DNA from: Candidatus Moranbacteria bacterium GW2011_GWC2_40_12
GTDB taxonomy: Bacteria > Patescibacteriota > Minisyncoccia > Moranbacterales > UBA11712
DNA: 64,000 nucleotides
Assembly (NCBI GenBank): GCA_000995965.1
Contig: LBYD01000003.1
Coordinates: forward strand, 17,713 to 81,712
Direction of reading: 5' to 3'
Part shown: positions 1 through 64,000 of the stretch, in pieces
Layout of the letters: every line of letters starts with the position of its first letter
How positions within the stretch are numbered: the first letter of the stretch is position 1
Made by a program: the position numbers and the translations under genes
Notes under the pieces: model-generated
Seen by the model: only the letters and a program-made list of their open reading frames with translations
The model's database searches: none
What the model was told of the DNA's origin: nothing

Positions 1-39
1 ACTTGTATAGACTATTAAACTTTCGGCTAGCTGTCAAGA

Positions 40-185
40 AACAATGCAAAATGCAAATAGGCCACGCCACCCCTTTCTCTATAAGCGAAAGCCTAACAAA
101 AATCAAAATAACAGTTCAGAATAAAAAAATATTTTTGAATTTTACATTGTCATTTTTCATTTTGATTTTTGAATTTTAAATTTTA
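40..185. repeat. AT-rich heptad-periodic palindromic intergenic element (ATGNAAA/ATCAAAA variant), near window edge
   Basis: Tandem 7-nt units atgcaaa/atcaaaa on the left and complementary tttcatt/ttgattt units on the right. Same architecture as the elements at 18103 and 42757. Confidence 0.5.
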
Positions 186-190
186 TCTTG

Positions 191-1396
191 CTATTCAAGA
201 ACAACTGGAATAATCACTTCCTTGCTATCTCTTATTATTTTCAATTTGATCTCCTCTCCCGGCTTATATTTCGAAACAAGGCGCGCCAAATTATTTTCAG
301 AATTCACTTCTTCCCCGTTCACGGAAACGATAACGTCAAAAATCTTGAGCCCCGCTTTTTCCGCGGAGCTTCCCGCGATAACAGCAAGTCCCTGCTGTCC
401 GCTCGGCGAGTATACAAACGCTCCACGATCCAAATTGCCAAACAGCGCCGCTGATTCGCTGGAAAGAGGCAAATAATAAGCCCCCAGTGATCCCCGTTTT
501 ACTGAACCGATTGAAATATATTGGTTTACTAGCTCCAAAATGCAGTCCGATGGAATGATAAAATATTGCTTCCTGTCAGATACATTTCGCACACCCATAA
601 TCCCGATCACGTTTCCGCCATAATTTGCCACAGCTCCGCCCACTACTCTCTCGTCCCCCTCCTCGTTCATTTCAAAATCAGCCACATAAACTCCCTGAAG
701 TTTTTCCGAAAGCGGCAATGCGCCCGCCAGCGAAAAATCAGAGTCATACTGGCTCACCAGCCCTGATTTATAGATAAGTTGAAAATTATTCCCGCTTCTT
801 CCAATCGCGACAGCCTTCATTCCGGTTTTTATATCTTCGGAGGCGATAAACGAGGCAACAGGTAAATTCTCCACGCCATCAATTTTGAGAAGCGCAAGGT
901 TTGTGAAATTGTCTACTGCCACCAGACGGGCGTCAAAGGATTTGTTCGTTTGCACAAAGACGCGATATTTTGCCTGATTCTCAAAAACTGCATCTTTATA
1001 TGTCAAAATCAGTCCGTCAGCTGTGATGACTAATCCGCTTCCGTATTTTGCCAGACTCGTGTCTTTTGTTTTTCCGGGATTTTTGCTTTCCCCTCTGAGG
1101 GACAAAATTTCCACAACGCTCGAGGCCGACTCATTTGAATAGCGCGAAATCGTCTGATCTTCGGAAACAGTCACTTGCTCGGTTTTGTTCACTATCACCA
1201 CGTTCTCGGTGGCTTTTTTAAAAAAATCATATTTCCCAATCCATTTTACAGTCGCAAGATATGGAAATAAATAGCGGTCAATTATAATCAAGCTGGCTCC
1301 GGAAAGAATGAATATGGTCATCACAAAAAAAACGATCCTGACAATCTTACGGACCCAATTTTTCTTTATTCTATTTTTTTCTCCTTTGCTTTCCAT
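191..1396 (-). CDS. HtrA/DegP-like trypsin-fold protein with PDZ domain, membrane-anchored; catalytic triad apparently substituted (pseudoprotease?)
   Basis: The ORF track product has an N-terminal TM helix, a trypsin-like core and a C-terminal PDZ-like region. The DegP motifs read TYKD (His), NLALLK (Asp) and ANYGGN (GNSGG Ser). ATG at 1396; the track begins at an upstream TTG at 1456. Confidence 0.7.
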   Translation of the reverse strand: MESKGEKNRIKKNWVRKIVRIVFFVMTIFILSGASLIIIDRYLFPYLATVKWIGKYDFFKKATENVVIVNKTEQVTVSEDQTISRYSNESASSVVEILSLRGESKNPGKTKDTSLAKYGSGLVITADGLILTYKDAVFENQAKYRVFVQTNKSFDARLVAVDNFTNLALLKIDGVENLPVASFIASEDIKTGMKAVAIGRSGNNFQLIYKSGLVSQYDSDFSLAGALPLSEKLQGVYVADFEMNEEGDERVVGGAVANYGGNVIGIMGVRNVSDRKQYFIIPSDCILELVNQYISIGSVKRGSLGAYYLPLSSESAALFGNLDRGAFVYSPSGQQGLAVIAGSSAEKAGLKIFDVIVSVNGEEVNSENNLARLVSKYKPGEEIKLKIIRDSKEVIIPVVLE

Positions 1397-1400
1397 TAGG

Positions 1401-2144
1401 CTAAATAGCTGGATACCATTTCGCGCTGAGAAGTATAAGCGAAGCGCCTCCGACAAGAAATAGTATGCTGAATGTCAGCCGCTTTATCGTCATTTTATCC
1501 AAGAAATAATTTCGGATAATCTCCCATCCCGAATAAAAAATTATAAGGGCAACCGCCCCGGTTGTCAAGTATCCAAAAGGCCATGCGTTTTGAATCCAGG
1601 TAGATACCGCCATCAGATAGGAAAGGAAAACAGCATAAAGAACCCTCTGACTGCGATTTATTTTAAGCTCATTGAAAACCAACAAAGCGTATGAAACGGG
1701 AAATGTGACCAAAGCAAAGATGATCATGATTATCCACGAGGGTACTGCAATGTTCAGATACCATCCATAGATAGCCGTAAACCAGCAAAAAAGGGCGGAA
1801 ATAGACGCCAGGTTCAGCATTGCCTTGGCAGTGAGATCCTTTCCGTATCTTCCCAGCCGAAAAGAGCCGAGAACCGCCAAATAGAAAACACCCGTCGAAA
1901 GAGCCAGAAAAGATTTCGCTTCCGCCGGAGAATCAATGAGAGGCAAAAGAAGAACCGATCCCACAAAAAGAAAAGCGGGGACAATAAAGTGGAGATATTT
2001 GCGGGAAATCCATTTTGTAGCAATCAAAAGAACGAGGAGAAAAATGATGCCTTCCCAAAGAAAAGTTGCCGGACGGCTGAAAGCGATCCAGAGTGCCCCG
2101 AAATACATCAGAGTGAGAAAAAAAATGCTAAATTCCCAAATCAT
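1401..2144 (-). CDS. polytopic integral membrane protein, function unknown
   Basis: 247-aa ORF with about 7 hydrophobic helices. ATG start. Tightly packed between the htrA-like gene and clpB. Confidence 0.6.
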   Translation of the reverse strand: MIWEFSIFFLTLMYFGALWIAFSRPATFLWEGIIFLLVLLIATKWISRKYLHFIVPAFLFVGSVLLLPLIDSPAEAKSFLALSTGVFYLAVLGSFRLGRYGKDLTAKAMLNLASISALFCWFTAIYGWYLNIAVPSWIIMIIFALVTFPVSYALLVFNELKINRSQRVLYAVFLSYLMAVSTWIQNAWPFGYLTTGAVALIIFYSGWEIIRNYFLDKMTIKRLTFSILFLVGGASLILLSAKWYPAI

Positions 2145-2155
2145 ATTTATTTATT

Positions 2156-4765
2156 TCATGCTAACACGATTTTTCCGCCTTTCGCTCCCACTTTTACCCG
2201 ACCTCCTTCTTTTATTTTTCTTTCGATTATCCGAAGGGCTAATTCGTCCAGAACCATGTTTTGGATGGCGCGCTTCAGAGGCCGCGCTCCAAAAACTGGA
2301 TCGAAGCCGGATTTCGCCAGAAGTTCTTCTGCATCCTGATTCACTTCCAGTTTAATATTTTTTTGCAAAAGGCGCTTTCGCACCATTTCCATTTGAAGCT
2401 CGATTATTCTTTTTACCTGCTCGATTCCAAGAGGATGGAAAATAATGATTTCATCAAGCCGGTTCAAAAATTCCGGTTTGAATTTTTCCCGCAAAGAATG
2501 CATGACCTTCTCTTTCATCTCCTCCTCGCGAAGAACCGACTGTTCACTTTTTCCGTCTCGAAAGCCGAAATCCTGCATCTTGTAGATTATCTCCGATCCT
2601 ACATTCGAAGTCATCACGACGACCGCGTTCTTGAAATTTACCACCCGTCCCTTAGCATCGGTGAGGCGCCCTTCGTCAAGAATTTGCAAAAGGACGTTAA
2701 ACACATCATGATGGGCTTTTTCAATTTCGTCAAAGAGAATGAGGCTGTATGGCCGGCGCCGCACCTTTTCAGTCAGTTGTCCCCCTTCTTCATATCCTAT
2801 GTATCCCGGGGGTGAGCCGACAATTTTAGCAACCGAGTGCTGTTCCATGTATTCACTCATATCCACCCTGATCATGGCGTTTTCATCATTGAATAAAAAT
2901 TCGGCAAGGGCCTTGGCAAGCTCCGTCTTCCCGACGCCAGTCGGGCCAAGAAACATGAAGGATCCGATTGGCCGGTTCTCTTCGGAAATCCCGGCACGCG
3001 ATCGGCGAAGAGCATGAGCCACAGCCTGAATGGCTTCCTCCTGGCCAACCACCCGCTTTTTGAGGACCTCTTCTATTTTCACCAGCTTTTCCATTTCTCC
3101 CTCCATCATTTTGGCGACGGGGATTCCAGTCCAGCGGGAAACAACTTTGGCGATATCTTCCTCTGCCACCTCTTCTTTGAGGATCGGATTTTTCTTTTGA
3201 AGAACCACCAATTTTTTTTGCTCGGCTTTTATTTTTTTCTCCAGTTCCGGAATCCTTCCGTAGCGGATTTCCGCCACTCCAGCGAGCTCCCCTTTCTGTT
3301 CCATTATGTCCGAATCGCTTTTCAGGCGGTCGATTTCTCCTTTATGCGCCCTGATGTTCGCGATGAGATTTTTCTCGCTCTTCCACTGCAATTTCCAGCT
3401 GTCAACTTTCTCCTTGATGTCGGCCAGTTTTTTTTCAATTTCCTTGAGCCGGTTTCTTGAATTTCTGTCTTTTTCTTTCTTGATGGCTTCTTTTTCAATT
3501 TCCAGTTTTCTTTTCTGGTGCTCAAGATCGTCAATTTCAGCCGGCAGGCTGTCAATTTCCATCCGGAGCGCCGAAGCGGCCTCGTCGATGAGGTCAACCG
3601 CTTTGTCAGGAAGATTGCGGTCAGTGATATAGCGGCTTGAAAGTCGGGCGGCCGAAACAATGGCTCCATCCGTTATCCGGACTCCGTGATGAACTTCATA
3701 TTTTTCTTTGAGCCCTCGTAAAATGGCAATTGTATCTTCAACCGACGGTTCACTGACAAAGACAGGCTGAAAACGCCTCTCGAGAGCCGCGTCCCGCTCA
3801 ATATATCTCTGATATTCCTTGAGAGTAGTCGCTCCAATTGCCTTTATTTTTCCCCGGGCGAGAGCGGGTTTGAGCATATTCGAAGCGTCCATCGCCCCTT
3901 CCATCGCCCCGGCGCCAACCAGGGTATGGAGTTCGTCAATGAATAAAATATACCGGCCGGCCGATTTTTCAATTTCTTTTATAATCGCTTTGAATCTTTC
4001 TTCGAATTCCCCCCTGAATTTTGATCCAGCCAAAATAAGACCCAGATCCAGCATCAAAATTTCTTTTCCTTTGAGATTTTCCGGAACGTCACCGTTCACA
4101 ATCCTTTGAGCCAAGCCTTCGGCTATGGCTGTTTTCCCGGTTCCCGCTTCGCCGATCAGAACCGGATTGTTTTTCGTCCTGCGTGTCAGCACCTGCATGA
4201 TGCGCCGGATTTCTTCTTCGCGGCCAATCACCGGATCCAACTTTTTCTGAGACGCCTCTTGGGTGAGATTAATCGTGTATTTTTCAAGCACCTGATATTT
4301 CCCTTCCGGCATTGGGCTGTCAATTTTTTCGCTTCCCCGGACTTCTTTCATGATCTTGGAAACTTTTTCCCTTGAAATTCCCTGCTCTTCCAGGATTTTT
4401 TTGGCATTGCTCGCCACTTTGAAAAGTGACAAAAAGATATGCTCAGTGCTGACAAACTCATCCCCCATCGCCTGGGCCTGATTGAAAGCTTCTTGAAGAA
4501 CGCTCGCCATTTCTGATGAAAGATAAAATTGGGGCGCACCGGCCACTTTTGGAATTTTTTCAATCTCACTGAAAATTTTTTTCTTCAATTTTTCGCGCTC
4601 GATTTCCAGTTTGTCTATTATTGTCGGAACAATGCTTTCTTGCTGGCCGAGAAGGACATAGAGAAGGTGCAAAACATCCACCACGTTCTGCTGCCGGCTT
4701 TGAGACATCTGCTGGGCGCCCTGAAGGGCTTCTTGAGATTTGATAGTTAGTTTATTTAAATCCAT
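2156..4765 (-). CDS. clpB: ATP-dependent chaperone ClpB (AAA+ disaggregase)
   Basis: 869 aa with an N-domain and two Walker A motifs ([17 protein letters not shown]). A long coiled-coil M-domain sits between the NBDs. Ends with TGA. Confidence 0.95.
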
Positions 4766-4806
4766 ATTTATATAGTTTATTTATTAGCACTCGAATGATA
4801 TGAGTG

Positions 4807-5034
4807 CTAATTTATTATATATCTTCTATTTGCTTTGTCAACCTTTATTACGCCCCGAAATACTTTATCATTCAAAGCATTCTTCACTTTTATTTTGGTT
4901 TTTTCAGCCAGAGACTGGTCCGCCTTTGGCGGAGATTTTTGCACTTTGAATTTACTATAAAAAGCCCCCGCCGTCAAAAGGGGAGGAAAATTTAGACACA
5001 AAAAAAGCGCAATAAAGTCCATTTCTGCGCCCAA
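4807..5034 (-). CDS. small hypothetical ORF, doubtful
   Basis: 75-aa ORF in the 430-bp gap between pcm and clpB. No recognisable features. A competing plus-strand ORF (4804..4995) and a hairpin with a T-run lie at about 5125-5150. Confidence 0.2.
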   Translation of the reverse strand: MGAEMDFIALFLCLNFPPLLTAGAFYSKFKVQKSPPKADQSLAEKTKIKVKNALNDKVFRGVIKVDKANRRYIIN

Positions 5035-5191
5035 ACCGCCGATGACAAATCCGGCGAAGTTTGCACTAATCGAAGGGCCGGCTGATATTGAAAACGGACT
5101 GTTTATCCCTTTCGCTATTTTTTTGTCGATATCGGGGAATTATTCCCGTTTTATTATAGCAGAGGGGATAAAAAAATAGGATTTCCGCAGT

Positions 5192-5815
5192 TTATTTTTC
5201 TTCCCCAATCAGAGGCACAAAAGCAAATCCGGGATATTCTTCCTCGCGGAAATCTTTTTCGGAAATTTTTTCTACCGTCCAAATGCTGTTTTTCACCGGG
5301 ATCACGAGCCTTCCACCAACGGCCAGCTGTTTTTTCATCTCCCTGGGTATTTCTTTGGCTGAAGCAGAAACAAGAATGCGCTGGTAGGGCGCTTCGTTGA
5401 CATATCCCTTTGTTCCGTCAGTGCAGATTATTTTTACCCGCCCCCCTTCGATAAGGTTATATTTGCTCACATTATTCATTCCAAAATGGCAGAGATCCTT
5501 GATTCGTTCCATTCCGATCACTTTTCCTTTTTTTCCGACAATATGCGCAAGAAGTGCCGTCGTCCAGCCGGAACCCGATCCAACATCAAGAACCTTGTCT
5601 CCCGGAAGCGGACCAAGTTTTTCCATCATAAAAGCCACTGTGAGTGGCTGGGAAATAGTCTGCCCCTGCCCGATTGGAAGCGGAATATTGGCTTGAGACG
5701 CGCTCTCTAGCTCTTCCGGAACAAAATCTACCCGCCGAATTTTTGAGAAAGCGTCAATAATCCGATCGGTCTTCAGATAGCCCTGGTATACTAAATCGCG
5801 AATTAGCGAATCCAT
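5192..5815 (-). CDS. pcm: protein-L-isoaspartate O-methyltransferase
   Basis: 207 aa. Carries the SAM-MTase motif VLDVGSGSGW and the PIMT-like GQTISQPLTVAFMME motif. Confidence 0.9.
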   Translation of the reverse strand: MDSLIRDLVYQGYLKTDRIIDAFSKIRRVDFVPEELESASQANIPLPIGQGQTISQPLTVAFMMEKLGPLPGDKVLDVGSGSGWTTALLAHIVGKKGKVIGMERIKDLCHFGMNNVSKYNLIEGGRVKIICTDGTKGYVNEAPYQRILVSASAKEIPREMKKQLAVGGRLVIPVKNSIWTVEKISEKDFREEEYPGFAFVPLIGEEK

Positions 5816-5844
5816 GAAGCTGAACTAATTTAACTTATAACTTG

Positions 5845-6285
5845 TCATTCCCCCATTATCTGCACAATTATGGATCTTTTTCTTGCCCCGTCCATTTCAA
5901 CAAAAAAAATGCTTTGAAGACTGCCAAGCAGCATCTTCCCTTTTTCGATCGGGACTGTTTCGCTATTGCCTATCAGCATATTTTTACAATGGCTATGCCC
6001 GTTTGAACGTCCATCAGACCGGTTCATTCTTTTGAGTTCAAAGAGATCATGGGAATATCTTTCATCAATAGGAACCAGCCTATAAAGCATTCTCTGGAGG
6101 TCCTGAAGAAGCAGGGACTCGTTTTCATTGATGGCAATTCCGGCTGTCGTGTGCCCGGAAAAGACCAGTACCTGCCCATTTTCAATTTTCGATCCTTTGA
6201 CGGCCTCGTCAACTGCCGTGGTGATGTCGATGAATTCAATCTGGCTTCGGGATTCTTTTTCGATTGTTTTTTTGTATATTTTCAT
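5845..6285 (-). CDS. yjbQ: YjbQ/UPF0047 family protein (secondary thiamine-phosphate synthase-like)
   Basis: 146 aa. Carries the HTTAGIAINENE motif and a C-terminal GxxQxIxxxExDGxRxRxxxxQxMGE, as in E. coli YjbQ. Confidence 0.8.
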   Translation of the reverse strand: MKIYKKTIEKESRSQIEFIDITTAVDEAVKGSKIENGQVLVFSGHTTAGIAINENESLLLQDLQRMLYRLVPIDERYSHDLFELKRMNRSDGRSNGHSHCKNMLIGNSETVPIEKGKMLLGSLQSIFFVEMDGARKRSIIVQIMGE

Positions 6286-6291
6286 TTTGAC

Positions 6292-6361
6292 GTAATTTGT
6301 AATTAGTAAATGGTAATTGGGATTTTAGTGTCCAAATTACGAATTACAAATTACCAATTAC
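6292..6361. repeat. heptad-periodic palindromic element, GTAATTN variant
   Basis: gtaattt gtaatta gtaaatg gtaattg, then a loop, then aaattac gaattac aaattac caattac. Sits between yjbQ and the malic enzyme. Confidence 0.7.
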
Positions 6362-7488
6362 TTAAAAACTTTTGCGACAACTCGAGCAACCCTCCTATCC
6401 AGCACGTCTGGCACTATTTTATCACTTTTTGGATTTTTCACCAAACTGGCAATTGCAAGGGCGATTCCAATCTTGATCTTTTCGGAAATAATATTGGTTC
6501 TCGCATCAAGCGCCCCTCGAAAAAGACCTGGAAAAACAAGGGCATTGTTGATCTGATTGGGAAAATCGCTTCTTCCGGTCGCCATGACCGCTGCCCCGCC
6601 TTTTTTACCTTCCTTATAAGAAATTTCTGGAACCGGATTGCTCATGGCAAAGACAATCGCTCCTTTATTCATTCGGCGGATATCGCCGGCTGTCAGAAGC
6701 CTCCCCGTTGACACGCCAATGAACACGTCCGCCCCTTCGAGGGCTTCGCCGACGCTTGTGAAAAATTTTTCGTTTCCGGTTACGCAAGCGATTTCTTTTT
6801 TTGGACCATTTGTCTTTCGCAAGCAATTGCAGCAAAGAGATCCCTTGCTGTCAAAGACAACTATTTTTCGCGCTCCGTATTTTGACAATAGTTTTGTGAC
6901 AGCCGTTCCTGCTGCCCCCGCTCCCGAAATCACAATCCGGACATTTCTGATGTTCTTTTTCACGACTTTGAGCGCATTGACGAGTCCGGCCAGGACCGCA
7001 ATGGCCGTCCCGTGCTGATCATCGTGAAAAACGGGAATGTCCAGCTCGTTCACTAATCTTTTTTCTATCTCAAAACATCTCGGAGCAGAAATATCTTCGA
7101 GGTTTATTCCGCCGAAACCCGGTGCGATATTTTTCACGGTTTCAATGATTTTTTCCGTATCCTGCGTCGCAAGAATAATCGGAACTGCGTCCACATTCGC
7201 CAATTCTTTGAACAAAACGGACTTTCCTTCCATTACCGGAAGAGCCGCCTCCGGTCCCAGATTCCCCAAACCCAAAATGGCGCTGCCGTCTGAAACAATC
7301 GCAACGCTATTTTTTTTCCAAGTGAGTTCAAAAACTTTTTTTTTATTTTTCGCTATTTCCCGAGAAAGTTCGGCAACGCCGGGAGTATAGAGAATCGGTA
7401 AATTGCGTTTTGTAAGTCTGCGGCGACTTTTTATTTCTATCTTGCTGCCTTGAAAATTTTGAATTTTGAATTTTGAATTTTGAATCAA
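6358..7488 (-). CDS. NAD(P)-dependent malic enzyme (short form)
   Basis: Carries the LPILYTPGVA motif, a Rossmann GAGAAG motif and malic-enzyme-like length and order. There is no ATG: the track starts at TTG 7488 and the first ~12 codons are read from the repeat, so the start is uncertain. Confidence 0.85.
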   Translation of the reverse strand: MIQNSKFKIQNFQGSKIEIKSRRRLTKRNLPILYTPGVAELSREIAKNKKKVFELTWKKNSVAIVSDGSAILGLGNLGPEAALPVMEGKSVLFKELANVDAVPIILATQDTEKIIETVKNIAPGFGGINLEDISAPRCFEIEKRLVNELDIPVFHDDQHGTAIAVLAGLVNALKVVKKNIRNVRIVISGAGAAGTAVTKLLSKYGARKIVVFDSKGSLCCNCLRKTNGPKKEIACVTGNEKFFTSVGEALEGADVFIGVSTGRLLTAGDIRRMNKGAIVFAMSNPVPEISYKEGKKGGAAVMATGRSDFPNQINNALVFPGLFRGALDARTNIISEKIKIGIALAIASLVKNPKSDKIVPDVLDRRVARVVAKVFK

Positions 7489-7538
7489 ATTATGATGATT
7501 GAATTTTAATTTCGAAATTATTTAATTCAAAATTAAAG
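7452..7538. repeat. heptad/octad-periodic palindromic element (TTGAATTT variant)
   Basis: ttgaattt occurs four times in tandem, followed by complementary aattcaaaatt units. Confidence 0.65.
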
Positions 7539-7563
7539 TCAATGAATAAAGAAGTAGTCCAAA

Positions 7564-8484
7564 TCAAGCCGATATTTGCAATTTCTTATAAACAGAACCA
7601 GCAGCAACCGCTCCTTCCGCCGCCGCGGTGATAATCTGCCGCAATTTATTCGATCCGTTAGTCACGTCTCCCGCCGCCCAAACGCCGGAAATATTCGTGG
7701 TTTGGCCGCTGTCCACCTTGACATATCCCTGCTCGTCCGTTTCGATTCCCAATTGATTTGTTATTTCCACCCCAGGCTCGCTGCCAATTTCAATGAAAAC
7801 TCCTTGAACTGCCAATTCTCCGCTGCCAGCGTGCTGTTTGTCCAAAACAATTTTTTCAACCGCCTTATCCCCTTTTATCTCTTTGATATTCGTACTGAAG
7901 ATGACTTCGATTTTTCTCTCGGCCGAAATTTTTTCCATATAGGCAGGATCTATCTTGAGTTTTTCCCCCCGATAGATCAAATACACTTGGCTGGCATATC
8001 GAGAAAGAAGCAGTGCGGCCGACCCCGCGCTGTTTCCTCCACCGACTACCGCCACAACTTTTTCTTTGAAAAAAGCGGCATCGCAGGTCGGGCAATAGGA
8101 AACCCCCTTGCCTTTGAATTCAGCTTCACCCGGAATTTGAAGTTTCCGGTATTCCATTCCTGACGCCAAAATTATATTTTTTGCCTGATACTCACCGGAA
8201 TGAGTCGTGATTTTGAATATATCCCCCTCTTTCGAGACGCTGGACACCGAATCCATCAGGATCTCCCCACCCAATTTTTCAGCGTGTTCGCGCATTTTTT
8301 GCAAAAGCTCAAAACCGGGCATAGAAACAGTTCCCGGCCAATTTTCGATCTGGTGGGCTTCGTTGGCTTGCCCGCCGGGTTCCCTTCCAATCACAAGATG
8401 CTTCACCTTATAGCGCGAAGAATAGATAGAAGCCGTGAGGCCCGCTGGCCCGGCACCGATGATAATTAGATCGAAGATATCCAT
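7564..8484 (-). CDS. trxB: thioredoxin-disulfide reductase
   Basis: 306 aa. Carries the FAD motif IIGAGPAGLTA, the redox motif CPTCD and an NADPH-binding GGGNSA motif. Confidence 0.9.
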   Translation of the reverse strand: MDIFDLIIIGAGPAGLTASIYSSRYKVKHLVIGREPGGQANEAHQIENWPGTVSMPGFELLQKMREHAEKLGGEILMDSVSSVSKEGDIFKITTHSGEYQAKNIILASGMEYRKLQIPGEAEFKGKGVSYCPTCDAAFFKEKVVAVVGGGNSAGSAALLLSRYASQVYLIYRGEKLKIDPAYMEKISAERKIEVIFSTNIKEIKGDKAVEKIVLDKQHAGSGELAVQGVFIEIGSEPGVEITNQLGIETDEQGYVKVDSGQTTNISGVWAAGDVTNGSNKLRQIITAAAEGAVAAGSVYKKLQISA

Positions 8485-8490
8485 GACTAT

Positions 8491-8591
8491 AATTTTGAAT
8501 TCGGAATTGTGAATTGTGAATAGGAATATTGAATACGGAATTCAGAATTCTATATTCTTGATTCCTATTCTAAATTCGCAGTTCTCAATTC
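8491..8591. repeat. heptad-periodic palindromic element (GAATTNN type)
   Basis: gaattcg gaattgt gaattgt gaatagg ..., then a loop, then ..cctattc taaattc gcagttc tcaattc. Sits between trxB and trxA. Confidence 0.75.
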
Positions 8592-8621
8592 TTTTTCGTA
8601 TTTTTAGTTATAAAATACTTT

Positions 8622-8936
8622 CTATACTTTCCCCAATTCCTCTTTCAATCCTTCCTTATTCTGCACGCCCACCAATTGCTTCATTTCCTTTCCGTCTTTG
8701 AAGATGATCATTGTTGGGATGGACATTATTCCGTATTTCGAGGCAGTTTCGCGATTTTCATCCACATTCAGTTTCCCTATTTTAAAATTGTCCTTCAGCT
8801 CCTGCGCCAGTTCGTCAATAATCGGTCCCATCATCTGGCAGGGACCGCACCATGCCGCCCAAAAATCGACGAGAACAGGCTTTTCGCTTTTGAGAACTTC
8901 TGCTTCAAAATTTTGGTCTGTGAACTCATGCGCCAT
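8622..8936 (-). CDS. trxA: thioredoxin
   Basis: 104 aa with the WAAWCGPCQ active site. Confidence 0.95.
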   Translation of the reverse strand: MAHEFTDQNFEAEVLKSEKPVLVDFWAAWCGPCQMMGPIIDELAQELKDNFKIGKLNVDENRETASKYGIMSIPTMIIFKDGKEMKQLVGVQNKEGLKEELGKV

Positions 8937-8993
8937 AAATTTGACTCCAATATCCGATGTTAGGAGTGTCCCAATACCGGAAGTTGGAACATT

Positions 8994-9509
8994 TTAAGCT
9001 TTTTTACGATTTACATAAAGAAGCGCTGCTCCGCCGACAAGGATAAGCGCAATCAATACTACGGGAAAGATATTTTTTTTATTTCCGGTCGGATTCTGTT
9101 CCGGCTGGTTTTGTTGATTCATATTTTTTCCCGCTGCCTTTCCGTTTTTTTCCGGATCCGGTAGTTCCCTGGCTTCCACATTGGAGATCTCCTTTTCAAA
9201 ATTATCAATAATTGGCTGATCACCGACTAAAAACTTGTCGCCAAAAGCAATGGCCGGCACGCTCCCTTTATATTCACTGTCAAACGCTTCTCCGAACTTC
9301 ATCAGCAGCCGGGCGTTGAAAGGATTTGAAAATTCAAGCTTAGTGATTTCGTATTTGTCATAAATCCCGTTCTCGCTGAAATATTCGTCCACTTTTACGC
9401 AATGCGGGCAGGTATCACCGTAGAAATAGTAGGCCTTTTTCTTGCCGGCATCTTGAGCAGAGACCAAAAACGGAATTAGCAGAAATAAAGCAATAATTGA
9501 TTTTTTCAT
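8994..9509 (-). CDS. secreted thioredoxin-fold (glutaredoxin/DsbA-like) protein with C-terminal membrane anchor
   Basis: Signal peptide MKKSIIALFLLIPFLVSA and a CPHC motif. The C-terminus ends ..NPTGNKKNIFPVVLIALILVGGAALLYVNRKKA (hydrophobic stretch plus basic tail). ATG at 9509; the track starts at an upstream GTG at 9545. Confidence 0.7.
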   Translation of the reverse strand: MKKSIIALFLLIPFLVSAQDAGKKKAYYFYGDTCPHCVKVDEYFSENGIYDKYEITKLEFSNPFNARLLMKFGEAFDSEYKGSVPAIAFGDKFLVGDQPIIDNFEKEISNVEARELPDPEKNGKAAGKNMNQQNQPEQNPTGNKKNIFPVVLIALILVGGAALLYVNRKKA

Positions 9510-9545
9510 GGTTTTTTCTTTACAAGTAACAAATATGCTTCGCAC

Positions 9546-9613
9546 TGCGAATATACGAACGCAAGAACCTTTCCGAAATTCGTATATTCGTAAAAGATTC
9601 GTAATTCGTAAAG
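9546..9613. repeat. heptad-periodic palindromic element (ATTCGTA variant)
   Basis: gcgaatatacgaacg is the left arm. The right arm is ttcgtatattcgtaaaagattcgtaattcgtaaag. It abuts the uppS stop. Confidence 0.6.
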
Positions 9614-9614
9614 A

Positions 9615-10328
9615 TTATCCCCCAAACCGTCTCGCTCTCCTCGAATAATCCTCAATCGCCTCGTGCGCTTTTTTGTCGTCAAAATCCGGCCAAAGCACTT
9701 CCGAAAAATACAGCTGGGCGTTCCGAAGATCCCACATCATGAATCCGGCGCTAATATGCGGCTCGCCGCCGGTGCGAATCAGAAGATCCACCGGCGGAAG
9801 GTCTCGCGTCATAAGATTTTCTTTTATCATCTTTGAGGTGATACGCTTCACCTTGCCTTTGCATTTCTCGATGAGGCTGTTGGCCGCCTCGACCAATTCA
9901 TCATCGCCGGAATAAGCCAAAAGAAAATTCAAAAAAAACTTCTGGTATTTTTCGGTTCTTGTCATGCATTTTCTGATGATTTTTTTGACCGTTTCCGGAA
10001 ACTGGTCTTCCCATTTTCCGATCACATTCACCCGCACTTCATGACTGTGGATATCCTCATTGTCTATCAGTTTTAAAAAATATTTTCGATAAATATCCAG
10101 CAACGCTTTTTTTTCGCGAAGCGGCCTTTTCCGGAGATTATCGAGTGAAGATCCCCAAAAAGTGATATGTTTCACGCCCAAGTCAAGATTAGCCCGCAAC
10201 ACTTTTTCGAGGTTCTTTGCTCCCGCGTCGTGCCCTTCCCAGGGCTTGAGGCCTTTTTTCTTCGCCCATCGCCGGTTCCCGTCGGGAATAATGGCGACGT
10301 GATTGGGAATGTTTTCTAATTGAGACAT
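9615..10328 (-). CDS. uppS: undecaprenyl diphosphate synthase
   Basis: 237 aa. Carries the HVAIIPDGNRRWAKKKG motif and the conserved cis-prenyltransferase fold order. Confidence 0.95.
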   Translation of the reverse strand: MSQLENIPNHVAIIPDGNRRWAKKKGLKPWEGHDAGAKNLEKVLRANLDLGVKHITFWGSSLDNLRKRPLREKKALLDIYRKYFLKLIDNEDIHSHEVRVNVIGKWEDQFPETVKKIIRKCMTRTEKYQKFFLNFLLAYSGDDELVEAANSLIEKCKGKVKRITSKMIKENLMTRDLPPVDLLIRTGGEPHISAGFMMWDLRNAQLYFSEVLWPDFDDKKAHEAIEDYSRRARRFGG

Positions 10329-10487
10329 ATAAATAAACAGGGAATACTAATCCCGATCTTTATCTGTTATTTTTCTGTGCCGTTATTATATTAAAAGATT
10401 GAAAAATACACAAATGTATTTCATTTTTAATTTCATCGCGAAGCGACTACAAAATTATACACTTTGCGTTTTCGCTTTATATATTTT

Positions 10488-11555
10488 CTAAACTTCTCTC
10501 TTCACTATATAATCCGCGATCCCGATCAGAAACGCTTTGACCTCCCTGTTGAAATCCGACTTTTCAATGGCCGCTTTTCCTTCTTCGACATATTTCCTCG
10601 CCAAATTTTGGGAATATTCAAAAGAGCCGGTTTCACGTATCACTCGCCTGAAACTTTCTATATCGCTTTCAGAAACATTTTTATTCCCCAGAAGTTTTTT
10701 CACCAATTTTTTCTGCTTCACGTCACTATTTTCAAGGGCCTTTACGATTAGGAGAGTTTGTTTCCCTTCCCGAAGATCGGAGCAAACCGGTTTTCCCAAT
10801 TTTTTTTCGTTCCCGAACGCCCCCAAAATGTCATCCTGAATTTGAAAAGCGATTCCGACCGGAACGGCATATTCGCTCAAAACTTTGAGTATCTTTTCGT
10901 CTGCGCCGGCGAGAAGCGCCCCGAGATGAAGCGGGCCTTCGACTGTATATTTGGCCGTTTTATTTCGATGCACTTCGATAATTTCTTTTTCAGTCGCCCG
11001 GCCTTTCGCTTCGAGCATCACATCCAGAATCTCGCCGGAAACGGTATTTACGACAATTTCCTGAAGTTTCAAAAGGGCTTTTTGCTTTCTCTCCGGAGAG
11101 AAACGGGAATTGAATATTATTTCATTTCCGAATGCCGCCGCCATATCACCCGCCACAATCGCCATTGAATCGCCAAAGTGTTTCGGTTCGGCTTTTTTAT
11201 AAAATTTCTTTGCCAAACCTTCATACCTCTTGTGGATCGTCTGGACACCGTGGCGAAAATCATCCCGGTCAATGATGTCGTCGTGAATGAGAAGAAAAAT
11301 ATGCGTGAGTTCTATACTCATCGAAGCCTCGATGATTTTTTCAAAATCATTGCCACCGGCCGCCCGATATCCCCAATACATGAAACCGGCCCGCACCCGT
11401 TTTCCGCCGGCGAGAATCAGATCGCGGATGCATTTCACGGCGTCCTTCGCCGACGGCCCGACCTCCCGCATCTCACGGAGCTTTTTGGCAAAATATTGGG
11501 CCAGACTACGATCAAGCGTTTTTTTGTAATTTTGCAGTTCTATTTTCGCGTCCAT
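10488..11555 (-). CDS. polyprenyl diphosphate synthase (trans-isoprenyl diphosphate synthase family)
   Basis: First DDxxD at LLIHDDIIDRDD and second at FQIQDDILG. Confidence 0.9.
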   Translation of the reverse strand: MDAKIELQNYKKTLDRSLAQYFAKKLREMREVGPSAKDAVKCIRDLILAGGKRVRAGFMYWGYRAAGGNDFEKIIEASMSIELTHIFLLIHDDIIDRDDFRHGVQTIHKRYEGLAKKFYKKAEPKHFGDSMAIVAGDMAAAFGNEIIFNSRFSPERKQKALLKLQEIVVNTVSGEILDVMLEAKGRATEKEIIEVHRNKTAKYTVEGPLHLGALLAGADEKILKVLSEYAVPVGIAFQIQDDILGAFGNEKKLGKPVCSDLREGKQTLLIVKALENSDVKQKKLVKKLLGNKNVSESDIESFRRVIRETGSFEYSQNLARKYVEEGKAAIEKSDFNREVKAFLIGIADYIVKREV

Positions 11556-11599
11556 ATAACTCTATTTTGGCTTATATAAGGAAAAATAGCAAATTTTGA

Positions 11600-11628
11600 T
11601 TGACAAAGTTGGATAATTTATATATAAT
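11600..11628 (+). promoter_or_regulatory. sigma70-type promoter (TTGACA-17-TATAAT)
   Basis: ttgaca at 11600-11605, a 17-nt spacer, then tataat at 11623-11628. Confidence 0.55.
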
Positions 11629-11659
11629 AACAGCAATAAAAAAACGAGTGGAGGTTAAC

Positions 11660-11869
11660 ATGCAACAGGCGACGTCGCAGCACACAGTGGATCTAGGAGG
11701 GGATATCAAACGGATTTTGATGGTCAGCCATAGCATTGGAGGAAAACGGCATATCGCCGAAGTCCGCGCTACTGGCAGTATGGATTTCGTGAGGCCTGCG
11801 CTCCACGAAATGTTCGTGGCCCCGGTCATCGAATCTGAGAAGTTCCTGAAGAGGAAACGCTTCTCCTAA
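11660..11869 (+). CDS. small GC-rich ORF (69 aa) with GGAGG SD; alternatively a structured ncRNA
   Basis: GGAGG sits 6 nt before the ATG. The SD-containing stretch gagtggaggtt is complementary to aaccacctccac immediately after the stop. GC is about 55% versus about 40% for the genome. Promoter upstream and terminator downstream. Confidence 0.35.
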   Translation: MQQATSQHTVDLGGDIKRILMVSHSIGGKRHIAEVRATGSMDFVRPALHEMFVAPVIESEKFLKRKRFS

Positions 11870-11931
11870 CCACCTCCACCGTGCAACACCGCCTCGCGGC
11901 ACTAGGACGCCATCGCGCGTATCATTACCTA

Positions 11932-11951
11932 GTGCCCGGGGCACCTTTTTT
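11932..11951 (+). terminator. rho-independent terminator
   Basis: gtgcccggggcac hairpin followed by ctttttt. Confidence 0.6.
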
Positions 11952-12010
11952 ATAAGGACAATTCACGAAAATTATAATTCGCCTAACTCGGGTGTTTTTT
12001 TATTGAAAAA

Positions 12011-12412
12011 TCAGGCGTGATATTTTTTTCTCACAATTCTCAATATTGGCCGGTTTCGCTCTTTTATTCTTGCCTGTGCGATCTTATCCTGTAATTCTCT
12101 TTGAATATCCCTGTTGCTCGAAATATGGCTCCATCGGTGAGCTTCCAGAAGGACGCTGTCTGTCCGATCCAGCACTGACTGCCGTTCTTCTTTTGATAAC
12201 TCATCGAAATGTTCAAGGATGGCGTCAAGGCTTTTGACAATGCCAAGAAATGAACTCGCCCTCAACGCTTCATCTCTTTTTTCCTTTCCCTGAAATAAGT
12301 CTTCACCAACCGGAACGCTTGCGAAGAAATCCTTCAAGACATTCGGATTGAGTCTTTCCGTCGGCGCGTTTATTTTTGGAATATGTTCTTCATTTTTCGC
12401 TGTCTCAAGCAT
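12011..12412 (-). CDS. hypothetical protein
   Basis: 133-aa ORF with an ATG start and a charged helical composition. No motif recognised. Confidence 0.45.
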   Translation of the reverse strand: MLETAKNEEHIPKINAPTERLNPNVLKDFFASVPVGEDLFQGKEKRDEALRASSFLGIVKSLDAILEHFDELSKEERQSVLDRTDSVLLEAHRWSHISSNRDIQRELQDKIAQARIKERNRPILRIVRKKYHA

Positions 12413-12432
12413 AATATTTCAAAATCCTTTGT

Positions 12433-12504
12433 AGCCTCTAGGGGAATCGAACCCCTCTTACTAGGATGAGAACCTAGCGTCCTAGCCGATAGACGAAGAG
12501 GCCA
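12433..12504 (-). tRNA. tRNA-Glu (anticodon CUC)
   Basis: Cloverleaf: acceptor GGCCUCU/AGAGGCU, D-arm GUCU..GGAC, anticodon loop UUCUCAU, T-arm AGGGGUUCGAUUCCCCU, discriminator A. No encoded CCA. Confidence 0.8.
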
Positions 12505-12655
12505 CGATAACTTATACATTACTAAAAATTTTTCAAATTGTCCATAATTTTCAAAAAAGAAAAGGGCCCGTGCTGGATGCGCCTGCGATGCAGACGCCAC
12601 GGACCCCCTCGGGTCGAATTTTGGTTTCGCAATTATTAGCTCCCTCCTTCGCCTC

Positions 12656-12874
12656 TTAGGCTTTGCCAACAGGATTGTAGGCGTAGTTGCACCCAAGTCT
12701 AGAGGTGCAAGGCATGGGCCCATTTCCATAGAAGATACAGGATGGGCATTGCTCTGAAAAATGTCGCTCGGGTTCTTTTATGGTGATGAATCCCATTTTT
12801 GAAAAGCGGCTTTCCCTTACAATTTCCTGGAAAGCCTCAGCCGCTGCCATTAAACTTCCTTCAGATGAATTCAT
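12656..12874 (-). CDS. small Cys-rich ORF (72 aa) with GGAGG SD, embedded in a structured GC-rich RNA region
   Basis: ggagg sits 4-5 nt before the ATG. The C-terminus reads CPSCIFYGNGPMPCTSRLGCNY. The 3' end lies inside a GGGCCC...GGGCCC-closed helix domain followed by a U-tract. Confidence 0.3.
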   Translation of the reverse strand: MNSSEGSLMAAAEAFQEIVRESRFSKMGFITIKEPERHFSEQCPSCIFYGNGPMPCTSRLGCNYAYNPVGKA

Positions 12875-12907
12875 TGTTCCTCCGAAAATCTCGGAAAATA
12901 TTTAGTG

Positions 12908-12978
12908 AAAAAATGGTTAGTCTTGCGCCCAACTTAAGAATCAAATTTACGTTTAATTATTAAATCGGGCACAAGACT
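12908..12978 (-). terminator. long hairpin plus U-tract (minus strand), likely murF operon terminator
   Basis: agtcttgcgccc pairs with gggcacaagact. On the minus strand this is followed by uuuuuu (plus-strand aaaaaa at 12908-12913). Confidence 0.45.
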
Positions 12979-13218
12979 TTTTGTGTTTTCTTCCAAAAAA
13001 CACAAAACGACCCAGCGTATCGCGTGGATCGTTTGTTAAAGAGCTGACGGTTGTCCCCTATTTCATCCCGCCGCAACTTTGGCGAAGGCGGATTTATTTC
13101 TACAGCCGTGAGCTCTCTTAGATATTCAATTTTGCCGAATTTTATTTTCCCCTTTTTATTTCAACGCCTCTTTATTCTACTCCACTGAAAATATCGGTCA
13201 AGCCGGAGTTATCCACAA

Positions 13219-14529
13219 CTATTTTTTCCATTCGGACGTCTGCCTAGGCAGCAGCTTTTCCGATTGTTCGGGAAAACGCATAATTTCCTCTGATATAAGC
13301 TCCATTCGGGCTCCCTGGGAACCTTTTATCAAAATAATATCGCCTTCTTGAAGCATATTTTGAATAGGGATTTTAGCTTCAATCGAATCATTATAGCAGA
13401 ATATTCTTTTTTTGTCAAGTCCAGCCTTCTCTGCCTCGTCGGCGATGAATTTCGCCTTTTCTCCCACCGCGAAAAGCATATCCGCCGTTTCGGCCACTTT
13501 TCTCCCGACTTCCCGATGGCCCGATTCGGTCTCGGCACCGAGTTCCAGCATATTGCCAAGGGCCGCGAGACGACGACGCGCTTTTATCTTTCCTAGAACT
13601 TCAAGTGCTGCCAGTGTGGACTGCGGAGCAGCGTTGTAGCTGTCCTCGATAATGATCGTATTTTTGATACCGTCAATGATATTGAGTCTTCCCGCGGGAG
13701 ATTGAAAATTCTTGAGGGCGTCGGCAATTTCTAGGAGGTTCATCCCAAAATGAGTTCCTACCGCAGCGGCGGCCAACACTGAATAAATCTGCGGCCGGCC
13801 AACTGATTGCATGAGCCTCACTGGAATGGACACCCCGTTGAAATTCAACTTGAAACTGATTCCTCTTATTTTTTCAAGATCCCCGCCATAAAAATCCTCT
13901 GTTTTTTCATATCCGAAAAAAATATCAGACGCCCGCACGTTTGCCTTTTCCAAAAATCCGTAAAATATCTTTTCCGCCTTTATTTCTTCCGCCATCTTTC
14001 GCGCTGCTTCGTCATCAAAATTGAGAACTGCCAGTCCGTTTTTCGCGAGATATCTCACAAGCGTGCTTTTTTCTTTGGCAATTTGTTTTATGTCTTTGAA
14101 AAACTCAAGGTGGCTGATGCCGACTGCTGTCACCACACCCACCTCCGGTTTCAAAAAATTGACGAGATACTTGATATCGCCCGGCCGGTCGGCGCCCATT
14201 TCAAGGACCAAAATTTCCGGATATCTTTTTTTGCTTTCCAGCGTGACAATGAGAACAGCTTTCAAAAGGACAGCCAGCCATCTCCAAATGTTTCCTTCTC
14301 CGCTTTCAAGCCCGAGAACTGTGAGGGGAAGGCCTATTTCATTATTATAATTTTTCTCATTTTTCCGCACCCGGTATTTTGCCGACAGCACAGCGAAAAT
14401 CGCCTCTTTAGTCGAAGTTTTTCCCACTGATCCCGTCACGCCGACAACGCGGGGCTTGAAACGGCGCAGAGCTTTGGTTGCGAAATATCGCAATATTTTT
14501 TCTAATAATTGGATTTTTCTGGATTTCAT
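13219..14529 (-). CDS. murF: Mur ligase, UDP-MurNAc-tripeptide--D-alanyl-D-alanine ligase-like (MurF; MurE not excluded); short N-terminus
   Basis: P-loop GVTGSVGKTSTKE sits at residue ~30, so the N-terminal domain is short. C-terminal DSYNAAPQS motif. Sits in the dcw context after ftsI. Confidence 0.8.
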   Translation of the reverse strand: MKSRKIQLLEKILRYFATKALRRFKPRVVGVTGSVGKTSTKEAIFAVLSAKYRVRKNEKNYNNEIGLPLTVLGLESGEGNIWRWLAVLLKAVLIVTLESKKRYPEILVLEMGADRPGDIKYLVNFLKPEVGVVTAVGISHLEFFKDIKQIAKEKSTLVRYLAKNGLAVLNFDDEAARKMAEEIKAEKIFYGFLEKANVRASDIFFGYEKTEDFYGGDLEKIRGISFKLNFNGVSIPVRLMQSVGRPQIYSVLAAAAVGTHFGMNLLEIADALKNFQSPAGRLNIIDGIKNTIIIEDSYNAAPQSTLAALEVLGKIKARRRLAALGNMLELGAETESGHREVGRKVAETADMLFAVGEKAKFIADEAEKAGLDKKRIFCYNDSIEAKIPIQNMLQEGDIILIKGSQGARMELISEEIMRFPEQSEKLLPRQTSEWKK

Positions 14530-14532
14530 AAA

Positions 14533-14645
14533 CAGAATTTTGAATTGAGAATTGCGAATTTAGAATGGGAATGTTTGAATTTAGAATCCTGAATTCTTTA
14601 TTATTTATTCCCATTCGCAATTCTAAATTCTGAATTCTCAATTCT
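14533..14645. repeat. heptad-periodic palindromic element (GAATTNN type)
   Basis: gaatttt gaattga gaattgc gaattta gaatggg ..., then a ttattatttattc loop, then ccattcg caattct aaattct gaattct caattct. Overlaps the ftsI stop. Confidence 0.8.
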
Positions 14646-16521
14646 TATTTTTTTTCTTCTTCTCCTTCTTTTCTTCCACCGTCGATGTTGGCTGCGCCGG
14701 AGCCGTTTCTTCCGGTTTTGGCGCCTGATATATCGAAATGTCGTGCGTGGCGTTGAAAAGGTCTATGTCTTTTTCAGTATATTCTTCGGTTGGTTCGACA
14801 CCAAAATAATCTAGCATGAATTTCGCCATTTCACCAAACGTCGGTGCGGCGCTTGATTCGGCCCACTCGACATTCTTGGGATTATCGAGCTTCACAAGCA
14901 TCACGAACTTCGGGTCATATGCTGGCGCGAACCCGGCGAACGATCCGACATGCGCATTTTCATCGTATCCACCGCCTTCTTTCTTGGGAATTTGGGCTGT
15001 TCCGGTTTTTCCGGCCACGAGATAGCCGGGAACTCCCGCCCTTTTTCCGTGACCGTTTTGGACAACGCTAACCAGCATTCGAGCCAAATCCAGACTGGCT
15101 TCCCTTGACATAACTCGCCGTTCTTCCCGGGGCTGGGTTTTGATCTCTTCCTCATTGCCTTTCACGATTTTTTCCACCAAGTATGGCTTCAAGAGTTCGC
15201 CTCCGTTGGCAATCACAGTAAAAGCATTCACGAGTTGAAGCGGCGTCATCGAAATCCCCTGTCCGAATGATGCCGTAAAAGAATTTATGCTTCGAAGTTC
15301 CGCCACACCCGAAATATTGCCCGGAACTTCCCCTATTGTTTCAATTCCAGTTTTTTCTCCGAATCCGAAATTTTTGACATATTCATAAAAGCGCAGGTTT
15401 CCGAGAAGTTTTTCAACAAAAATGACTCCGGTATTCAAAGATTTTTCAAGAACCTGAGTCATGGTTTGGACGCCATTAGCTTTTCCGTCAGAATTTTTGA
15501 TGGTGTAGCCGGCTTCGCTGACCGCGCCTGTGTCCGTATAGGTCGTGTCCGGCATCACTACTTTCGCGTCAATCCCGGCAGCCATCGTGATTGGCTTGAA
15601 AACGGACCCGCATTCGTACGTTCCGCTCACTGCCGGATTGGAAAAAACTGACATATCTTCCACTTTGGAAAAATCATTGGCGTTGAAAGTCGGCCAGGAC
15701 GCCATGGCTAAAACCGCTCCCGTGCGTGGTTCCTGCACAACTATTGTCCCGCCGTCCGCGCTGAATTTTTCAACCGATTTTTTGATCGCCATTTCGGCGC
15801 GGTATTGAATCGTATGATCAATGGTCAGATAGATATCAGCGCCATTTTCGGCCGGCACAACGGTTCTGTCGCCAATCGAAATCCAGCGCCCTCCCGTATC
15901 CCGTTCCTGCTCAAGGCTCCCCTCACGTCCAGTCAGTTCTTTTTCCCAATAGGCTTCAAGACCATAGCGTCCTTTTGTTTGGTTGCCGTCAGACCCGACA
16001 AAACCCACGATCTGGGAGGCAAAAGTTCCGCCGGGATAAAATCGCTCGTTTTCAGGGGAAAAATATATACCCTTGAGTCCCTTTTCCCTAATTTCTTCGG
16101 CTTTTCGTTCGTCCACTTTATGCTTGAGAACCGCATACCAGACACCGGGCTGATCCAGCTTGTCCTCTATTTCCCACTCATCAAGTTCCAGAATCGGCGC
16201 TATTTGCCGAGCGGTCTCTTCCGGATTTTCCACTTCCCGCGGCACGGCAAAGACGAGATTTAGTTCCTTGTTCACCGCCACGGGATAGTATCCGTCAGTA
16301 TCTTTCACTAATATCTCCCCTCTCCTGGGGACAAGATCGTCAAAAACTTTGTGCTGGTCGGAAGCCAGCTCTTGATAATAACTATGGGCGAGAACCTGAA
16401 GAGTATATAGGCGGAACACAACTATGCCGGCGGTCGCAAAAATAAAAACAACCAGAACATATATCCGGAAGTTTGTTTTTAGAGAACCGGTTTTTTGTGC
16501 GGCAAAATTTTTTTTGGTCAT
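14638..16521 (-). CDS. ftsI: peptidoglycan D,D-transpeptidase FtsI (class B PBP)
   Basis: N-terminal TM helix and a dimerisation domain. Carries the SVFKP (SxxK) and KTGTAQ motifs. ATG at 16521; the track starts at TTG 16524. Confidence 0.9.
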   Translation of the reverse strand: MTKKNFAAQKTGSLKTNFRIYVLVVFIFATAGIVVFRLYTLQVLAHSYYQELASDQHKVFDDLVPRRGEILVKDTDGYYPVAVNKELNLVFAVPREVENPEETARQIAPILELDEWEIEDKLDQPGVWYAVLKHKVDERKAEEIREKGLKGIYFSPENERFYPGGTFASQIVGFVGSDGNQTKGRYGLEAYWEKELTGREGSLEQERDTGGRWISIGDRTVVPAENGADIYLTIDHTIQYRAEMAIKKSVEKFSADGGTIVVQEPRTGAVLAMASWPTFNANDFSKVEDMSVFSNPAVSGTYECGSVFKPITMAAGIDAKVVMPDTTYTDTGAVSEAGYTIKNSDGKANGVQTMTQVLEKSLNTGVIFVEKLLGNLRFYEYVKNFGFGEKTGIETIGEVPGNISGVAELRSINSFTASFGQGISMTPLQLVNAFTVIANGGELLKPYLVEKIVKGNEEEIKTQPREERRVMSREASLDLARMLVSVVQNGHGKRAGVPGYLVAGKTGTAQIPKKEGGGYDENAHVGSFAGFAPAYDPKFVMLVKLDNPKNVEWAESSAAPTFGEMAKFMLDYFGVEPTEEYTEKDIDLFNATHDISIYQAPKPEETAPAQPTSTVEEKKEKKKKNKN

Positions 16522-16533
16522 CAATTTTTGTAT

Positions 16534-16893
16534 CTATTTCATCGCCACGTCGCCCGGCAAATTGAGATAACTCACGTCCTTCGGCGCGACCATATTGAGA
16601 TCTTTGGTCTTTTCTTCAATTTTATACATCGATTTGAGTTCCGCTTCCTGAATGCGAAGCGCCTCATTTTCTTTCCGCGATTTATTGAGCTGATTCTCTA
16701 AATTTCTTATTTCATAGCCCTTTGTCGCCAAATTATTCACTTCGAAAATATAAAAGACTCCCGCCGCGCAAACAAGCGCGACTAAAATAAAACTCAAGGT
16801 CACCCGGCCCATTTGAGGCCCGGCATTCAGTGATTTTTTCCTTTCACCGAACCGGACGGAACTGGAATTGGTGATGGTAAGATAACGGCTCAT
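16534..16893 (-). CDS. ftsL: cell division protein FtsL-like (septum formation initiator)
   Basis: 119 aa with a single TM helix and a coiled-coil periplasmic part. Sits between rsmH and ftsI. Confidence 0.6.
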   Translation of the reverse strand: MSRYLTITNSSSVRFGERKKSLNAGPQMGRVTLSFILVALVCAAGVFYIFEVNNLATKGYEIRNLENQLNKSRKENEALRIQEAELKSMYKIEEKTKDLNMVAPKDVSYLNLPGDVAMK

Positions 16894-16928
16894 TGGACTT
16901 TCGTCCCCCTGATTTTCTTTTTTATTTT

Positions 16929-17037
16929 TGAATTATGAATTGTGAATTGCGAATTAGAATGGGAATGCGGAATCCCGAACTCTGAATTCTTTGTTCTAAA
17001 TTCCCATTCGCAATTCTTAATTCCAAATTCTCAATTC
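16929..17037. repeat. heptad-periodic palindromic element (GAATTNN type)
   Basis: gaattat gaattgt gaattgc gaattag aatggga ..., then a loop, then cccattc gcaattc ttaattc caaattc tcaattc. Confidence 0.8.
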
Positions 17038-17039
17038 TT

Positions 17040-18092
17040 TCACATCTTCTCCACTACTCTCATTTTCGCGCTCCTGGCTCTCGAATTTTCACGGATTTCT
17101 TTCTCGCTTGGCTGAATCGGTTTTTTGGTAATAATTTTCAGGATTCTTCTGTGGTTGCAAACGCATTTGGGAAATTTCGGCGGACAAACGCAGTCTCGCG
17201 CTTCTTTTCGGAAAAAATTTTTAACAATACGGTCCTCTAGTGAATGGAAACTGATGACTGCCAGCCTCCCTCCATTAGCCAATCCATTCACCGCCTTTTC
17301 CAGAAATATCTTCAAATTTTCGAGTTCCTGGTTAACTTCAATCCGTAAGGCCTGAAACACCCTCGTTGCTGGATGAATTTTCCCCATTTTATAATTTTTT
17401 GGAACTGATCTGAAAATAATTTCAACTAATTTTCCAACTTCGCCTATTTTTTCCCGCCGGCCGGCGGATATTCTCACCCTTGCTATTTCTCTGGCAATTC
17501 TTCGAGCGTATTTCTCTTCTCCGTATTTCCAAAAAATATCAGCCAGATCTTTTTCCGAATATTTGTTGACAACATCCGCCGCCGTTACTTTCTGAGTTTC
17601 AGGAGAATATCTCATGTCGAGGGGACCGTCGAGGAGAAAACTAAACCCTCTCCTTTTATCTTCAATCTGGTCAGAGCTGAATCCAAGGTCAATCAAAATT
17701 GCATCTGCCGCGTTCAGATCCAACTCTTCAAAGATTTTATCCAAATTCGCGTAATTTTCACTTACCCCGCACCAATACCCGACGATTTTATCCCCTGAAA
17801 ATAGAGGCATGAATGCCAGAGGAGAAGCATTCTCGTCATTAGCATTACTCGCTACTGGTGCGGGGAAGGCCCTATTCCGAATATCGTAACCTTCCTTTTT
17901 TAATCTTTGTTGAAAATTTTGAATCGCCCCTTCGTCCCAGTCAATTGAAATGAGCTTTCCGCCCGGCAATATTTTTTTGAGCATTTCGATTGAATGACCG
18001 CCGGCTCCAAGAGTTCCATCAACGACCGTCATTCCTGGTTTCAAATTCAGATTTTCAATTAACTCTTTTGCTAAAACCGCTTTGTGAACCAT
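17040..18092 (-). CDS. rsmH: 16S rRNA (cytosine1402-N4)-methyltransferase RsmH/MraW
   Basis: Carries VVDGTLGAGGHS and the conserved RsmH fold order, with a ~40-aa insertion. ATG at 18092; the track starts at TTG 18110. Confidence 0.9.
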   Translation of the reverse strand: MVHKAVLAKELIENLNLKPGMTVVDGTLGAGGHSIEMLKKILPGGKLISIDWDEGAIQNFQQRLKKEGYDIRNRAFPAPVASNANDENASPLAFMPLFSGDKIVGYWCGVSENYANLDKIFEELDLNAADAILIDLGFSSDQIEDKRRGFSFLLDGPLDMRYSPETQKVTAADVVNKYSEKDLADIFWKYGEEKYARRIAREIARVRISAGRREKIGEVGKLVEIIFRSVPKNYKMGKIHPATRVFQALRIEVNQELENLKIFLEKAVNGLANGGRLAVISFHSLEDRIVKNFFRKEARDCVCPPKFPKCVCNHRRILKIITKKPIQPSEKEIRENSRARSAKMRVVEKM

Positions 18093-18102
18093 ATCTAATG
18101 CA

Positions 18103-18190
18103 AAATGCAAAAATCAAAATGAAAAATGACAGTGTAAAATTCAAAATATTTTTTCATTTTGAATTGTCATTTTGACTTTTGATTTTTAAT
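18103..18190. repeat. heptad-periodic palindromic element (ATGNAAA/CAAAATG variant)
   Basis: atgcaaa atgcaaa aatcaaa atgaaaa atgacag ..., then complementary ttttcat tttgaat tgtcatt ttgactt ttgattt units. Confidence 0.7.
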
Positions 18191-18620
18191 ATATTCCGAG
18201 TTTACCAAGCTGTTCCGCAATTTCATCTGTGTTTTTTTCAGCTTCCTTCTTATACTTGCCCCATTTTTCTCCATCCCAGATTTCAAGGCGGTTATAGAGC
18301 CCCGCAATCACCACTTCTTTTTTGAGTCCGGCATACTCCTTGAGATAGTCGGGGATAAGAACCCGGCCAAGCTTGTCGATGTCGACATCCACCGCGCCCG
18401 CCAGCATGAGCCTCACGAAACTTCGCGTTCCCGACTCCCCCATCGGTAGACTTCCAAGTTTCGAAGACAGATCCTCCCAAGTTTTCATTGGATATACGAA
18501 AAGGCATTTATCAAGTCCGCGCGTGACAACTGCCCGTCCGGAAAAAACCTCCCTGAATTTTGACGGAATAGCTACGCGCTTTTTCGGATCTATGTTGTGA
18601 GAATATTCACCAATAAACAT
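18186..18620 (-). CDS. mraZ: transcriptional regulator MraZ
   Basis: Begins MFIGEYSHNIDPKKRVAIPSKFRE and has duplicated MraZ domains. ATG at 18620; the track extends upstream to TTG 18677 across the DnaA boxes. Confidence 0.9.
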   Translation of the reverse strand: MFIGEYSHNIDPKKRVAIPSKFREVFSGRAVVTRGLDKCLFVYPMKTWEDLSSKLGSLPMGESGTRSFVRLMLAGAVDVDIDKLGRVLIPDYLKEYAGLKKEVVIAGLYNRLEIWDGEKWGKYKKEAEKNTDEIAEQLGKLGIY

Positions 18621-18667
18621 TTTTTCAAGACGACAAAGAAAAATACAAACCGTGTTCCCCCGTTTGT

Positions 18668-18826
18668 TTATCCACAAAGTGGCCTAGTTATCCCCACTTC
18701 TATCCACTTTGCAACACTATGAATACATTTTAATCCACTACTAAACATCAGTCAACACTTCATTCCAAAATAATAAATCGCTTATATAAGCAACGAGGAA
18801 GAGAATCTACGCACAAGTTATCCCCA
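18668..18826 (+). promoter_or_regulatory. cluster of five DnaA-box-like 9-mers in the mraZ / 19007 divergent intergenic region
   Basis: TTATCCACA at 18668-76 is a perfect match. TTATCCCCA at 18688-96, TATCCACT at ~18700, TAATCCACT at ~18730 and TTATCCCCA at 18818-26 follow. All are in the same orientation and an AT-rich stretch follows at 18840-18960. Confidence 0.45.
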
Positions 18827-19006
18827 TTTCGCACAAAGAATGAACCAAAATAGAAAAACGATAGGAAGTTTATTATTATCTTTTATTTTCTGATGATAAA
18901 AAATCTTGGAGAATTTTTCTATTCATGATTCGCGCCTTTTGATCCGCCCTTGCGCAGTTTTGAAAGCGATTGTATAATTCAAGTGTAATATAAAAACAGA
19001 AACAAA

Positions 19007-19798
19007 ATGCGAGCGGCTGATGGGGGTTTTTTCTTTGCCAGCTCTTCGCAAAATTTTAGAATGCCAAAAAAGAAAAAAAGTGAAAAAGACAACGGTCAGG
19101 AACTCCAAAAAATCGCCGCTATTCGCGAAATGATTGCGAATGCCGAGCGCACAATCGTGTCCGCGCGGGCGATGCTTTCCCAGCTTGAAGGAAAGCCTAT
19201 GAAAAGATCCGCACCGATAATTTCCTCCGACGAAGAGGGAGAAATTGTGGAAGGAGTTTTTGACGGCCAAGTAATGATGGGAACCGACGGAAAGCAATAT
19301 CCCGTCCCGGCTAATTACGCTTCGAAATCGAAATTAGTCGAGGGAGATATGCTGAAACTAACAATCACTCCGGACGGTTCTTTTGTTTATAAACAAATCG
19401 GCCCGGTGGAGCGCAAGCGCCTTATCGGAATCGTGAGTCAGGATGACTTGGGAAATTATGTCGTCCTCGCCGAAGGGAAGGCGTATCGCGTGCTTCTCGC
19501 TTCCGTCACCTACTTCAAGGCCGAGCCGGCCGATGAAGTCACCGTGGTCGTCCCAAGGGACAGCGATTCTGTTTGGGGAGCGATTGAAAATTTGGTGAGA
19601 AAAGGAGTTGGCGGGACGGATTTCTCAGCGGAAGATTTTGGGAAAGAAGAAAATCCAGAAGAGGAAAAGGAGGATAAAATCATCAAAAGCACCAAAGACA
19701 AGCTCGGCCAGGATGGCAAATTGGAAGGTGATTTCATAGATGAGTGGACGCCGGAACTGGAAAAATTGAGAGAAGAAGCCAGTAGGCCTGTGGTTTAA
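19007..19798 (+). CDS. hypothetical protein with acidic C-terminal tail
   Basis: 263-aa ORF with an alternative ATG at 19061 (MPKKKK). Basic N-terminus and E/D-rich C-terminus. No motif recognised. Confidence 0.55.
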   Translation: MRAADGGFFFASSSQNFRMPKKKKSEKDNGQELQKIAAIREMIANAERTIVSARAMLSQLEGKPMKRSAPIISSDEEGEIVEGVFDGQVMMGTDGKQYPVPANYASKSKLVEGDMLKLTITPDGSFVYKQIGPVERKRLIGIVSQDDLGNYVVLAEGKAYRVLLASVTYFKAEPADEVTVVVPRDSDSVWGAIENLVRKGVGGTDFSAEDFGKEENPEEEKEDKIIKSTKDKLGQDGKLEGDFIDEWTPELEKLREEASRPVV

Positions 19799-19808
19799 TT
19801 ATAAGCTC

Positions 19809-20249
19809 ATGGAAGCGAAGAATAAAAAAGGTTTCACCCTCATTGAGCTGTTGGTGGCTATTGGTATTGTGTCAGTCTTGACCGCTGTTGTTTTTGTTTC
19901 GATTAATGGTTATCGAAGAGATGCTCGACAAGCAAAGATATTCGGATCGCTTAATTCAATAGTCACTAGTATATATAGCTGCTTTGGATTTAATGGTAAG
20001 GTTAACGCACCTTCTTCAAATGTTGACATTTGCTCTCTGTCTCCAACATATGGAAAATGGCTGGACTTGTCGATTGAACCAGGCAATTTTGAGTATCTAT
20101 TCGACCCTGCTGTTCTTGTTGAGAATCAATATCTGCCAAAGAAAGATTGGTCTTTTTTGGTCCAAAGCACAAAAGACCAAATAAAGATTTGCTGTAATGA
20201 CCGAATGAAAGGATGTGAAGCAATCGAATACGGCGGCATTTGTGATTAA
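19809..20249 (+). CDS. type IV pilin / pseudopilin (prepilin N-terminal methylation motif)
   Basis: N-terminus KKGFTLIELLVAIGIVSVLTAV (class III signal plus hydrophobic helix). Cys-rich C-terminal domain. Confidence 0.8.
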   Translation: MEAKNKKGFTLIELLVAIGIVSVLTAVVFVSINGYRRDARQAKIFGSLNSIVTSIYSCFGFNGKVNAPSSNVDICSLSPTYGKWLDLSIEPGNFEYLFDPAVLVENQYLPKKDWSFLVQSTKDQIKICCNDRMKGCEAIEYGGICD

Positions 20250-20272
20250 TAATTTAAACAAAAACAAAAATT

Positions 20273-20728
20273 ATGTGCCAAAAAATTTTTTGGAACCTAT
20301 GCAAGAAGTATCCTGTTATTCAGCAATTTTCTAAATTTGTCGTGATCGGAGTAGTTAATACCGGCGTTGATTTTCTCATTCTGAACTTGGAAATGTTTTT
20401 GACCGGCATATCAAAAGGCCCGTATATGCTGGTGCAAAATGCTGTTTCTTTTTCCATAGCGACAGTAAACAGTTATTTTTTCAACAAATATTGGACCTTT
20501 CAGGACAAATCAAATAAAGACAAGGGGAAAAAATTCTCGCAATTTATCGGCGTCAGTATTGTCGGCGTAGCCATCAACAGCTTGATTGTTTTCTCGATAA
20601 CGACATATGTTCCGCCAATGTTTGGCATCAGCAGCGTTCTTTGGGCCAATCTCGCCAAAGTCGCCGCTACCGGAATTTCCCTTATCTGGAATTTTGTCGG
20701 CTACAAATTTTGGGTGTTCAAGAAATAG
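20273..20728 (+). CDS. GtrA-family membrane protein (polysaccharide-synthesis associated)
   Basis: 151 aa with four TM helices. Carries VVIGVVNTGVDFLILNL and a C-terminal NFVGYKFWVFKK motif. Confidence 0.85.
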   Translation: MCQKIFWNLCKKYPVIQQFSKFVVIGVVNTGVDFLILNLEMFLTGISKGPYMLVQNAVSFSIATVNSYFFNKYWTFQDKSNKDKGKKFSQFIGVSIVGVAINSLIVFSITTYVPPMFGISSVLWANLAKVAATGISLIWNFVGYKFWVFKK

Positions 20729-20732
20729 CTAA

Positions 20733-20826
20733 AAGTTCGACTTTAAAGCTTGGCTTTGAGAAATTCCAAAAGGTTCGACCTTGAGGAATTTAAAGCGACA
20801 GCGAAAAAGGGAAAGGTCGAACCTTG
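20733..20826. repeat. three copies of a 13-nt palindrome AAGGTTCGACCTT (third copy inverted) at ~38-bp spacing
   Basis: aagttcgactt at ~20735, aaggttcgacctt at ~20772, aaggtcgaacctt at ~20809. They lie in a convergent 3' intergenic region. Confidence 0.4.
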
Positions 20827-20953
20827 AAAGATAATTGGAATTTGTAAAAAAATTGATTTAACAAGAATCAAGCGCCAAACGCTTTTTTTGTTGTGCAAAG
20901 CAGAATACACCAGTAATCTAGTTTACTGGTGTGAAATATTCTTGCAAGTATAG

Positions 20954-20981
20954 AAAAAGGGGCAATTCGCGAATCGCCCCT
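20954..20981 (-). terminator. rho-independent terminator for the 21017..21355 gene
   Basis: Hairpin ggggcaattcgcgaatcgcccc. On the minus strand it is followed by uuuuucu. Confidence 0.5.
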
Positions 20982-21016
20982 GGTTAAAATTAAGTTCTAA
21001 TTGTAGCCGACTAACA

Positions 21017-21355
21017 CTATTGGTGTAAGTCTTTGACATACAGCCGGAATCCGCCTCCCCATGCCGACCATTGCTCGAGGCTGATAGTATTCTTGGGATT
21101 TATGACCTCCTTGAGTTCCTCGAGTTCTTGGGGATCAAGCTCAAAGCTAGCTTCGCCAAGAAAACCACATTTGGGGTGCTTGAACACGATTTTGCCGTTT
21201 TCAAACACGATATCAGCCGTTCCGTCCGTAAACAGCGCCTTGGGAAAAGTCGCACAAAATTCTATCGATTCTGTGTGCGGCTTGGCGCTTAACTTCACGC
21301 CGTCAATCCTGCCGTCGCCATTCTTTGTCACTTCAAAGACAATTTCGTAGTTCAC
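21017..21355 (-). CDS. hypothetical protein
   Basis: 112-aa ORF with a GTG start and its own terminator. No motif recognised. Confidence 0.5.
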   Translation of the reverse strand: MNYEIVFEVTKNGDGRIDGVKLSAKPHTESIEFCATFPKALFTDGTADIVFENGKIVFKHPKCGFLGEASFELDPQELEELKEVINPKNTISLEQWSAWGGGFRLYVKDLHQ

Positions 21356-21422
21356 AGCCTTCCTCCTTCCTCGATTTTTGCTTCAAAACAAATTATCATC
21401 TAATAGAGATTGTGTCAATATT

Positions 21423-21471
21423 TTTGAATTTTGAATTGTGATTTTGATTTTTGACTTTTGAGTTTTGAATT
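21423..21471. repeat. short heptad-repeat element (TTGAATT/TTGATTT variant) upstream of dnaX
   Basis: tttgaat tttgaat tgtgatt ttgattt ttgactt ttgagtt ttgaatt. Confidence 0.5.
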
Positions 21472-21487
21472 CATATAATGAATCAGT

Positions 21488-23104
21488 ATGAGCACCACCC
21501 TTTACCGAAAATACCGCCCGGCGACTTTTTCTGAAGTTATCGGGCAAAAGCACGTTGTGCAAACTTTGAAAAATTCCATAAAATCCGGCCGCATCGGGCA
21601 GGCTTATCTTTTTGCGGGCCCGCGGGGAACCGGAAAGACTTCGATTGCCCGAATTTTCGCAAAAACCATCAACTGCGCCGCTGACTTGGAAACTAAGTTT
21701 CCAAGTGGCGAACCCTGTCTCAAATGCATCCCATGCAAAAATATTCTTGACGGACGCGCGCTGGACATCATCGAAATTGACGCCGCTTCCCACACGGGAG
21801 TGGATAATATTCGGGAACTCAAAGAAACGGTTCAGCTCCCGCCATCCGCGCTGAAATACAAAGTATACATCATTGATGAAGTCCACATGCTCTCCGGTGG
21901 AGCATTCAATGCGCTTTTGAAAACTTTGGAAGAACCGCCGGCACACGTTATTTTCATTTTGGCGACGACCGAAGTCCACAAAATTCCGGAAACAATTCTT
22001 TCCCGCGTCCAACGGTTTAATTTCACCCGGCTCACCGTTGAAGAAATAACCAGCCGGCTCGAGGATCTGGCAAAACTCGAAAAAGTCAAAGTGGACCGCG
22101 AAGCACTCGAAATCATCGCCACGAGCTCCGAAGGCGGAATGCGGAACGCCGAAAGCCTTCTCGGACAAATCATCGCTCTCGAAGACAAAAAAATCACCAC
22201 CAAAGAAGTGGAGTTTCTTCTCGGGACAATTTCCGAGAAAGAACTGTCTGATTTTGTCGGCGCGATCATTGAAAAAAACATTCCTGAATCTTTTTCAAAA
22301 ATCAGTAAATTGCGGGAATCAGGAATCGATTTCAAAAATTTCGGAAAGTCACTCTTAAACTATCTTCGCCAAATGCTTGTTCTCAAAATAAACCCGGAAC
22401 TTGGAAAAAAATTGTCCTATGAACTGACAAAAGAGAGACTCAAACAGATAAATGACCAGATCAATAATATTGAACTTTCCGAAATTTTGGATCTGATAAA
22501 CACGCTTCAGGAAAATACTGAAAAATTCCGCAACAGTCCCATTCCCCAGTTATTCTTGGAAGTAAGCCTCGCGAAAACGGTTTGCAGACGTCCAGCGCCT
22601 GCAAATACGGCTGCAACACCTGCTAGCTCCAAAAATGAAACTGCTTTGGCCGCGCTTTTGCAAGTTGAGCTTTCAGCCAAGAAAAAAGAAATTGCTTCAA
22701 AAAATGACAAGCCGGAAGAGACAGATGCGAAATTCAGAAATAAGAACGTCAATAATCCCGATGAAGACTTCGGCCTCATTCTTTCCCGTTGGCTGGATAT
22801 CATCGAATCTCTGAAAATTTACAATCATTCCCTCTCTTCAGTGCTTAAAATGTCCCAACCGATGCTGATTGACGGAAAATATCTGATTCTCCGGACAAAA
22901 TATTCTTTCTACAATGACAAAATCTCCGAAACCCAGAACCGGTTGACAATTGAAAAAGCGATTGATAAGATAACCGGCGTTGTTTTGCGGCTAAAAGCCA
23001 TCACGGAAAAAGATTTTTCTTCGCAGTTTCCGGATTTCAAGGAGAAGAAAAGTTTGATCCAAGAAGCGGTCGACATATTCGGCGGCAAGATAGTAAAGGA
23101 ATAG
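21488..23104 (+). CDS. dnaX: DNA polymerase III subunit gamma/tau
   Basis: Carries AGPRGTGKTSIARIFAK (Walker A), the Zn module CxxC...C, a DEVHML Walker B and SRVQRF. Confidence 0.95.
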   Translation: MSTTLYRKYRPATFSEVIGQKHVVQTLKNSIKSGRIGQAYLFAGPRGTGKTSIARIFAKTINCAADLETKFPSGEPCLKCIPCKNILDGRALDIIEIDAASHTGVDNIRELKETVQLPPSALKYKVYIIDEVHMLSGGAFNALLKTLEEPPAHVIFILATTEVHKIPETILSRVQRFNFTRLTVEEITSRLEDLAKLEKVKVDREALEIIATSSEGGMRNAESLLGQIIALEDKKITTKEVEFLLGTISEKELSDFVGAIIEKNIPESFSKISKLRESGIDFKNFGKSLLNYLRQMLVLKINPELGKKLSYELTKERLKQINDQINNIELSEILDLINTLQENTEKFRNSPIPQLFLEVSLAKTVCRRPAPANTAATPASSKNETALAALLQVELSAKKKEIASKNDKPEETDAKFRNKNVNNPDEDFGLILSRWLDIIESLKIYNHSLSSVLKMSQPMLIDGKYLILRTKYSFYNDKISETQNRLTIEKAIDKITGVVLRLKAITEKDFSSQFPDFKEKKSLIQEAVDIFGGKIVKE

Positions 23105-23111
23105 ACACTGG

Positions 23112-23218
23112 AGCGTAATCCCGATTGCATCGGGATAAGGCATCCCGATTTTATCGGGACATTCGTGGGTTCGTCAGGTCATTCGACCTGACGCCCGGTC
23201 GGATGACCGGGCGAATCC
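23112..23218. repeat. array of four consecutive GC-rich hairpins; contains a 14-nt copy of the tRNA-Gln variable-loop/T-arm segment
   Basis: atcccgattgcatcgggat, tcccgattttatcggga, cgtcaggtcattcgacctgacg, cccggtcggatgaccggg. The segment cattcgtgggttcg at 23166-79 is identical to tRNA-Gln positions 44-57. A related hairpin pair lies at 31925-31978. Confidence 0.5.
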
Positions 23219-23233
23219 AAAAATACAATTAAT

Positions 23234-23501
23234 ATGCACTATATATATTCTGTTTCTTTTAAACAGGGATTTATACAAAGGGCGAACTGATGACCTTAGA
23301 AGACGCATCGAGGAACATAGACGAGGCAAAGTTAAATCAACGAGAAATTATTTACCAGTCAAGCTTATTCACTATGAAGCCTATCTCGATAGGAAGGACG
23401 CCGAAAGAAGAGAAACATTTCTAAAAACAACGGAAGGAAGAAGGTTGTTAAAGCAACAGTTAAAAGAATCATTAATAAAATTGAACATCATTAAAAACTA
23501 G
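23234..23501 (+). pseudogene. GIY-YIG nuclease family protein, frameshifted (about 88 aa if restored)
   Basis: Frame A reads MHYIYSVSFKQGF, then frame B reads LYKGRTDDLRRRIEEHRRGKVKSTRNYLPVKLIHYEAYLDRKDAERRETFLK... . Joining across a 1-nt slip in a T-run near 23270 gives the canonical GIY..YxGxTxDLxxRxxxH...E motif order. Confidence 0.6.
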
Positions 23502-23515
23502 TTTTTTCGTAAAGC

Positions 23516-23587
23516 TGGGGCGTCGCCAAGTGGTAAGGCAGGGGCCTTTGAAGCCCCCATTCGTGGGTTCGAATCCTACCGCCCCAG
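23516..23587 (+). tRNA. tRNA-Gln (anticodon UUG)
   Basis: U1-A72 first pair and G73 discriminator. D-arm UCGCCAAGUGGUAAGGCA and anticodon loop CUUUGAA. Near-identical in arm sequences to E. coli tRNA-Gln. No encoded CCA. Confidence 0.85.
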
Positions 23588-23595
23588 CTTTGCGC

Positions 23596-23657
23596 GAAAT
23601 GACTTCTGGGACAGTCCCGATGAAATCGGGATTTATCGGGGTTCGAATCCCTGTCCC
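23596..23657 (+). other. tRNA-like element with intact acceptor/T-arm and genomically encoded CCA but aberrant D/anticodon region
   Basis: Acceptor UGCGCGA/UCCCGCA with one mismatch, again U1-A72 and G73. T-arm CGGGGUUCGAAUCCCUG, then GCAGCCA. The internal region folds as the hairpin cccgatgaaatcggg instead of an anticodon arm. Confidence 0.4.
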
Positions 23658-23737
23658 GCAGCCAAATATTGACAAAAACCCTTCCATTCGCTAGGATTCT
23701 CCTAGCTTTTTATTTTATAGACAGGAGGTTTGGGAGG

Positions 23738-23920
23738 ATGAGCGCACAAAAAAAAGGATATCTGATTAGTGGAGAAAAGACGGAACAAGCCAAGCAGGAA
23801 ATTGCCGCAATCCTACAGAATCTCAAAAACGACACTGGCCTGGCCGTCGAAGCCATCACTGTGAAACATCGCGAGGGCAAAGTGGACCGCATCCACTTCC
23901 AACCCCTCGGCGCCGCTTAG
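23738..23920 (+). CDS. small hypothetical protein (60 aa) with strong SD
   Basis: aggaggtttgggagg immediately precedes the ATG. Followed by the terminator at 23947. The track ORF 23669 is an N-terminal over-extension. Confidence 0.5.
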   Translation: MSAQKKGYLISGEKTEQAKQEIAAILQNLKNDTGLAVEAITVKHREGKVDRIHFQPLGAA

Positions 23921-23946
23921 CCTGCGCCCCTGCCACTATCATTTCC

Positions 23947-23980
23947 CCACCGGCTTGCAGCTAGCCGGTGGCTTTTTTTA
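23947..23980 (+). terminator. rho-independent terminator
   Basis: ccaccggcttgcagctagccggtgg hairpin followed by cttttttta. Confidence 0.6.
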
Positions 23981-24093
23981 TCCAAAATAAAAAGTGGTCA
24001 ATTGCATCCACGTGGACAAATTTGACTACCTCGAAAAAATGGCTAAAAAAATATTTAAAAAACACCCCTCGGCGGTTTTCCGCTTTGGGGTGC

Positions 24094-24666
24094 TCATTTT
24101 TCGCAGGAATTGTGCTTGGCTAAAATTTCTGCGAAAGTGTGAATTTGATGGATGTCTCCATCGAGATGCAGCGTCAGAAATTCTGTATCTGGCCTGACCT
24201 CGGGCATGGCCGAAAGAAATGTTCGGCAATTGCCTCAGGGAAGCAGGGTTGGGTGCAGAAGACCGCTCTTGTGATCCTCTTGCGGCTGGCCGACAATCAC
24301 AACGCCGACAATCAATTCATACCCGGCATGACGCGCAGCTTGAGCAGCAACGGTTTCAGCGCACAAATTTGGCCCATCAGCCACCGGTTTCATATTCGAT
24401 CCCCTGAATATCTTATAAAAATCTTCGATATAATAGGGCTGCGAATTGAAAGCATAAAGCGCGCATCCTACGCAAAAATTCCTGTAGGACATAGCGCAAG
24501 TAGCCGCCATTCTTCTGGCCTCATCGATCAGATACTCGGCAATTTGCCAAAATGCGGGAAGATGAAGATTCTGCATTTCAAAAGCTTTCTCTTCTTCAGA
24601 TAATTCCCTCCAGCGTCTGCGCCGCTCAATGAGTTTTTTATAAGCTTCGACATCCGGTCCGTACAT
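24094..24666 (-). CDS. cytidine deaminase-like protein interrupted by an in-frame TGA at the second zinc-ligand Cys position (pseudogene or recoding)
   Basis: The track ORF 24235..24666 contains AMSYRNFCVGCAL (cf. Cdd APYSKFKVGAAL) and CAETVAAQAA (cf. CAERTAL). Immediately after the TGA the same frame continues GNCRTFLSAM...EFLTLHLDGDIHQIHTFAEIL, matching the Cdd PCGACRQ...VLTNL...ELLP tail. Together that is 190 aa. Confidence 0.55.
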
Positions 24667-24883
24667 CTTCCCTCCTCACCTCCTTTTTTTGTTGATTTTT
24701 CGGACTTCGCAATTTATAATACGTCGCCGGATTTGTCAATAGGCGTAAAAAAACCGAAAATAAATCTTTGGAAAAATAATTAATCCGGTCAATCCGATTT
24801 AAGGACTATCCTTGACTATAATCATAAAAAGAATTACGTAGCTAGTTACGTAATTCTTGAATACTTGAAAATAGTTGCCAGCC

Positions 24884-25813
24884 TTACAGCCCGTATTTCT
24901 TGATCAGTTTTTTGTAAGCCTTGGCCTGTTTTTTTGTGTAGGTCCCGTCTTCAATGCTGTTCATTATTTCCCAATATTTCCGCGAATCTTTCCAGTCGCT
25001 TTTCGCTTTCAAGGTTTTTCCATCGGAAAGGACCGTGATAAGATAAGGATCTTCGTCTTTTTGAGAGCCCTCGAAAGTAATCATCTTCCTGTAGTTCGGC
25101 TGAATGATGCAATAACCGGTGTCGCGAAAATCGTATTCCGGGGCGCATTTCACTCCAGCGACTTCGTGATTCGGCGAAAGAAAAACAATTTTCGCCGTGC
25201 CATATCCGAGCTCTTTCAAAAGGTAAACAATCAAGGACGATTTTTCGCTGCAGATTCCTGAATTTTCAAAAAGCGTTTCGTATGGATAGCGGGATCCGTG
25301 TCCCCGTCCGCTGTCGATGATCTCCGTGCCGGTTGATTTGTTGTAATCATAATCGATATTTTGGACAAGACTTGCAGCCGCCCGCACCCGGTCGCCGGAT
25401 TTTTTGATTTTCTTGTTGAGCCATCGCACCAGCGGCGCCAAAGCCTCCCTCTGATCGGAACGCCCCAATAAGCGGTCATTGTAGCAATCGGCCAGAGTCG
25501 GATATCCCTGGCAGTTGTAATCGGGAAGTGCGAAAATTGTCTGATAGACCGAAGAATCAGTCGGCACTTTATAATTTTTCTTTTTCCCGTTGACCACCGC
25601 TTTCACCTGCTGCTTGCCGTCAAAGGCGGCGCCGGCAGGAAGAGCAAACGATAAAACAAGACCAATCGCGACAATTTTTGTTTTGAGCCTGCCCGAAATG
25701 CTTTGATTGCTTTCTTTTCTTGGCATATCTTTGTTTTTTTGATTTATTTTTTTGTGCCCGGATATTTTCCCGCATTTCAAAGCAGGCGGGCATATTTTTA
25801 TTTTAGTTTTCAT
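24884..25813 (-). CDS. exported transglutaminase-like cysteine protease-fold protein
   Basis: N-terminal hydrophobic segment IVAIGLVLSFALPAGAA. Cys/His pair: ...ENSGICSEKSSLIVYLLKELGY and ...SPNHEVAGVKC, with Cys-His in the order of the transglutaminase-like core. Confidence 0.5.
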   Translation of the reverse strand: MKTKIKICPPALKCGKISGHKKINQKNKDMPRKESNQSISGRLKTKIVAIGLVLSFALPAGAAFDGKQQVKAVVNGKKKNYKVPTDSSVYQTIFALPDYNCQGYPTLADCYNDRLLGRSDQREALAPLVRWLNKKIKKSGDRVRAAASLVQNIDYDYNKSTGTEIIDSGRGHGSRYPYETLFENSGICSEKSSLIVYLLKELGYGTAKIVFLSPNHEVAGVKCAPEYDFRDTGYCIIQPNYRKMITFEGSQKDEDPYLITVLSDGKTLKAKSDWKDSRKYWEIMNSIEDGTYTKKQAKAYKKLIKKYGL

Positions 25814-25866
25814 TATTATACCATGAATGGTATAATTCAGCCACTAAGAGGAACCTGAGAAAAATA

Positions 25867-26130
25867 GTGAAAAGAAATAATTCGTCCGGCTATATCCTTG
25901 TTGTTCTTCTGGTGACAGTTCTTCTTGTCGCTGTTTTTTCTGTTTATCTTATGAATAAGCTCTATTTCAAACAGTCCGATCGGTTGGAAGAAAACGGCCT
26001 TCCCCAAAGCGATATCAACCAGCCTGCCAACGTTCCCAACGCCCAAAACCAGGTTGATGCTGTCAGAAGACAAATGAATGAAATTCAGAAAGATCAAAGC
26101 AAGAAATTGAACGACTCAATGCTTAAATAA
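25867..26130 (+). CDS. small membrane-anchored hypothetical protein
   Basis: 87 aa with a GTG start, a single N-terminal TM helix and a Q/N-rich tail. Confidence 0.45.
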   Translation: MKRNNSSGYILVVLLVTVLLVAVFSVYLMNKLYFKQSDRLEENGLPQSDINQPANVPNAQNQVDAVRRQMNEIQKDQSKKLNDSMLK

Positions 26131-26143
26131 TAACCAAAACAAA

Positions 26144-27364
26144 ATGAGGGAAGAAAAAAAAGAGAAAACGAACGAGCCGGAGAAAAGTGAAGCGACGACA
26201 ATCACTTTCACTGTGATAACAACACTTCTGGCCGTCGCTTTTATCGGCGGGCTGATTTTCGTCGGAAAAATATACAACGACCGAAAAAAAGAATTGCAAT
26301 CTCTCAAGCGTCAGATGGAAAATTTTCAAAAAAGCTCCGGCACTTCAAGCGGCGAAACGACCGTCACGGGCGAAATCGGCGATATCGAAAACTCGCTGGA
26401 ACAAACAGCGCCCATCGAGAATTATGCCGGCTGGAAAACATACACTAACGGCGAAATCGGATACACATTGAAATACCCCGTCGATTGGGCGGTGCAAGAA
26501 ACAGACGAGTTTAGCCCGCTTTATGGCGAGACAGTAAAATATATTGCTATTTATGCACCGGAAAACAAATATTTTCTCCATTGGGGACTCAAGGAAAAGG
26601 GCGCCGGCTATTATATTTCTGACCGGACCGGAATGGGGGCGGGTGAGGAAAGAAAATCGGGAAAAATCAAAATTCTCGGAACAGAATTTGACATCACCAA
26701 CTATATTTTCCAGGGAAAAGCCAAAGAAATTTTTTATCCGACGGCCGGACGCTCCCTGACCGGAGACGGAAAATATGAATTCACTGCCGCTTTGAGCGGC
26801 GGCTCCGGATCCAACTGGGACAATATCGACCTCTCAAGCGCTCCGGAAAAAGCGCTCGCTGAAAAAATTCTGAAATCAGTCGCACTCGCCGGGAAAACAA
26901 CTTCTCCGGCCGATTGCGAGCAGAATTTCACGAATGAGGAAAATCTCAACAAGACCGGCTGGAAGACTTTTTCCAATGAAAAATACGGATATTATTTCGA
27001 GCATCCGAAAAGTTTGACGGTCGGCGAAAAACAAGATGATTACACCGGCCTGGGAAGCGGAGCCGATCAGCAATCCTTTGAATGGCGCTCCGGATCGATG
27101 ACAGGGACGGATTATTATGGCTATAAGGAAGACCGCCAAATAAATAGGAAAGTCGGCTGCGCGAATGCTAAAATAACTTATCTTTCCGGAGATCCGACAG
27201 CCGATCCGCCCGGCGACGTTCAAGACCGGCTCATCCTGGTCCAATTTGAAAAAAGCGGGATTCCGCATGTTATTTTGTTCAGCTATCAATATGTCGGCGC
27301 CTCAATCTCCGGTGATGTTGCGGAAATGTTCGAATTGATGCTGAAAACAGTGGCGTTTAGATAA
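26144..27364 (+). CDS. membrane-anchored extracellular hypothetical protein
   Basis: 406 aa. N-terminal TM ITFTVITTLLAVAFIGGLIFVG, then a coiled-coil, then a large domain. No motif recognised. Confidence 0.65.
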   Translation: MREEKKEKTNEPEKSEATTITFTVITTLLAVAFIGGLIFVGKIYNDRKKELQSLKRQMENFQKSSGTSSGETTVTGEIGDIENSLEQTAPIENYAGWKTYTNGEIGYTLKYPVDWAVQETDEFSPLYGETVKYIAIYAPENKYFLHWGLKEKGAGYYISDRTGMGAGEERKSGKIKILGTEFDITNYIFQGKAKEIFYPTAGRSLTGDGKYEFTAALSGGSGSNWDNIDLSSAPEKALAEKILKSVALAGKTTSPADCEQNFTNEENLNKTGWKTFSNEKYGYYFEHPKSLTVGEKQDDYTGLGSGADQQSFEWRSGSMTGTDYYGYKEDRQINRKVGCANAKITYLSGDPTADPPGDVQDRLILVQFEKSGIPHVILFSYQYVGASISGDVAEMFELMLKTVAFR

Positions 27365-27404
27365 ATAAACCACTCCCAAGGCTTGGCTTTGGGAGTAAAT
27401 AATT

Positions 27405-27632
27405 ATGGAACAAGAATTATTGGAAAATCAGCCCAAAGAAGATTCTCCTCAAACCAAATTGGATGCCATGGACAAAAAGATTGATGAGATCCACAAGCTG
27501 GCGAACAAAACATACAAACTTTTTCTCTGGACAATGATCGCGACTGCGGTAATGTTCATTTTGCCGCTTATTGCTCTAGCTTTTGTCATCCCCTTCTTTA
27601 TGCGAACAATGACATCCGGTTTGGGAATATGA
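27405..27632 (+). CDS. small membrane protein, hypothetical
   Basis: 75 aa with a C-terminal TM helix. ATG start preceded by a weak hairpin. Confidence 0.5.
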   Translation: MEQELLENQPKEDSPQTKLDAMDKKIDEIHKLANKTYKLFLWTMIATAVMFILPLIALAFVIPFFMRTMTSGLGI

Positions 27633-27693
27633 TCAAAAAATACTCGCCGAAAAAATATCTCAGCATACTAATATACTTATGCTGAGATATTTC

Positions 27694-27730
27694 AGAAAAA
27701 AAGTTTCCGTTCGAATGGAAACTTTTTTAT
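27694..27730. terminator. bidirectional rho-independent terminator between convergent genes
   Basis: aaaaaaa gtttccgttcgaatggaaac tttttta: hairpin flanked by an A-run and a T-run. A second hairpin atatctcagcata/tatgctgagatat lies upstream. Confidence 0.6.
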
Positions 27731-27760
27731 ACGCAAGATACTAGCACCAGCCACAAAATA

Positions 27761-29224
27761 CTAACTAATTTGATAATTCGGTGATTCCTTGGTGATAGTC
27801 ACATCGTGAACATGGCTTTCCTTGAGACCCGCATTGGAAATACGGACGAATTTCGCTTTTTCGCGCAGCTCTTTGAGATTGGGCGCCCCGCAGTATCCCA
27901 TTCCCGACCTGATTCCCCCGACCAGCTGGTGAAGACTGCCTGCCAGCGGACCTTTGGCGGGAACACGCCCCTCAATTCCTTCCGGAATGAGTTTTGAGGC
28001 TTCTACTTTGCCCTGCCCATACCGGTCAGCCGATCCGTCAAGCATCGCTCCTAGCGATCCCATACCACGGTATAGCTTATAATTTCTTCCCTGATACAAA
28101 ATAGTTTCTCCCGGCGCCTCATCTGTTCCGGCGAAAAGACTCCCGATCATCACCGCGCTCGCTCCGGCCGCGAGGGCTTTCACGATATCGCCCGAAAATT
28201 TGATGCCTCCGTCCGCAATCACCGGAATTTTATGTTTTTCTGCCGCTTTTACAACATCAAAAACGGCTGTGAGTTGAGGCATACCGGCTCCGGAAACAAT
28301 CCGCGTGGTGCAAATCGAACCGGGACCGACTCCCACCTTGAGCGCGTCCGCGCCGGCTTTGATCAAATCCTCTGCTCCTTCGGCGGTGACGATATTTCCG
28401 GCTGTCACTGGAATGTCAAAATTTTTCTTGACTTCGCGCAAAGTTTTGAGAACTGCCTCTGAATGGCCATGAGCCCGGTCAATGGAAACCAGATCTGCTC
28501 CGGCTTTTACCAGCAAATCCACTCTTTCCAGGACATCTGTGCTTGTCCCAATCGCCCCCCCGACCCGCAACCGGCCGAGACTATCTTTGGCGGCATTCGG
28601 ATATTTTCTCTTTTTTTCAATATCTTTTATGGTAATCAATCCTTTGAGAGTGTTTTGCTTGTCCACAATCGGCAGTTTTTCTATTTTGTATTTATGCAGC
28701 ATTTTTTTTGCCTGCTCAAGCGTTGTTTTTTCCGGCGCCGTCACCAGGTTATTCTTCGTCATAACACTGCGGACCAGCCTTTTCATATCGGTTTCAAAAC
28801 GCATATCGCGATTGGTGATGATACCGATTAATTTGTTTTTCCTGTCCGTCACCGGAATTCCGGAAATGCGATAATCCTCCATTAGTTTTCTCACCTCACC
28901 AATTGTCGCTCCCGGTTCGACTGTCACTGGATCAATAATCATACCGCTTTCTGATTTCTTCACTTTTTCCACTTCAGCCGCTTGCCGCACTGGCGACATA
29001 TTTCGGTGGATGATTCCGATTCCGCCTTCCTGCGCGAGAGTGATGGCGAGCCGCGATTCAGTCACCGTGTCCATCGCCGCTGAAAGGATGGGAATGTTCA
29101 GTTTGATGTTTTCCGTGATATACGTGCCGACATCCGTGTTCCTCGCCGAAACCCCCGATTTCTGCGGCACCAGAAGAACGTCGTCGAAGGTGAGTCCTGT
29201 CCTAATATTTTTTTCTTGAGGCAT
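27761..29224 (-). CDS. guaB: inosine-5'-monophosphate dehydrogenase
   Basis: 487 aa. Carries [11 protein letters not shown], tandem CBS domains and the catalytic loop [11 protein letters not shown]. Confidence 0.95.
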
Positions 29225-29323
29225 AATTATATAAATTTTAACAAAAGAAGCCCCAAAAAAGAGCTTGCTTGCCTTTTTTAAAATATAGCACTTTTTGGAA
29301 ATTGTGTCAAAAAAATAATCGGA

Positions 29324-29351
29324 TTGACATACCTGAATTTTTGTCTATATT
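29324..29351 (+). promoter_or_regulatory. sigma70-type promoter (TTGACA-16-TATATT)
   Basis: ttgaca at 29324-29, then tatatt at 29346-51. The SD aaggaga follows at 29358. Confidence 0.5.
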
Positions 29352-29373
29352 AAGAGCTAAGGAGACGATCATA

Positions 29374-29484
29374 ATGAGAACATCAATACGCCGAATGTTG
29401 TTTATTCTGGAAGAAGCAATTAACCGAGTATTGGCAAGAATTCTGCCGGAAAGTATTATCCGGATACTGTCACGTATCGGTTAA
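29374..29484 (+). CDS. 36-aa small ORF with own promoter, SD and terminator (leader peptide or small protein)
   Basis: MRTSIRRMLFILEEAINRVLARILPESIIRILSRIG is amphipathic. The terminator hairpin begins 12 nt after the stop and tsaC begins right after it. Confidence 0.4.
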   Translation: MRTSIRRMLFILEEAINRVLARILPESIIRILSRIG

Positions 29485-29495
29485 CTCTCCGCCAC

Positions 29496-29537
29496 GCTGC
29501 TGTTTCCTTCTCACGGGGAACAGCAGCCAATTTTTTT
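29496..29537 (+). terminator. rho-independent terminator / possible attenuator upstream of tsaC
   Basis: gctgctgtttcc ttctcacgg ggaacagcagc, followed by caattttttta. Confidence 0.55.
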
Positions 29538-30131
29538 ATGACAAGCAAAGAGTTAAATAATATTTCAAAGTTAATCACTTCTCATAATATCGGCGTCATC
29601 CCCACCGACACAATCTATGGCGTCGCGGCTTCGGCGTGGTCGAAAAAAGCGGTTGCGCGGGCGTATAAAATAATGAAGCGTAATTCGAAAAAGCCTTTTA
29701 TCATTCTCATCAGATCGATCAAGGATTTGGATAAATTTCATGTTACGCTGGATAAAAAAACCAAAAATATCCTCAAGCAAATCTGGCCGGGAAAAGTGAG
29801 CGCGGTTCTTCCCGTAAAATCGGCAAAATTTCACTATCTCCACCGAGGAACAAAAACTTTGTCTTTTCGGATACCGAAAAAACCAAGCCTCGCGAAACTT
29901 CTCAAAAAAACTGGCCCGCTGATTTCTTCGAGCGCCAATCCGGAAGGAAAAAAACCGGCACAAACAATTTCCGAAGCCAGAAAATATTTTGGGGACAGGG
30001 TTGATTTCTATGTCAGCGGTGGTAAAATGAATTTACTCCCGTCAACGCTGATCGGAATAAAAAATGGGAAGATAAGCGTAATAAGGAAGGGAGCCGGGAA
30101 AATCCCGAGTGGTTTAAAAAATAATCAATAA
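29538..30131 (+). CDS. tsaC: L-threonylcarbamoyladenylate synthase (YrdC/Sua5 family)
   Basis: Carries VIPTDTIYGVAASAWSKKAVARAYKIMKRNSKKPFIIL and is YrdC-domain length. Confidence 0.85.
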   Translation: MTSKELNNISKLITSHNIGVIPTDTIYGVAASAWSKKAVARAYKIMKRNSKKPFIILIRSIKDLDKFHVTLDKKTKNILKQIWPGKVSAVLPVKSAKFHYLHRGTKTLSFRIPKKPSLAKLLKKTGPLISSSANPEGKKPAQTISEARKYFGDRVDFYVSGGKMNLLPSTLIGIKNGKISVIRKGAGKIPSGLKNNQ

Positions 30132-30143
30132 TATACCGATAAA

Positions 30144-30254
30144 ATGAGAAAAATTTCAAACTGCGGAAGGCCGCACGACGATGAGAAAGATGAGTCAAAA
30201 GAAGAAGAAATAGGCAGTTGTTCCTGTTCCGAATGCGGACATTCTTGCGGATAA
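30144..30254 (+). CDS. Cys-rich 36-aa peptide, hypothetical
   Basis: MRKISNCGRPHDDEKDESKEEEIGSCSCSECGHSCG. The terminator at 30284-30310 follows. No SD. Confidence 0.3.
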   Translation: MRKISNCGRPHDDEKDESKEEEIGSCSCSECGHSCG

Positions 30255-30283
30255 TGGTAAAACGAATATTTTTTCTTTCCAAA

Positions 30284-30310
30284 TAAACGCTCTTTAAGGA
30301 GCGTTTATTT
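30284..30310 (+). terminator. rho-independent terminator
   Basis: aaacgctc tttaagg agcgttt followed by atttt. Confidence 0.5.
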
Positions 30311-30348
30311 TATGTTAGTATAATTTCAGAGAAAGGAGGTGAAAAAAA

Positions 30349-30567
30349 ATGATGAAAAAAGGGCCTTTGGGTATGGTTGCCTTTATTCTGCTGATCATCG
30401 GGGGACTGAATTGGGGATTGGTCGGATTTTTCAACTTCGACCTGGTAGCCGCTATTTTTGGCGATATGACGACTCTTTCCCGGATTGTTTATGATCTTGT
30501 CGGACTCGCCGCCCTCTTTATGGTTGTGAAGAAATTCATGATGATGGGAGAAGAAAAGGCTGATTAA
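30349..30567 (+). CDS. DUF378 family small membrane protein
   Basis: 72 aa with two TM helices and the GGLNWGLVGFF motif. Strong SD aaggaggtg. Confidence 0.8.
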   Translation: MMKKGPLGMVAFILLIIGGLNWGLVGFFNFDLVAAIFGDMTTLSRIVYDLVGLAALFMVVKKFMMMGEEKAD

Positions 30568-30630
30568 TCACAAAAATTTCACATCACTTCCCCAAGCCTT
30601 ATCGACAACTAAGGCATTGGTTTTGTTTTT

Positions 30631-31101
30631 ATGAGAAAACCAAAGAAAAAAGTTACCACCCTCTGTATGGTCCACCAGCACCCGCGAATTCTTCTCGGGA
30701 TGAAAAAACGCGGCTTTGGTGCCGGGCGCTGGAACGGGTTCGGCGGAAAAGTGAATCACGGAGAGACGCTCGAAGAAAATGTTGTTCGGGAACTCAAGGA
30801 AGAGTGCGGAATCATTGCCAAAAATATCCAAAAAAAGGCTGTTCTAAATTTTTTCTTTGAGCATGATCCTGATGAGTATATCGAGGTTAATGTATTTGGT
30901 ATATACGATTTTGAAGGCGAACCGGCCGAATCCGAAGAGATGAGGCCGCAGTGGTTCCATGTTGATGAAATTCCCTACGACCTGATGTGGCCGGACGACA
31001 TCCACTGGCATAATTTGTTTTTCGCCGGAAAGAAATTCGAGGGAAATTTCTTTTTCAAAGACTACGATACTATCATCCGCCATGAAATAACCGTATTATA
31101 A
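30631..31101 (+). CDS. NUDIX hydrolase (MutT-like)
   Basis: Nudix box GGKVNHGETLEENVVRELKEECGI. Confidence 0.85.
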   Translation: MRKPKKKVTTLCMVHQHPRILLGMKKRGFGAGRWNGFGGKVNHGETLEENVVRELKEECGIIAKNIQKKAVLNFFFEHDPDEYIEVNVFGIYDFEGEPAESEEMRPQWFHVDEIPYDLMWPDDIHWHNLFFAGKKFEGNFFFKDYDTIIRHEITVL

Positions 31102-31145
31102 AATCCTACAGAATACTGTGATACTGTAGGATTTTTATTAGGAGT

Positions 31146-31868
31146 ATGGGTATGTTTTCTATTTTCAAAAAATATCCCGGTTTATTCGTCGCTTTTTCGA
31201 AAAAAAATGACGGGTCAATGAAATTGACAGGCAGTCCCCTTCTATCGGATAAGATATTTCTAAACCGCGGGAAATATCTCAAAAATATTAGCATCAACCC
31301 AGAAACGGTTGTTTCGGCTGAAATCGTTCATGGAAATAAAATCAGTGTTGTTTCCAATACCGATGGCAGGAAAATGATCGCTGGCGCCGACGGGTTGATT
31401 GCCCAATCGAAAAATATATATTTATCCGTGACTTCGGCTGATTGTTTGCCGATTTTTTTGTTTGATCCGGAGAAAAAAGTTGTCGGGATGGTTCATGCCG
31501 GCTGGCGAAGCCTGGAAAAAGATATTTTATCTAATGCTGTCGGCAAAATAAAAGAGCTTGGCGGAAAGCCGGAAAATATTCTCGTAGGCATCGGTCCGGC
31601 CATTTGCCAAAAGCACTATGAAGTCGGCCCGGAAGTGGCCGAAAAATTCGCAAAATATGCGGAAGATATAAAGAGGGTTAAAGATAAAATATATCTGAAC
31701 ATCAAAAATATCGCCAGACTTCAGCTTTTGAAATTAGGCTTAAGCAAAGATAATATCGAAATCAGCCCCGAATGCACTTTCGAACTCCCTGAAAAATACT
31801 TCTCGGCTCGGCGAGACAAACCCGAAAAAATCAAAGCAATGATCGCATTGATTGGAATGAGAACATAA
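31146..31868 (+). CDS. pgeF: YfiH/PgeF (DUF152, laccase-domain) family purine nucleoside phosphorylase / peptidoglycan editing factor
   Basis: Carries VTSADCLPIFLFDPEKKVVGMVHAGWRS and has conserved His/Cys/His positions. Confidence 0.8.
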   Translation: MGMFSIFKKYPGLFVAFSKKNDGSMKLTGSPLLSDKIFLNRGKYLKNISINPETVVSAEIVHGNKISVVSNTDGRKMIAGADGLIAQSKNIYLSVTSADCLPIFLFDPEKKVVGMVHAGWRSLEKDILSNAVGKIKELGGKPENILVGIGPAICQKHYEVGPEVAEKFAKYAEDIKRVKDKIYLNIKNIARLQLLKLGLSKDNIEISPECTFELPEKYFSARRDKPEKIKAMIALIGMRT

Positions 31869-31924
31869 AAAAAGCTCACTCCAGCATACGAGTATACCGA
31901 AAGCCAATATTTTGTATCCTTAAC

Positions 31925-31978
31925 AGGAATCGCCCGGTCATCCGACCGGGCGTCCCATCGGATGACGGGACGAACCTA
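31925..31978. repeat. pair of GC-rich hairpins related to the 23112-23218 array
   Basis: cccggtcatccgaccggg is the reverse complement of the 23190 copy. tcccatcggatgacggga follows. Confidence 0.5.
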
Positions 31979-31990
31979 ATAATAAAAATT

Positions 31991-32016
31991 GCATCCTCGG
32001 CAGGATTCGAACCTGT
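31991..32016 (-). other. tRNA 3' half (T-arm + acceptor 3' strand + discriminator G), Arg-like
   Basis: ACAGGUUCGAAUCCUGCCGAGGAUG. The T-arm is identical to E. coli tRNA-Arg(CCG). It would pair with the 5' half at 32130-32172. Confidence 0.45.
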
Positions 32017-32045
32017 ATTTTAATTTCCCTGCCCGAATTTGCTTG

Positions 32046-32117
32046 TGCCCTCGATAGGAATCGAACCTATATCACGAGATCCGGAATCTCGCGTCCTATC
32101 CATTGAACGACGAGGGC
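32046..32117 (-). tRNA. tRNA-Arg (anticodon CCG)
   Basis: Cloverleaf: GCCCUCG/CGAGGGC acceptor, D-arm GUUC..GGAC, anticodon loop UUCCGGA, T-arm AUAGGUUCGAUUCCUAU, discriminator A. Confidence 0.9.
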
Positions 32118-32129
32118 AAATTCACAAGC

Positions 32130-32172
32130 AGGCTGGCGGAAACCAACGCTCTATCCAACTGAGCTACAAGGA
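32130..32172 (-). other. tRNA 5' half (acceptor 5' strand, D-arm, anticodon stem/loop with CCG), Arg-like
   Basis: GUCCUUG UA GCUCAGUUGGAUAGAGCG UUGGU UUCCG... The D-arm is identical to E. coli tRNA-Arg(CCG). The sequence diverges after the anticodon and is followed 13 nt later by the intact tRNA-Arg. Confidence 0.45.
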
Positions 32173-32249
32173 CATATCCACAGCCTGCCCCGAAGCTAAA
32201 TGTGAAGCATTTATACTTCGGGGGACGACGAGGACTCAATTAAAAAAAT

Positions 32250-32285
32250 TATTCGTATATTCGTATTTGATTCGTAATTCGTAAA
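32250..32285. repeat. tandem ATTCGTA heptads
   Basis: attcgta tattcgt atttgat tcgtaat tcgtaaa. Confidence 0.5.
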
Positions 32286-32291
32286 AATTAT

Positions 32292-33587
32292 CTATTTTTC
32301 CTTCCAGTCGCGGCTCCGCAGCTTCTTGTGATAGCTTATGGCAAAGCGATGCGCTTCATTGCGGATTCTTTCGATAAGCTTTTCATCGCCTAAGATAAAA
32401 TTGTATTTCTTCCTTATTTCCTCATTTCTCCCGAGATATGTCAAGAGGAATTTTGATTGGTATATATCCAGCTTTTTTCGGGTCTGGCCTTTGGCTACGG
32501 CAATGACCGGAAAATCATGCCCCAAATCGCCTAAAACGCTTTGCGCCATATTGAGATGCCCTTTTCCTCCATCAAGAAGAATTAGATCCGGTTTCGGCCA
32601 ATTATTCCGAAAACGCCGGACTAAAACCTCTTTCATCATACCAACGTCGTCAATTCCAAAAACGGTTTTTATCTTGAACTTTCTATATTCTTTTTTGTCC
32701 GCTTTTCCGTTTGTGAAAACAACCATCGACCCGACTGCAAAATCACCGGCAATATTAGAGATATCATAAGCTTCGATTCGGACTTTTTCCTTAAGTTTAA
32801 CTTTAGGAACATTTCCTAAAGTTAAACTTAAGGAAGTCATATCTCCGGATATAAGCGCCACATCCCGGATATGCTCCAGCGCGAAAATTCTATTGCGAGC
32901 CTCGGCCGCTTTTTCGAATTCATGATTTCTGGCACAGGCTTTCATTTGTTTTTTGAGCTCAACCAGAAGATTTTTCTTTTTCCCTCGAAGAATCATCTCG
33001 ATGCCGTGAATATTTTTGAGATAATCCGGCCGAGTTATTGCCCCCGCGTGCGGTCCCGGACACTTCCCTATTTGGAAATCAAGGCAGCCTTTTTCGGTTT
33101 GCTGCTTCAACGAGTGAAACGGAAAAATTCGACGGATGAGTTTCAGGGCGATATTCATTTGATGTTTTGAAAGATACGGCCCGTATATTTTTTTCGCCGG
33201 CACTTTCCCGAGCTCTGTTTTCCAAAGAATAATAATTCTCGGGAATTTTTCTTTCGTCACAACAAAATAGCCGAAACTCTTGTCGTCTTTGGACATCACG
33301 TTATATTTCGGCTGGTGTTTTTTGATGAGATTGGACTCCAAAATCAAGGCTTCGAGCACGGAGTCGGTAACGCGCACTTTGATATCAGAAACTTGTGAAA
33401 TCATCGGCTCAATATTCGGCCGGTCAAGATGCGCGTTTTTGAGAAAATAACTCCCTACTCGATCCTTGAGACTCGTCGCTTTCCCAATATAAAGAATCTT
33501 CCCTTGCTTATCACAAAATTCATAAACGCCGGGGGATTTGGGGAGAGATTTAAACTTATTGTATTTTCTTGACATTATTGCAATCAT
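32292..33587 (-). CDS. uvrC: excinuclease ABC subunit C, short form (GIY-YIG + UVR + RNase H-like; no C-terminal HhH pair)
   Basis: N-terminal PGVYEFCDKQGKILYIGKATSLKDRVGSYF, UVR-domain FEKAAEARNRIFALE, then ...NEAHRFAISYHKK. 431 aa. Confidence 0.8.
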   Translation of the reverse strand: MIAIMSRKYNKFKSLPKSPGVYEFCDKQGKILYIGKATSLKDRVGSYFLKNAHLDRPNIEPMISQVSDIKVRVTDSVLEALILESNLIKKHQPKYNVMSKDDKSFGYFVVTKEKFPRIIILWKTELGKVPAKKIYGPYLSKHQMNIALKLIRRIFPFHSLKQQTEKGCLDFQIGKCPGPHAGAITRPDYLKNIHGIEMILRGKKKNLLVELKKQMKACARNHEFEKAAEARNRIFALEHIRDVALISGDMTSLSLTLGNVPKVKLKEKVRIEAYDISNIAGDFAVGSMVVFTNGKADKKEYRKFKIKTVFGIDDVGMMKEVLVRRFRNNWPKPDLILLDGGKGHLNMAQSVLGDLGHDFPVIAVAKGQTRKKLDIYQSKFLLTYLGRNEEIRKKYNFILGDEKLIERIRNEAHRFAISYHKKLRSRDWKEK

Positions 33588-33634
33588 TTGATTGGATATA
33601 TTTAGTTCACTATCACACGAGAGGAGAGTCGGCT

Positions 33635-33973
33635 ATGAAGAGAAAGGCCTTGTACTTTTTCATTGTCGCTATGCTATTTCCTTTAGCGACCGGCGGCAAT
33701 GCGTCGGCCAAGGAATCTTTCCGGGAAATCAAGGGTTTCTGGATTGAAAAAGTTGATTTCACACAGCCGGGAATGCGAGTCGACAACAACCGCGGTTTCA
33801 CGGTTCTCCTTCTGAGAGGGATCGAGCCAATCGCCAATCAAGGCAAACGTGTAGTCAAAGCCTTTCGGGGTGTCTATGAGGAAGAGATCCCGCTGGGCAA
33901 GGAGGTAATCATAAAATTTCGTCCGACTGAGGGTATATCCGAAATAGTGGAGAAATCCCCATCCGGAAAATGA
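33635..33973 (+). CDS. small secreted hypothetical protein
   Basis: Signal peptide MKRKALYFFIVAMLFPLATGGNASA. SD gaggagag. 112 aa. Confidence 0.6.
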   Translation: MKRKALYFFIVAMLFPLATGGNASAKESFREIKGFWIEKVDFTQPGMRVDNNRGFTVLLLRGIEPIANQGKRVVKAFRGVYEEEIPLGKEVIIKFRPTEGISEIVEKSPSGK

Positions 33974-34054
33974 ACATCAATTCTTCGCTTCATTGAGACC
34001 GGGTCCATTTGTGACTCGGTCCTATTTATTTTTCGAAATACAAAATACCAATTA

Positions 34055-36982
34055 CTATTTCAACACTTCCCTCAAAAACTTCCCCGTATAACTTTCCTTG
34101 TGATACTTCACCACTTCTTCCGGCGGGCCGGTGACCACCACGCGTCCGCCGTTGTCCCCGCCTTCCGGTCCGAGGTCAATGATCCAATCGGCCGTTTTGA
34201 TAACATCCATATTATGCTCTATCACAATGACAGTATTTCCCGCCTCCACCAAACGGTGCAAAACGTGCAAGAGTTTTTTTACGTCGTCGAAATGGAGTCC
34301 GGTTGTCGGCTCGTCCAAAATGTATAATGTATTTCCCGTCATCCGCCGCGAAAGTTCCGAAGCCAGCTTGATCCTCTGTGCTTCCCCGCCGGAAAGCGTC
34401 GTCGCCGCTTGCCCCAAATTGATATATCCGAGCCCCACTTCTTCAAGGACTTTCAGCGGATCATATATTCGCGGAAAGTTTTCAAAAAAATTCCTTCCTT
34501 CCGAAACCGTCATCGCGAGCACATCGGCGATATTTTTCCCTTTATATTTCACTTCCAGCGTCTCGCGGTTGTATCTTTTTCCCCGGCAAACATCGCAAGG
34601 AAGGAATACATCCGGCATAAACTGCATCTCAACTTTCAAAAATCCTTCTCCCCGGCAATTGTCGCATCGTCCGCCGTTCACGTTGAAGGAAAATCTCCCC
34701 GGGCCATAGCCGTGACGTTTGGCGTCTTTTGTCATCGCGAAAAGCTCCCGGATCAGCGTGAAAAAACCCACATATGTTGCCGGATTTGACCGCGGCGTGC
34801 GTCCGATCGGCGACTGGTCAATGTGAATCACTTTGTCAACGTATTGCGTTCCAAGAATTTCTTTGTGTCTGCCCGGCCTTTCAAGGCTTCTCATAATTTT
34901 TGCCGACAAACCTTTCCCCAAAATGTCTTCCACGAGTGTTGATTTTCCGGATCCGGAAACACCCGTCACGCAAGTCAATGTTTTCAGGGGAAATTCGACG
35001 CTAATATTCTTCAGATTATGTTCTGTCGCCCCTTTCACCGTCAGCCATTTTTTGTTTTTCACCGGCCGGCGGAATTTTGGTATTTCTATCTCGAGCTCCC
35101 CCCGCAAATATTTTCCTGTTATAGATTTTTTTTCTTTTTCAATATCTTTGACGGACCCTTCAGCCACAATTTCCCCGCCAAGTCTCCCCGCCCCCGGTCC
35201 AATATCCACCAAATGATCCGCGCTCCGAATCGTCTCTTCGTCGTGTTCAATCACGATGACCGTGTTGCCGATATCTCTCAATTTGAGCAGTGTTTCAAGT
35301 AATTTCGCATTATCCCGAGCATGAAGACCGACCGACGGTTCGTCAAGAATGTATAATACGCCGACCAGTTGAGAACCAATTTGCGACGCGAGGCGTATTC
35401 TTTGCGTCTCCCCTCCTGCCAGAGTGTTGGCCGAACGAGCTAGCGTCAAATATCCGAGTCCCACATCATCCAAAAATTTCAGGCGGTTTTTCACTTCTTT
35501 CAAAATTTTGTCCGCGATTATTTTTTCCCGCTCACTTAACTTTATACCCTCAAAAAATTTCAGCGTATCAGCAACGCTCACGCTGGAAATTTCTGAAATA
35601 TTTTTTCCTCCCACGGTGATGAGTAATGCCTCCGGTTTGTATCGCGATCCTTTGCAGGCCGGACATTTGCTCCGCGACATATATTTTTCAATGTCCTGCC
35701 GCACGCTTTCGGATTCGGTTTTGAAATAGCGATCCCGCATAAATCCCAAAATACCGTTCCACTCCACATTGAATTTCCAAATCGCTCCAGTCTTTGTTTT
35801 GAGACGAACTTCAATGTCATCCGGTTCTTCATCCCCAAAAAGCAAAATATTTTGTTGTTTTTCGCCGAGATCGCGAAAGCGGACATTGTCGGGAATGCGA
35901 TAATAGTTTGTGACAGCACGCAAAATCGAACCTTGATAGTTGTTCGGCTTGTAGCTCCAGGGCATGATTGCACCCTCAGTAATGGTCCGCGTTTTGTCGG
36001 GAATCACAAGATTCGGGTCGATCTCTTTTTTTGTGCCGAGTCCTTCGCATTCCAAACACGCTCCCTGCGGGCTATTGAATGAAAACAACCGCGGCTCGAT
36101 TTCCGGGAAAACGGCCTCTTCATGCTCCGGACAAGCCATATTCTGGTTGAAGATAATTTCTTCTGGATTCAACTTTGAGGAATTTGGCAAGGTTTGGCCT
36201 TGGGGAATTCCGAGAGCTCTGCTCGAGGAAGGAAAAGGCCGAACCTTAGCCAAGATTGATTTTGTTTTCATCTTAACTAACCCTTGCGAAAGTTTAAGCG
36301 CACTCTCCACACTTTCAAATATTCTCGACAAATTTTTGTCATTCACCTCAACCTCATCGATCTTCACGTCAATGCTGTGTTTTTTGTACCGCGCAAGGAT
36401 CAAGCCAAGCTTTGCTTTTTCCGTGAGATCGATCCTTTGGCTGTCGACAATAGCCTCCGAAAAACCGCGCTTGAACATTTCCCCCAAAAGCGTCGAATAT
36501 TCCCCTTTTCTTTCCCGCACCACCGGCGCAAGAATTTCAATTTTCGATCCTGTTCCGGCTTCCAGAATCCGATCCACAATCTCATCAATCGAAAGTTTTG
36601 AAATCACTTTTTTGCAAACGGGACAATGCGGAATGCCAATTTTGGCATAAAGCAGCCGCAAATAGTCGTGAATTTCCGTCACCGTCCCCACGGTCGAGCG
36701 CGGATTGTGGGATGATGCTTTTTGGTCAATTGAAATTGCCGGACTCAAGCCCTCGATGGAATCAACATCCGGTTTTTCCATCTGTCCCAAAAACTGCCGG
36801 GCATAGCTCGACAAACTCTCGAGATATCGCCTCTGCCCTTCGGCAAAAATAGTATCAAAAGCCAGCGTTGACTTCCCCGACCCGCTGATTCCAGTAAACA
36901 CAATAAACTTCCCCCGTGGCAGTTCAAGATTTATGTTCTTCAAATTATGCTCGCGCGCTCCGCGAATTATGATTTTATCCAT
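34055..36982 (-). CDS. uvrA: excinuclease ABC subunit A
   Basis: Two ABC ATPase modules (GISGSGKSTL, GVSGSGKSTL) and Zn-finger CxxC pairs. ~975 aa from ATG 36982; the track starts at TTG 36997. Confidence 0.95.
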   Translation of the reverse strand: MDKIIIRGAREHNLKNINLELPRGKFIVFTGISGSGKSTLAFDTIFAEGQRRYLESLSSYARQFLGQMEKPDVDSIEGLSPAISIDQKASSHNPRSTVGTVTEIHDYLRLLYAKIGIPHCPVCKKVISKLSIDEIVDRILEAGTGSKIEILAPVVRERKGEYSTLLGEMFKRGFSEAIVDSQRIDLTEKAKLGLILARYKKHSIDVKIDEVEVNDKNLSRIFESVESALKLSQGLVKMKTKSILAKVRPFPSSSRALGIPQGQTLPNSSKLNPEEIIFNQNMACPEHEEAVFPEIEPRLFSFNSPQGACLECEGLGTKKEIDPNLVIPDKTRTITEGAIMPWSYKPNNYQGSILRAVTNYYRIPDNVRFRDLGEKQQNILLFGDEEPDDIEVRLKTKTGAIWKFNVEWNGILGFMRDRYFKTESESVRQDIEKYMSRSKCPACKGSRYKPEALLITVGGKNISEISSVSVADTLKFFEGIKLSEREKIIADKILKEVKNRLKFLDDVGLGYLTLARSANTLAGGETQRIRLASQIGSQLVGVLYILDEPSVGLHARDNAKLLETLLKLRDIGNTVIVIEHDEETIRSADHLVDIGPGAGRLGGEIVAEGSVKDIEKEKKSITGKYLRGELEIEIPKFRRPVKNKKWLTVKGATEHNLKNISVEFPLKTLTCVTGVSGSGKSTLVEDILGKGLSAKIMRSLERPGRHKEILGTQYVDKVIHIDQSPIGRTPRSNPATYVGFFTLIRELFAMTKDAKRHGYGPGRFSFNVNGGRCDNCRGEGFLKVEMQFMPDVFLPCDVCRGKRYNRETLEVKYKGKNIADVLAMTVSEGRNFFENFPRIYDPLKVLEEVGLGYINLGQAATTLSGGEAQRIKLASELSRRMTGNTLYILDEPTTGLHFDDVKKLLHVLHRLVEAGNTVIVIEHNMDVIKTADWIIDLGPEGGDNGGRVVVTGPPEEVVKYHKESYTGKFLREVLK

Positions 36983-37185
36983 AACAATAACTCGCAAATA
37001 TAGAACGAATTTTTAACGAATGAGAGCGAACTTGCTAACACGTTTAGGTATTCGCTCCAATTCGCTTTTTTATTCGTTCCCCATTGGTGAGATTCTTGAA
37101 ATACAAAAACTTACCCCAAATTGGCATCTATACACCAGCCTATTTTGGTGCGGGGGTTTCACTAATATAATACTATTGAGTTAAT

Positions 37186-37218
37186 AAATCAATTTCAAAA
37201 AAGGGTGCACAATCATCT
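37186..37218 (-). terminator. rho-independent terminator of the 37263..37697 gene
   Basis: gggtgcacaatcatcttgtgtgcaccc hairpin with a U-run on the minus strand (plus-strand aaaaaa at 37186). Confidence 0.55.
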
Positions 37219-37262
37219 TGTGTGCACCCGCCTTCAGGTAAATATGCATCAACGTATTCGGT

Positions 37263-37697
37263 TTAAACCACAACCGGCAGCATCCGGTTGAATGCGTCAC
37301 TGCACATGCCGTCCCATTCCTCCTTTTCTCGATGCCCGATTTTACTCCAAGGCGGAAAATTAAGAGTGTCAAACGACGTCCACACTCTTCTCTCCCAGGG
37401 GGTTGCCGGAATAAACTCCGGCGTTGGCATTCCGAACGATGCATACATGGCCTGACCCGGTCCGCCATTTCTATTCATACCCGCGAGGATATAAATCCGT
37501 TTGGATATATAGATCAGATCACCCACAACTACATCGCCATTTTTCCACGCTTTAAGTAGTCGGTTATACCCGGAGCCACTTGTAATGGGCTCTACGTATC
37601 CGCTCCTTAAAGCCACATCCCTGAGCCATGTGAAAAATTTTACCTTTAAATATGCAATTCTTTCCCTAACCGATATTCTCCTTTTCCTCGCCCCCAT
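37263..37697 (-). CDS. hypothetical protein, GC-atypical (about 48% GC), inserted between uvrA and uvrB
   Basis: 144-aa ORF with a strong SD aaggagg 6 nt before the ATG and its own terminator. Composition is distinct from the flanking genes. Confidence 0.55.
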   Translation of the reverse strand: MGARKRRISVRERIAYLKVKFFTWLRDVALRSGYVEPITSGSGYNRLLKAWKNGDVVVGDLIYISKRIYILAGMNRNGGPGQAMYASFGMPTPEFIPATPWERRVWTSFDTLNFPPWSKIGHREKEEWDGMCSDAFNRMLPVVV

Positions 37698-37772
37698 ATT
37701 GGGCCTCCTTAATGGGATTGTTTTGCAAATTCATTAATTAAAAAATAACAGAGTTTGATAAAAATTACAATC

Positions 37773-39776
37773 TCACCCCATCTGCAATTTCCGGAGCTGG
37801 ATTATCTCATCTCGAATCACCGCCGCTTTTTCGAATTCCATGTTTCGGGCGGCGGTTTTCATTTCCGCTTCTTTTTGCTTGATATATCCGGCGATGTCTT
37901 CGAGCGATTCCAGTTTCACGAATTCGCGCGGAATTTCGGGCTTGAGTTCGTGGTCAACGATGGATTCGATTTTTTTCTTGATCGTTTTAGGAGTGATGCG
38001 ATGTTTTTTGTTGTATTTTGTCTGCGTCGCGCGACGGCGGTTGGTTTCATCGATCGCCCGTTTCATCGAACCGGTAACATGGTCAGCGTATAAGATTACC
38101 CGTCCGGAAATATTCCTCGCCGCGCGGCCAATTGTTTGGACAAGTGAAGTTTCGGATCTCAAAAAGCCTTCTTTGTCGGCGTCGAGTATCGCGACAAGTG
38201 ACACTTCCGGAAGATCAAGACCTTCCCGCAGAAGATTCACCCCGACAAGCACATCGAATTTTCCACGCCGTAAATTTTCCAAAATACGAACCCGGTCCAT
38301 CGTGTCCACACCCGAATGCAAGTATTCTGACTTTATCTCGTTTTCTTTCAAAAATTCCGCGAGGTCTTCGGCCATTTTTTTCGTCAAAGTTGTAACCAAC
38401 ACTCTCTCTTTTTTATCTACCACTTTTGTAATTTCCGCTATAACATCTTTAACCTGGCCTTTTGCGGATTTAATAACCAATTCCGGATCGATAAGGCCCG
38501 TCGGCCTGATAATTTGCTCGACAACGCCGCTCTTTTTGGAAACTAAGTTTCCACTTGGAAACTTAGTTTCCAAGTTTTTTGCCAACTCATATTTTCCCGG
38601 TGTGGCTGATGTAAATATTACTTGGTTTATCTTTTCCTCAAACTCTGAAAATTTCAGCGGCCGGTTGTCATAAGCGCTCGGGAGCCGGAAACCATTATCA
38701 ATCAATGTTTTTTTCCGGGCGTGATCTCCGTTATACATCGCGTTGAGCTGGGGTACTGTCACGTGCGATTCATCGATAACGATCAGAAAATCTTTGCTGA
38801 AATAATCAACGAGAGTATACGGCGGCTCCCCCGCTTTTCGTCCCGTGAGATAGCGGGAATAATTTTCTATTCCATTGCAATATCCAATTTCCCTCATCAT
38901 CTCAAGATCCTGCTTTGTCCGGCGATATATTCTCTCCGCTTCGAGCAATTTTTTGTGTTTTTTGAAATATGCCACTCGCTCATTCAGTTCTTTTTCAATT
39001 TCCGAAAGCGCTTCTTCCATCACCGGTTCCGGCACGACAAAATGCTTGGCGGGATAGATCAAAACTTTTTCCAAATTTCCCAGCGCCTCGCCCGTCAAAA
39101 AGTCATATTCGCTGATTTTTCCAATTTTATCCTCTTTCAACTCTATACGCGTCACGATTTCTCTGGATGGCGACATGATTTCAATCGTGTCCCCGTGAGC
39201 ACGAAATCTTCCGCGGGACAAATATTCCGAGCGAAGAAAATGCATCTCCGCCAGATCAGAAATCAATTTTTCCCGGTCGATTGCCTCTCCCATCTTGAGA
39301 CTCAACGAAATATCCTCATAGAATTCGGGCGACCCGAGACCGTATATGCACGAAACGGAGGCGACAATGACCACGTCCTTCCGCGACATCACCGCCATCG
39401 TCGCCGCGTGACGCAAGCGGTCAATCTCGTCATTTATCTGGGATTCTTTTTCGATATAGGTGTCGGATGCGGCAATATAGGCTTCCGGTTGGTAGTAGTC
39501 ATAGTAGGAAACGAAATATTCCACCGCGTTTTTGGGAAAAAAAGTTCGAAATTCCTGAGCGAGTTGCGCCGCGAGCGTCTTGTTCGGCGCAATGACGAGC
39601 GTGGGTTTTTGGATATTCTCAATCACATTCGCCATCGTGAAAGTCTTTCCCGACCCCGTCACGCCGAGAAGAGTTTGGAATTTATTTCCCTGCTTCAAAC
39701 CAGCGGTCAACTCTTTGATTGCTTTGGGCTGGTCGCCATCGGGTTTGAACTTGGCACTTATCTTAAATTTACCCAT
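37773..39776 (-). CDS. uvrB: excinuclease ABC subunit B
   Basis: 667 aa. Helicase motifs GVTGSGKT and DESH, and a C-terminal UVR domain. Confidence 0.95.
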   Translation of the reverse strand: MGKFKISAKFKPDGDQPKAIKELTAGLKQGNKFQTLLGVTGSGKTFTMANVIENIQKPTLVIAPNKTLAAQLAQEFRTFFPKNAVEYFVSYYDYYQPEAYIAASDTYIEKESQINDEIDRLRHAATMAVMSRKDVVIVASVSCIYGLGSPEFYEDISLSLKMGEAIDREKLISDLAEMHFLRSEYLSRGRFRAHGDTIEIMSPSREIVTRIELKEDKIGKISEYDFLTGEALGNLEKVLIYPAKHFVVPEPVMEEALSEIEKELNERVAYFKKHKKLLEAERIYRRTKQDLEMMREIGYCNGIENYSRYLTGRKAGEPPYTLVDYFSKDFLIVIDESHVTVPQLNAMYNGDHARKKTLIDNGFRLPSAYDNRPLKFSEFEEKINQVIFTSATPGKYELAKNLETKFPSGNLVSKKSGVVEQIIRPTGLIDPELVIKSAKGQVKDVIAEITKVVDKKERVLVTTLTKKMAEDLAEFLKENEIKSEYLHSGVDTMDRVRILENLRRGKFDVLVGVNLLREGLDLPEVSLVAILDADKEGFLRSETSLVQTIGRAARNISGRVILYADHVTGSMKRAIDETNRRRATQTKYNKKHRITPKTIKKKIESIVDHELKPEIPREFVKLESLEDIAGYIKQKEAEMKTAARNMEFEKAAVIRDEIIQLRKLQMG

Positions 39777-39835
39777 TATTTTTTTATAGTAAACTAGATT
39801 ACTTTTACAGAGCTAACATATCAATCAACTTTCAG

Positions 39836-39871
39836 TATACTAGTATAATGAAAGTTGATATTTTATTGCTT
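39836..39871. promoter_or_regulatory. 36-bp perfect-arm palindrome upstream of uvrB (candidate operator)
   Basis: atcaactttca gtatactagtataa tgaaagttgat: 11-bp inverted arms around an internally palindromic spacer, about 60 bp upstream of the uvrB ATG. Confidence 0.4.
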
Positions 39872-40000
39872 GGCAAGACTGTTTTTTGGTTTGATAAGCA
39901 AAATCAATGTTCAATAATTATATACGCAAAAAATGAAATAGTCCACCATTGAAAAGAAGCGCAGTATTTCACCGCGCCTCTTCGAAATTCGCTGCAAAGG

Positions 40001-40564
40001 TTAAGGACCAAATAGTCCCATATCCTTTAGTTTTCGGATTTGAGCCGCAACCTCAAATACATCGAGGCCTTCTTTTTGAAGATACTTCTTCACCTCCTCC
40101 TCTGATTCGAAGAAGTATCTTTTCCAATTAAAGGACCAGTATACGGCTACACAGCCCAGCATCCATACCCACGCCAGAGTAAAGGCACGCAGATTGTGGA
40201 TAGTCTGAGGCAATAATCCGGCATCGGCTTTGAAGCTCTCATAAATGAGTTCAAAGAGCAAGAAAGCCACCAATCCTGGAACCAGCAGAAGACGAGCACG
40301 CACTTTGAAGACTTTCAGGGCGCACAATGAGATATAGTATGAAAGCCCTTGTTTCTTGCTCAATTGCAAATATCCCCAGGTTCCCTGTCCTTGAATCACG
40401 CTCAAACTTAGCATGACGCTTTTGTAAATCAGCAGGGATGAGATTGTGACGCTGCAAACAGCCAATTCCAAATCGCAGTTGTAGAAAAAGAATATCGCAA
40501 AACCTCCGATTACCATTGACGGCAGCAGCAAAAACTTGCCCCGATCCTCATTCTTAGCTGACAT
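40001..40564 (-). CDS. integral membrane protein, hypothetical
   Basis: 187 aa with about 5 TM helices and an ATG start. Confidence 0.55.
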   Translation of the reverse strand: MSAKNEDRGKFLLLPSMVIGGFAIFFFYNCDLELAVCSVTISSLLIYKSVMLSLSVIQGQGTWGYLQLSKKQGLSYYISLCALKVFKVRARLLLVPGLVAFLLFELIYESFKADAGLLPQTIHNLRAFTLAWVWMLGCVAVYWSFNWKRYFFESEEEVKKYLQKEGLDVFEVAAQIRKLKDMGLFGP

Positions 40565-40702
40565 ATTTCCTCCTATAAATTGATGTCATGGAAATCACGA
40601 TAAAAAGAGACACTTAAGAGTAGTAGATATCAACGGAAATGTCAATAATAATCTAATCAGGAGACAATTTACATAAGTTACAAATAGTGATATAGTGATA
40701 GT

Positions 40703-41848
40703 ATGTTCAAACGCGGAATTGCCACATTTACCCTCGATTATGGCAAATGTCCCAAATGGCTTTTTGAGCGTATGGTGAAATTGGGACGGGAGATGGCGCG
40801 GGTGATCATTGCAGAATATGGGCCGGATGAATTTGTGAAGCGGATTGCCGATCCGGTCTGGTTTCAGGCGCTCGGAACGGTGCTCGCTTTTGACTGGAAC
40901 GCTTCGGGATTGACGACCATTCTCACCGCCGCCCTCAAGGAAGCCATCCGCGGCGAAGAGAGAGATCTTGGAATTTATATTTGCGGAGGGAAAGGAAAAA
41001 CATCCCTCAAAACTCCGGAGCAAATTTCCCTTTTTGGCGCACGGGCCGAGCTGCCGCAGGAAAAAATAAATTCGCTCGAATATAACTCGCGAATGGCGGC
41101 GAAAGTTGATTCTTCCCTTGTCCAGGATGGATTCCAGATTTATCATCACTCATTCTTCTTTTCCCGCAACGGCGTTTGGGCGGTTGTTCAGCAAGGCATG
41201 AACGAAAGAGAAGTCACGGCGCGAAGATATCACTGGTTTTCGGACACCGCCAAGAATCTTATCATGGAGCCGCACAGTGGAATCATCTCCGACGGACAGC
41301 ACACAGGCCTCAATATGGCCGCCAAAGAAAGCGCTAACACGCAAAAAATTTCGACGGAGCTCGTGCAAGGAAGCTATTCGACCTTGCTTAAGGATCTTAA
41401 GTTGCTTAGGAAATATAGTACGCCGCAAAGCGAAGTCGTTGCCATCGGCGACAAACACAACGAATCAGTGAATCTCAAATTGCACGATCGTGATTTCAAA
41501 GTTCTGCCCGTTGTCACGGAAGATTTCGCGAAAAGCAAATACTTGCAAAAAATTTTATACGAAGTTTCTGAAATAAAACCGAAAAATTACGAGCAATTAC
41601 TTTCGCTAAAAGGCGTCGGGCCAAAAACAATTCGGGCGCTGGCTCTCACCGCCGAAGTGATTTACGGCGCGAAAGCGTCATATGAGGATCCCGCCCGCTA
41701 TTCTTTTGCCCACGGCGGAAAGGACTTTGTCCCCTACCCCGTTGACCGGCTGACCTACGATCAGACCATCCAAACCATGCAAAAACTTGTGGAAAAAATG
41801 AAAATTGGCTATTCTGAAAGAAATAAGATAATGGATCGCATAATATGA
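40703..41848 (+). CDS. DUF763-like protein with C-terminal helix-hairpin-helix motif
   Basis: N-terminal FTLDYGKCPKWLFERMVKLGREMA resembles DUF763 N-termini. HhH LLSLKGVGPKTIRALAL. Confidence 0.5.
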   Translation: MFKRGIATFTLDYGKCPKWLFERMVKLGREMARVIIAEYGPDEFVKRIADPVWFQALGTVLAFDWNASGLTTILTAALKEAIRGEERDLGIYICGGKGKTSLKTPEQISLFGARAELPQEKINSLEYNSRMAAKVDSSLVQDGFQIYHHSFFFSRNGVWAVVQQGMNEREVTARRYHWFSDTAKNLIMEPHSGIISDGQHTGLNMAAKESANTQKISTELVQGSYSTLLKDLKLLRKYSTPQSEVVAIGDKHNESVNLKLHDRDFKVLPVVTEDFAKSKYLQKILYEVSEIKPKNYEQLLSLKGVGPKTIRALALTAEVIYGAKASYEDPARYSFAHGGKDFVPYPVDRLTYDQTIQTMQKLVEKMKIGYSERNKIMDRII

Positions 41849-42474
41849 GCCAGGGAGACATTGAAAACCCATTCCGGAAAAAAGGAGGAGACCCGCAAAT
41901 GGGAAAGAAAAAGGATAGGATTTTCACCGACGAGGATGTTTCACTCTTAAACGAAATGGTAAAAATAGCCGTGCGTATTCTAAGAAACAAGGGGGTCAGC
42001 GTTGAACACCCCGAATTTCAAGAACGCAAGAAAGAAGTTATCGGTATTGTTTTTGGAATCACGGAAATAAGCTCCAAGGAGGAACAGGACCGTTTCTGGG
42101 GAAGTTTGGCCAGACGTATCGAAAATACGATTTCAATTTCCCCGGAAGAGCACTTCCGCCGGAAGCGTGCAAGGGAGCTAAAAGATTCTTTCGACCAGCC
42201 GGAAAACGAAAGGACCCGAGAACAGTTGGACAAGGCAAGAAGTATCGTCCTTGAAAAAAGAGGCAAAGGAAGAAAAAAGGCAAAAGTTGACGCGGCCATG
42301 ATTCGGGACGCGGTACATTTAGCGCTGAAGGATTACAAATTTTCCGGAGCAAAGATGAGAGAGGCCGCTGCCAACGTTCTGAAATATTATTTGTGCGCCG
42401 ATTATATGATTCAAACTGACGATCCTAATCTAAAAAGATTATCGGATCCGTCTCGACAAAGAGACCTCTTCTGA
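41845..42474 (+). CDS. hypothetical protein, translationally coupled to the DUF763-like gene
   Basis: ATGA start/stop overlap. 209 aa, charged. Confidence 0.55.
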   Translation: MSQGDIENPFRKKGGDPQMGKKKDRIFTDEDVSLLNEMVKIAVRILRNKGVSVEHPEFQERKKEVIGIVFGITEISSKEEQDRFWGSLARRIENTISISPEEHFRRKRARELKDSFDQPENERTREQLDKARSIVLEKRGKGRKKAKVDAAMIRDAVHLALKDYKFSGAKMREAAANVLKYYLCADYMIQTDDPNLKRLSDPSRQRDLF

Positions 42475-42493
42475 AGACTAAATTGCTGAATAA

Positions 42494-42531
42494 TCAGCCG
42501 CCTTGGCGTTGCCCAGGCGGTTTTCTTTTTT
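42494..42531 (+). terminator. rho-independent terminator
   Basis: ccgccttggcgttgcccaggcgg hairpin followed by ttttctttttt. A second hairpin with a T-run follows at ~42545-42580. Confidence 0.55.
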
Positions 42532-42756
42532 CAAACGACAAAAAACCAGCCAATTCAATAGGCCGGTTTTTTGATTATAAATAGCCATTTTTGCTATTTA
42601 CCCTGCCACTAAACCGTTGGAGAAGTCTCCACCGGAGGAACTTCCGGAGTCGGTTCCGCTGGAGGAGCCATTGGAGCTTCCGGAGCAGCCGGAGCTTCAG
42701 TTGTTTCTTCTCCTCCCATCGGAGTTGTTGTTTCGTCAGTCATAACGATATAAGTT

Positions 42757-42885
42757 AAAAATTAAAAAATCAAAATGAAAAATGACAATGCAAAGTGTTA
42801 AAATCGACTGGCGCTAAAATAATTATAGCATTCAAAACACTTTTTTATTTTTAATTGTCACTTTTACTTTTGATATTTACGCTTT
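42757..42885. repeat. heptad-periodic palindromic element (ATGNAAA/CAAAATG variant)
   Basis: aaaatcaaaatgaaaaatgacaatg ... aattgtcacttttacttttgatattt. Sits downstream of the ATPase gene. Confidence 0.65.
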
Positions 42886-42889
42886 AAAT

Positions 42890-45427
42890 TTACAACGGTT
42901 TCTCTCCCATATCAAACGCGTCGGCTGTCGCGGCCGCAGCGACAAAACTGGCTTTTTTCTTGATCTCCTCATTCACTATATCACGATTCCTGCCATATTT
43001 CAACTTAGAAAGTTCTTTTATCGCTTCGGCCACTTTCGCATTGCCTTTTGTCGGCGGATAAGTTTTCAGATTGAATGGCGTCGCCACCTGGCTCGCGATA
43101 AGAAGTTTCACAAAAGCGTTGTGATTGTCCACGTTCATCAAATCATTGGCGTCAAAAGACGGCTCGAATTGTTTTTGGACAAATTCTGCGTCCTCGGCCC
43201 CGATACGAAACGAACAAAGTGAACCAACATTGCCGAAAACGGCCTTGGAGATTTCCTCTTTGAGCTGGGCAATGAATTGATGGGCGATTACAAGCGCCAG
43301 GCGGTATTTGCGGGCTTCTGAAAGTATCTGGGCGATGGAATCAGTGGTGAAATTCTGAAATTCATCGATATACAAGAAAAAATCTTTGCGCTCCTTTTCC
43401 GGCATATCCACTCGCGACAGAGCTGAAATCAAAATTTTTCCGACGATTATCATTCCAAGCAGATTGGCGTTGATTTCGCCTATTTTTCCTTTTGAAAGAT
43501 TGACGAGGATTATCCGCCGATCGTCCATCGCCTGGCGGAAGTTGATTGTTGATTTTTCCTGAGCGATGATCGGCCGCATCATGTCATTTGAAATAAATTG
43601 AGTAAGTTTTGACGTAATATAAGGAACCATATTGGCAAGAGCCGCTTCACCCCCCGCTTTTTCTGCTTCTTTTTCCCAGAAATTCTTGACAACCGGATTC
43701 TGGCAGTGCTGAAGTTTCATATGGCGGAATTCTTCGTCCGCCAAAACCCGCGGAATTTCCATAAGCGTCGAACCGGAATCCGGGTGCTCCATCACGAGAA
43801 GCGCCGCATTTCGCATATACTGTTCGAACATTGGTCCGCCAGTTTGGCGCAAGTCGTACAGTTTGTCAAAAATGTTTATCATTTCGTTTATAACGAACGT
43901 TTTTTGCTCCGGTTTTTTCTGGTCATATTCCAGCATATTGAGTCCGAAAGGCCTTTCCATATCGGCCGGATCGAAATAAATCACGTCTTCCGCCCGCTCC
44001 TTAGGGATAGATTCAATGACATCATCAACCAGGTCACCATGCGGGTCAATCACGCAGACTCCTTCGCCATTTTTGATATCCTGTTTAACCATTTCCTGAA
44101 TCATGGTCGATTTTCCGGTTCCGGTTTGCCCGATGATATAAAAGTGCCTCCGCCTGTCATCCTGGCTGTGGCGAACGACTGTTTCCACGCCCCGATAATC
44201 GTTGAAGCCGAGAATGATGCCTTCTTGGGAAATATTGCTGGGCGGCGCGGAAGTGCGAGACTTGAGCCAGGCGATTTTTGGAGTTTCAGTGGAAAGAAGC
44301 GGAAAGTGAAAAATACTCGCCACTTCCTCGGAAGAAAGGACGATTCCCTGATTTTCCTTGAAATTCCGGAAAATAAAATCAAAGGCGATATCTTTTTTGC
44401 GCATCCTGTCTTCTCTCATCACCCGAAACCGATTCAAGCCCGGATTTTCATATTGGATAAAGGCATTTTCAAGTTGAGCCAAAACTTGCTCTGACCGCTC
44501 TTGCGTGAGAGCCGAGGATACCAGTCGAATGTTGACCGAAAATCCCGGCTTGTTCGATTTTCCCTCGATTTTTTTTATGATTTCCTGCTCTTCAGGAGTA
44601 AGCTGAATGGGATCCTTGTCACTTTTCAAAATATCTTTTTTTTGGCTATCATCTTTCTTTACGGCCATTTTGAAAAATCCCCGAAAAAATTCACGGATGT
44701 AATTGTCTTTTTTCACATCCGAAAGACGCCTTCCCTGCTGCATCTTGTGAGCCACTTCCCGTCCCTTGCTCCTCCAGTCGCCCCGTGCCGGTTTCACCAA
44801 AAGCTGTATTGCGGCTCCTTCTTTTTTTTCTTCGAACTTTCCCAAAACGTTGGTTATATTGTTGAGCGGATCGGATTCCAAAAACTGATAAGTGCGAATG
44901 GGGAAATGGTTCTTCTCGCTTAGTTTCAGAAAGGACGCTGCCGTGAAACTCCCCGGTGAAAAAATATTATAATCCTTTACTCTTTCGACAGCCGCTTTGG
45001 GATAAAAGCTTTGGATTTGGCGCTCAATAATATTGATGAATTTTTTCGGCGCCCCGACATAAAAAGAAATTTCGTCTGAGTTTGACGGATTGGCCATTTC
45101 AAGGGCGATGACCGCGTCGCCATAGATCAACCGGTGGAAAATACCAGTTTTTTCCTTGATGTTACCGAGGCTGGCAAGAAGATGCTCCATCACGGATATG
45201 AGCTCTTTGTCATTTTTTGGCGGCTGTTGCTGCTGAGACTGCTGGCTTTGGGCTTTGAGCGGCCGGCTCACTTTCACAATATCTATGTCCATATTGAGCG
45301 AACGTGTCACCTGACCGCGGAAAGAGACAAAACTTCTGAATATCATCAAAAAAGCCGATCCGAAGCTTAGAGCGGCCAGAAGAAAAGCAATAGGATATAA
45401 AATTAGGTTTAGGTTGTAGATGTCCAT
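42890..45427 (-). CDS. membrane-anchored P-loop ATPase of the VirD4/TraG/TraD (type IV coupling protein) / VirB4 superfamily
   Basis: 845 aa with an N-terminal TM helix. Walker A IIGQTGTGKST, Walker B FFLYIDEFQNF, and RKYRLALVIAHQFIAQL (the RKxG...QSxxQL-type motif). Confidence 0.75.
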   Translation of the reverse strand: MDIYNLNLILYPIAFLLAALSFGSAFLMIFRSFVSFRGQVTRSLNMDIDIVKVSRPLKAQSQQSQQQQPPKNDKELISVMEHLLASLGNIKEKTGIFHRLIYGDAVIALEMANPSNSDEISFYVGAPKKFINIIERQIQSFYPKAAVERVKDYNIFSPGSFTAASFLKLSEKNHFPIRTYQFLESDPLNNITNVLGKFEEKKEGAAIQLLVKPARGDWRSKGREVAHKMQQGRRLSDVKKDNYIREFFRGFFKMAVKKDDSQKKDILKSDKDPIQLTPEEQEIIKKIEGKSNKPGFSVNIRLVSSALTQERSEQVLAQLENAFIQYENPGLNRFRVMREDRMRKKDIAFDFIFRNFKENQGIVLSSEEVASIFHFPLLSTETPKIAWLKSRTSAPPSNISQEGIILGFNDYRGVETVVRHSQDDRRRHFYIIGQTGTGKSTMIQEMVKQDIKNGEGVCVIDPHGDLVDDVIESIPKERAEDVIYFDPADMERPFGLNMLEYDQKKPEQKTFVINEMINIFDKLYDLRQTGGPMFEQYMRNAALLVMEHPDSGSTLMEIPRVLADEEFRHMKLQHCQNPVVKNFWEKEAEKAGGEAALANMVPYITSKLTQFISNDMMRPIIAQEKSTINFRQAMDDRRIILVNLSKGKIGEINANLLGMIIVGKILISALSRVDMPEKERKDFFLYIDEFQNFTTDSIAQILSEARKYRLALVIAHQFIAQLKEEISKAVFGNVGSLCSFRIGAEDAEFVQKQFEPSFDANDLMNVDNHNAFVKLLIASQVATPFNLKTYPPTKGNAKVAEAIKELSKLKYGRNRDIVNEEIKKKASFVAAAATADAFDMGEKPL

Positions 45428-45433
45428 TTTTAT

Positions 45434-45520
45434 TTTTGAATTGAGAATTGGGAATTCAGAATTGAGAATGAGAATATTGCCTGCCTACCGGCAGGCAGGA
45501 ATCTGGAATATTAATATTCC
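45434..45520. repeat. heptad-periodic element (GAATTNN) with embedded GC hairpin
   Basis: gaattga gaattgg gaattca gaattga gaatgag aatattg, then cctgcctaccggcaggcagg, then ggaatattaatattcc. Confidence 0.65.
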
Positions 45521-45534
45521 ACACTATATTTTTT

Positions 45535-45915
45535 TTATCTTTTCGCCCTTATAAGTCCAATTATAAGTTTATGACATACCACCGTTTGGTCAGCAATTTT
45601 CATAAATTCAGATTGACTAAGGTATCCAACGTCTTTAGCAATTAGAAGTTGATTTTGAACTTCTATCAGCGAGGTATGGGCAGTATTATAAAACTGATTT
45701 TTTTCCTTGGAAGATCTTTTCGCAAAGCCTTCAGCTATATTCGAAGTAAAAGAAACTATTGCTCTTCGAAGCTGGCTTTTCAAGCCATATTCCTCGCAAC
45801 CTGGAAAATCGTTAGTTGCTTTATAAATAATCAAAACCAATTTGTGCCCTTCTTGCCAAACGACTAAGTCCGTAAACCTAGTAATTTTCCTAAATTCATT
45901 ATTCTTTTTTCCCAT
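45535..45915 (-). CDS. four-helix-bundle protein (TIGR02436, '23S rRNA intervening sequence protein' family)
   Basis: DLVVWQEGHKLVLIIYKATNDFPGCEEYGLKSQLRRAIVSFTSNIAEGFAKRS...SLIEVQNQLLIAKDVGYL matches the family consensus. Confidence 0.85.
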   Translation of the reverse strand: MGKKNNEFRKITRFTDLVVWQEGHKLVLIIYKATNDFPGCEEYGLKSQLRRAIVSFTSNIAEGFAKRSSKEKNQFYNTAHTSLIEVQNQLLIAKDVGYLSQSEFMKIADQTVVCHKLIIGLIRAKR

Positions 45916-45950
45916 TCACAATTCTCAATTCTAAATTCATAATTCTTTCA
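45905..45950. repeat. half element of the GAATTNN family (NNAATTC arm only)
   Basis: cccattc acaattc tcaattc taaattc ataattc. Confidence 0.5.
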
Positions 45951-46446
45951 AAAGTCCTTTCTGAATAAGCTGCTTCCTCAATTCATCTTCCAGCAATCGG
46001 TCGTGGACTTCGTCGAGAGTATAATTGTCCGCTATGTCGGAGGTTTTTCCCTTGTCCATATGCCGGGCGACTTTTATCGCATGTTCCGGTCCCTTTTGAA
46101 GCGCCATTTCCACCAATTTATCCACTTTTTTCTCATATTCGGTGATTTGAGAAACCGTCCCGGCGTCATCGCTCACGCTCGCCCCGGCCGCCGGTTTTTG
46201 AGTTTGAATTGCTTTTCTGGCAGTTTCAATTTTCTCGGAGACTTCTTCAAACTTTTTTTCTCCTCCCGTTTCAGATTCGATTCCCGGCATTTTTTCAGCC
46301 GCCGGCACATCCGGCATTTCCGGTTTTTCCACTATCGTATTTTCGGAATTTTTCTGCGCATTGCCAACTGAAATATCCCCTTTCAGCTTTTTCGCCAAAT
46401 CCAAATCCTCCTTTTCGATAGGCTCCTGGTAGTTTGATTGAGGCAT
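45937..46446 (-). CDS. acidic hypothetical protein
   Basis: 169 aa, E/K/D-rich. No motif recognised. Confidence 0.5.
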   Translation of the reverse strand: MPQSNYQEPIEKEDLDLAKKLKGDISVGNAQKNSENTIVEKPEMPDVPAAEKMPGIESETGGEKKFEEVSEKIETARKAIQTQKPAAGASVSDDAGTVSQITEYEKKVDKLVEMALQKGPEHAIKVARHMDKGKTSDIADNYTLDEVHDRLLEDELRKQLIQKGLLKEL

Positions 46447-46495
46447 AATTATTTTCTACAACTTATAAGCAAATACGAGCATAGAAACTTCCTCG

Positions 46496-46606
46496 AAGAA
46501 TTGTGAAATTGGATTTTTGAATTGTGAATAGGAATAATAAATAGAGAGTTATAATTCAACATTCTTGATTCCCATTCCTAATTCTCAATTCACAATTCTA
46601 AATTCT
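46496..46606. repeat. heptad-periodic palindromic element (GAATTNN type)
   Basis: gaattgtgaaattggatttttgaattgtgaataggaat ..., then a loop, then attcttgattcccattcctaattctcaattcacaattctaaattc. Confidence 0.8.
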
Positions 46607-46613
46607 ATATTTT

Positions 46614-46952
46614 TCAACTTTTCGCCGCTTCGTCTACATTTCCAAAGCTGGCAATGTCTTCTTTTAGCTCGTCTTTGAGGTCGCTAACCACATTTTTCAC
46701 AAATTCTTCGTAATCAATAATTTTTTCTCGCAGAAACTTTTCAACTTGATCCGACTCTGTTTTTTCTTCAAGCATTTTCATGAGCTCTTGCTGATCTTCC
46801 TGCGTCAACTTGTCCATTGTCTCTATATAGAGCCTTTTCAGGACCAACTCCAAAAGATCGACCAGAACTTTGGCCTTTTGCTCTTCGGGCAAATCCGTGA
46901 GTCCCAATTCTTCAATGATCGTCTGCTTCAAGATTGTGTTTTGCGCGGTCAT
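46614..46952 (-). CDS. acidic helical hypothetical protein
   Basis: 112 aa with an ATG start. No motif recognised. Confidence 0.5.
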   Translation of the reverse strand: MTAQNTILKQTIIEELGLTDLPEEQKAKVLVDLLELVLKRLYIETMDKLTQEDQQELMKMLEEKTESDQVEKFLREKIIDYEEFVKNVVSDLKDELKEDIASFGNVDEAAKS

Positions 46953-46970
46953 AATTTTGATTTCAAAAAA

Positions 46971-49208
46971 TTAAAGTCTATTTTTAATACTCAAGTTTTT
47001 GAATAAATGGAAATTAGTCCTCGACATCCGCTCAAGATATTGCTGCATTGTTTCCCGTGCATTGAGAGGGGGAAATTTTTGAAAGGTTTCCTGGGTGAAC
47101 TTAGTCGCTTTTCCCATTTGAGTTATCTCACTATACGTCGATGGTAGCGGCGTATCGCTGGTAACCCCGGGACTCAATCTACTGATTGCCTCATGAACTT
47201 GAGAGGCAGGCGTGTTGAGTTTGAAGCCACCTAAGTTTTCAAGCCAGCTGTTCCAAAGCCGCGCGTTGGCGCTGGTGAGTCCCGCTATTGCCTGTTCATT
47301 CAAAGCTTGAGCTTCGACTCCAAGCCGCGCTATTTTTTCAGCGCTTGCGGCCGACGAAGTTCCCGGCCGGCCGCTTGTCACGTCTTCCCAACGGGCTTTT
47401 GCTTTAGCCTCCATTGCTTCAGCCGCTCTCATTTTTTGATCAGCAATGCTTTCCACCGCTCTTCCTCCACCCCGCACATGATGTTCTGCTGCCGCAGCCG
47501 CCTTTCCCGCACCGTGAGCCGGCTCGTGATGAACGGCTCCAGCCTTGATTTGTGAAGTGTCTCCCACAAACAATTTTCCTTTATCATCCAAAGTCACCAT
47601 ATAGCCCTCTCTGACTACTGACGGCAATTTTCCTCCATGGTGGCTCTTATACCATTCCATCGCATTGGCGGTTTTGTTTTCCGCGAGGATTTTTATTTTT
47701 TGGGCGTCTGACAAATCATTGAAATTATCAGCATTGATCCCCATTCGGCTCAAGAAACCCTGCTTTTTGAGAGAATGAAACAAATTTTGGATTTTTGGAT
47801 CATCAGGCTTAAGATTATATTCCTTCGCGTGTTCTATATACATATCTCTTGTCACCTTCCAGACATTTTCACCGGATTTGATCCTGTGCGAATCACCCAA
47901 AAACGGCTTGCTTGTTTTTTCCGGAGCAACCGATCCTCCAGCCTTGGGCTGCACTTCCGCGTCAGAAATCGGGCTGTGCGCCGGTTCATAGAAACCGGTT
48001 TTCCCGCCCCCGAAGGAATGGGTGATTTTATCCCAGGCCTGGCTAAAAAATCCTTTTATGCCCGCCGCATAATGGCTTACAATAGTGCCTGCGATAAATG
48101 TTCCGCCAGCTAGTCCAAGAGCGAGAAGCTTTTGTTTTCTGTCTTTTGAAGCAAATGTTTGTTCTTCCTCGCCGATCGATTTTCCACCCTCCATCCCTTC
48201 GACAAATTGTATCCATTCTTCCTCAGTTTTGCTCTTTATTGCCTCAATTTGTCTCAAAACATCTTGTTGCACTTCTTTCTTTTTGGCTTCAATGGTCCCT
48301 GCTTCCATTCTTTTTTTTGCCGCGTAACCGGCTCCCACAGCGCTGAAACCACGCCATATAGCGGCCGCTGATGCGCCCGCCGATCCAACAGCCACAACGC
48401 CCAAAGCGGGCAAACTGGCCGCAATCAGTGACGTCGCGGCAAAACCAATAGCTCCAGCCGTTGCAACTCCTTTTGCAACTCCTTTTGCGGTCAATTTTCC
48501 ATCCACGAGAAACTGTTTGGAGACAAAATCTCGATAATTTTTGCCAACATTCGCAAAGCCCACAAGAGCTTTGCCTGGCCACCATTTCGAATTTTCAGCT
48601 CGCAGTTTGTCTTCCTCTGCCCTTGACCTGATAGCGATCGCAGAAATATGGTATTCGGCTAAAAAAGTTTCAAGCTCCCGTTCATTTTCCCTGAATGCTC
48701 TATATCCAGCCATTTTCAATTTCCGAAGTAGTTCCTCTCTCTTTTCCAAAAATTCTTTTATCTCGTCATCCTTCGCCTTTCTTTTTGTAAGACCGACGGA
48801 TTCTAAAGCGCTTGATATAACCCGCCACTTCCTGCCCACTCCTTCTCTCCCTTTGAAAATTTTCTCCTCATTCCCGTCGAATTCCTGCTTTATTTTTTCA
48901 AATTCTTCATGATTTTTTCTTTCATTTTCCGCACTTAAAGCGTCAGATTTGGCTTTTGCTCCTTCAGAATCTTCCTCGCTTGGCCCGCTTTCTTTGTTTT
49001 CCGGATTTACGTCGTTTCTCCCTCCTGACAAATCTTGCGCGGCGGCCGGTTCTTCATCTGGGGGCATTTTATTCTCGCTCAAATCTGGCTCAGATGCGGC
49101 GCCTGTCTTTGCCTTTTTGTTTTCTTCAGAACTTTCCGGAGTTCCGGCGGCAGTTGCACCAGGAGCCTGGCCAGCTTCAGGAAACCTTCCTTTTTTTATT
49201 ATTCCCAT
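46971..49208 (-). CDS. large membrane protein with Gly/Ala-rich hydrophobic segments, function unknown
   Basis: 745 aa. The acidic N-terminal region is low-complexity. TM-like segments GVATAGAIGFAATSLIAASLPALGVVAVGSAGASAAAIW and LLALGLAGGTFIAGTIV. Locally elevated GC. Confidence 0.6.
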   Translation of the reverse strand: MGIIKKGRFPEAGQAPGATAAGTPESSEENKKAKTGAASEPDLSENKMPPDEEPAAAQDLSGGRNDVNPENKESGPSEEDSEGAKAKSDALSAENERKNHEEFEKIKQEFDGNEEKIFKGREGVGRKWRVISSALESVGLTKRKAKDDEIKEFLEKREELLRKLKMAGYRAFRENERELETFLAEYHISAIAIRSRAEEDKLRAENSKWWPGKALVGFANVGKNYRDFVSKQFLVDGKLTAKGVAKGVATAGAIGFAATSLIAASLPALGVVAVGSAGASAAAIWRGFSAVGAGYAAKKRMEAGTIEAKKKEVQQDVLRQIEAIKSKTEEEWIQFVEGMEGGKSIGEEEQTFASKDRKQKLLALGLAGGTFIAGTIVSHYAAGIKGFFSQAWDKITHSFGGGKTGFYEPAHSPISDAEVQPKAGGSVAPEKTSKPFLGDSHRIKSGENVWKVTRDMYIEHAKEYNLKPDDPKIQNLFHSLKKQGFLSRMGINADNFNDLSDAQKIKILAENKTANAMEWYKSHHGGKLPSVVREGYMVTLDDKGKLFVGDTSQIKAGAVHHEPAHGAGKAAAAAEHHVRGGGRAVESIADQKMRAAEAMEAKAKARWEDVTSGRPGTSSAASAEKIARLGVEAQALNEQAIAGLTSANARLWNSWLENLGGFKLNTPASQVHEAISRLSPGVTSDTPLPSTYSEITQMGKATKFTQETFQKFPPLNARETMQQYLERMSRTNFHLFKNLSIKNRL

Positions 49209-49224
49209 TATTATAAAGTTAATT

Positions 49225-50754
49225 TTATGATTTTTTTGCGCCTCGAATGAACTCTTCCAGCAAAATTCTGCTGTTATAATATCTGATAATCAGCTTGGCA
49301 TTTTCTTTGTCATAACCGGCTTTTCCGGCTTCACCTTCCAGCTCTCCCCGAAATTCATTCTTGAACTTTCCCGACTCTTCCGCTGTTGAAATCTTTCTTT
49401 CTTTTTTTTCCTCGAAATAATCATCCAATACTTCTGGATTCAGAAAATATCTTTGAAAAAAAGCGACATCGAAGTTTTCTTTCGAAACGATCTCCCTGAA
49501 AACTCTTTTCAGCGAATTGAGAATGCTCATGTTATCCTTGCGAGCCTTATCCGCGTCTTCTGGCTTCATTTCTTTGTATTTTTTCTCGACTTCTTTATTC
49601 AAATTTGTGATTCCCGCTCTATTCACCAATTCCACGTATTTTTTCTTTTGCTCTTCGTTTAGCTTGTCATATTCTCTTTCTTTCATGGCCTCTCCATTGC
49701 CCTTTTTTTGGTGCGCCTCCGATGCCAAAAGCGATGCCACTTCCCCTGGTTGAAGATTCGGCGCTGGTTCATCTGGTGCGGGTGATGATCCTTTTTTTTG
49801 TTCTGCATCGCCCGATATTTTTCCTTTCGGCAAAATTTTTATGATTTCCTGTCCCCTTGAAAAAGCATTTGTTGCTACCCGCCGGGCTTCGGTTATAATC
49901 AGCTGATCAGCTAATGGGCTTTCGTATTCATCTCCCAACAATTTGAGAATCAGACCCGCGTGTCCGTCAATATTTTCGAGGATTTTATGCCTGATTTTCC
50001 CTTTTTCATGCTCCAGCCTCCCGTAATCGACGCCCAAAATCTTCTTTTTTTCGACGAATGCGTCTATCCTCGCCACACTTTCAGCAATGGCTTGCCTAAT
50101 CGCCTCAACAATTTTTTTTCTCATTTCCTTCTGTTTCGAATTTTCGCCTGATTTGTCAATGGTCATTTCGCCAGCGTCCGGCACGTCCTCGCCCAGTAAA
50201 ATTTTTACCTTTTTTATTTGCTCTTCAATGATGCCGAGATTTTTTTCCGATCTAGTTTTTTCCGCAGCGGCTTCTAGCGCGTGCCTGTAATAGCCCAGAA
50301 TGGCTTTCGTAGTTTCATCCCTGATTTCAGGAATTTGATTCAGATTATTTTCCAAAATAACCTTTTCCAGCTCTTCTGTCCCATTTTGATATTTTTTGGA
50401 AAGGGCATCCAGGGTGTATCCCAAGCAACTTTTCGCAATTTCGTCCTCCTCCAGCAATTTTCGCGTTCTCTTCACCCAAGGCGCAAGGACTTTCAACCCG
50501 TTTTCATTCAGGATTTTGGTTAAATTGCTTTCGTTGGAAAATAATTTTTCATAGTATTCTTTTATTTTTTCGATGTAATCTTTTTTCGGACTATCCGGAC
50601 CTTTTTCTCCTTTTCCATCGACTGGCAAATCGGCTGGAGGCAAAGGAGAATCTTCAGCGCTTTGTCTCGCAGCAGTTTCCTGAGGTGAATCTTCCGGCAT
50701 CGCTCCTTCAGGCGGCTCTTCTATTCTCTTTCGATGTATATTTTCTTCAGCCAT
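49225..50754 (-). CDS. charged coiled-coil-rich hypothetical protein
   Basis: ~509 aa from ATG 50754; the track starts at GTG 50769. No TM helix. K/E-rich. Confidence 0.55.
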   Translation of the reverse strand: MAEENIHRKRIEEPPEGAMPEDSPQETAARQSAEDSPLPPADLPVDGKGEKGPDSPKKDYIEKIKEYYEKLFSNESNLTKILNENGLKVLAPWVKRTRKLLEEDEIAKSCLGYTLDALSKKYQNGTEELEKVILENNLNQIPEIRDETTKAILGYYRHALEAAAEKTRSEKNLGIIEEQIKKVKILLGEDVPDAGEMTIDKSGENSKQKEMRKKIVEAIRQAIAESVARIDAFVEKKKILGVDYGRLEHEKGKIRHKILENIDGHAGLILKLLGDEYESPLADQLIITEARRVATNAFSRGQEIIKILPKGKISGDAEQKKGSSPAPDEPAPNLQPGEVASLLASEAHQKKGNGEAMKEREYDKLNEEQKKKYVELVNRAGITNLNKEVEKKYKEMKPEDADKARKDNMSILNSLKRVFREIVSKENFDVAFFQRYFLNPEVLDDYFEEKKERKISTAEESGKFKNEFRGELEGEAGKAGYDKENAKLIIRYYNSRILLEEFIRGAKKS

Positions 50755-50978
50755 TTTTTTATATTTCACAAACCAAAACTAAACTTATCTTATAAGTCTC
50801 CAAAATTTTTGTTTTTATATTACGTTTAAATTATACCACAAAAACTTTCTGAAGTGAACAACTCTCGGCGGTGTGGATAAGTCCGAGCAATTTTCTCTCA
50901 AAAGAAAAAGCCCCAGCGCCGCCCTCGAGTGGAAATCCACATGGGTTTGGCGCCAGAGGCTTTGAAGTTTGGCGATCC

Positions 50979-51839
50979 CTATTCAGTTGCCCTCACTTTC
51001 AGTTCAAATGAGTGGAGCTGTCCATGATTGTATTCAACCGAAATTCGACTTTCTCCTTTTCGGTTGCCAATATAAACATTGGGCGTGATTATCTTGAGCG
51101 CTTCCCCCTCAATCCTGATTTTTTCACAGGTAGTGATTCTGTCGGTCCGGATCAGCATTATGCCTTTGTCCACGGGCATAGTTATAGTCGAACCGTTAGC
51201 AAGGACGCCCCGATCCACCGTGGTTGCTCTCTTTTTACGGCGCACGATTTCCCCCAAACGGGCAGATATTTTTCCATCACTCATATTGAAGGAAACGATA
51301 TATCCGCCCGCATAGAGAAGGAGATTTTTGCCCACAATTTCATCTTTGAAAATAACTTTGCCGCCTTCGAACTCTATGACCGATGATCTCAAGCTGGACC
51401 ATTCAATCAAGCGCCCGCCTTCGGCCGTGAGAGAGCCGCACTCCAGAAACCGTTCCGGAAAAACTTTTTCCAATTTCCTGGCATGCGGATAGAAACAGAA
51501 GAAAGAATAACTCAAATTTCCGGAACTGCCTTCTTTTTTGACAAAAACGATACCGTCATCGCCATTGAAGAAATTCTTGACAATGAGGATTGAATTGGCC
51601 TCAAGTTCTCCGGAGCAGAAAACCTCTTCTTTTTCTTCGTCGCCATCGAAGAAATACTTCGAAATTTCATACTTGGCTTTCCCGTTGTCAGCCCATTGGT
51701 GCCAAAGGGCATACTCCTGATACAATCGGTTAAAATACAAGATTTCCCACACACCCTGCCGGTTAGCGGCCAAGGCATTTGTGCCGATTATTAAAGAAAA
51801 AAAGAGAACAAACCGCAATATCCACAATTTTTTGGCCAT
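50979..51839 (-). CDS. secreted hypothetical protein
   Basis: Signal peptide MAKKLWILRFVLFFSLIIGTNALA at ATG 51839. Hairpin with U-tract terminator downstream at ~50918-50975. Confidence 0.55.
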   Translation of the reverse strand: MAKKLWILRFVLFFSLIIGTNALAANRQGVWEILYFNRLYQEYALWHQWADNGKAKYEISKYFFDGDEEKEEVFCSGELEANSILIVKNFFNGDDGIVFVKKEGSSGNLSYSFFCFYPHARKLEKVFPERFLECGSLTAEGGRLIEWSSLRSSVIEFEGGKVIFKDEIVGKNLLLYAGGYIVSFNMSDGKISARLGEIVRRKKRATTVDRGVLANGSTITMPVDKGIMLIRTDRITTCEKIRIEGEALKIITPNVYIGNRKGESRISVEYNHGQLHSFELKVRATE

Positions 51840-52056
51840 TTCCTTTCCCCTCCCACTGAAATTTTGAGCGCTTTGCCGCCTTGCCCCGCACCAAAAATGC
51901 GCTTTTCGCATTTTTTCGATGATTCTCGAATTTTGGTGCGGGGTGAAAAAACGCTTTGTTTCTTTGACTAATGCTTAGAACAGAAAAAAGATATTGTCAA
52001 GCCTCGCGGTTGTGCTGTATAATATGATCATCGGAATAACTTCTAAAACAGAAATG

Positions 52057-53742
52057 AAAAGGAAAACGAGAAATCAAAAAAAATCTGCCCTGAAGGACAG
52101 AATAGCTGTTTTTTGGAAAGATAAATCTTTTCTCCGGCATCGTTTTTTTTATTTGACAGTCGCGGCATCGATTTTTGCGATTGCTATTCTGGCAAGGACA
52201 TATCATATCACGACTTTGCCACCGGGAGTCTATCCGGACGAAGCCGTGAACGGGACAGACGCTATCAACGCTCTTGAAACTGGCCAATTTCAATGGTTCT
52301 ATCCTAATAACTACGGACGTGAAGGACTCTTTATGAATCTCATTGCTCTGGGATTCAAGATTTTCGGCGTGAGCGTCATAACTCTCAAAATGTGGTCCGT
52401 TCTTTTCGGCGTGCTGACCGTGGCCGGAATGATGCTTCTTGCCCGCGAGCTTTTCGGAACCTATCGCGCCGGCCTTGTCGCCGGATTCCTCTATGCCACT
52501 TCTTTTTGGGCTATCAATTTCAACCGCATTTCCTTCCGGGCCAATATGCTGCCGTTCGTCCTTGTTTTCACTTTCTATTTCCTCTTTAAGGGCCTTCGGG
52601 AGAAAAAAACCTATGATTATATCCTAGCCGGCGTCTTTTTTGGCCTTGGTGTCCATGGATATATCGCTTTCCGGATCGCGCCCGCAATTCTGGCCGCGCT
52701 GTTTCTCGCTTTTCTCATTTCAAAGAAAAAATTTCTTCGCCAATACTGGAAATCAATTCTGTCTTTTTTGCTGGCCGCCTTTTTTATCGCCCTTCCGATG
52801 CTCCTCACTTTCTGGTTCCATCCTGAATATTTTGAAACCCGCTCCGAATCCGTGTCTGTTTTTTCACCGAAAGTCAATCAAGGCCATCTTGGAAAAGCTC
52901 TCTGGGAAAGCGTGACCAAAACCTTTGGGATGTTCAATTTTCAGGGGGACCAAAACTGGCGGCATAATTTTCCAAGCCAGCCCCAGCTTCAATCCTGGAC
53001 GGGCATTTTTTTCTTGATCGGAATAATCGTCTTGTTTTATCATTTCTTTTTCTGGCTCTATCAAAGGATCAAAAACGGAAAAAGGAGCCAGGAATTTGTG
53101 GTTTCCGTTTTGCTTCTCTCATGGCTCGCAGCAATGCTGCTCCCCGGACTTCTCACCTATGAAGGCCTTCCCCACGCCCTCCGCACCATTGGCGCCCTTC
53201 CAGCCGCGATCCTCATTGCCGCTTTCGCCGTGGAAATTATTTTCAGATTCCTGGATCATATGAAAGCAAAAAATTTCCGGCTTCCGATTGCCCAGCTCGG
53301 CCGCGGAGCGCTTATCTTTCTCATTGCCTGGTCCGGATTTGTCGCCATAAAAACATATTTCATCGACTGGGCGAGCGCTCCAGAGATTCACGCGGGCTTT
53401 TCCCAAAATTTCAAAAATATGGCTCTTTATCTCAATAATCTTCCGGTTAGCGTCAACAAATATGTCGTCGCCAATGCTGGCGGCCAAATCATGGATGACG
53501 GCCTGCCGGTTTCAGCCGAAGTAGTCAGACTTCTCACTCATTCTCCCACACCGGGAATAAATTATTCCCGGCCCGGCGACTTCGACCCAAAAAACATCAA
53601 GGTACCGGCCAAAGTTGTCCTCATGTATTATGACGGAGAAATCATTGCCAAGATAAAATCGATTTTCCCCGGCGCCCTCGTCCAAAAACTCGACCCTCAG
53701 CCGGGAAACGGGACCGATTATTATGTTATTAATGTTAACTAA
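52057..53742 (+). CDS. GT-C fold glycosyltransferase (family 39/83, PMT/ArnT-like)
   Basis: ~13 TM helices. N-terminal loop with YPDEAVNGTDA (the DE motif). The track starts at TTG 51994; ATG candidates are at 52024 and 52057. Confidence 0.7.
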   Translation, partial: KRKTRNQKKSALKDRIAVFWKDKSFLRHRFFYLTVAASIFAIAILARTYHITTLPPGVYPDEAVNGTDAINALETGQFQWFYPNNYGREGLFMNLIALGFKIFGVSVITLKMWSVLFGVLTVAGMMLLARELFGTYRAGLVAGFLYATSFWAINFNRISFRANMLPFVLVFTFYFLFKGLREKKTYDYILAGVFFGLGVHGYIAFRIAPAILAALFLAFLISKKKFLRQYWKSILSFLLAAFFIALPMLLTFWFHPEYFETRSESVSVFSPKVNQGHLGKALWESVTKTFGMFNFQGDQNWRHNFPSQPQLQSWTGIFFLIGIIVLFYHFFFWLYQRIKNGKRSQEFVVSVLLLSWLAAMLLPGLLTYEGLPHALRTIGALPAAILIAAFAVEIIFRFLDHMKAKNFRLPIAQLGRGALIFLIAWSGFVAIKTYFIDWASAPEIHAGFSQNFKNMALYLNNLPVSVNKYVVANAGGQIMDDGLPVSAEVVRLLTHSPTPGINYSRPGDFDPKNIKVPAKVVLMYYDGEIIAKIKSIFPGALVQKLDPQPGNGTDYYVINVN

Positions 53743-53747
53743 AATTT

Positions 53748-55544
53748 ATGCTCGAAAAATACCAGCATCATATCGTGGCGGCAATTCTTATTATAGTACT
53801 CGCCATCTCCATCGGCACGGCACTCGGCGATGCGGCCATAATGGATGAGGTAGCCCATATTCCGTCGGGTTATTCCTATGTGAAATATCATGACTTCCGC
53901 CTCAATCCGGAACACCCGCCGCTTCTCAAAGATTTGGCCGGAATCCCCCTGCAATTTTTGGATGTCAGCTTTCCGACCAACGAGCAATTTTGGACCACCG
54001 ACGCCAATGGCCAATGGAACGCCGGCTGGCGTTTTCTGTATCTCCCCGGAAATGACACGGAAAAAATCATTTTTTGGTCGCGTTTCCCGATTATTCTCCT
54101 TTCACTTCTTCTCGGATTTTTTATTTTCAAATGGGCCAAGGAACTCTTCGGCCTGAAAGCAGGGCTTCTGGCGCTGGCTTTCTACGCCTTTGATCCCAAT
54201 ATTCTCGGCCACAATCACTATGTCACAACCGATCTTGGCATTGCCGCTTTTCTCTTTTTTGCCTTTTATTTTTTCCTGAAGTATCTCAAAAATCCGAATT
54301 GGCAGACAATCGCACTGGCTGGAATTTTCATGGCATTGGCGCAGCTGGCCAAATTTTCGGCAGTTCTTATGTTCCCTGTTTTTGGCATTGTTCTCCTCGC
54401 CAACATATTCTTTCGAAAGAAAAAAATCAAGTTTTCCCTCCTGGGATCGGGAAAAATAAAAAAATTCTGGCTTCAGAAATTTTATCTATACTCGTCCAGC
54501 TTTGTCATTATTTTTCTCATCCATATTCTTCTTATCGGAGTTGTCTATCAGCTGAATATCTATCGCATGCCAACCGAAAAAATTCACGAGCTTGTTGACA
54601 CGCAGCTGTATGGCGGATCGAAGAACCTTACCGGCGACACTCTTCACAAAATGGCGGATAACCCCGTTCTCCGCCCCTATAGCCAGTATCTTACAGGCCT
54701 TTTTATGGTTTTTGGGCGGGTGGCCGGCGGAAACACGACATATTTCTTCGGCCAGGTAACAAACCAGAGTTTTCGGGAATATTTTCCCATGGTGTTTCTC
54801 ATCAAAGAGCCTATACCCATTCTCCTGTTTCTCCTTAGCGCTCTGGCCATTGCTCTTTATTTCATCCTCCGAAATAATTTGGCTGATTTCCCGAGGCATA
54901 TTTGGAAAAACGTGAAAAATTATCTGGACGGCCATATTGCCGAAACTGCCATGCTTCTCTTCGTTGCCCTTTATGCCTATGTGAGCATCACGGGCAATCT
55001 CAACATCGGTTTTCGTCATCTTTTTCCGATTCTTCCGTTCATGTATATTCTCGTTTCCAAAGAAATTGTTTTTCTCTGGGCAAAATTGAGAGGCAATGCC
55101 AGAAAAATCTATTCTGTTGCTGTCGCCGTTCTTTTGCTCTGGCTCGCCGCCGAGACGGCTCTGGCCTATCCCTATTATCTCGCCTACTTCAATGAAACCG
55201 TTGGCGGATCAAAAAACGGCTACAAGTATGTAACCGATTCTAATGTTGACTGGGGGCAGGAGCTCAAACGCCTTCAAACCTTCATCGAGAAGAATAATAT
55301 TGAAAAAATCCGAGTTGACTATTTCGGCGGCGGCGATGTGAAACATTACCTTGGTGAAAGAGCGGTTATTTGGCACGCGGATCTGGGGCAAGAACCCGGC
55401 TGGTATGCAATATCCGCGACTTTCATCCAAAATTCTCTTTACTATAAAATCACCGAAGGAAAACCCGACTACCAGTGGCTGCGGGAAAAAGAACCTTATG
55501 CCGCAATCGGGCACTCAATACTGATATATAGAATTGTGAATTAA
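53748..55544 (+). CDS. GT-C fold glycosyltransferase (family 39/83), tandem paralogue
   Basis: IMDEVAHIPSGYSY first-loop DE motif. Polytopic. 598 aa. Confidence 0.7.
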   Translation: MLEKYQHHIVAAILIIVLAISIGTALGDAAIMDEVAHIPSGYSYVKYHDFRLNPEHPPLLKDLAGIPLQFLDVSFPTNEQFWTTDANGQWNAGWRFLYLPGNDTEKIIFWSRFPIILLSLLLGFFIFKWAKELFGLKAGLLALAFYAFDPNILGHNHYVTTDLGIAAFLFFAFYFFLKYLKNPNWQTIALAGIFMALAQLAKFSAVLMFPVFGIVLLANIFFRKKKIKFSLLGSGKIKKFWLQKFYLYSSSFVIIFLIHILLIGVVYQLNIYRMPTEKIHELVDTQLYGGSKNLTGDTLHKMADNPVLRPYSQYLTGLFMVFGRVAGGNTTYFFGQVTNQSFREYFPMVFLIKEPIPILLFLLSALAIALYFILRNNLADFPRHIWKNVKNYLDGHIAETAMLLFVALYAYVSITGNLNIGFRHLFPILPFMYILVSKEIVFLWAKLRGNARKIYSVAVAVLLLWLAAETALAYPYYLAYFNETVGGSKNGYKYVTDSNVDWGQELKRLQTFIEKNNIEKIRVDYFGGGDVKHYLGERAVIWHADLGQEPGWYAISATFIQNSLYYKITEGKPDYQWLREKEPYAAIGHSILIYRIVN

Positions 55545-55640
55545 GAATTTTGAATTGAGAATAGGAATATCGAATATTGAATCCTGAATTCTTTATTTTT
55601 TCTTCCCATTCAAAATTCAAAATTCGCAATTCCAAACTCC
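55531..55640. repeat. heptad-periodic palindromic element (GAATTNN type)
   Basis: gaattgt gaattaa gaatttt gaattga gaatagg aatatcg ..., then a loop, then cccattc aaaattc aaaattc gcaattc. Its first units encode the last 4 codons of the upstream gene. Confidence 0.8.
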
Positions 55641-55646
55641 AAAAAC

Positions 55647-56525
55647 CTATCTCAACTTATAATACACCTTCCCTTTCACCCTTATGTCCAAGTATTCCAG
55701 CTGGGATTTTTTATCCCCGGCGAGGTCTTTCTCGAATACTGTTTCGAGTATTTTTTTTGTTTCTTGCGGCGGAATGGCGCTCAAAAGCTTCAATGTCCAG
55801 CTTCCGTCGCCTTCTTTGATTCTTGTTATGATCTCCTGCGAAGTAAGAGCCGGCGTGTGATAATTTCCGTCAATTGAAAGCCCCAAATCATCGACAATCA
55901 CTGCATCAATTTCTTTGAGATACCTGATAAAGTCCTCGCCAAGCGTTGTTTTTCCCGTTTCCACGGGACGGGCGTTATCGTCAATCGCAACCAGAAAACG
56001 GTTTTTGTTTATTTCTTCGTCAGTCGCATTTGCCCCGGAATAGATCAAGCCGCTCTTATCGGCCAAATAGCAAACTCCCCCGCTGCACCAGACGAGTTCC
56101 GGCTGGCGCTCCCTGACTTTTATAAGTATCGCTCGCGGGAATTTCTTTTCAATCGATGAAATTTCGAGACGGTTGAAATCATCTTTGAGCTGGCTGCTTA
56201 TCGCGCTTTTATTGACCAGAAAAAAATTTCTTTTTGAAAAATACCTGATATATTTCCCCTCCATCACTCCTTCAACTTTTTCGATTATTCGCTCCGATGT
56301 AATTTCTTTGTTTCCTTCGACGGAAACCGATTCAATCTCCAAAAACGGGGAGAATAAAAGAAGATACCCGCAAACCCCAAAAAATCCCAAAAACAATACC
56401 CAAAAAATAAAGCGGCTGAAGCGGCCCCTTTTTTCCCGATTGTCCCTTCTCGGAACGCCTGAATAGACTTTTGGATTTCTCCCCTTCCAGCTTTTGTTTT
56501 TTTCTTTTTTTTGGAAAAAAGACAT
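55647..56525 (-). CDS. ftsQ: cell division protein FtsQ/DivIB
   Basis: Single TM helix, then a POTRA-like and FtsQ beta domain. 292 aa. Confidence 0.7.
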   Translation of the reverse strand: MSFFQKKEKNKSWKGRNPKVYSGVPRRDNREKRGRFSRFIFWVLFLGFFGVCGYLLLFSPFLEIESVSVEGNKEITSERIIEKVEGVMEGKYIRYFSKRNFFLVNKSAISSQLKDDFNRLEISSIEKKFPRAILIKVRERQPELVWCSGGVCYLADKSGLIYSGANATDEEINKNRFLVAIDDNARPVETGKTTLGEDFIRYLKEIDAVIVDDLGLSIDGNYHTPALTSQEIITRIKEGDGSWTLKLLSAIPPQETKKILETVFEKDLAGDKKSQLEYLDIRVKGKVYYKLR

Positions 56526-56534
56526 GGATGAATT

Positions 56535-57278
56535 TTATAAAAAGCTTTTCACCACCTTTGCCGCCATCCAGGCGTATATGTTCGTCCGGCCGTATTTCTT
56601 GATTCGGACGGATTCTTGCTTTTCTTGAAAAATGAAATCGAAAGTCTGGCCTTGGGCGTCGGTCCTCAAGTTTTCCGCCCGTGCTTCAGCCTCTTCGGAA
56701 AAACCGAATGTCGTCACTTTCGCTTTAGTGAAATTTTTGAGTTCCTTCACTCGGCCATCGTCGCAGTTCAAAAAGAGATAACCGTCTTTCGGCAATTGCT
56801 GAACCAGCAATTTCAATTCACCAAAAACATTGTCGAGGCTCGAATTCGCGTAAGTATAGCTTCCCTCGATGTTTGTAACAATAACTGCATTGGGACGCAC
56901 CATTTCAAGAAGGGGCTTCATGTCGCCTTTTTCCTCAACGCCAAGTTCGAGGACCAGTTTCTTGGGAAATTTCCGGCCAAAAAGGGCCCGCATTTTAGCC
57001 TGGACAAGAATTTTGAGCCACCGAAGCGCCGAAGATTCTCCGGAATCGAGATAGAGAATGGCGAGTGGCAGGCCGATTTCGGTGTTATATGATTTCGGGT
57101 TTCCCCGCACTTCTTTTTCGCCGTATTTTTCCCGCAGAAATTTCAAGATATAATCTTTGGTCGTGGTCTTGTTCGTGCTTCCCGCCACGGCAATGATGAA
57201 AGGCCTGTGCCGCCAGAGGGTTATCTTTGTCAAAAGCTTGAGATGAAATTGGACAATTTTCTTAAATATTGATTTCAT
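56535..57278 (-). CDS. truncated paralogue of the MurF-like Mur ligase (N-terminal ~55% only); possible pseudogene
   Basis: P-loop AVAGSTNKTTTKD. Carries NTEIGLPLAILYLDSGE (cf. NNEIGLPLTVLGLESGE in the 13219 gene). Ends inside the central domain. The track N-terminus (TTG 57374) is read through the repeat. Confidence 0.6.
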   Translation of the reverse strand: MKSIFKKIVQFHLKLLTKITLWRHRPFIIAVAGSTNKTTTKDYILKFLREKYGEKEVRGNPKSYNTEIGLPLAILYLDSGESSALRWLKILVQAKMRALFGRKFPKKLVLELGVEEKGDMKPLLEMVRPNAVIVTNIEGSYTYANSSLDNVFGELKLLVQQLPKDGYLFLNCDDGRVKELKNFTKAKVTTFGFSEEAEARAENLRTDAQGQTFDFIFQEKQESVRIKKYGRTNIYAWMAAKVVKSFL

Positions 57279-57282
57279 CAAT

Positions 57283-57359
57283 ATGTAATTAGTAATTGGT
57301 AATTTGTAATTGGGATATTTGTTCTGATCCGAATTGCGAATTACTAATTGCAAATTACG
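57283..57359. repeat. heptad-periodic palindromic element (GTAATTN variant)
   Basis: atgtaatt agtaatt ggtaatt tgtaatt ggg ..., then a loop, then gaattgc gaattac taattgc aaattac. Confidence 0.7.
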
Positions 57360-58527
57360 AAAAATTCTTGCCAAAGAATTTTTCTAACCGGTCAAACGCC
57401 AAGTTAATATCTTTTTCCGATCGCCCAAAACACATTCGAATGTGATTTTCTCCTCTGGGGCCAAAAGCGGAACCTGGCACCGTCGCAACTTTCGCTTTCT
57501 CCAATAATTCTATCGCAAACTGCCACGAACCGCCACCGGGAGCAATTTTTTGAATTATCTCCCTCTTTATCCTTGGAAAAACAAAATAGGCGCTGTCGGG
57601 TTTCTGGTATTCAAAAACGTGATTCATTTTATCCAGCCTTTTGCATGTAAGATCTCTTCTTTTTTGGAAATAGTTTTTGAACGTCTCAACATCTTCGTCC
57701 GCCATCTCGAGCGCCGCCTGGGCCGCGAACTGGGAAACGACCGGCGCGCAAGTGACCAGCGCGTCGTGGACTGCCAGAATTTTTTTGGCGAGATCCTGAT
57801 GCGTCGCGAGATACGCGATCCGCCAGCCGGTCATGGCGTAGGCTTTGGAAAAAGAAAAGATATAAACAAGCCGATCCCGGATGCCGCGCAGTTCAGCCAA
57901 GGAATATAATTTTCCTTCGCCATTGAAAATAAAATCCTTATAAACCTCATCGCTTAAAATATACAAATTATGCTTGATGGCCAACTGCGCCAGCGCGTGA
58001 AGCTGGTTACGCTTGAACATTGTCCCGGTCGGATTGTTGGGATTGCAAAAAAGAAAAGCTTTTGTCCGGGGGGTGATGAGTTTTTCAAATTCCTGGATAT
58101 CAAGCGCCCAATGTTTTTCTTCCGAGAGTGGGACGAAAACGGGAACTCCGCGGGCTACCTTGATCGCCGCCTGATACGAGGTATATGTCGGATCGGGAAT
58201 CAAGACTTCGTCCCCAGGCCCAAGAATCGCGAGCAGAGTTGCCGTGATAGCCTCAATTGATCCGGCCGTGGCAATGATTTCGGTTTCAAAATCAAAAAAT
58301 TTGTTTTCCCGTTCGAGATGCTGGGCAATTGTTTCCCTGAATTCGAGTGTTCCCGGCGCGAGTGAATATTTCGCCACCTTGCCTTTTTCGATCGCTTCAA
58401 TCGCCGCGTTTTTTATCGCATCCGGCGTGTCAAAAGACGGCACGCCCTGCGCCAGCGAAACAACTCCGGGGATGCGAGACGCCCGGAGTTCCATTTCCTT
58501 GATTGGGGAAAGATTTATACTAGACAT
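57355..58527 (-). CDS. pyridoxal-phosphate-dependent aminotransferase, class I (AspC family)
   Basis: SFSKAYAMTGWRIAY (PLP lysine motif). 390 aa. Confidence 0.85.
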   Translation of the reverse strand: MSSINLSPIKEMELRASRIPGVVSLAQGVPSFDTPDAIKNAAIEAIEKGKVAKYSLAPGTLEFRETIAQHLERENKFFDFETEIIATAGSIEAITATLLAILGPGDEVLIPDPTYTSYQAAIKVARGVPVFVPLSEEKHWALDIQEFEKLITPRTKAFLFCNPNNPTGTMFKRNQLHALAQLAIKHNLYILSDEVYKDFIFNGEGKLYSLAELRGIRDRLVYIFSFSKAYAMTGWRIAYLATHQDLAKKILAVHDALVTCAPVVSQFAAQAALEMADEDVETFKNYFQKRRDLTCKRLDKMNHVFEYQKPDSAYFVFPRIKREIIQKIAPGGGSWQFAIELLEKAKVATVPGSAFGPRGENHIRMCFGRSEKDINLAFDRLEKFFGKNFS

Positions 58528-58846
58528 TGAAGTTGGCTTTGAAGGGCTGGTGGTATTTGCTGTCTCTTCTTTTCACGATCCTTTCATCGACAAAATTTAT
58601 CCTTCTTTTCAAATATCTGACTATTTCTTCAAATCTCTCACCTTCTTCTGAACCCAAATCCTTCTGTCTCAATAATTCTTGATACTGCTTTACAAAATCT
58701 CTTAAAATATGAGAATCCATCACATTTCTTATAATTCGCTTGAATTCAGCAAATGTCACATTCCTGACATCAATTTCCGAAACATCTGCGCCATTATCGC
58801 TGTCGCTTGCTGATTTTTTTATCTTATGAAGGTCTTCAAGAGTCAT
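58520..58846 (-). CDS. hypothetical protein
   Basis: 108 aa with an ATG start, charged. The stop overlaps the aminotransferase start. Confidence 0.5.
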   Translation of the reverse strand: MTLEDLHKIKKSASDSDNGADVSEIDVRNVTFAEFKRIIRNVMDSHILRDFVKQYQELLRQKDLGSEEGERFEEIVRYLKRRINFVDERIVKRRDSKYHQPFKANFNV

Positions 58847-58850
58847 AAAT

Positions 58851-60116
58851 TTATTTTCTTTTTATTGTCTCCAAATTCCCGGGCATATATTTGCGAAGAA
58901 TTTCCGGAATGACCACGCTGCCGTCTTTTTGCTGATAATTCTCGATAATTGCAATCAAAGCCCTTGATACCGCGATGGCGGTGCCGTTGAGCATGTGCAA
59001 AAATTCTTTTTTTCCGTCCGCGCGTTTCACCTTAATGTTCAGTCTTCGCGCTTGATAGCTCGTCGTGTCGGAAGTCGAGGTGACCTCCCCCCAATCGTTT
59101 CGACTAGTCATCCAGGCTTCGAGGTCGTATTTCCGGTAAGCCGGCCCGCCCAGATCCCCCGTGCAAATGTCCACCACCCGAAACGGAATACCCAAATTCT
59201 TGAATATTTCCACTTCTATATTTTTTAGTTCAGTATGCATGGATTCAGAATTTTCTGGAGTGGTATAGGCAAACATCTCCACCTTCGTAAACTGGTGCAC
59301 TCGGAAAAGTCCCGCGCTGTGCCGGCCATAAGAACCGGCTTCTGTGCGGAAACAGTGGGAAAGAGCCACGTATCTCAATGGCAATTTTTTTTCGTCTATC
59401 GCCTCATCCTTGTGATATCCTCCCATCGTAATTTCCGCCGTTCCGACCAGATTTAGATCCGTTTTTTCAACACTGTATATCTGTGACTCTTCCCCCCGAG
59501 GATTAAATCCTATTCCGAGCAAAATATCATCTTTGGCGAGATCCGGAGTAGAGAAAGGGATGAATCCTTCTTTCACGCACATATCAAGCGCATAATTCAC
59601 CAATGCCTGCTCCAAAAATACCGCTTCGTTTTTGAGAAAATAGAATTTCGCACCGGCAACTTTCGCCCCCCGCTCAAAATCAATGAGATCGAGATTTTTC
59701 ATCAATTCTTCGTGTCCCTTCGGCTCAAAATCAAACTTCGGCGGCTCGCCATACCTTTCAATCTCTTTGTTCCCGGTGTCGTCTTTCCCTGCTGGCGAAT
59801 CGGGATGCGACATATTCGGGATCCGAAGATAGATCTTTTTCCATTTCTTTTCGGCTTTTTCAAATTTTGGCTCCAATTCCGACAACTGGTCTTTGATCGC
59901 TTTTCCCTTGATGATTGCTTCATCTTTGCTTACCGCGGATTTCATTTCTTCATTCAGCCTGTTTTTCTCATTTTTCAGCTCTTCTATTTTTCGCATCAAA
60001 TCCTTGCGCTCATCATCCAATCGCAAAAAACTATCAATGCCGCATTTGATATTGCGCAATTTGCAATTCTTTTTCACAGCGTCCTTATTTTCCCGGATGA
60101 ATTTGATGTCGAGCAT
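58851..60116 (-). CDS. serS: serine--tRNA ligase
   Basis: MLDIKFIRENKDAV start, N-terminal coiled-coil arm and class II motifs. ATG at 60116; the track extends upstream to 60146. Confidence 0.95.
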   Translation of the reverse strand: MLDIKFIRENKDAVKKNCKLRNIKCGIDSFLRLDDERKDLMRKIEELKNEKNRLNEEMKSAVSKDEAIIKGKAIKDQLSELEPKFEKAEKKWKKIYLRIPNMSHPDSPAGKDDTGNKEIERYGEPPKFDFEPKGHEELMKNLDLIDFERGAKVAGAKFYFLKNEAVFLEQALVNYALDMCVKEGFIPFSTPDLAKDDILLGIGFNPRGEESQIYSVEKTDLNLVGTAEITMGGYHKDEAIDEKKLPLRYVALSHCFRTEAGSYGRHSAGLFRVHQFTKVEMFAYTTPENSESMHTELKNIEVEIFKNLGIPFRVVDICTGDLGGPAYRKYDLEAWMTSRNDWGEVTSTSDTTSYQARRLNIKVKRADGKKEFLHMLNGTAIAVSRALIAIIENYQQKDGSVVIPEILRKYMPGNLETIKRK

Positions 60117-60120
60117 GAAT

Positions 60121-60351
60121 TTATTTTTGTGAATTATTCTTCTCAAACATGACTTCGCCGATAGCTTTTAGCTCATTCTCGATATTTATCAGTTCTGCTG
60201 ACACTAAAGCACGCCTGGTTTGCAATTCTTCTTCCAGATTCGCTAATTGTTCTGCATCCAGATTATTTATTTTTTCGTTGATAAATCTCGATTTTTTGAG
60301 ATTATCCAGGGCATTCTCTTCTGTTTCGCGCGCTTTTTCCAGATTGTTCAT
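60121..60351 (-). CDS. small coiled-coil hypothetical protein
   Basis: 76 aa with heptad E/L/N pattern and an ATG start. Sits directly upstream of serS. Confidence 0.45.
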   Translation of the reverse strand: MNNLEKARETEENALDNLKKSRFINEKINNLDAEQLANLEEELQTRRALVSAELINIENELKAIGEVMFEKNNSQK

Positions 60352-60364
60352 ATTTTTATGATTA

Positions 60365-61813
60365 TTATTTCTCTTTCATCGGAGGAAAAAGAACCGTTTC
60401 CCGCACCGATTTATTCATTAAAAAAGCAAACAGCCTTTCTGAAAAGCCGAAACCGAAGGCCGGCGGCATGCCATATTCGAGTGCTTCGACATAATCTTCG
60501 TCAAGCATTTGAGCTTCTTTGTCCCCCGCTTCGCGAAGCTTCATCTGCTCCTCGAATCGGGATCTTTGGTCAATCGGGTCATTCAGCTCCGAAAAGCCGT
60601 TACCGAGCTCTGAAGCGCAGGCGATGACCTGTAACCGCAAAACTTTTCGCGAATCTTTCGGATCTTTTTTGGCAAGAGGAGAGACTTCAACCGGATGGCC
60701 GACGAGAAAACAAGGTTCTATCAGCTTCGGCCGGACAATTTTCTTGAAAAGAAGATCCGTCATCCTGCCTTTACCAAAATTTGGATCGTATTTGATTTTC
60801 AGTTCATCCGCTTTTTTTTGCAGCTCCTTGATGTCAACATCTTTCGCAAGGTCAATTCCCGTTTCATTTTTAAACAACTTGAAATAATCCAGCTTCGGCC
60901 ATTTCGCGCCCCAATTTATTTTATTTCCTTCAAATTCAGTTTCCAGGCCTCCCGCGACACTCTTGATCAATGCCTTGAAGAGTTTTTCCACAAATCTCAT
61001 TCCGCCGCGAAGGTCCTGAAAGGCTTCGTATGTTTCCAGCATGTCATATTCCTGAAGATGCTCGCGATCAATCCCCTCGTTGCGAAAAACCCGCCCGATT
61101 TCAAATACTTTTTCATAGCCGCCGACCAAAAGTCTTTTCAGCCCCAGCTCAAGCGATATTCTCAAATAATAATCACGGTTGAGCGCATTGTGATGCGTCG
61201 CAAAGGGTTCTGCTTCTGCCCCGCCCGGTATGTTTTCAAATACGGGCGTCTGCACTTCAAGAAAACCGCTTTTCGAAAGAAATTTCCGGGCCGTTTGCCA
61301 AAAAATATTTTTTTTGCGAAATATTTCGCGCGTTTCCGGATTCATCATGAGATCAAGATAACGGCGGCGCAAAAGCTCTTCCGTATCCTTGAGACCAAAA
61401 TATTCGGTCGGCACGGGAGCAAGGCTTTTCGAAAGCATTTTCCAATCAGAAATCTGGAGAGTCATTTCGCCTGTTTTAGTTTTGAAAAGTTTTCCCCGCA
61501 CTTCAACAAAGTCTCCTAAATCAACATTATCGATGAAAAGTTTGTGTTTCCCGCCGCTCATATATTGCTCATTCAAAAATATCTGGATTTTCGCCGATTC
61601 GTCTTCAATATGGGCAAAAGCCGAACCGCCCATGGGACGAAGCGACCGGACTCTCCCGGTGAGGTTCAATTCCTTTTCCTGAAGAGCTTCGAATTTATCA
61701 AGGGCTTCCCGATTTTCCATCGAGCGCTTCGTTTTTTCCGGATACGTCTCCATTCCCGCTGAGCGCAGGTTCTCAAGTTTTTTGAGTTTTATTTCTTTGA
61801 TTTCATTCAACAT
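60365..61813 (-). CDS. lysS: lysine--tRNA ligase (class II)
   Basis: N-terminal OB anticodon-binding domain. Class II motifs, including a motif-3-like GFSERLFAFL. Confidence 0.95.
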   Translation of the reverse strand: MLNEIKEIKLKKLENLRSAGMETYPEKTKRSMENREALDKFEALQEKELNLTGRVRSLRPMGGSAFAHIEDESAKIQIFLNEQYMSGGKHKLFIDNVDLGDFVEVRGKLFKTKTGEMTLQISDWKMLSKSLAPVPTEYFGLKDTEELLRRRYLDLMMNPETREIFRKKNIFWQTARKFLSKSGFLEVQTPVFENIPGGAEAEPFATHHNALNRDYYLRISLELGLKRLLVGGYEKVFEIGRVFRNEGIDREHLQEYDMLETYEAFQDLRGGMRFVEKLFKALIKSVAGGLETEFEGNKINWGAKWPKLDYFKLFKNETGIDLAKDVDIKELQKKADELKIKYDPNFGKGRMTDLLFKKIVRPKLIEPCFLVGHPVEVSPLAKKDPKDSRKVLRLQVIACASELGNGFSELNDPIDQRSRFEEQMKLREAGDKEAQMLDEDYVEALEYGMPPAFGFGFSERLFAFLMNKSVRETVLFPPMKEK

Positions 61814-61816
61814 ACA

Positions 61817-61922
61817 AATTGAATTGAGAATTTAGAATTGGGAATTGCGAATGGGAACAAAGAATCATGAATTCTGAATTCTATATTCCGGATTCCCGTT
61901 CCAAATTCAAAATTCGCAATTC
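61817..61922. repeat. heptad-periodic palindromic element (GAATTNN type)
   Basis: gaattga gaattta gaattgg gaattgc gaatggg ..., then a loop, then cccgttc caaattc aaaattc gcaattc. Confidence 0.8.
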
Positions 61923-62007
61923 AAAAATCTTCTTATAGTATACCTATTTACCAATAAAAAACAAGGCTGGATATGTTTCCAGCCTTGTCCGCGATTATCC
62001 TAAAAAT

Positions 62008-62463
62008 CTATTTCACTTCAATAATTTTATACTCTTTTTCGCCGCTCGGGGTGCCGGCTTTCACCTTATCGCCGGCTTTTTTGCCCAAAAGCACTTTTCC
62101 GATCGGCGATTCGTTGGAAATTTTCCAGATCAGCGGATCGGCTTCGTTCGAGCCGACAATTTCGAAAATTTGTTCGTCCCCGTTGAATTTCACCTTCACT
62201 TTGGAGCCCATCTGAACCACATTGGATCCCTTTACAAAACTGGCCACTTCCGAGGTGCGGATTGTGTTTTCAAGCTCCATTATCCGCCTTTCGTTGTCGG
62301 CTTGCTGGCGTTTGGCTTCAGTGTATTCGGCGTTTTCAGAAAGATCCCCCTGTTCCTTGGCTTCTTTGATGGTGGCGGCGATTTTCTGCCTCATCTCGGT
62401 TTTTCGCATACCAAGCTCATCTTCCAGTTTTTTGAGACCCTCGGGCGTGAGAAATTTAGTCAT
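62008..62463 (-). CDS. greA: transcription elongation factor GreA
   Basis: 151 aa. N-terminal coiled-coil with acidic tip and C-terminal FKBP-like domain (KISNESPIGKVLLGKKAGD). Confidence 0.9.
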   Translation of the reverse strand: MTKFLTPEGLKKLEDELGMRKTEMRQKIAATIKEAKEQGDLSENAEYTEAKRQQADNERRIMELENTIRTSEVASFVKGSNVVQMGSKVKVKFNGDEQIFEIVGSNEADPLIWKISNESPIGKVLLGKKAGDKVKAGTPSGEKEYKIIEVK

Positions 62464-62569
62464 AAAAAAGGCTTAATTTAAAAGCACTCGCTCGCGAGCA
62501 CTGAAAACATATTGTATCGAACAGCCTGTATTATATATAAAAGAAAAATTATGTCAACCCAGTATATTG

Positions 62570-64000
62570 TTATTCTCCACTATTCCTTTCTCCAAAATAC
62601 CAGTCATAAACTTCTTTCGTCACCGGCACAGCCGTTGAGTGCCCTTCCCCTCCCCCTTCAACCAAAACTGCGATGGCAATTTCCGGATCATCATAGGGAG
62701 CAAAAGAAACGAACCAGCCGTGCGTTTTGTTCTCGCTTCCAAACTGGGCTGTTCCCGTTTTTCCGGCCACCTCAACCGGAAGTTCCTTGAGGGACTGGGC
62801 CGTTCCGGAAAGAATTGTTTGCCGCATGCCTTCTTTCACCACAGAAATATTGGAAGCCGATATGAATTTGCTATTCAGAGCTTCCGGGTCAATATTTTCT
62901 TTCGTCCCGTCATTTTTTTTGACGTAGCTTGCAAGATGGGGGCGATATACCGTTCCTCCATTCGCAATCGCCGCGATATAGTTCGCAAGCTGCAGCGGCG
63001 TTGCGGTATCAAAACCTTGTCCGATGGCAGAGTGATAGTCATCTCCCAAATACCAGCGCTCCCCGATTTTATTTTCTTTCCATGATTTGTCCGGCATAAG
63101 CCCGCTGCTTTCTCCGGGAATATCAATCCCCAATACTTTCCCTAGTCCGAAAAGGTTGGCATATTTTTTCATCCGGTCGATTCCAAGCGCCGGAATATTC
63201 TGCCATCCTCCTCCGATGGAGTAGAAAAAGACATCACAACTTTCTGCAATGGCTTTTCGGACATCGGTCGAGCCGCCGTGCGTTTTCCAGTCCGGAAAAT
63301 TATAACTGCCGATTCTGATGCCGCCCCCGCAATCAATTGATGTGTCGGAAGAAATTATTTTTTCTTGGAGCGCGGCCGCAGCTACCAGAGGCTTGAGAGT
63401 CGAACCCGGAGGGTATTCCCCGGAAATGGCGCGGTTGAACATCGGCTTTTCCTCATCATTCAGAAGCATATTATAATCCTCAGGTTTGATGCCCTGCGAA
63501 AAAAGGTTATTGTCAAACCCAGGAAGGCTCACCAGCGCCAAGACCTCGCCATTTTTGGGATTCACTGCGACCGCTGCCGCCGTTTTGGTTTCAGTTTGCG
63601 AGAACATATTCTGGAGGCTTTCCTCGATTTTTTCCTGAAGTCCCGCGTCCAGGCCCAAATACAAATCGTTTCCATTGATCGGATTTTCCGTTCCCAGATT
63701 TTTTTTGATGTTTCCAGCCGAATCAACTTCGACCTTCTGCTTGCCGTTTATTCCACGGAGATATTTTTCGTAGCTCTCCTCCAATCCCATCTTCCCTATA
63801 TAGTCAGTGAGCAGATAATCCGAATTACTTTCGAGTTCCCCGGGATTTATTTTTCCCGTGTATCCGATAACCGGGGAAAAGACGGCCCCGTTCTCATACT
63901 GCCTCACAGCCGTTTTTTCCAGCTGAAAGCCTTCGAAATCGCTCTTTTTCTCAGAGAATACGAGCGCTTCTTCTTCGCTAATATTGCTTTTCACGAGAAC
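62570..64000 (-). CDS. class B penicillin-binding protein (PBP2/MrdA-like transpeptidase), N-terminus beyond window
   Basis: GSTLKPL (SxxK), SSD.. and KTGTAQF motifs. The ORF runs to the window edge. Confidence 0.85.
   Translation of the reverse strand, partial: VLVKSNISEEEALVFSEKKSDFEGFQLEKTAVRQYENGAVFSPVIGYTGKINPGELESNSDYLLTDYIGKMGLEESYEKYLRGINGKQKVEVDSAGNIKKNLGTENPINGNDLYLGLDAGLQEKIEESLQNMFSQTETKTAAAVAVNPKNGEVLALVSLPGFDNNLFSQGIKPEDYNMLLNDEEKPMFNRAISGEYPPGSTLKPLVAAAALQEKIISSDTSIDCGGGIRIGSYNFPDWKTHGGSTDVRKAIAESCDVFFYSIGGGWQNIPALGIDRMKKYANLFGLGKVLGIDIPGESSGLMPDKSWKENKIGERWYLGDDYHSAIGQGFDTATPLQLANYIAAIANGGTVYRPHLASYVKKNDGTKENIDPEALNSKFISASNISVVKEGMRQTILSGTAQSLKELPVEVAGKTGTAQFGSENKTHGWFVSFAPYDDPEIAIAVLVEGGGEGHSTAVPVTKEVYDWYFGERNSGE

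Follow-up and report, generated by a model that had tools for sequence, protein, structure and literature searches.

The tRNA-Gln(UUG) locus of a Candidatus Moranbacteria (CPR) genome has probably been invaded by a small selfish element, made of a nuclease gene and a conserved pair of palindromic hairpins (HH), whose family would extend across many Patescibacteria/CPR lineages. The best reading is a homing-type selfish element in which a partial duplication of the tRNA gene keeps the insertion neutral. The locus lies in the window, i.e., the whole stretch of 64,000 nt that was analyzed, and its hairpins, 14-nt repeat, nuclease gene, and tRNA-Gln features, which an earlier reading of the sequence had pointed out, are a single object and not a loose collection. 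The window copy of this element is old and decaying, since the D and anticodon arms of its partial tRNA have been replaced by hairpins and the ATG of the nuclease has been put out of frame by the contraction of a TA repeat. Literature searches returned no description of a nuclease and HH element at tRNA genes. The features of the two loci concerned are collected in Table 1.

Table 1. Features of the tRNA-Gln and tRNA-Arg loci, in positions of the window
Feature	Position	Strand	Remarks
dnaX (DNA polymerase III gamma/tau)	21488–23104	+	ORF; conserved anchor gene; synteny
Displaced 5' copy (positions 1–62) of tRNA-Gln(UUG), truncated and remodelled	23109–23218	+	Collinear with tRNA-Gln
Hairpin a, ATCCCGAT-TGC-ATCGGGAT	23118–23136	+	Replaces the 5' strand and the loop of the D arm in the displaced copy
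Hairpin b, TCCCGAT-TTT-ATCGGGA	23143–23159	+	By-eye alignment to tRNA-Gln
14 nt identical to tRNA-Gln 44–57	23160–23173	+	Variable loop, 5' T-stem, first half of the T-loop (..GGTTCG)
HH, 40-nt pair of palindromic hairpins	23174–23213	+	Splits the T-loop TTCG^AA of the displaced copy
H1, TCAGGTC-ATTC-GACCTGA	23174–23191	+	
H2, CGCCCGGTC-GGAT-GACCGGGCG	23192–23213	+	
AATCC (T-loop 58–62 of the displaced copy) and A/T-rich leader AAAAATACAATTAAT	23214–23233	+	
ATG (23234–23236), CAC, and (TA)4T run (23240–23248)	23234–23248	+	ATG out of frame
Stand-alone GIY-YIG nuclease frame, 86 codons and stop	23241–23501	+	Otherwise intact; all family-invariant residues kept
Intact tRNA-Gln(UUG)	23516–23588	+	ARAGORN; Rfam 62.3 bits
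Old tRNA relic	23589–23664	+	GGGACAG, third CCCGAT hairpin (23615–23631), T arm, TCCCGCAG-CCA
Promoter-like TTGACA-17-TAGGAT	23669–23697	+	Consensus match only; for the 60-aa gene 23738–23920
Orphan HH site in a 3' fragment of the resident tRNA-Arg(CCG)	31916–31977	-	AGGTTCG-(HH 31931–31970)-ATTCCTGTTAAGGAT; no nuclease gene
Resident ("type 1") tRNA-Arg(CCG)	31992–32173	-	Split after the anticodon (TTCCG^GA)
Halves of the split tRNA-Arg	5' half 32173–32137; 3' half 32027–31992	-	3' half degenerate

The dnaX–tRNA-Gln Site and Its Empty Counterparts

The locus is anchored by dnaX, whose stop codon occupies 23102–23104 and whose homologues in Candidatus Moranbacteria share 72–84% identity; in relatives tRNA-Gln lies directly 3' of this gene. 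A comparison with insertion-free genomes, which had been proposed as a check, was run, and in five related genomes (L001, L004, L005, L140, and L144) dnaX is followed by a single tRNA-Gln(UUG) gene and no nuclease gene, so that the site is polymorphic, filled in the window and empty in these relatives. Together with the occurrence of the same nuclease family at many other tRNA genes, this bears out the earlier suspicion that a mobile element left its trace at tRNA-Gln. From 20273 to 26127, i.e., within about 3 kb of the nuclease locus, ORFs and Pfam searches gave GtrA, dnaX, and deaminase-like and transglutaminase-like proteins, with no integrase, transposase, or other recombinase.

All four hairpins that had been seen after dnaX (a, b, H1, and H2 in Table 1) are present, and with the 14-mer they make up a single degenerate copy, collinear with tRNA-Gln positions 1–62, that lacks the 3' acceptor strand and reads TGGAGCG-TA-(hairpin a)-AAGGCA-(hairpin b)-CATTC-GTGGG-TTCG-(HH)-AATCC. 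This displaced copy begins 4 nt past dnaX, at the ancestral position of tRNA-Gln, which is where the intact tRNA-Gln of L001 and L004 starts (TAA-cac-TGGGGCG). Hairpin b, 17 nt long, stands in for the 17-nt anticodon arm, and its type, CCCGAT-NNN-ATCGGG, occurs three times, always within the tRNA-Gln locus, and is limited to the window organism among 139 loci. Hairpins of a similar general kind lie inside the D loop of the displaced copy at three other loci (L017, L025, and L037). The 14-mer CATTCGTGGGTTCG is, as first noted, an exact repeat, found at 23160 and 23558, and it is not a common chance match, a second exact copy in 64 kb having an estimated probability of about 5e-4. The leader at 23214–23233, which is similar to those of related elements (L141, AATCCAAATTTG; L142, AGTCCAAATAT), holds no Shine-Dalgarno-like sequence.

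The intact tRNA-Gln(UUG), with the U1-A72 pair and G73 that had been described for it, begins 14 nt past the stop codon of the nuclease and is identical to the tRNA-Gln of L004 and L140. The DNA that follows had been described as a tRNA-like element with an encoded CCA and perhaps a functional tRNA mimic. A T-arm-like element (CGGGG-TTCGAAT-CCCTG) followed by CCA is indeed there, at about 23608–23664, but the mimic is unsupported, because the relic is shared with relatives, its sequence drifts, its CCA is not conserved and abuts the -35-like TTGACA, which begins 5 nt further on, and its fold has a z of -1.6. The orthologous 3' ends, neither of which conserves CCA, read CAGCAAAAT (..CCCCAGCAAAAT) in L004 and GAACAAAAT (..CCCCGAACAAAAT) in L144; at the promoter-like site, AAAT(G/A)TTGACAAAAA is kept in L004. 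Against the tRNA, tmRNA, and tRNA-like models of Rfam the relic gave nothing significant, its best match being mascRNA-menRNA over 17 nt (15.6 bits, E = 5.6), and ARAGORN made no call. The segment 23589–23664 is not a tRNA gene, and a functional role is unlikely; it resembles the 3' end of tRNA-Gln(CUG).

The Nuclease Gene and Its Frame Lesion

The protein encoded between the two tRNA copies matches Pfam PF01541 (E = 8e-12), keeps the invariant Y, YKG, R, H, and E residues, and is 52–74% identical to 37 homologues. Its AlphaFold2 model (pLDDT 94.9) is a single domain with the strand and helix order expected of GIY-YIG proteins, whose core is beta-beta-alpha-beta-alpha. Profile searches against the PDB gave a modest match to two UPF0213 proteins, 1zg2 (E = 4.3e-10) and 1ywl (E = 2.6e-8), which are likewise the top Foldseek matches (TM about 0.5 against the NMR models), and the nuclease fits UPF0213 as a single-domain protein of the class of about 85–105 aa, similar to BH0048 and EF2693. 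Proteins of the family, 84–89 aa long, consist of the catalytic domain only, with no separate DNA-binding domain, and the nuclease has no match in PADLOC or PHROGs.

That the GIY-YIG gene is broken was correctly seen from the sequence, but the lesion is not the 1-nt slip in a T-run near 23270 to which it had been attributed; this candidate was dropped once tblastn had traced the downstream frame to 23241, from where it is open and encodes an N-terminus of the family type, IYILFLLNRDLYKG. Because the (TA)4 run is 2 nt short, the ATG at 23234 falls outside the frame of the nuclease. The ancestral start would be expected to read ATGCAC(TA)5TT, coding MHYIYIL; the N-termini of relatives are MHYIYILLL (P0272) and MHYVYILLL (P0275 and L061). 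Four other assemblies (L057–L060) are 100% identical over the lesion region, and the NCBI protein P0271 (MCTIYILF...) represents the same allele, called from a non-ATG start, so the lesion is not an assembly error.

The HH Hairpin Pair

The truncated copy holds the HH precisely within its T-loop palindrome TTCG^AA, with CG at both junctions of the HH and between H1 and H2, and these hairpins are an integral part of the element. Only two HH copies occur in the 64 kb, both within tRNA fragments, the second of them at 31931–31970, and the 22-mer CGCCCGGTCGGATGACCGGGCG has two occurrences in the window versus none expected. It had been suggested that all four hairpins after dnaX belong to one motif family shared with the tRNA-Arg locus; this holds for the last two, i.e., the HH, which recur there, and not for the first two, which are of a different kind. 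In a genome scan, the HH of 29 CPR loci were found mostly in T-loop-like flanks (GGTTCG...AATCC) and sometimes in an anticodon loop.

The stems of the HH show strong Watson–Crick covariation. Pairing reaches 99% across 53 distinct units, a percentage that is partly built in because each stem of the chosen units had to have 6 or more of its 7 pairs. Double changes affect 11 of the 14 pairs, and they fill 124 cells as compared to 31 in shuffles, with none of 500 shuffles as high; G-U cells are just 3 of 742. In forming an inverted pair of palindromes, with a conserved sequence and stems that covary, the HH resembles REP/REPIN-type repeats. Together with the two halves of the T-loop it folds into a stable three-way junction (z = -5.9). 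Where a nuclease gene is present, the spacing of the HH is fixed, at about 15–25 nt before the ATG or just past the stop codon. In the genome scan, about 60% of the HH sites lack a nuclease gene next to them, and the HH is missing beside a few nuclease genes (L120, L124, and L125), so the two parts may be separable.

Terminator function was ruled out for the HH, as a T-run is absent 3' of it on either strand. Occurrences of the 22-mer in high-GC Actinobacteria and Proteobacteria are isolated palindromes and were treated as chance or terminator-like, and a degenerate HH pattern gave 0 matches in viral contigs. Rfam (gathering thresholds and E <= 10, both loci) returned three ordinary tRNAs only and no family for the element; weak matches to CRISPR-DR9, mir-341, ncr952, L10-leader, and SAM-II were below threshold and judged to be due to chance.

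At the tRNA-Arg locus, where the HH-bearing fragment was compared with the tRNA-Arg of L005, there are two further relics without nuclease genes. The split resident tRNA-Arg encloses a 110-nt insert with a different, intact tRNA-Arg(CCG) (32117–32045/6) between flanks at 32136–32118 and 32045–32028. Beside uvrC, the resident type 1 gene stands alone in L005 and the type 2 gene alone in L144.

Recurrence at Other tRNA Genes

Outside the window, the recurring gene is about 260 nt long, encodes a stand-alone, UPF0213-like GIY-YIG nuclease of the size given above, and is co-oriented with the adjoining tRNA gene. Metagenomic relatives of the window gene, 69 of which could be classified, show two arrangements. 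In class A, to which the window belongs, the order is 5' copy with HH, nuclease, and tRNA (49/69), and the gap from the stop codon to the tRNA has a median of 5 nt. In class B it is tRNA, nuclease, and HH with a 3' copy (20/69), and in 16 of these 20 the distance between the tRNA end and the ATG is -1 to +4 nt. An upstream segment of the same tRNA was found in 41 of the 47 class A loci that could be evaluated, and 23 of these 41 match that tRNA over at least 40 nt at 95% identity or more. The HH accompanies 36/47 evaluable loci of class A and 14/19 of class B. An opposite orientation of the HH in the two classes was ruled out because the unit is dyad-symmetric and thus the same on both strands.

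The element occurs in at least 17 tRNA species, with breakpoints in the T-loop or the anticodon loop, both of which read TYCG^RA, and in many loci the partial tRNA copy is 100% identical over 55–72 nt. Related nucleases are found at different tRNAs with locally derived partial copies, as in the window (Gln-UUG) and at Gln-CUG in L141 (74% identical) and L142, and for this reason we dropped, as a general rule, the idea that the element carries its own tRNA part; it may do so in some class B loci and at the tRNA-Arg locus. In five loci of class B (L063, L071, L088, L110, and L133) the partial copy fails to match the tRNA beside it, tandem and relic arrays occur in three loci (L024, L061, and L069), and in L045 the tRNA-Tyr is split, not duplicated.

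Proposed Mechanism

In a homing-type element of this kind, the nuclease would break the DNA of the tRNA gene at TTCG^AA, and the CG at both HH junctions fits a 2-nt stagger. Repair would then copy the element in, and the stretch from the cut site to the landing place of the nuclease gene would become duplicated. With that stretch duplicated, one complete tRNA would survive, so that an insertion into an essential single-copy gene would be neutral. The HH in the leftover copy would destroy the second target site and may also be the structured DNA substrate of the nuclease. As there is no room for a promoter of its own, we propose that the nuclease gene is probably co-transcribed with the tRNA, and that its mRNA would be released by RNase P in class A or by 3' tRNA processing in class B; in the latter, with the ATG directly adjoining the end of the tRNA, a leaderless mRNA would result.

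We infer the cleavage at TTCG^AA, the 2-nt stagger, and the repair-mediated copying from sequence comparison, and the two features that point to cleavage near the insertion point are the fixed HH site TYCG^RA and the CG junctions. Several observations count against this reading: the protein is confined to the catalytic domain and lacks a DNA-binding domain like those to which homing endonucleases owe their long targets; the intact tRNA copy retains TTCGAA, so self-cleavage is not obviously avoided; the variable length of the duplication is unexplained by any established pathway; and the HH sites without a nuclease gene, the nuclease genes without an HH, the non-matching class B copies, and the split tRNA-Tyr of L045 depart from the general pattern.

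Alternative Explanations

The HH could instead be a miniature palindromic element in its own right, of REP/REPIN or IS200/IS605-PATE type, autonomous or mobilized in trans, whose insertion at TTCG^AA would duplicate 2 bp (CG); the GIY-YIG protein would then be its mobilizing nuclease or merely a neighbor that is often present, and the tRNA duplications would reflect survivorship in redundant copies. The arrangement CG-H1-CG-H2-CG does look as if an 18-nt hairpin had inserted twice in succession, with CG duplicated each time, and L100 and L133 keep the pairing with CA..TG..CA. Single hairpins of the HH motif in the D loops of displaced copies (L017, L025, and L037), the share of about 60% of HH sites without an adjoining nuclease gene, and the near absence of G-U pairs, which points to a DNA-level palindrome, are also in its favor. 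We nevertheless consider it unlikely, given that the HH of the loci examined lies mostly in tRNA-derived sequence and is not dispersed intergenically, that all HH examined in detail are in a partial and never in an intact tRNA copy, that the 64 kb hold two copies only, with a fixed spacing to the nuclease gene, and that a non-systematic look revealed no transposase of the known REP-mobilizing type. The scarcity of G-U pairs, unusual for an RNA-only structure, also weighs on another reading that we find quite doubtful, namely a non-mobile, domesticated operon linked to the tRNA, in which the nuclease has a host function (e.g., tRNA or DNA quality control) and the tRNA-derived hairpin leader or trailer is a processing, stability, or autoregulatory RNA. 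Such an operon would be in keeping with the tight packing of the ORF against the tRNA without promoter space, the class B start codons abutting the tRNA 3' end, the stable three-way junction of the HH with the T-loop halves (z = -5.9), and the good conservation of the protein (52–74% identity), but it is at odds with the patchy presence among close relatives at the same site (five are empty), the many different tRNAs affected, the partial copies that are 100% identical over 55–72 nt in many loci and thus indicate recent events, the tandem arrays and internally deleted copies, and the decay of the window copy.

The sequence-only reading had left room for the remnant of an integrative element; in an integrase-type islet, the 3' part of tRNA-Gln would have been the att site and the 14-nt repeat what is left of it. 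That tRNA genes are classic integration sites and that a repeated tRNA fragment is present speak for it; all the same, it is extremely improbable, since the surrounding 3 kb or so contain neither an integrase nor a transposase, the inserted DNA amounts to only about 400 nt, no direct repeat of the tRNA 3' end follows the intact tRNA, and the 14-nt repeat lies upstream of that tRNA, within the collinear 5' copy (1–62) at the ancestral position, and is what remains there of the duplicated 5' portion. Moreover, the same architecture recurs dozens of times with the GIY-YIG gene as sole cargo. A reading of the HH, or of the entire unit, as an intervening sequence that the RNA would lose or bridge, as in a bacterial T-loop intron or split tRNA, is very unlikely, since 69 of 80 other loci have, like the window, an intact tRNA beside the interrupted copy, and interrupted copies are usually truncated and so cannot be spliced into a tRNA. 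The case for such a sequence is L045, in which a tRNA-Tyr is broken at the T-loop by HH and nuclease with a repeat of just 9 nt and no intact copy on the contig, and in which the intron mode of ARAGORN joins both parts; this contig, however, is only 2.9 kb long, so a second tRNA-Tyr may exist elsewhere in that genome, and Rfam gave no group I or group II intron signature (gathering or E <= 10). The boldest reading, and in our opinion a rather improbable one, is a new class of mobile element, in which a minimal, structure-guided GIY-YIG nuclease would cut the loops of tRNA genes (at TTCG^AA in the T-loop palindrome), possibly on cloverleaf-folded DNA, and the 18-nt palindromic hairpins would be a mobile, immunity, or recognition module; if the split tRNA-Tyr of L045 were the sole one, the unit would have to be removed or bridged at the RNA level, as in a bacterial T-loop intron or split tRNA.

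Implications

CPR genomes are very small, and a homing-type element that enters at least 17 tRNA species in many of their lineages, and remains neutral because part of the tRNA is duplicated, would solve in a new way a problem for which homing endonucleases otherwise have introns and inteins. Such an element accounts for tRNA pseudogenes, "tRNA-like" relics, and nested or replaced tRNA genes, both odd loci of the window included, as well as for recurrent mis-annotations, such as "excinuclease ABC subunit C", spurious N-terminal extensions, and rescued non-ATG starts. The start codons that abut tRNAs suggest expression via tRNA processing and leaderless translation, and the 85-aa protein is a candidate for a compact sequence- or structure-specific nuclease with an apparent specificity for TTCG^AA or hairpins.

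Comparison with Known Systems

SegB lies in the tRNA gene cluster of T4-like phages, and in I-TevI the cut site and the gene insertion point are a short distance apart, an offset that the CPR element would share. Further likenesses to the free-standing Seg family and I-TevI are the GIY-YIG domain, the small selfish gene beside or within conserved genes, the presence/absence polymorphism between relatives, and, for SegB, the association with tRNA genes (PMC13096335). The CPR protein differs in being chromosomal and, at about 85 aa, reduced to the catalytic domain; viral contigs gave no match to the HH and PHROGs none to the nuclease, and where the element has inserted, the target tRNA is partly duplicated and a conserved pair of hairpins occupies the presumed site of the cut. 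To our knowledge, neither of the last two is known for Seg or Tev elements. Proteins of the UPF0213/YhbQ type (1zg2, BH0048; 1ywl, EF2693) are the best matches in sequence and fold and have the same size and a single domain, but the sequence match is modest (E = 4e-10, profile), and the CPR subfamily is strictly tRNA-adjacent and accompanied by the HH, whereas we know of no function or genomic syntax assigned to UPF0213/YhbQ proteins.

Prophages and islands with tyrosine integrases likewise enter a tRNA gene that stays functional, thanks to a copy of the segment that they displace, and leave a partial tRNA copy as a direct repeat. The CPR element, in contrast, has no integrase and a cargo of about 0.3 kb, its crossover is at the center of the T-loop or anticodon loop, and the duplicated part can be the 5' one (class A); the partial copy agrees with the local tRNA even where closely related nucleases are found at other tRNAs, and so seems to arise during insertion and not to be carried along. 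With REP/REPIN-RAYT and IS200/IS605 palindromes the HH shares short, GC-rich, inverted hairpin pairs with conserved apical parts and covarying stems, as palindromes at the DNA level, but it occurs mostly in tRNA-derived TTCG^AA sites, in low copy number (two in 64 kb), and with a GIY-YIG protein instead of a Y1 transposase. Archaeal tRNA genes are interrupted at loops, the T-loop included, and such non-canonical introns and split tRNAs resemble the CPR loci in the loop interruption and, for L045, in the split gene; the CPR cases differ in being bacterial, in normally having an intact copy alongside, and in the truncation of the interrupted copies. Finally, Dassa et al. in 2009 reportedly described "fractured genes", in which a homing endonuclease gene lies between the halves of a split intein. 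There, as in the CPR element, a free-standing endonuclease gene is placed within an essential gene and its insertion is made phenotypically neutral by an accessory device, but neutrality is reached by protein trans-splicing in the former and would be reached by duplication of part of an RNA gene at the DNA level in the latter.

The tRNA-Gln locus

The product of dnaX has its best homologues, at 72–84% identity, in MAGs of Candidatus Moranbacteria and other Patescibacteria, or candidate phyla radiation (CPR). All the sequence features that a sequence-only reading had listed downstream of this gene are present, i.e., hairpins, a 14-mer shared with tRNA-Gln, a GIY-YIG open reading frame (ORF), the tRNA itself, and a T-arm-like sequence with CCA, and the first four are parts of one object. 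From 4 nt past the dnaX stop, the DNA reads TGGAGCG-TA-(hairpin a)-AAGGCA-(hairpin b)-CATTC-GTGGG-TTCG-(40 nt)-AATCC, which is a degenerate collinear copy of tRNA-Gln positions 1–62. In this displaced copy, hairpins take the place of the D and anticodon arms, a 40-nt pair of palindromic hairpins (H1 and H2, together HH) splits the T-loop, and the 3' acceptor strand is missing; the 14-mer is its best-kept stretch and nothing separate. An A/T-rich leader of 15 nt then precedes the nuclease gene, and 14 nt separate this gene from the intact tRNA-Gln, which is identical to that of two relatives (L004 and L140).

Features of the window, which holds three ordinary tRNA genes
Feature	Position	Strand	Basis or sequence
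tRNA-Glu	12431-12503	-	ARAGORN, Rfam
dnaX	21488-23104		
Displaced tRNA-Gln copy	23109-23218		
Two hairpins of the form CCCGAT-NNN-ATCGGG	23118-23136 and 23143-23159		
14-mer	at 23160 and 23558		CATTCGTGGGTTCG
Hairpin pair (HH)	23174-23191 and 23192-23213		
GIY-YIG ORF	23241-23501		Pfam PF01541, E=8e-12
tRNA-Gln(UUG), intact	23516-23588	+	ARAGORN, Rfam
T-arm-like sequence, then CCA	~23608-23664		
tRNA-Arg(CCG)	32045-32117	-	ARAGORN, Rfam

A 22-mer of HH, CGCCCGGTCGGATGACCGGGCG, occurs twice in the window against 0 expected, and the HH hairpins reappear on the opposite strand at 31931-31970. Of the four hairpins thought to have kin beside the Arg tRNAs, only the last two do. Near its 3' end, dnaX contains a predicted promoter that lies ~140 nt ahead of the displaced copy and (22943-22971; TTGACA-17-TAAGAT, with TG ahead of the second hexamer) could drive a transcript of pseudo-tRNA, nuclease, and tRNA-Gln. 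A weak SAM-II riboswitch-like match in A/T-rich intergenic DNA at 24006-24056 (25.3 bits, gathering score 44, E=0.03) is probably due to chance.

The nuclease and its frame lesion

The nuclease consists of a single GIY-YIG domain of 84–89 aa, with the UPF0213 proteins BH0048 and EF2693 as nearest solved structures; its AlphaFold2 model, of high confidence (pLDDT 94.9), has no additional domain, and neither PADLOC nor PHROGs gave a match. An exhaustive search returned 308 clusters (50% identity) at E<=1e-10, whose named members are all CPR except for one Omnitrophica MAG, and which are annotated as "GIY-YIG nuclease family protein" or "putative endonuclease", or misnamed "excinuclease ABC subunit C". 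Many of the called proteins bear N-terminal extensions of 25–50 aa because the frame remains open through HH and the partial tRNA, and several database entries (P0271, P0123-P0137, and others) are annotation artefacts arising from the element.

In the window, frame 0 from the ATG at 23234 meets a stop after 18 codons. Using tblastn with the family consensus, the downstream frame reaches back to 23241 at 76% identity; it stays free of stops from at least 23211 onward and gives ...IYILFLLNRDLYKG, in agreement with the family N-terminus (MHYIYILLL in the close relative P0272, MHYVYILLL in P0275 and at locus L061). Because of this extension and the matching N-termini, the 1-nt slip in a T-run at ~23270 suspected earlier is not the best reading of the lesion. 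The (TA) run at 23240-23248 is 2 nt short, (TA)4 instead of (TA)5, which cuts the ATG off from an otherwise intact ORF. The lesion is real; four other assemblies of the organism (L057, L058, L059, and L060) are 100% identical over 23080-23700, and NCBI protein P0271 (MCTIYILF...) is the same allele called from a non-ATG start. The gene may be dead, or expressed from a non-canonical start.

Empty sites, related elements, and relics

The sequence-only reading also suggested a small mobile element that had targeted tRNA-Gln, and comparison with relatives supports this. Against the one filled site, the nuclease gene is absent between dnaX and tRNA-Gln in five relatives: in L001 and L004 (DnaX 84% and 79% identical) the tRNA begins 3–4 nt past the dnaX stop (TAA-cac-TGGGGCG), and L005, L140, and L144 have a short spacer. 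In L144 this spacer holds, at 2793-2812, ATTCCGGGATCGCC, which is like the 5' start of tRNA-Gln(CUG) (TTCCGGGATCGTC) and may be a further tRNA relic at a dnaX-tRNA-Gln hotspot.

The nearest relatives of the window nuclease (L141, 74% identical, L142, and L061) lie at tRNA-Gln(CUG) in unrelated genomic contexts, behind a leader resembling that of the window (AATCCAAA...). Their partial copies match the local tRNA, in L142 at 100% over ~55 nt, and L142 belongs to the same genome as the empty site L144. Since related nucleases sit at other tRNAs with locally matching copies, the duplicated part seems to be made at insertion, not carried along. L061 (1213-2080) indicates repeated invasions from both sides, with one tRNA-Gln(CUG) amid two 5' and two 3' partial copies that carry 2–3 hairpins each, the 3' copies repeating a ~39-nt trailer, and one nuclease gene left. 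Relics exist elsewhere: a second nuclease gene in L069 has an internal deletion, while L029 and many other loci keep HH and a partial copy without the gene. In L135, the duplication runs from the T-loop to past the tRNA terminator. The position of HH is constant, and the nuclease gene lands at varying points.

Recurrence across the CPR

An exact-match scan with the 22-mer, using one genome per species, returned 50 loci, of which ~29 are CPR of many classes (Falkow-, Buchanan-, Doudna-, Uhr-, Moran-, and Magasanikbacteria, Saccharibacteria, Parcubacteria, and Paceibacterota). The remainder are isolated palindromes in high-GC genomes of Actinobacteria, Proteobacteria, and Deinococcota (L011-L013, L019-L023, L028, L032-L034, and others), which lack a tRNA context and are taken as chance or terminator-like. 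The usual CPR context is GGTTCG-(hairpin)-(hairpin)-A(A/T/G/C)TCC, in which a tRNA T-loop is interrupted behind TTCG; in a minority, HH lies in the anticodon loop, as in L037 (Arg-GCG) and L024 (Arg-CCG), or has other flanks. A GIY-YIG gene begins ~30–60 nt from HH in 11–12 of the CPR loci. In L047 (Ser-CGA), positions 1–57 of the upstream tRNA are 100% identical to the intact tRNA 3' of the gene; L017 (Arg-UCU) and L025 (Ser-GGA) are alike, except that the D loop of their upstream copies holds an extra same-motif hairpin, and L024 is a tandem of nuclease, partial copy, nuclease, and tRNA.

A metagenome census with a seven-protein alignment (A3) verified 273 relatives, and 80 loci were retained, one of them (L060) from the window organism. 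In class A, to which the window belongs (49 nuclease genes apart from L060), the gene lies between the 5' copy with HH and the intact co-oriented tRNA, whose first base falls between -40 and +37 nt relative to the stop codon (median 5). An upstream segment of the same tRNA is found in 41 of 47 evaluable loci (at least 40 nt at >=95% identity in 23, often 100% over 55–72 nt), and HH lies within 110 nt of the ATG in 36 of 47. In class B (20 genes), the intact tRNA comes first, at a distance of -1 to +4 nt from the ATG in 16 of 20. Behind the stop codon stand (G)GGTTCG-HH-A(N)TCC and then the 3' end of the tRNA, HH being found in 14 of 19 evaluable loci. The other 11 loci are arrays or lie at contig ends. 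At least 17 tRNA species are affected, with breakpoints in the T-loop or in anticodon loops that likewise read TYCG^RA (e.g., TCCGAA, TGCGAA, and TTCGAA in Arg, TTCGAAA in Ser-CGA).

The hairpin pair

HH has the consensus GGTT-CG-[YCNN]GTC-ATYC-GAC[NNGR]-CG-[YCNN]GTC-GRAT-GAC[NNGR]-CG-AATC and is dyad-symmetric, with the same reading on either strand. Over 53 distinct units the stems are 99% paired, a percentage partly built in by choosing units with >=6/7 pairs per stem. The compensatory variation is not an artefact of this choice: both-sided changes occur in 11 of 14 pairs, double-change cells number 124 against 31 in shuffles (0 of 500 attain the observed value), and sliding the partners destroys pairing. 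In L100 and L133, CA..TG..CA replaces CG..CG..CG with complementarity kept. Together with the T-loop halves, HH is predicted to fold into a three-way junction (z = -5.9). G-U pairs make up just 3 of 742 stem cells, which disfavours an RNA-only structure relative to palindrome pairing on both DNA strands. No Rfam family matches HH, and a scan of 2.9 million viral contigs with the degenerate pattern gave no hits. The apical decamers, which are conserved (GTCATTCGAC and GTCGRATGAC; in the window at 23178-23187 and 23198-23207), contain the T-loop-like TTCGA / TCGAA, and for this reason the hairpins may mimic or multiply the presumed target sequence.

The downstream relic and the tRNA-Arg locus

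The CCA-bearing sequence at 23589-23664 had been proposed as a possible tRNA mimic, a reading that found no support: ARAGORN and the Rfam models make no call, the fold is unremarkable (z = -1.6), and orthologous relics in L004 and L144 share its ends (xTTTGCGCG... and ...TTCGAATCCCTGTCCC...), with 3' tails, CAGCAAAAT and GAACAAAAT, that differ from GCAGCCAAAT in the window. These observations, and its likeness to the tRNA-Gln(CUG) 3' end, mark it as an old tRNA remnant that predates the nuclease insertion. The window version has gained a third CCCGAT hairpin; its CCA, 5 nt ahead of a -35-like TTGACA, is fortuitous.

The tRNA-Arg locus, cited earlier only for its hairpins, repeats this story. 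A resident tRNA-Arg(CCG) (31992-32173 with its insert, - strand), of the type alone beside uvrC in L005, is split directly after the anticodon (TTCCG^GA) by 110 nt holding a different intact tRNA-Arg(CCG), of the type alone beside uvrC in L144, flanked by imperfect inverted sequences (CCTGC..GAATTTG / CAAATTC..GCAGG). Beyond it lie a degenerate 3' half and, at 31916-31977, another 3' fragment whose T-loop contains HH; the locus has kept no nuclease gene and looks like an intermediate in tRNA gene replacement. All traces of the family in the window are thus degenerate, which fits the late phase that a selfish endonuclease gene is expected to pass through.

Proposed mechanism

We propose a homing-type cycle in which the nuclease would break tRNA-gene DNA at TYCG^RA, and repair would copy the element in. 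A 2-nt staggered cut is typical for GIY-YIG enzymes, and the CG at both HH junctions would be its expected trace. The segment from the cut to the nuclease gene would end up duplicated, so that one complete tRNA is kept and insertion is neutral, while HH in the leftover copy would remove the second target site and may serve as a structured substrate of the enzyme. Against this cycle stand the enzyme's want of a DNA-binding domain, the TTCGAA retained in the intact tRNA, a variable duplication that fits no established pathway, the many orphan HH sites, class B partial copies that in some cases mismatch the neighboring tRNA, and locus L045, whose tRNA-Tyr is split, not duplicated.

In L045 (contig CAZKOU010000055.1, extract coordinates 816-1251), HH and a GIY-YIG gene interrupt tRNA-Tyr(GTA) at the T-loop with a repeat of only 9 nt (GGGGGTTCG), and the intron mode of ARAGORN joins the parts. 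The 2.9-kb contig holds no intact tRNA-Tyr copy; if this is the sole copy of the genome, RNA-level removal or a split tRNA would be required.

As the gene has no space for its own promoter, it is probably co-transcribed with the tRNA and freed when the tRNA is processed. Class B start codons (e.g., L064, L074, L075, L084, and L110) abut the tRNA 3' end, sometimes sharing the A of CCA, which implies that tRNA 3' processing may create the mRNA 5' end and that translation would be leaderless.

Comparison with known systems

Full-text searches of a library with few subscription journals turned up no account of CPR GIY-YIG genes accompanied by partial tRNA duplications or T-loop hairpins, and an earlier description is possible. 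In its workings the element comes closest to free-standing homing endonuclease genes of the GIY-YIG type, e.g., the Seg genes of phage T4, of which SegB sits among tRNA genes (PMC13096335), but its nuclease has no DNA-binding domain. Like tRNA-integrating islands, it keeps the tRNA whole via a copy of the displaced part, yet no integrase lies within ~3 kb. Its hairpins resemble REP/REPIN pairs; the 64-kb window has two copies, both in tRNA fragments, and no dispersed repeats or RAYT were seen there. We rate it as a selfish GIY-YIG endonuclease element, the window copy being a decaying member, and its combination of nuclease, partial tRNA duplication, and T-loop hairpins in CPR as a seemingly undescribed variant among such elements.

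What the first reader, a model, noticed from the sequence alone, without database searches (positions are those of the whole stretch)
24094..24666. Cytidine-deaminase-like gene with an in-frame TGA exactly at the second zinc-ligand cysteine
The ORF before the TGA carries the Cdd substrate-loop motif (SYRNFCVGCAL) and the CAE zinc/catalytic motif. Directly after the TGA the same frame reads GNCRTF..., which aligns to the Cdd PCGACRQ motif with the TGA at the first Cys. The frame then continues for 46 more conserved residues (EFLTLHLDGDIHQIHTFAEIL). TGA is a true stop elsewhere (clpB ends in TGA; long genes are unbroken), so code 4/25 is unlikely. The options are a nonsense pseudogene, a sequencing error, or selenocysteine/cysteine recoding at a metal-ligand position. 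A hairpin (gccgaacauuucuuucggc) starts 8 nt after the UGA.
Basis: partly seen in the sequence, partly recalled or inferred. Interest (0 to 1): 0.7.

Follow-up and report, generated by a model that had tools for sequence, protein, structure and literature searches.

The report
Young nonsense pseudogene of a deaminase
A small cytidine-deaminase-like gene in an uncultured groundwater bacterium (Candidatus Moranbacteria) carries a genuine stop codon in place of an essential zinc-binding cysteine, and the evidence points to an ordinary, recent gene-killing mutation, not to selenocysteine or another special decoding.

Summary
On the minus strand (24666..24094) a 190-codon ORF of the cytidine-deaminase superfamily is interrupted at codon 144 by TGA (24235-24237). 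That codon aligns with the first Cys of the PCxxC zinc motif.

The TGA is a real base. Six contigs from different assemblies of the same near-clonal Candidatus Moranbacteria population all carry it, and the truncated 143-aa product is indexed in 72 blocks of the collection.

All four intact orthologues found have TGC or TGT at this codon. All 28 aligned members of the wider family have Cys there. TGA ends normal genes in the window, so the standard code applies.

The hairpin after the TGA is the same, and slightly more stable, in an orthologue that has TGC. Its apical loop has no G. No SECIS, tRNA-Sec or sel gene was found in about 84 kb of this genome.

The window lineage shows purifying selection over the gene as a whole (6 of 15 changes nonsynonymous, p=0.002) and no decay after the TGA, so the mutation is recent.

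Best reading: a young, fixed nonsense pseudogene of an unnamed Cdd-like accessory gene. Recoding cannot be excluded, because the rest of the genome could not be searched, but nothing supports it.

The parts
24238..24666 (-). 5' part of the deaminase ORF, codons 1-143. It holds the SYRNFCVGCAL loop (residues 60-70) and the C102-A-E104 zinc/catalytic motif.
   Evidence: The identical 143-aa product P0004 is annotated as a hypothetical protein in several Ca. Moranbacteria MAGs.
24235..24237 (-). In-frame TGA at codon 144, replacing the family-invariant second zinc-ligand Cys.
   Evidence: Orthologues have TGC (L001, L002, L003) or TGT (L011).
24097..24234 (-). 46 codons after the TGA in the same frame (GNCRTF...SCEK). 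This stretch holds the third zinc ligand C147 and the conserved C-terminus.
   Evidence: No frameshift or further stop. On the window branch there is 1 nonsynonymous and 2 synonymous changes.
24094..24096 (-). Ancestral (full-length) stop codon, TGA.
24198..24239 (-). Stem-loop that spans and follows the TGA. Its inner hairpin GCCGAACAUUUCUUUCGGC lies at 24209-24227.
   Evidence: MFE -23.2 kcal/mol, z -2.19; the same or a stronger hairpin in L001, which has TGC; weaker in L011; absent in L002.
24670..24683 (-). Shine-Dalgarno region GGAGGTGAGGAGGG upstream of the ATG at 24664-24666. GGAGGTGAGGA is invariant in four aligned sequences (window, L001, L002, L003).
24711..24739 (-). Promoter-like site: TTGACA, 17-nt spacer, TAAATT.
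   Evidence: This is a consensus match only.
24054..24095 (-). Intrinsic terminator directly after the full-length stop: stem-loop at 24060-24095, then a U tract. It is conserved in the orthologues.
   Evidence: MFE -21.2 kcal/mol, z -4.07, 0 of 200 shuffles fold as well.

Best explanation
The gene is a recently inactivated copy (a nonsense pseudogene) of a small accessory deaminase. The deaminase belongs to an unnamed clade of the cytidine-deaminase superfamily that is related to homotetrameric Cdd.

A single transversion, TGC or TGT to TGA, replaced the second of three zinc-ligand cysteines. RF2-dependent termination at that codon is inferred. It would yield a 143-residue product that lacks two of the three zinc ligands (C144 and C147) and the C-terminal strands, so the product should be catalytically dead.

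The allele is fixed in a near-clonal Candidatus Moranbacteria groundwater population. The promoter, ribosome-binding site, downstream frame and terminator are intact only because too little time has passed for them to decay.

Shown directly:
- the TGA, and its reproducibility across assemblies;
- Cys codons at this site in all four intact orthologues found;
- invariance of this Cys in 28 aligned members of the wider family;
- use of the standard genetic code in the window.

Inferred:
- that translation actually stops at the TGA;
- that the truncated product is inactive.
For: 1. **The TGA is a real base.** Six contigs from JGI, ENA and NCBI assemblies have the identical 573-nt gene with TGA. 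They are 99-100% identical to the window over up to 6.4 kb. Two of them differ from the window by small indels, so they are not copies of one assembly. The exact 143-aa product is listed in 72 index blocks and carries four GenBank protein accessions (KKR43744.1, KKT33262.1, HBB36418.1, HBU25581.1).
2. **Orthologues encode Cys.** The four intact orthologues found have TGC (L001, L002, L003) or TGT (L011).
3. **The residue is essential.** C144 and C147 are two of only ten invariant columns in 28 family members. They align to the PCxxC zinc ligands of solved tetrameric CDAs.
4. **TGA is an ordinary stop here.** It ends 26 of 73 long ORFs, including ClpB, PBP2 and UvrB. I saw no other TGA-interrupted gene in the window (checked against the Pfam-annotated genes).
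5. **The mutation is recent.** On the window branch 6 of 15 substitutions are nonsynonymous, against a neutral expectation of 0.77 (p=0.002). There is no indel or second stop after the TGA.
6. **Nothing specific to recoding was found.** The hairpin is ancestral: L001 has TGC and folds to -24.0 kcal/mol. There is no SECIS hit and no tRNA-Sec. No SelA, SelB or SelD domain appears in about 84 kb of this genome.
7. **The gene looks dispensable.** The orthologue group itself is rare. Five distinct sequences were found, and the genome and metagenome scans added only the L001 contig again.
Against: - The post-TGA frame is fully open and nearly unchanged (1 nonsynonymous and 2 synonymous changes on the window branch). 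All expression signals are intact. A gene that is still translated through the TGA would look the same.
- With only three informative downstream changes, the test for relaxed selection has no power (p=0.13).
- The allele is fixed in every sampled contig of this strain. No contig of this genotype with Cys was found.
- A stem-loop somewhat more stable than shuffled controls does start just after the UGA (z -2.19).
- Only about 84 kb of this genome could be inspected for selenocysteine machinery.
Confidence: 0.8

Rival explanations
1. Leaky termination. The UGA is occasionally read by a near-cognate tRNA (tRNA-Cys GCA or tRNA-Trp CCA). The small Cys-inserted fraction would give some active full-length enzyme, so the gene would be hypomorphic, not dead.
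For: - The downstream frame, the terminator placed after the full-length stop, and the expression signals are all intact.
- There is no excess of nonsynonymous change after the TGA.
- From general knowledge: UGA is the leakiest stop codon in bacteria.
Against: - From general knowledge, bacterial UGA read-through mainly inserts Trp. Trp at an invariant zinc-ligand position would not restore activity.
- No read-through-promoting feature specific to the TGA allele was found. The hairpin predates the mutation.
- An intact downstream frame is equally expected for a young pseudogene, and the selection test has no power.
Confidence: 0.1
2. Programmed recoding of the UGA as selenocysteine, directed by the downstream stem-loop acting as a bacterial SECIS. 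A variant is recoding as cysteine through a tRNA-Cys(UCA)/SelB-type system. Either would give a deaminase with Sec or Cys as a zinc ligand.
For: - The UGA aligns exactly with a Cys in all homologues, which is the classic Sec/Cys-pair signature.
- A stem-loop begins 8 nt after the UGA.
- The allele is fixed in the population and the downstream frame is intact.
- UGA-to-Cys recoding by a non-canonical tRNA-Cys with SelB has a published precedent: Vargas-Rodriguez et al. 2018, RNA Biol 15:471. I saw it only as a reference in PMC8762117 and did not read it.
Against: - Only this one near-clonal strain has TGA. All four intact orthologues have TGC or TGT.
- The hairpin is identical, and slightly more stable, in L001, which encodes Cys. 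It is degraded in L011 and L002 without compensatory changes.
- Its apical loop, CAUUUCU, lacks the G expected in bacterial SECIS loops. That criterion comes from my own knowledge of the bSECISearch model.
- There is no Rfam SECIS hit, no tRNA-Sec and no sel gene in about 84 kb.
- Full-text searches found no paper reporting Sec use in CPR, Parcubacteria or Patescibacteria. I judged this from titles and abstracts plus the three papers I opened.
- From general knowledge, known Sec residues sit in redox-active or Mo/W/Ni sites, not in structural or catalytic zinc sites.
Confidence: 0.04
3. Sequencing or assembly error: the true base is C or T and the gene is intact.
For: A single-base difference from the orthologues is all that separates this gene from an intact one.
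Against: - The same base appears in six contigs from different assemblies and data providers (JGI 3300009031, JGI 3300025309, ENA ERZ27254729, ENA ERZ28563735, GCA_003489455.1, GCA_001000395.1).
- The 143-aa product is listed in 72 index blocks and carries four GenBank protein accessions from Ca. Moranbacteria MAG records.
- L009 and L010 differ from the window by indels elsewhere, so they are separate assemblies.
- No contig of this genotype encodes Cys at the site.
Confidence: 0.02
4. The truncated 143-residue protein has been kept for a new, non-catalytic role, for example as a binding or regulatory subunit.
For: The upstream 143 codons show purifying selection on the window branch: 5 nonsynonymous and 7 synonymous changes, p=0.008.
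Against: - That selection signal is expected if the TGA arose late on the branch.
- The truncation removes two zinc ligands and the C-terminal strands of the fold, so the product is likely to be unstable.
- Among the 150 best representatives of the wider family, none ends right at this position.
Confidence: 0.03

Closest known systems
Homotetrameric cytidine deaminase (Cdd; TIGR01354 / NF004064; PDB 2d30, 1jtk, 1mq0)
   Same: - Same superfamily domain: PF00383 is passed when Cys is restored.
- Same C-A-E ... P-C-x-x-C zinc and catalytic motifs.
- Same F-x-V-G-x-A loop and similar C-terminal E-L-L segment.
- The family profile hits 2d30 at E=2.8e-15.
   Different: - Scores fall far below the NCBIfam equivalog cutoffs: 37.6 against 74, and 32.2 against 113.65.
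- There is an extra N-terminal helical region of about 45 residues, and an insert (PQEDxxSG) before the PCxxC motif.
- The N-V-E-N segment of Cdd reads N-M-K-P here. From my own knowledge that segment contacts the ribose, so the substrate may not be a free (deoxy)cytidine nucleoside.
- In the window copy the second zinc ligand is a stop codon.
Blasticidin-S deaminase (PDB 1wn5, 2z3j, 3oj6)
   Same: Same fold class and the same three-Cys zinc site. It gives a weak profile match, E about 1e-4.
   Different: The similarity is much weaker than to Cdd. Only the core (profile positions 65-141) aligns.
Bacterial selenoprotein genes (UGA plus a SECIS immediately downstream, with Cys-containing homologues)
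   Same: An in-frame UGA aligned to Cys in all homologues, and a stem-loop beginning a few nucleotides after the UGA.
   Different: - The UGA occurs in a single strain only.
- The stem-loop is shared with a Cys-encoding orthologue and is not conserved by compensatory change.
- No Sec machinery was seen in the part of the genome inspected.
- The residue is a zinc ligand, not a redox-active residue.
UGA reassignment in other CPR lineages (code 25 in Gracilibacteria and Absconditabacteria; code 4)
   Same: The organism is a CPR bacterium, and UGA appears inside a conserved ORF.
   Different: TGA terminates many ordinary genes in this window, and I saw no other gene interrupted by it.

Membership tests
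Cytidine/deoxycytidylate deaminase superfamily (PF00383) | Domain score above the Pfam gathering threshold | tested here: met
   32.6 bits against a cutoff of 25 when the TGA is read as Cys. The encoded 143-aa product alone gives 21.7 bits, below the cutoff.
Cytidine/deoxycytidylate deaminase superfamily (PF00383) | Zinc and catalytic motifs [CH]AE ... PCxxC all encoded | tested here: not met
   C102-A-E104 and C147 are encoded. The first Cys of PCxxC is TGA. All four orthologues and all 28 aligned family members have Cys there.
Canonical homotetrameric Cdd (TIGR01354 / NF004064 equivalogs) | Score above the NCBIfam equivalog cutoff | tested here: not met
   37.6 against 74 (NF004064) and 32.2 against 113.65 (TIGR01354). 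Intact relatives P0020, P0022 and P0027 also fall below the cutoffs.
Canonical homotetrameric Cdd (TIGR01354 / NF004064 equivalogs) | N-x-E-N segment after the F-x-G-x-N motif. Its role in ribose contact is from my own knowledge of the B. subtilis and human CDA structures. | tested here: not met
   Where 2d30 and 3dmo have N-V-E-N, the alignment shows N-M-K-P here. N91 is invariant and K93 nearly invariant in the family.
Bacterial selenoprotein gene | In-frame UGA aligned to Cys in homologues | tested here: met
Bacterial selenoprotein gene | SECIS stem-loop immediately 3' of the UGA, linked to the UGA, with a conserved G in the apical loop (the loop criterion is from my own knowledge) | tested here: not met
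   A stem-loop exists (z -2.19). The same hairpin is in L001, which has TGC (-24.0 kcal/mol). It is weakened in L011 and lost in L002. The loop CAUUUCU has no G. No Rfam hit.
Bacterial selenoprotein gene | selA, selB, selD and tRNA-Sec present in the genome | not testable with these tools
   None in the 64-kb window or in about 20 kb of flanks. The rest of the genome could not be fetched.
Bacterial selenoprotein gene | UGA recurring at the same site in other species of the family | tested here: not met
   Only the one near-clonal strain has TGA. Among the 150 best family representatives, none ends just before the PCxxC motif.
Alternative genetic code with UGA as a sense codon (codes 4 and 25) | UGA not used as a terminator, and frequent inside conserved genes | tested here: not met
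   26 of 73 long ORFs end in TGA, including ClpB, PBP2 and UvrB. I saw no other interrupted gene.
Nonsense pseudogene | Premature stop relative to intact orthologues that removes essential residues, and is reproducible in independent data | tested here: met
Nonsense pseudogene | Relaxed selection or decay downstream of the stop | tested here: inconclusive
   1 nonsynonymous and 2 synonymous changes after the TGA on the window branch, p=0.13. No indels.

The most novel reading that the evidence does not exclude
A CPR bacterium (Candidatus Moranbacteria) decodes this single UGA as selenocysteine or cysteine, using the pre-existing stem-loop after the codon. That would be the first recoding event reported in this radiation and the first deaminase with a recoded zinc ligand.
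Probability: 0.04. Interest if true: 0.8.

Novelty: new member of a known kind. Interest (0 to 1): 0.15.

Why it matters
As a young pseudogene it matters little. It shows an accessory deaminase being lost in a streamlined CPR genome. It is also a useful negative control for Sec/Cys-pair selenoprotein screens: a TGA-for-Cys pair with a downstream hairpin can arise by chance, at about 4-9% of the possible single-base nonsense changes in this gene.

Two side results may be of some use. The 143-aa "hypothetical protein" in several GenBank MAGs is a truncated deaminase. The gene also belongs to an unnamed, metagenome-only Cdd-like clade of 548 cluster representatives, in which the segment corresponding to Cdd's N-V-E-N is altered and the substrate is unknown.

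If recoding were real, it would extend selenocysteine or UGA-to-Cys decoding to the CPR and to a zinc site. That would be a significant surprise.

Tried and rejected
- **Code 4/25.** Rejected, because TGA ends many normal genes.
- **Sequencing error.** Rejected, because the TGA is the same across assemblies.
- **More orthologues.** The genome-contig scan found only the L001 contig again, and the metagenome-contig scan found nothing. The Sec/Cys comparison therefore rests on four intact orthologues plus the wider family.
- **Rfam.** The window at gathering thresholds and the locus at E<=10 gave no SECIS and no tRNA-Sec, only chance-level hits.
- **Structure prediction.** The three-sequence alignment gave pLDDT 44, so I ran no fold search. 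The more diverse relatives could not be submitted to that tool.
- **Profile search with the Cys-restored window protein.** I redid it with database orthologues only.
- **Literature on Sec in CPR, Parcubacteria or Patescibacteria.** No relevant report, judged from titles, abstracts and the papers opened. Mukai 2016 and Vargas-Rodriguez 2018 are not held in the library. BSepDB has no supplementary files held as text.
- **Split gene restarting at M154 (ORF 24094-24207).** Rejected. I see no Shine-Dalgarno sequence in front of that ATG, and C144 and C147 would still be missing.
- **Other TGA-interrupted genes in the window.** The mechanical scan gave only frames that overlap genes with Pfam annotation.

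Full report
**1. The observation**

The gene lies on the minus strand, 24666..24094. Translation gives 143 codons, an in-frame TGA (24235-24237), 46 more codons, and a terminal TGA.

With Cys put in place of the TGA, the protein passes Pfam PF00383 (32.6 bits against a cutoff of 25). The encoded 143-residue product alone does not (21.7 bits). phmmer against PDB chains aligns it to tetrameric cytidine deaminases, with the TGA on the first Cys of PCGxCR. A 28-member family profile gives the same alignment with 2d30 at E=2.8e-15.

The hairpin GCCGAACAUUUCUUUCGGC begins at the 8th nucleotide after the UGA. It is the core of a longer stem-loop with MFE -23.2 kcal/mol and z -2.19.

**2. Genetic code and organism**

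Of 73 stop-to-stop ORFs of 150 codons or more, 26 end in TGA. These include ClpB, a PBP2-type transpeptidase and UvrB. A mechanical scan for ORF pairs split by one stop codon produced, apart from this gene, only frames that overlap genes with Pfam annotation. The standard code therefore applies.

Exact look-ups of three window proteins place the window in Candidatus Moranbacteria (CPR/Parcubacteria) metagenome-assembled genomes, on contigs of up to about 94 kb.

**3. Is the TGA real?**

The exact 143-aa truncated product (P0004) is present in NCBI (KKR43744.1, KKT33262.1, HBB36418.1, HBU25581.1), JGI, ENA and Logan. It is listed in 72 index blocks.

Six contigs were fetched: JGI 3300009031, JGI 3300025309, ENA ERZ27254729, ENA ERZ28563735, GCA_003489455.1 and GCA_001000395.1. 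All have the identical 573-nt gene with TGA. They are 99-100% identical to the window over up to 6.4 kb. Two of them differ from the window by 25-34-nt indels elsewhere, so they are not copies of one assembly.

No member of the 90%-identity cluster is this genotype with a sense codon at the site. A one-off sequencing error is therefore excluded. The allele is fixed in a near-clonal population.

Some of these assemblies may derive from the same site or even from the same reads. From memory I took the GW2011, UBA and 'ANAN16' names to point to one aquifer study series, but I could not check the sample metadata.

**4. Orthologues**

Only four intact orthologues were found:
- P0001/L001, a Ca. Moranbacteria MAG, 89% amino-acid identity;
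- P0007/L011, 92.4% nucleotide identity;
- P0002/L002;
- P0003/L003.

Scans of GTDB species representatives and of JGI metagenomes added nothing new. The codon at the site is TGC in L001, L002 and L003 and TGT in L011.

A profile search of 1.84 billion representatives shows a wider family: 548 clusters at E<=1e-3 and 272 at E<=1e-10. In an alignment of 28 members, C144 and C147 are two of only ten invariant columns.

**5. Age of the mutation**

I polarised substitutions among the window, L011 and L001. The window branch carries 5 nonsynonymous and 7 synonymous changes before the TGA. After it there are 1 nonsynonymous and 2 synonymous changes, plus a change of the terminal stop from TAA to TGA.

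The neutral expectation for the nonsynonymous fraction is 0.77. The whole-gene count of 6 out of 15 is significantly low (p=0.002). The post-TGA count alone is uninformative (p=0.13). There is no indel or second stop downstream.

The transcription unit is intact:
- a promoter-like TTGACA/TAAATT pair;
- a conserved Shine-Dalgarno sequence;
- a strong terminator directly after the full-length stop (MFE -21.2 kcal/mol, z -4.07).

So the gene was under selection for most of the branch, and the TGA is either recent or tolerated.

**6. Tests of recoding**

The stem-loop after the UGA is not tied to the UGA. L001, which encodes Cys with TGC, has the same hairpin with a slightly lower energy (-24.0 kcal/mol). 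L011 has two synonymous changes that weaken it, with no compensation. L002 lacks it. The pairing comes from the codons for conserved G-N-C-R and S-A-M-P.

The apical loop, CAUUUCU, has no G. Bacterial SECIS loops usually have one; this is from my own knowledge of the bSECISearch model. PMC9312934 states only that a bacterial SECIS is a stem-loop immediately 3' of the UGA.

Other negative results:
- Rfam finds no SECIS at the locus, and Rfam and ARAGORN find only three ordinary tRNAs in the window.
- The flanking 20 kb of the same contig holds no tRNA-Sec.
- Pfam annotation of 40 further window genes, and the precomputed annotation of the flanks, show no SelA, SelB or SelD.
- Full-text searches found no report of selenocysteine use in CPR, Parcubacteria or Patescibacteria. 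I judged this from titles, abstracts and the papers opened.

The rest of the genome could not be fetched, so absence of the Sec machinery is not proven.

**7. Chance**

The gene has 78 possible single-base nonsense changes. Seven fall on Cys codons (all give TGA) and three on zinc-ligand Cys codons, which is 3.8%. A nonsense mutation that mimics a Sec/Cys pair is therefore expected now and then when a whole genome is scanned.

**8. What the gene was**

The family is related to homotetrameric Cdd, and more distantly to blasticidin-S deaminase. It is not an equivalog of Cdd: NCBIfam scores are 37.6 against a cutoff of 74, and 32.2 against 113.65.

It differs from Cdd in three ways:
- an N-terminal extension of about 45 residues;
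- an insert before the PCxxC motif;
- N-M-K-P where Cdd has N-V-E-N. From my own knowledge that Cdd segment contacts the ribose.

Its substrate is therefore uncertain. Relatives come almost entirely from unnamed metagenome contigs.

In both the window and L001 the gene sits between a transglutaminase-like gene and the tRNA-Gln/dnaX region. That position gives no clue to function.

**9. Verdict**

The most likely explanation (about 0.8) is a young nonsense pseudogene, fixed in one strain, of a dispensable Cdd-like gene. The inferred product is an inactive 143-residue fragment that lacks two zinc ligands.

Alternatives, with rough probabilities:
- low-level near-cognate read-through, leaving a hypomorphic gene (about 0.1);
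- Sec or Cys recoding (about 0.04);
- a new role for the truncated product (about 0.03);
- sequencing or assembly error (about 0.02).

The decisive missing computation is a search of the complete MAGs for selA, selB, selC, selD, a UCA-anticodon tRNA and prfB. Interest is low.

Noticed in passing
window 23232-23501 (+): A GIY-YIG domain ORF (PF01541, E=1.6e-11) has no ATG, GTG or TTG start. The reading frame as called begins with ATT. It is called as an 89-aa gene in only one of the public records. It may be N-terminally truncated or use an unusual start codon.
   Followed up: partly
window 25497-25530, 21616-21640 and about 23902-23926: Assemblies of the same strain differ by short indels of 25-34 nt. 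GCA_001000395.1 lacks 34 nt inside the transglutaminase-like gene and 25 nt inside dnaX, where its called products are shorter (167 and 472 aa instead of 309 and 538). ERZ28563735 lacks about 25 nt in the intergenic region. These may be real polymorphisms or assembly artefacts.
   Followed up: partly
window 24094-24666 and relatives P0020-P0168: The deaminase belongs to an unnamed Cdd-like clade of 548 cluster representatives, found almost only on unnamed metagenome contigs. Ten columns are invariant (S60, R62, V66, G67, A72, N91, E104, L141, C144, C147), and N-x-K replaces Cdd's N-x-E-N. The substrate is unknown.
   Followed up: partly
window 24006-24056 (+): Weak Rfam match to the SAM-II riboswitch: 25.3 bits against a gathering score of 44, E=0.019. 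It lies in the AT-rich spacer next to the deaminase terminator and is probably chance.
   Followed up: no
window 46971-49208, 49225-50769 and 50979-51911 (all minus strand): Three consecutive large ORFs (745, 514 and 310 aa) have no Pfam match at 1e-5. A VirD4/TrwB-like coupling-protein gene lies nearby at 42890-45427. This may be part of a secretion or DNA-uptake apparatus.
   Followed up: no
L012 15860-19433 (same contig, just beyond window position 1): NuoE-like, NuoF-like and [FeFe]-hydrogenase large-subunit genes sit in a row, which suggests a trimeric (possibly electron-bifurcating) hydrogenase in this Moranbacteria genome.
   Followed up: no
window 24664-24666 compared with L001, L002 and L003: The deaminase start codon is ATG in the window and in L011, but TTG in the three more distant orthologues. 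The Shine-Dalgarno core GGAGGTGAGGA is invariant in the window, L001, L002 and L003.
   Followed up: no
window 24829-24858 (minus strand): A perfect 12-bp palindromic stem (AAGAATTACGTA...TACGTAATTCTT) followed by a T run lies between the transglutaminase-like gene and the deaminase promoter. It is probably the terminator of the upstream gene.
   Followed up: no

What the first reader, a model, noticed from the sequence alone, without database searches (positions are those of the whole stretch)
31985..32235. tRNA-Arg(CCG) gene nested between the 5' and 3' halves of a second Arg-like tRNA
On the minus strand, from the 5' end, there is first a 13-nt tRNA 5'-end fragment (GUCCUCGUCGU) and a long hairpin. 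Next comes a tRNA 5' half, GUCCUUG-UA-GCUCAGUUGGAUAGAGCG-UUGGU-UUCCG, whose D-arm is identical to E. coli tRNA-Arg(CCG) and which breaks right after the anticodon. About 13 nt later sits a complete, canonical tRNA-Arg(CCG) at 32046-32117. About 30 nt after that is a tRNA 3' half, ACAGGUUCGAAUCCUG-CCGAGGAU-G. Its acceptor strand pairs with the 5' half's GUCCUUG. The arrangement is either a tRNA gene disrupted by an insertion that carries its own replacement tRNA (an integrative-element scar), a tandem duplication in decay, or an unusually large intron at the canonical 37/38 position.
Basis: seen in the sequence. Interest (0 to 1): 0.65.

Follow-up and report, generated by a model that had tools for sequence, protein, structure and literature searches.

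The report
Nested tRNA-Arg gene remnants, Russian-doll style
One working arginine tRNA gene sits exactly inside the anticodon loop of a second, broken arginine tRNA gene, which sits between the ends of a third; these are most likely leftovers of repeated gene replacement at one spot in a tiny-genome (CPR) bacterium, not a spliced intron.

Summary
On the minus strand, a canonical tRNA-Arg(CCG) ("C", 32046-32117) lies between a 5' half ("B5'", 32137-32173, tRNA positions 1-36) and a 3' half ("B3'", 31992-32026, positions 37-73) of a different tRNA-Arg(CCG). Joined in silico, the halves are called tRNA-Arg(CCG). A clade profile maps them to abutting positions 1-36 and 37-69. A third, older layer ("A") surrounds both, and GC-rich palindromic mini-elements sit in its D-loop and T-loop.

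The window is a CPR bacterium, Candidatus Moranbacteria RIFOXYB1_FULL_44_23. A syntenic relative (L007) has the same three layers. Six others carry other combinations at the same uvrC-downstream site: an intact A, 5' or 3' fragments, or the same left junction inside an A-type gene.

There is no group I intron signal, no bulge-helix-bulge motif and no integrase nearby. Each lineage's outer gene has its own lesions.

Best reading: C plus 19-nt inverted-repeat flanks (110 bp) inserted precisely into B's anticodon loop. B and A are dead shells at a tRNA-gene turnover hotspot.

Unresolved: the shells are about 81% identical between genomes, against 47% at uvrC fourfold sites. That implies recent module exchange or an unknown function.

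The parts
32223..32235 (-). A5': the first 13 nt (acceptor 5' strand, positions 8-9, D-stem 5' strand) of an older 'A-type' tRNA-Arg(CCG): GTCCTCGTCGTCC
   Evidence: Identical to the 5' end of the intact A-type genes in L004 and L094. Coordinates checked.
32183..32222 (-). E1: a 40-nt palindromic mini-element inserted in the D-loop of A (CCCGAAGTATAAATGCTTCACATTTAGCTTCGGGGCAGGC)
   Evidence: Folds at -19.1 kcal/mol. Near-identical copies lie in D-loops of 5' tRNA fragments upstream of tRNA-Thr and tRNA-Arg(TCG) genes, and in an rpmE 5' UTR, on other Moranbacteria contigs.
32174..32182 (-). Remainder of A's D-loop (TGTGGATAT; AATGGATAT in L007). A is truncated here.
   Evidence: Alignment with L007, L002 and L085, where the D-loop continues after the element.
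32137..32173 (-). B5': 5' half (positions 1-36, ending at anticodon base G36) of a 'B-type' tRNA-Arg(CCG)
   Evidence: nhmmer model positions 1-36, E 9.5e-4. ARAGORN calls the spliced construct a tRNA. 92% identical to the L007 orthologue.
32118..32136 (-). Left flank of the inserted cassette (CCAGCCTGCTTGTGAATTT). It pairs with the right flank.
   Evidence: RNAfold pairs GCCUG/CGGGC and UUGU/GCAA. The same flank follows the anticodon of a B-type half in L007 and of an A-type half in L094.
32046..32117 (-). C: the complete, canonical tRNA-Arg(CCG), presumed to be the only functional gene of the locus
   Evidence: ARAGORN. Rfam RF00005, 62.9 bits. By direct comparison of the sequences, several of its differences from the L007 and L094 copies fall as matched pairs on both strands of stems and keep the pairs; pair-by-pair counts were not computed with a tool.
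32027..32045 (-). Right flank of the cassette (CAAGCAAATTCGGGCAGGG). It ends in the CGGGCAGG motif shared with E1 and E2 termini.
   Evidence: Conserved in L007 as CAAAAAAAAACGGGCAGGG.
31992..32026 (-). B3': 3' half (position 37/38 to discriminator G73) of the B-type tRNA-Arg(CCG), degenerate in this genome
   Evidence: nhmmer model positions 37-69, E 5.7e-6. ARAGORN cloverleaf of the spliced construct has four G.U pairs, a 4-bp T stem and a 3-nt variable loop.
31915..31977 (-). A3': T arm and acceptor 3' strand of the A-type gene (AGGTTCG ... ATTCCTGTTAAGGATA), split by E5, a 40-nt double-hairpin element at 31931-31970
   Evidence: Aligns with the A 3' ends in L007, L001, L002 and L094, which carry a different hairpin (E4) in the T-loop. 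The 25-nt hairpin of E5 recurs exactly at 23190-23214. E5 copies show compensatory stem changes.

Best explanation
The locus just downstream of uvrC is a turnover hotspot for the tRNA-Arg(CCG) gene in this Moranbacteria clade. The window preserves three concentric generations of that gene.

The innermost gene C (32046-32117) is the functional tRNA. It arrived as a 110-bp unit: the tRNA plus 19-nt flanks that are partial inverted repeats (CCTGC...GCAGG). This unit inserted precisely into the anticodon loop of the resident B-type gene, after G36 or position 37. The insertion splits B into two exactly complementary halves and supplies the replacement, so it is selectively tolerable.

B itself lies between the stubs of a still older A-type gene: positions 1-21 on the left, and the T arm plus acceptor strand on the right. 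Small GC-rich palindromic elements have settled in the loops of the dead pieces. E1 is in A's D-loop and E5 is in A's T-loop. In relatives, E2 and E4 are seen.

The outer halves are not spliced back together.

Shown: the anatomy, the orthology, the abutting breakpoints, the lineage-specific lesions, the repeated nature of the palindromes, and the shuffling of modules between genomes.

Inferred: the direction of events (insertion rather than deletion), the non-function of B and A, and the way the cassette moved. It may be a mobile mini-cassette related to the palindromic elements, or it may have spread by recombination with incoming DNA.
For: 1. Only C passes the tRNA models. ARAGORN in intron mode does not rescue B from the genomic sequence.
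2. The halves are tRNA-derived and abut at 36/37.
3. The host is a bacterium, Cand. Moranbacteria. Synteny with L007 holds across uvrA, uvrC, the tRNA locus, pgeF, yrdC and IMPDH.
4. L007 has the same A5'-E1-B5'-flank-C-flank-B3'-A3' order.
5. Each lineage has independent lesions in B.
   - The window has C37. Its anticodon stem has either two mismatches in register or an 8-nt loop and 3-nt variable region out of register. It also has A49.C65, G1.U72 and U6.G67.
   - L007's B has perfect stems but a 36-nt palindrome (E2) in the D-loop, and ARAGORN then fails to call it.
6. The same site takes other states in relatives.
   - Intact A plus 3' fragments: L004, L092, L093.
   - D-type gene between A stubs: L002.
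   - D-type gene plus A3': L001.
   - Two nested layers around D: L082.
   - An A-type 5' half (model 1-36, E 3e-8) followed by the same left flank and C: L094.

7. Modules are shuffled. L094 pairs a window-like flank with an L007-like C.
8. The palindromes behave like repeated elements.
   - E1 occurs at several unrelated loci.
   - E5's hairpin occurs twice in the window.
   - E2 lies at the same D-loop site in opposite orientations in L007 and L082.
9. No group I intron, integrase, phage or plasmid signal was found.
Against: 1. The supposedly dead pieces are too well conserved. B halves plus flanks are about 81% identical between the window and L007 (read from the alignment; B5' is 92%). 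Fourfold-degenerate sites of the adjacent uvrC are 47% identical. The spacers just outside A5' and A3' do not align.
2. Most changes in the window's B3' convert Watson-Crick pairs to G.U rather than to mismatches.
3. No transposase, target-site duplication or second genomic copy of the tRNA cassette was found, so mobility of the cassette is not demonstrated.
4. The shared left junction in A-type (L094) and B-type hosts could come from a microhomology deletion between two anticodon loops (shared GTTTCCG) rather than from two insertions.
5. Only two independent B(C) orthologues are available.
Confidence: 0.6

Rival explanations
1. Functional composite precursor. The whole block from A5' to A3' is transcribed. 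The outer half-tRNAs are kept by selection, for example as a tRNA-like scaffold that positions RNase P and 3' processing enzymes on C. Alternatively, once C is excised, B5' and B3' may stay base-paired as a two-piece tRNA-like RNA or yield tRNA-half-like small RNAs.
For: - B halves and flanks are about 81% identical between the window and L007, against 47% at uvrC fourfold sites. The conserved block ends exactly at A5' and A3'.
- RNAfold stacks a 9-bp extension of B's anticodon stem onto the flank helix and C. MFE is -62.8 kcal/mol with z = -2.1. For the 321-nt block, z = -5.8.
- One flank pair covaries: U:A73 in the window becomes C:G73 in L007.
- Dead arms are replaced by tight hairpins with compensatory changes, rather than simply eroding.
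Against: - C works in L094 without B3' or the right flank. A-type and D-type genes work without any 5' shell in L001, L004, L092 and L093.
- B carries different damaging changes in each lineage.
- Module shuffling and a 99%-identical upstream spacer in L002 and L092, whose uvrC is 80% identical, show that recent exchange can mimic constraint.
- No promoter-like site was found in the shell.
Confidence: 0.15
2. Classical integration scars. Integrative elements (phage, plasmid or island) with tyrosine integrases repeatedly integrated into the tRNA-Arg(CCG) gene. Later deletions removed the elements and left only att-type tRNA fragments.
For: - tRNA gene fragments next to tRNA genes are the known signature of integration (PMC9897764, PMC3293823).
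- Breakpoints fall in the D-loop, anticodon loop and T-loop.
- L004, L092 and L093 show a full gene followed by a series of 3' fragments, as expected from tandem accretion.
Against: - Integration by an element that carries a 3' tRNA copy never leaves a free 5' half ending at the anticodon and followed by non-tRNA sequence.
- There is no duplicated crossover segment between B5' and B3'.
- There is no integrase or cargo in the window's neighbourhood or in any of the eight relatives.
- Every element would have had to be deleted down to 10-20 nt in every genome.
- The junction patterns and E1 have no match in viral contigs. Only generic tRNA matches were found in phage and plasmid records.
Confidence: 0.12
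3. True intron. B is a functional tRNA-Arg(CCG) whose 110-nt intervening sequence at 36/37-38 is removed at the RNA level, with C released as a by-product.
For: - The insert lies at or next to the canonical 37/38 position.
- L007's B, with both insertions removed, is a perfect cloverleaf with loop UUCCGGA.
- The flanks form a helix that brings the exon ends together.
- Patescibacteria are unusually rich in tRNA introns (PMC13011429).
Against: - Known Patescibacteria tRNA introns are group I, average 257 bp, and were found at every anticodon-loop position except 37/38 (PMC13011429). No group I model matches here, even at E up to 10.
- No bulge-helix-bulge motif can be drawn. The 3' strand is continuous, and the 5' strand has a 4-nt internal-loop side or a 7-nt bulge (reading of the sequence).
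- The window's B would have a pyrimidine at position 37 or an abnormal loop.
- L007's B would also need a D-loop splice.
- C already supplies the same anticodon.
Confidence: 0.05
4. Tandem duplicates in decay. Three tandem tRNA-Arg genes existed. The left one lost its 3' half and the right one lost its 5' half.
For: Tandem isoacceptor genes are common in bacteria. Relatives show full genes followed by partial copies.
Against: - The two halves abut at model positions 36/37 with no overlap or gap. They belong to the same B sequence type, which is only about 65% like C (24 of 37 positions in the 5' half, read from the sequences).
- Two independent deletions would need to end at complementary positions by chance.
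- The 19-nt flanks pair with each other.
Confidence: 0.05

Closest known systems
tRNA gene fragments left by integrating mobile elements (for example Thermococcaceae, PMC9897764; the Caldiarchaeum tRNA-Thr disruption model, PMC3293823)
   Same: Partial, non-functional tRNA pieces lie beside a complete isoacceptor gene. Breakpoints fall in tRNA loops. The locus differs between close relatives.
   Different: There is no recombinase or element cargo. The fragments are concentric (5' piece, full gene, 3' piece) and only 10-20 nt apart. The halves abut exactly instead of sharing a duplicated att core. The inserted unit is just a tRNA with 19-nt flanks.
Group I introns in Patescibacteria tRNA genes (PMC13011429)
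   Same: Same phylum. An interruption of the anticodon loop hides the outer gene from standard tRNA finders.
   Different: The insert is 110 nt and consists mostly of a tRNA. There is no group I core. Its position is 36/37-38, and the paper found no group I intron at 37/38.
Archaeal disrupted tRNA genes: BHB introns at canonical and non-canonical sites, multi-intron and split tRNAs (PMC4033280, PMC4090602)
   Same: Interruptions occur in the D-loop, at 37/38 and in the T-loop. A helix formed by the insert ends lies next to the anticodon stem. This is the closest look-alike in overall appearance.
   Different: The host is bacterial. The bulge-helix-bulge geometry is absent. No splicing endonuclease is known in this group (not tested genome-wide). 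The outer genes carry lesions.
REP/REPIN and MITE-type palindromic repeats (PMC3733652, PMC3184786)
   Same: E1, E2, E4 and E5 are 28-41-nt GC-rich palindromes. They are repeated within and between genomes, occur in either orientation, and have compensatory stem changes. E5 is a doublet of inverted hairpins.
   Different: In the 64-kb window they are seen only inside tRNA-derived pieces, at canonical loop positions. Copy number is low. No RAYT or TnpA gene was identified. No conserved GTAG or CGTC end tag was established.

Membership tests
Canonical bacterial tRNA (inner gene C) | Cloverleaf scoring above the Rfam RF00005 gathering threshold, with a 7-nt anticodon loop | tested here: met
   62.9 bits against a threshold of 29. 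ARAGORN calls tRNA-Arg(CCG).
Intron-containing tRNA (outer gene B) | Removing the insert restores a canonical tRNA: purine at 37, 7-nt loop, intact stems | tested here: inconclusive
   ARAGORN accepts the spliced constructs. The window copy has C at the position aligned with G37 of L007. It also has either two anticodon-stem mismatches or abnormal loop and variable-region lengths, plus A49.C65. The L007 copy is canonical only if a second, D-loop insert is also removed.
Group I intron | Conserved catalytic core detectable by the Rfam Intron_gpI covariance model; typical length above 200 nt | tested here: not met
   No hit at gathering score or at E up to 10 in the window region, and none at gathering score in six related loci. 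The insert is 110 nt, of which 72 nt are a tRNA.
Archaeal/eukaryal protein-spliced tRNA intron | Bulge-helix-bulge motif: two 3-nt bulges on opposite strands, separated by 4 bp, at the splice sites | tested here: not met
   The predicted structure has a continuous 9-bp helix and then a 4-nt by 2-nt internal loop. An alternative drawing gives a 7-nt bulge on one strand only. The same holds for L007, by reading.
Archaeal/eukaryal protein-spliced tRNA intron | Host encodes a tRNA splicing endonuclease and ligase | not testable with these tools
   Only 64 kb of the genome is held. The host is a bacterium of the Patescibacteria.
Integrase-generated att scar | A direct repeat of the tRNA 3' (or 5') segment that includes the crossover core, bounding an element | tested here: not met
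   B5' covers model positions 1-36 and B3' covers 37-69, with no shared segment. Only 110 bp lie between them.
Integrase-generated att scar | An adjacent integrase or recombinase gene, or recognisable element cargo | tested here: not met
   Neighbouring ORFs are uvrC, uvrA, pgeF-like, NUDIX, DUF378, yrdC and IMPDH, named by reading the translations in the window. Precomputed Pfam labels of neighbours in relatives show the same kinds of genes. I ran no Pfam search of my own on the window ORFs.
MITE / non-autonomous transposon (the 110-bp tRNA cassette) | Terminal inverted repeats | tested here: inconclusive
   The flanks pair over GCCUG/CGGGC and UUGU/GCAA with interruptions. The right end, CGGGCAGG, matches the termini of E1 and E2.
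MITE / non-autonomous transposon (the 110-bp tRNA cassette) | Target-site duplication and multiple dispersed copies | tested here: not met
   There is no duplication at the junctions. The cassette was found only at this locus: in the window, in L007 with its duplicates L090 and L091, and in part in L094. There were no viral hits.
REP/MITE-like palindromic repeats (E1, E2, E5) | Short palindromes repeated at unrelated sites, in either orientation, with the stem maintained | tested here: met
   E1 occurs at six or more distinct loci. E5's hairpin occurs twice in the window. E2 is reverse-complemented between L007 and L082. E5 copies show compensatory changes.

The most novel reading that the evidence does not exclude
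A minimal 'self-replacing' tRNA cassette. It would be a mobile unit of about 110 bp, consisting only of a tRNA gene bounded by short inverted repeats related to the clade's palindromic mini-elements. It would insert site-specifically into the anticodon loop of its own isoacceptor gene, killing the resident gene while supplying the substitute. That would make it a selfish element whose only cargo is the function it destroys. A less likely variant is that the nested transcript is processed into a working two-piece or spliced tRNA by an undescribed bacterial pathway. The identical left junction after G36 in two different host gene types (B in the window and L007, A in L094) is the main hint, together with a similar junction at a tRNA-Thr(CGT) locus (L086).
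Probability: 0.15. Interest if true: 0.8.

Novelty: new variant of a known kind. Interest (0 to 1): 0.5.

Why it matters
Disrupted and fragmentary tRNA genes are well known in archaea and at bacterial integration sites. A complete tRNA gene sitting exactly in the anticodon loop of a second isoacceptor gene, inside the stubs of a third and with no recombinase in sight, appeared in none of the literature searches I ran.

It matters in four ways.
- It shows how a single-copy, essential tRNA gene can be overwritten repeatedly in a streamlined CPR genome without loss of function.
- It exposes a set of small palindromic elements that sit specifically in the D-, anticodon- and T-loops of tRNA-derived DNA.
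- It is a practical warning for annotation. Intron-aware or 'split tRNA' searches would over-call such shells, and the shells could be mistaken for archaeal-type introns.
- If the shells prove to be maintained by selection, or the cassette proves to be mobile, it would be a new kind of tRNA-gene parasite or a new processing architecture in bacteria.

Tried and rejected
- ARAGORN with intron options on the genomic sequence finds only the inner gene.
- Rfam at permissive E-values gave only chance-level hits (L10 leader, Pedo-repair, CRISPR-DR9, all far below threshold) and no intron family.
- Bulge-helix-bulge motif: drawn by hand for the window and L007, and rejected.
- Promoter scan: no sigma-70-like site on the tRNA strand within the shell. 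The 'terminator-like' hits are the palindromes themselves. The idea that E1's TATAAAT is a -10 box was dropped, because no conserved -35 is present across copies.
- Viral contigs: the two junction patterns and E1 gave 0 hits. The 16-mer of E5 gave 29 hits, about what I estimate for chance. The one contig with two hits is an unrelated GC-rich phage repeat.
- Phage and plasmid BLAST gave only generic tRNA-Arg matches to C.
- E. coli comparison of the 5' half was not informative. The best matches are tRNA-Ile genes.
- CGGGCAGG elsewhere in the window: four other sites, none of them part of a palindromic element.
- Systematic 'excise the tRNA and rescan' test on 49 tRNAs. The only other positive, L060, was a false alarm caused by an intact neighbouring tRNA-Pro.
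- Six of the 12 contig look-ups returned no DNA. As a result, only two independent B(C) orthologues could be compared and no formal covariation test was possible.
Full report
**1. What is in the sequence**

All features below are on the minus strand (coordinates re-extracted). In order:
- uvrC stop codon (32292), then an AT-rich 'tacgaat' repeat.
- A5', GTCCTCGTCGTCC (32235-32223).
- E1, a 40-nt palindrome (32222-32183).
- TGTGGATAT (32182-32174).
- B5', GTCCTTGTAGCTCAGTTGGATAGAGCGTTGGTTTCCG (32173-32137).
- Left flank, CCAGCCTGCTTGTGAATTT (32136-32118).
- C, a complete tRNA-Arg(CCG) (32117-32046).
- Right flank, CAAGCAAATTCGGGCAGGG (32045-32027).
- B3', AAATTAAAATACAGGTTCGAATCCTGCCGAGGATG (32026-31992).
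- A 14-nt spacer.
- A3', AGGTTCG[40-nt double hairpin E5]ATTCCTGTTAAGGATA (31977-31915).
- The 3' end of a convergent pgeF-like gene.

ARAGORN and Rfam see only C. ARAGORN's intron mode does not change that.

**2. Is the nested arrangement more than chance?**

Yes.
- Joining B5' to B3' gives a sequence that ARAGORN calls tRNA-Arg(CCG).
- Shuffling the 5' half leaves 4 of 3000 detections. Shuffling the 3' half leaves 0 of 3000.
- I built a profile HMM from six tRNA-Arg(CCG) genes of related genomes, excluding this locus. It hits B5' as model positions 1-36 (E 9.5e-4 in 64 kb) and B3' as positions 37-69 (E 5.7e-6). The two pieces are therefore tRNA-derived and abut exactly.
Only this gene and its L007 orthologue gave a true spanning tRNA. 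One other positive was an artefact of a neighbouring intact tRNA-Pro.

**3. Whose genome is it?**

The UvrC protein is 100% identical to a protein of Candidatus Moranbacteria bacterium RIFOXYB1_FULL_44_23. All close relatives are Moranbacteria or Parcubacteria, in the Patescibacteria (CPR). The host is therefore a bacterium. This matters for the intron hypotheses.

**4. The same site in relatives**

All eight genomes compared are about equally distant. uvrC DNA identity is 67-80% across all pairs, and 72-80% once the outlier L004 is left out.

| Locus | State just downstream of uvrC |
|---|---|
| L007 (RIFOXYB1_FULL_43_19; syntenic over 6.5 kb) | Same three layers as the window. Its B has perfect Watson-Crick stems and loop UUCCGGA once the inserts are removed, but it carries an extra 36-nt palindrome (E2) in the D-loop |
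| L094 | An A-type 5' half (model 1-36, E 3e-8), then the same left flank (CCCGCCTGCTTGTGAATTT), then C. The right flank and the matching 3' anticodon strand are absent. An A3' stub follows |
| L004, L092, L093 | An intact A-type gene directly after uvrC, followed by one or two 3' fragments |
| L001 | An intact D-type gene plus the A3' stub |
| L002 | A5' and a hairpin, then a D-type gene, then A3' |
| L082 | Two nested layers around a D-type gene. The acceptor strands of each layer are complementary |
| L081, L095 | No tRNA at this site |

The window is therefore one snapshot of a highly variable locus. At least four sequence types of the same isoacceptor have replaced one another there.

**5. 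The palindromic elements**

- **E1.** It is nearly identical in the window, L007 and L082. A metagenome scan found it in the D-loops of 5' tRNA fragments upstream of tRNA-Thr(GGT), tRNA-Thr(CGT) and tRNA-Arg(TCG) genes, and also in an rpmE leader.
- **E2.** It lies after GGATA in the D-loop of a B-type fragment in L007 and of a D-type fragment in L082, in opposite orientations.
- **E5.** This double hairpin sits after GGTTCG in the T-loop of the Arg A3' stub. It also sits in a Gln-derived mosaic at 23109-23219 in this window, and in a fragment in L086. Hairpin 2 is identical over 25 nt between the two window copies. Both hairpins show compensatory changes among copies.
- **Shared terminus.** E1, E2 and the cassette's right flank all end in a (C)GGGCAGG-like motif.
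- **Distribution.** In the 64-kb window, the E-type elements are found only inside tRNA-derived pieces. A simple census lists eight other GC-rich inverted repeats, which I did not examine.

**6. What it is not**

- **Not a group I intron.** Nothing is found at gathering score, or at E up to 10 in the window region. The insert is 110 nt, against an average of 257 bp. The recent survey of Patescibacteria tRNA introns found none at 37/38 (PMC13011429).
- **Not an archaeal-type intron.** The predicted pairing is a continuous 9-bp helix, followed by an asymmetric internal loop. An alternative drawing has a 7-nt bulge on one strand only. No two 3-nt bulges separated by 4 bp can be drawn in either genome.
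- **Not a classical att scar.** There is no shared crossover segment. No integrase or cargo is seen in the window or in any relative. No viral, phage or plasmid relatives were found.
- **Not simple tandem decay.** The breakpoints are exactly complementary, and the flanks pair with each other.

**7. Is the outer gene alive?**

Probably not.

C supplies the same anticodon. By my reading of the sequences, several of its differences between genomes fall as matched changes on both strands of stems, as expected for a working tRNA. I did not count these with a tool.

B carries different damage in each lineage.
- In the window, position 37 is C. Every full-length tRNA-Arg(CCG) gene seen in this clade has a purine there, and this is the general rule for tRNAs (my own knowledge).
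- In the window, the anticodon stem has two mismatches in register. Out of register it needs an 8-nt loop and a 3-nt variable region.
- The window also has A49.C65, G1.U72 and U6.G67.
- L007 has the E2 insert in the D-loop.

C also functions in L094 without B3'.

**8. What does not fit**

By reading the alignment, B halves plus flanks are about 81% identical between the window and L007 (B5' is 92%). The immediately following CAATTTTTA is identical. Fourfold-degenerate sites of uvrC are only 47% identical (118 sites). The spacers just outside A5' and A3' cannot be aligned.

Two explanations are possible.
- The block was exchanged between co-occurring populations more recently than the genomes diverged.
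  - Both genomes come from the same RIFOXYB1 sample series.
  - Modules are demonstrably shuffled: L094 has a window-like flank with an L007-like C.
  - The spacer upstream of the tRNA in L002 and L092 is 99% identical over 84 nt (from the sequences), while their uvrC is 80% identical.
- The shell has a function.

I cannot separate these with two orthologues. I therefore keep a functional-scaffold rival at 0.15.

A second oddity is that dead arms are often replaced by neat hairpins at canonical loop positions, rather than eroding. The anticodon arm becomes CCCCGCC-GTG-GCGGGG in L093 and L004. At the window's Gln locus, TCCCGAT..ATCGGGA hairpins replace the D and anticodon arms.

**9. Mechanism I commit to (confidence 0.6)**

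A 110-bp unit, consisting of C and its inverted-repeat flanks, inserted precisely into the anticodon loop of a resident B-type gene. That B gene had itself earlier displaced an A-type gene. The shells are non-functional, and palindromic elements colonise them.

How the unit moved is inferred, not shown. It may be a mini-cassette mobilised in trans and related to E2. The alternative is homology-assisted replacement from incoming DNA.

The repeated left junction in A-type and B-type hosts is suggestive of site specificity. It could also arise from a deletion between two anticodon loops that share GTTTCCG.

**10. Verdict**

The intron reading is unlikely.

[quoted passage not shown] A minority chance remains of something truly new, such as a self-replacing tRNA cassette or a maintained tRNA-like shell.

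Noticed in passing
window 23109-23219 (+), about 300 nt upstream of tRNA-Gln(TTG) at 23516-23588: A tRNA-Gln-derived mosaic. It has the acceptor 5' strand, then a TCCCGATTGCATCGGGA hairpin in place of the D-arm, TAAGGCA, a second TCCCGATTTTATCGGGA hairpin in place of the anticodon arm, then CATTCGTGGGTTCG, the same E5 double hairpin as at the Arg locus, and AATCCA. No 3' acceptor strand is present.
   Followed up: partly
window 23606-23664 (+), just after tRNA-Gln: A mini tRNA-like piece. It has a 7-bp stem GGGACAG/CTGTCCC enclosing a third TCCCGAT..ATCGGGA hairpin and a T-arm-like GGGGTTCGAATCCC, followed by GCAGCCA. In all, two of the three tRNA genes in the window are accompanied by tRNA-derived mosaics.
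   Followed up: no
window 32250-32292 (-) and 9578-9619 (+): A 42-nt AT-rich 'TACGAAT' repeat lies directly after the uvrC stop codon. It recurs at 90% identity, in inverted orientation, about 22.7 kb away. Its function is unknown.
   Followed up: no
L088 and L089 (metagenome contigs Ga0100389_1033708 and Ga0100397_1083152), about 20 nt upstream of an rpmE-like ORF: The E1 palindrome (CCCCGAAGTATAAATGCTTCGCATTTAACTACGGGGCAGGC) also occurs outside any tRNA context, in the leader of a ribosomal protein L31 gene. Its sequence is almost invariant across genomes. That suggests either very recent spread or a sequence-specific role.
   Followed up: partly
L086 4929-5260 (-): A tRNA-Thr(CGT) gene is preceded by a Thr-type 5' fragment. 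The fragment carries E1 in its D-loop and ends at the anticodon, followed by CTCGCCTGCTATCGTCATTT. This junction resembles the one at the Arg locus. Upstream lies a T-loop stub carrying an E5-type double hairpin. The fragment-plus-palindrome pattern is therefore not specific to tRNA-Arg.
   Followed up: partly
L002 2205-2288 versus L092 2465-2545: The 84-nt spacer between uvrC and the tRNA locus is 99% identical between two genomes whose uvrC genes are only 80% identical. This points to recent exchange, or to strong constraint on an unrecognised non-coding element.
   Followed up: no
window 12504-12640, upstream (minus strand) of tRNA-Glu(CTC) at 12431-12503: A GC-rich palindromic stretch (GCGCCTGCGATGCAGACGC within CCGTGCTGGATGCGCCTGCGATGCAGACGCCACGG) lies about 90 nt upstream of the tRNA-Glu gene. 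It contains the CCTGC/GCAG motif seen in the other elements.
   Followed up: no
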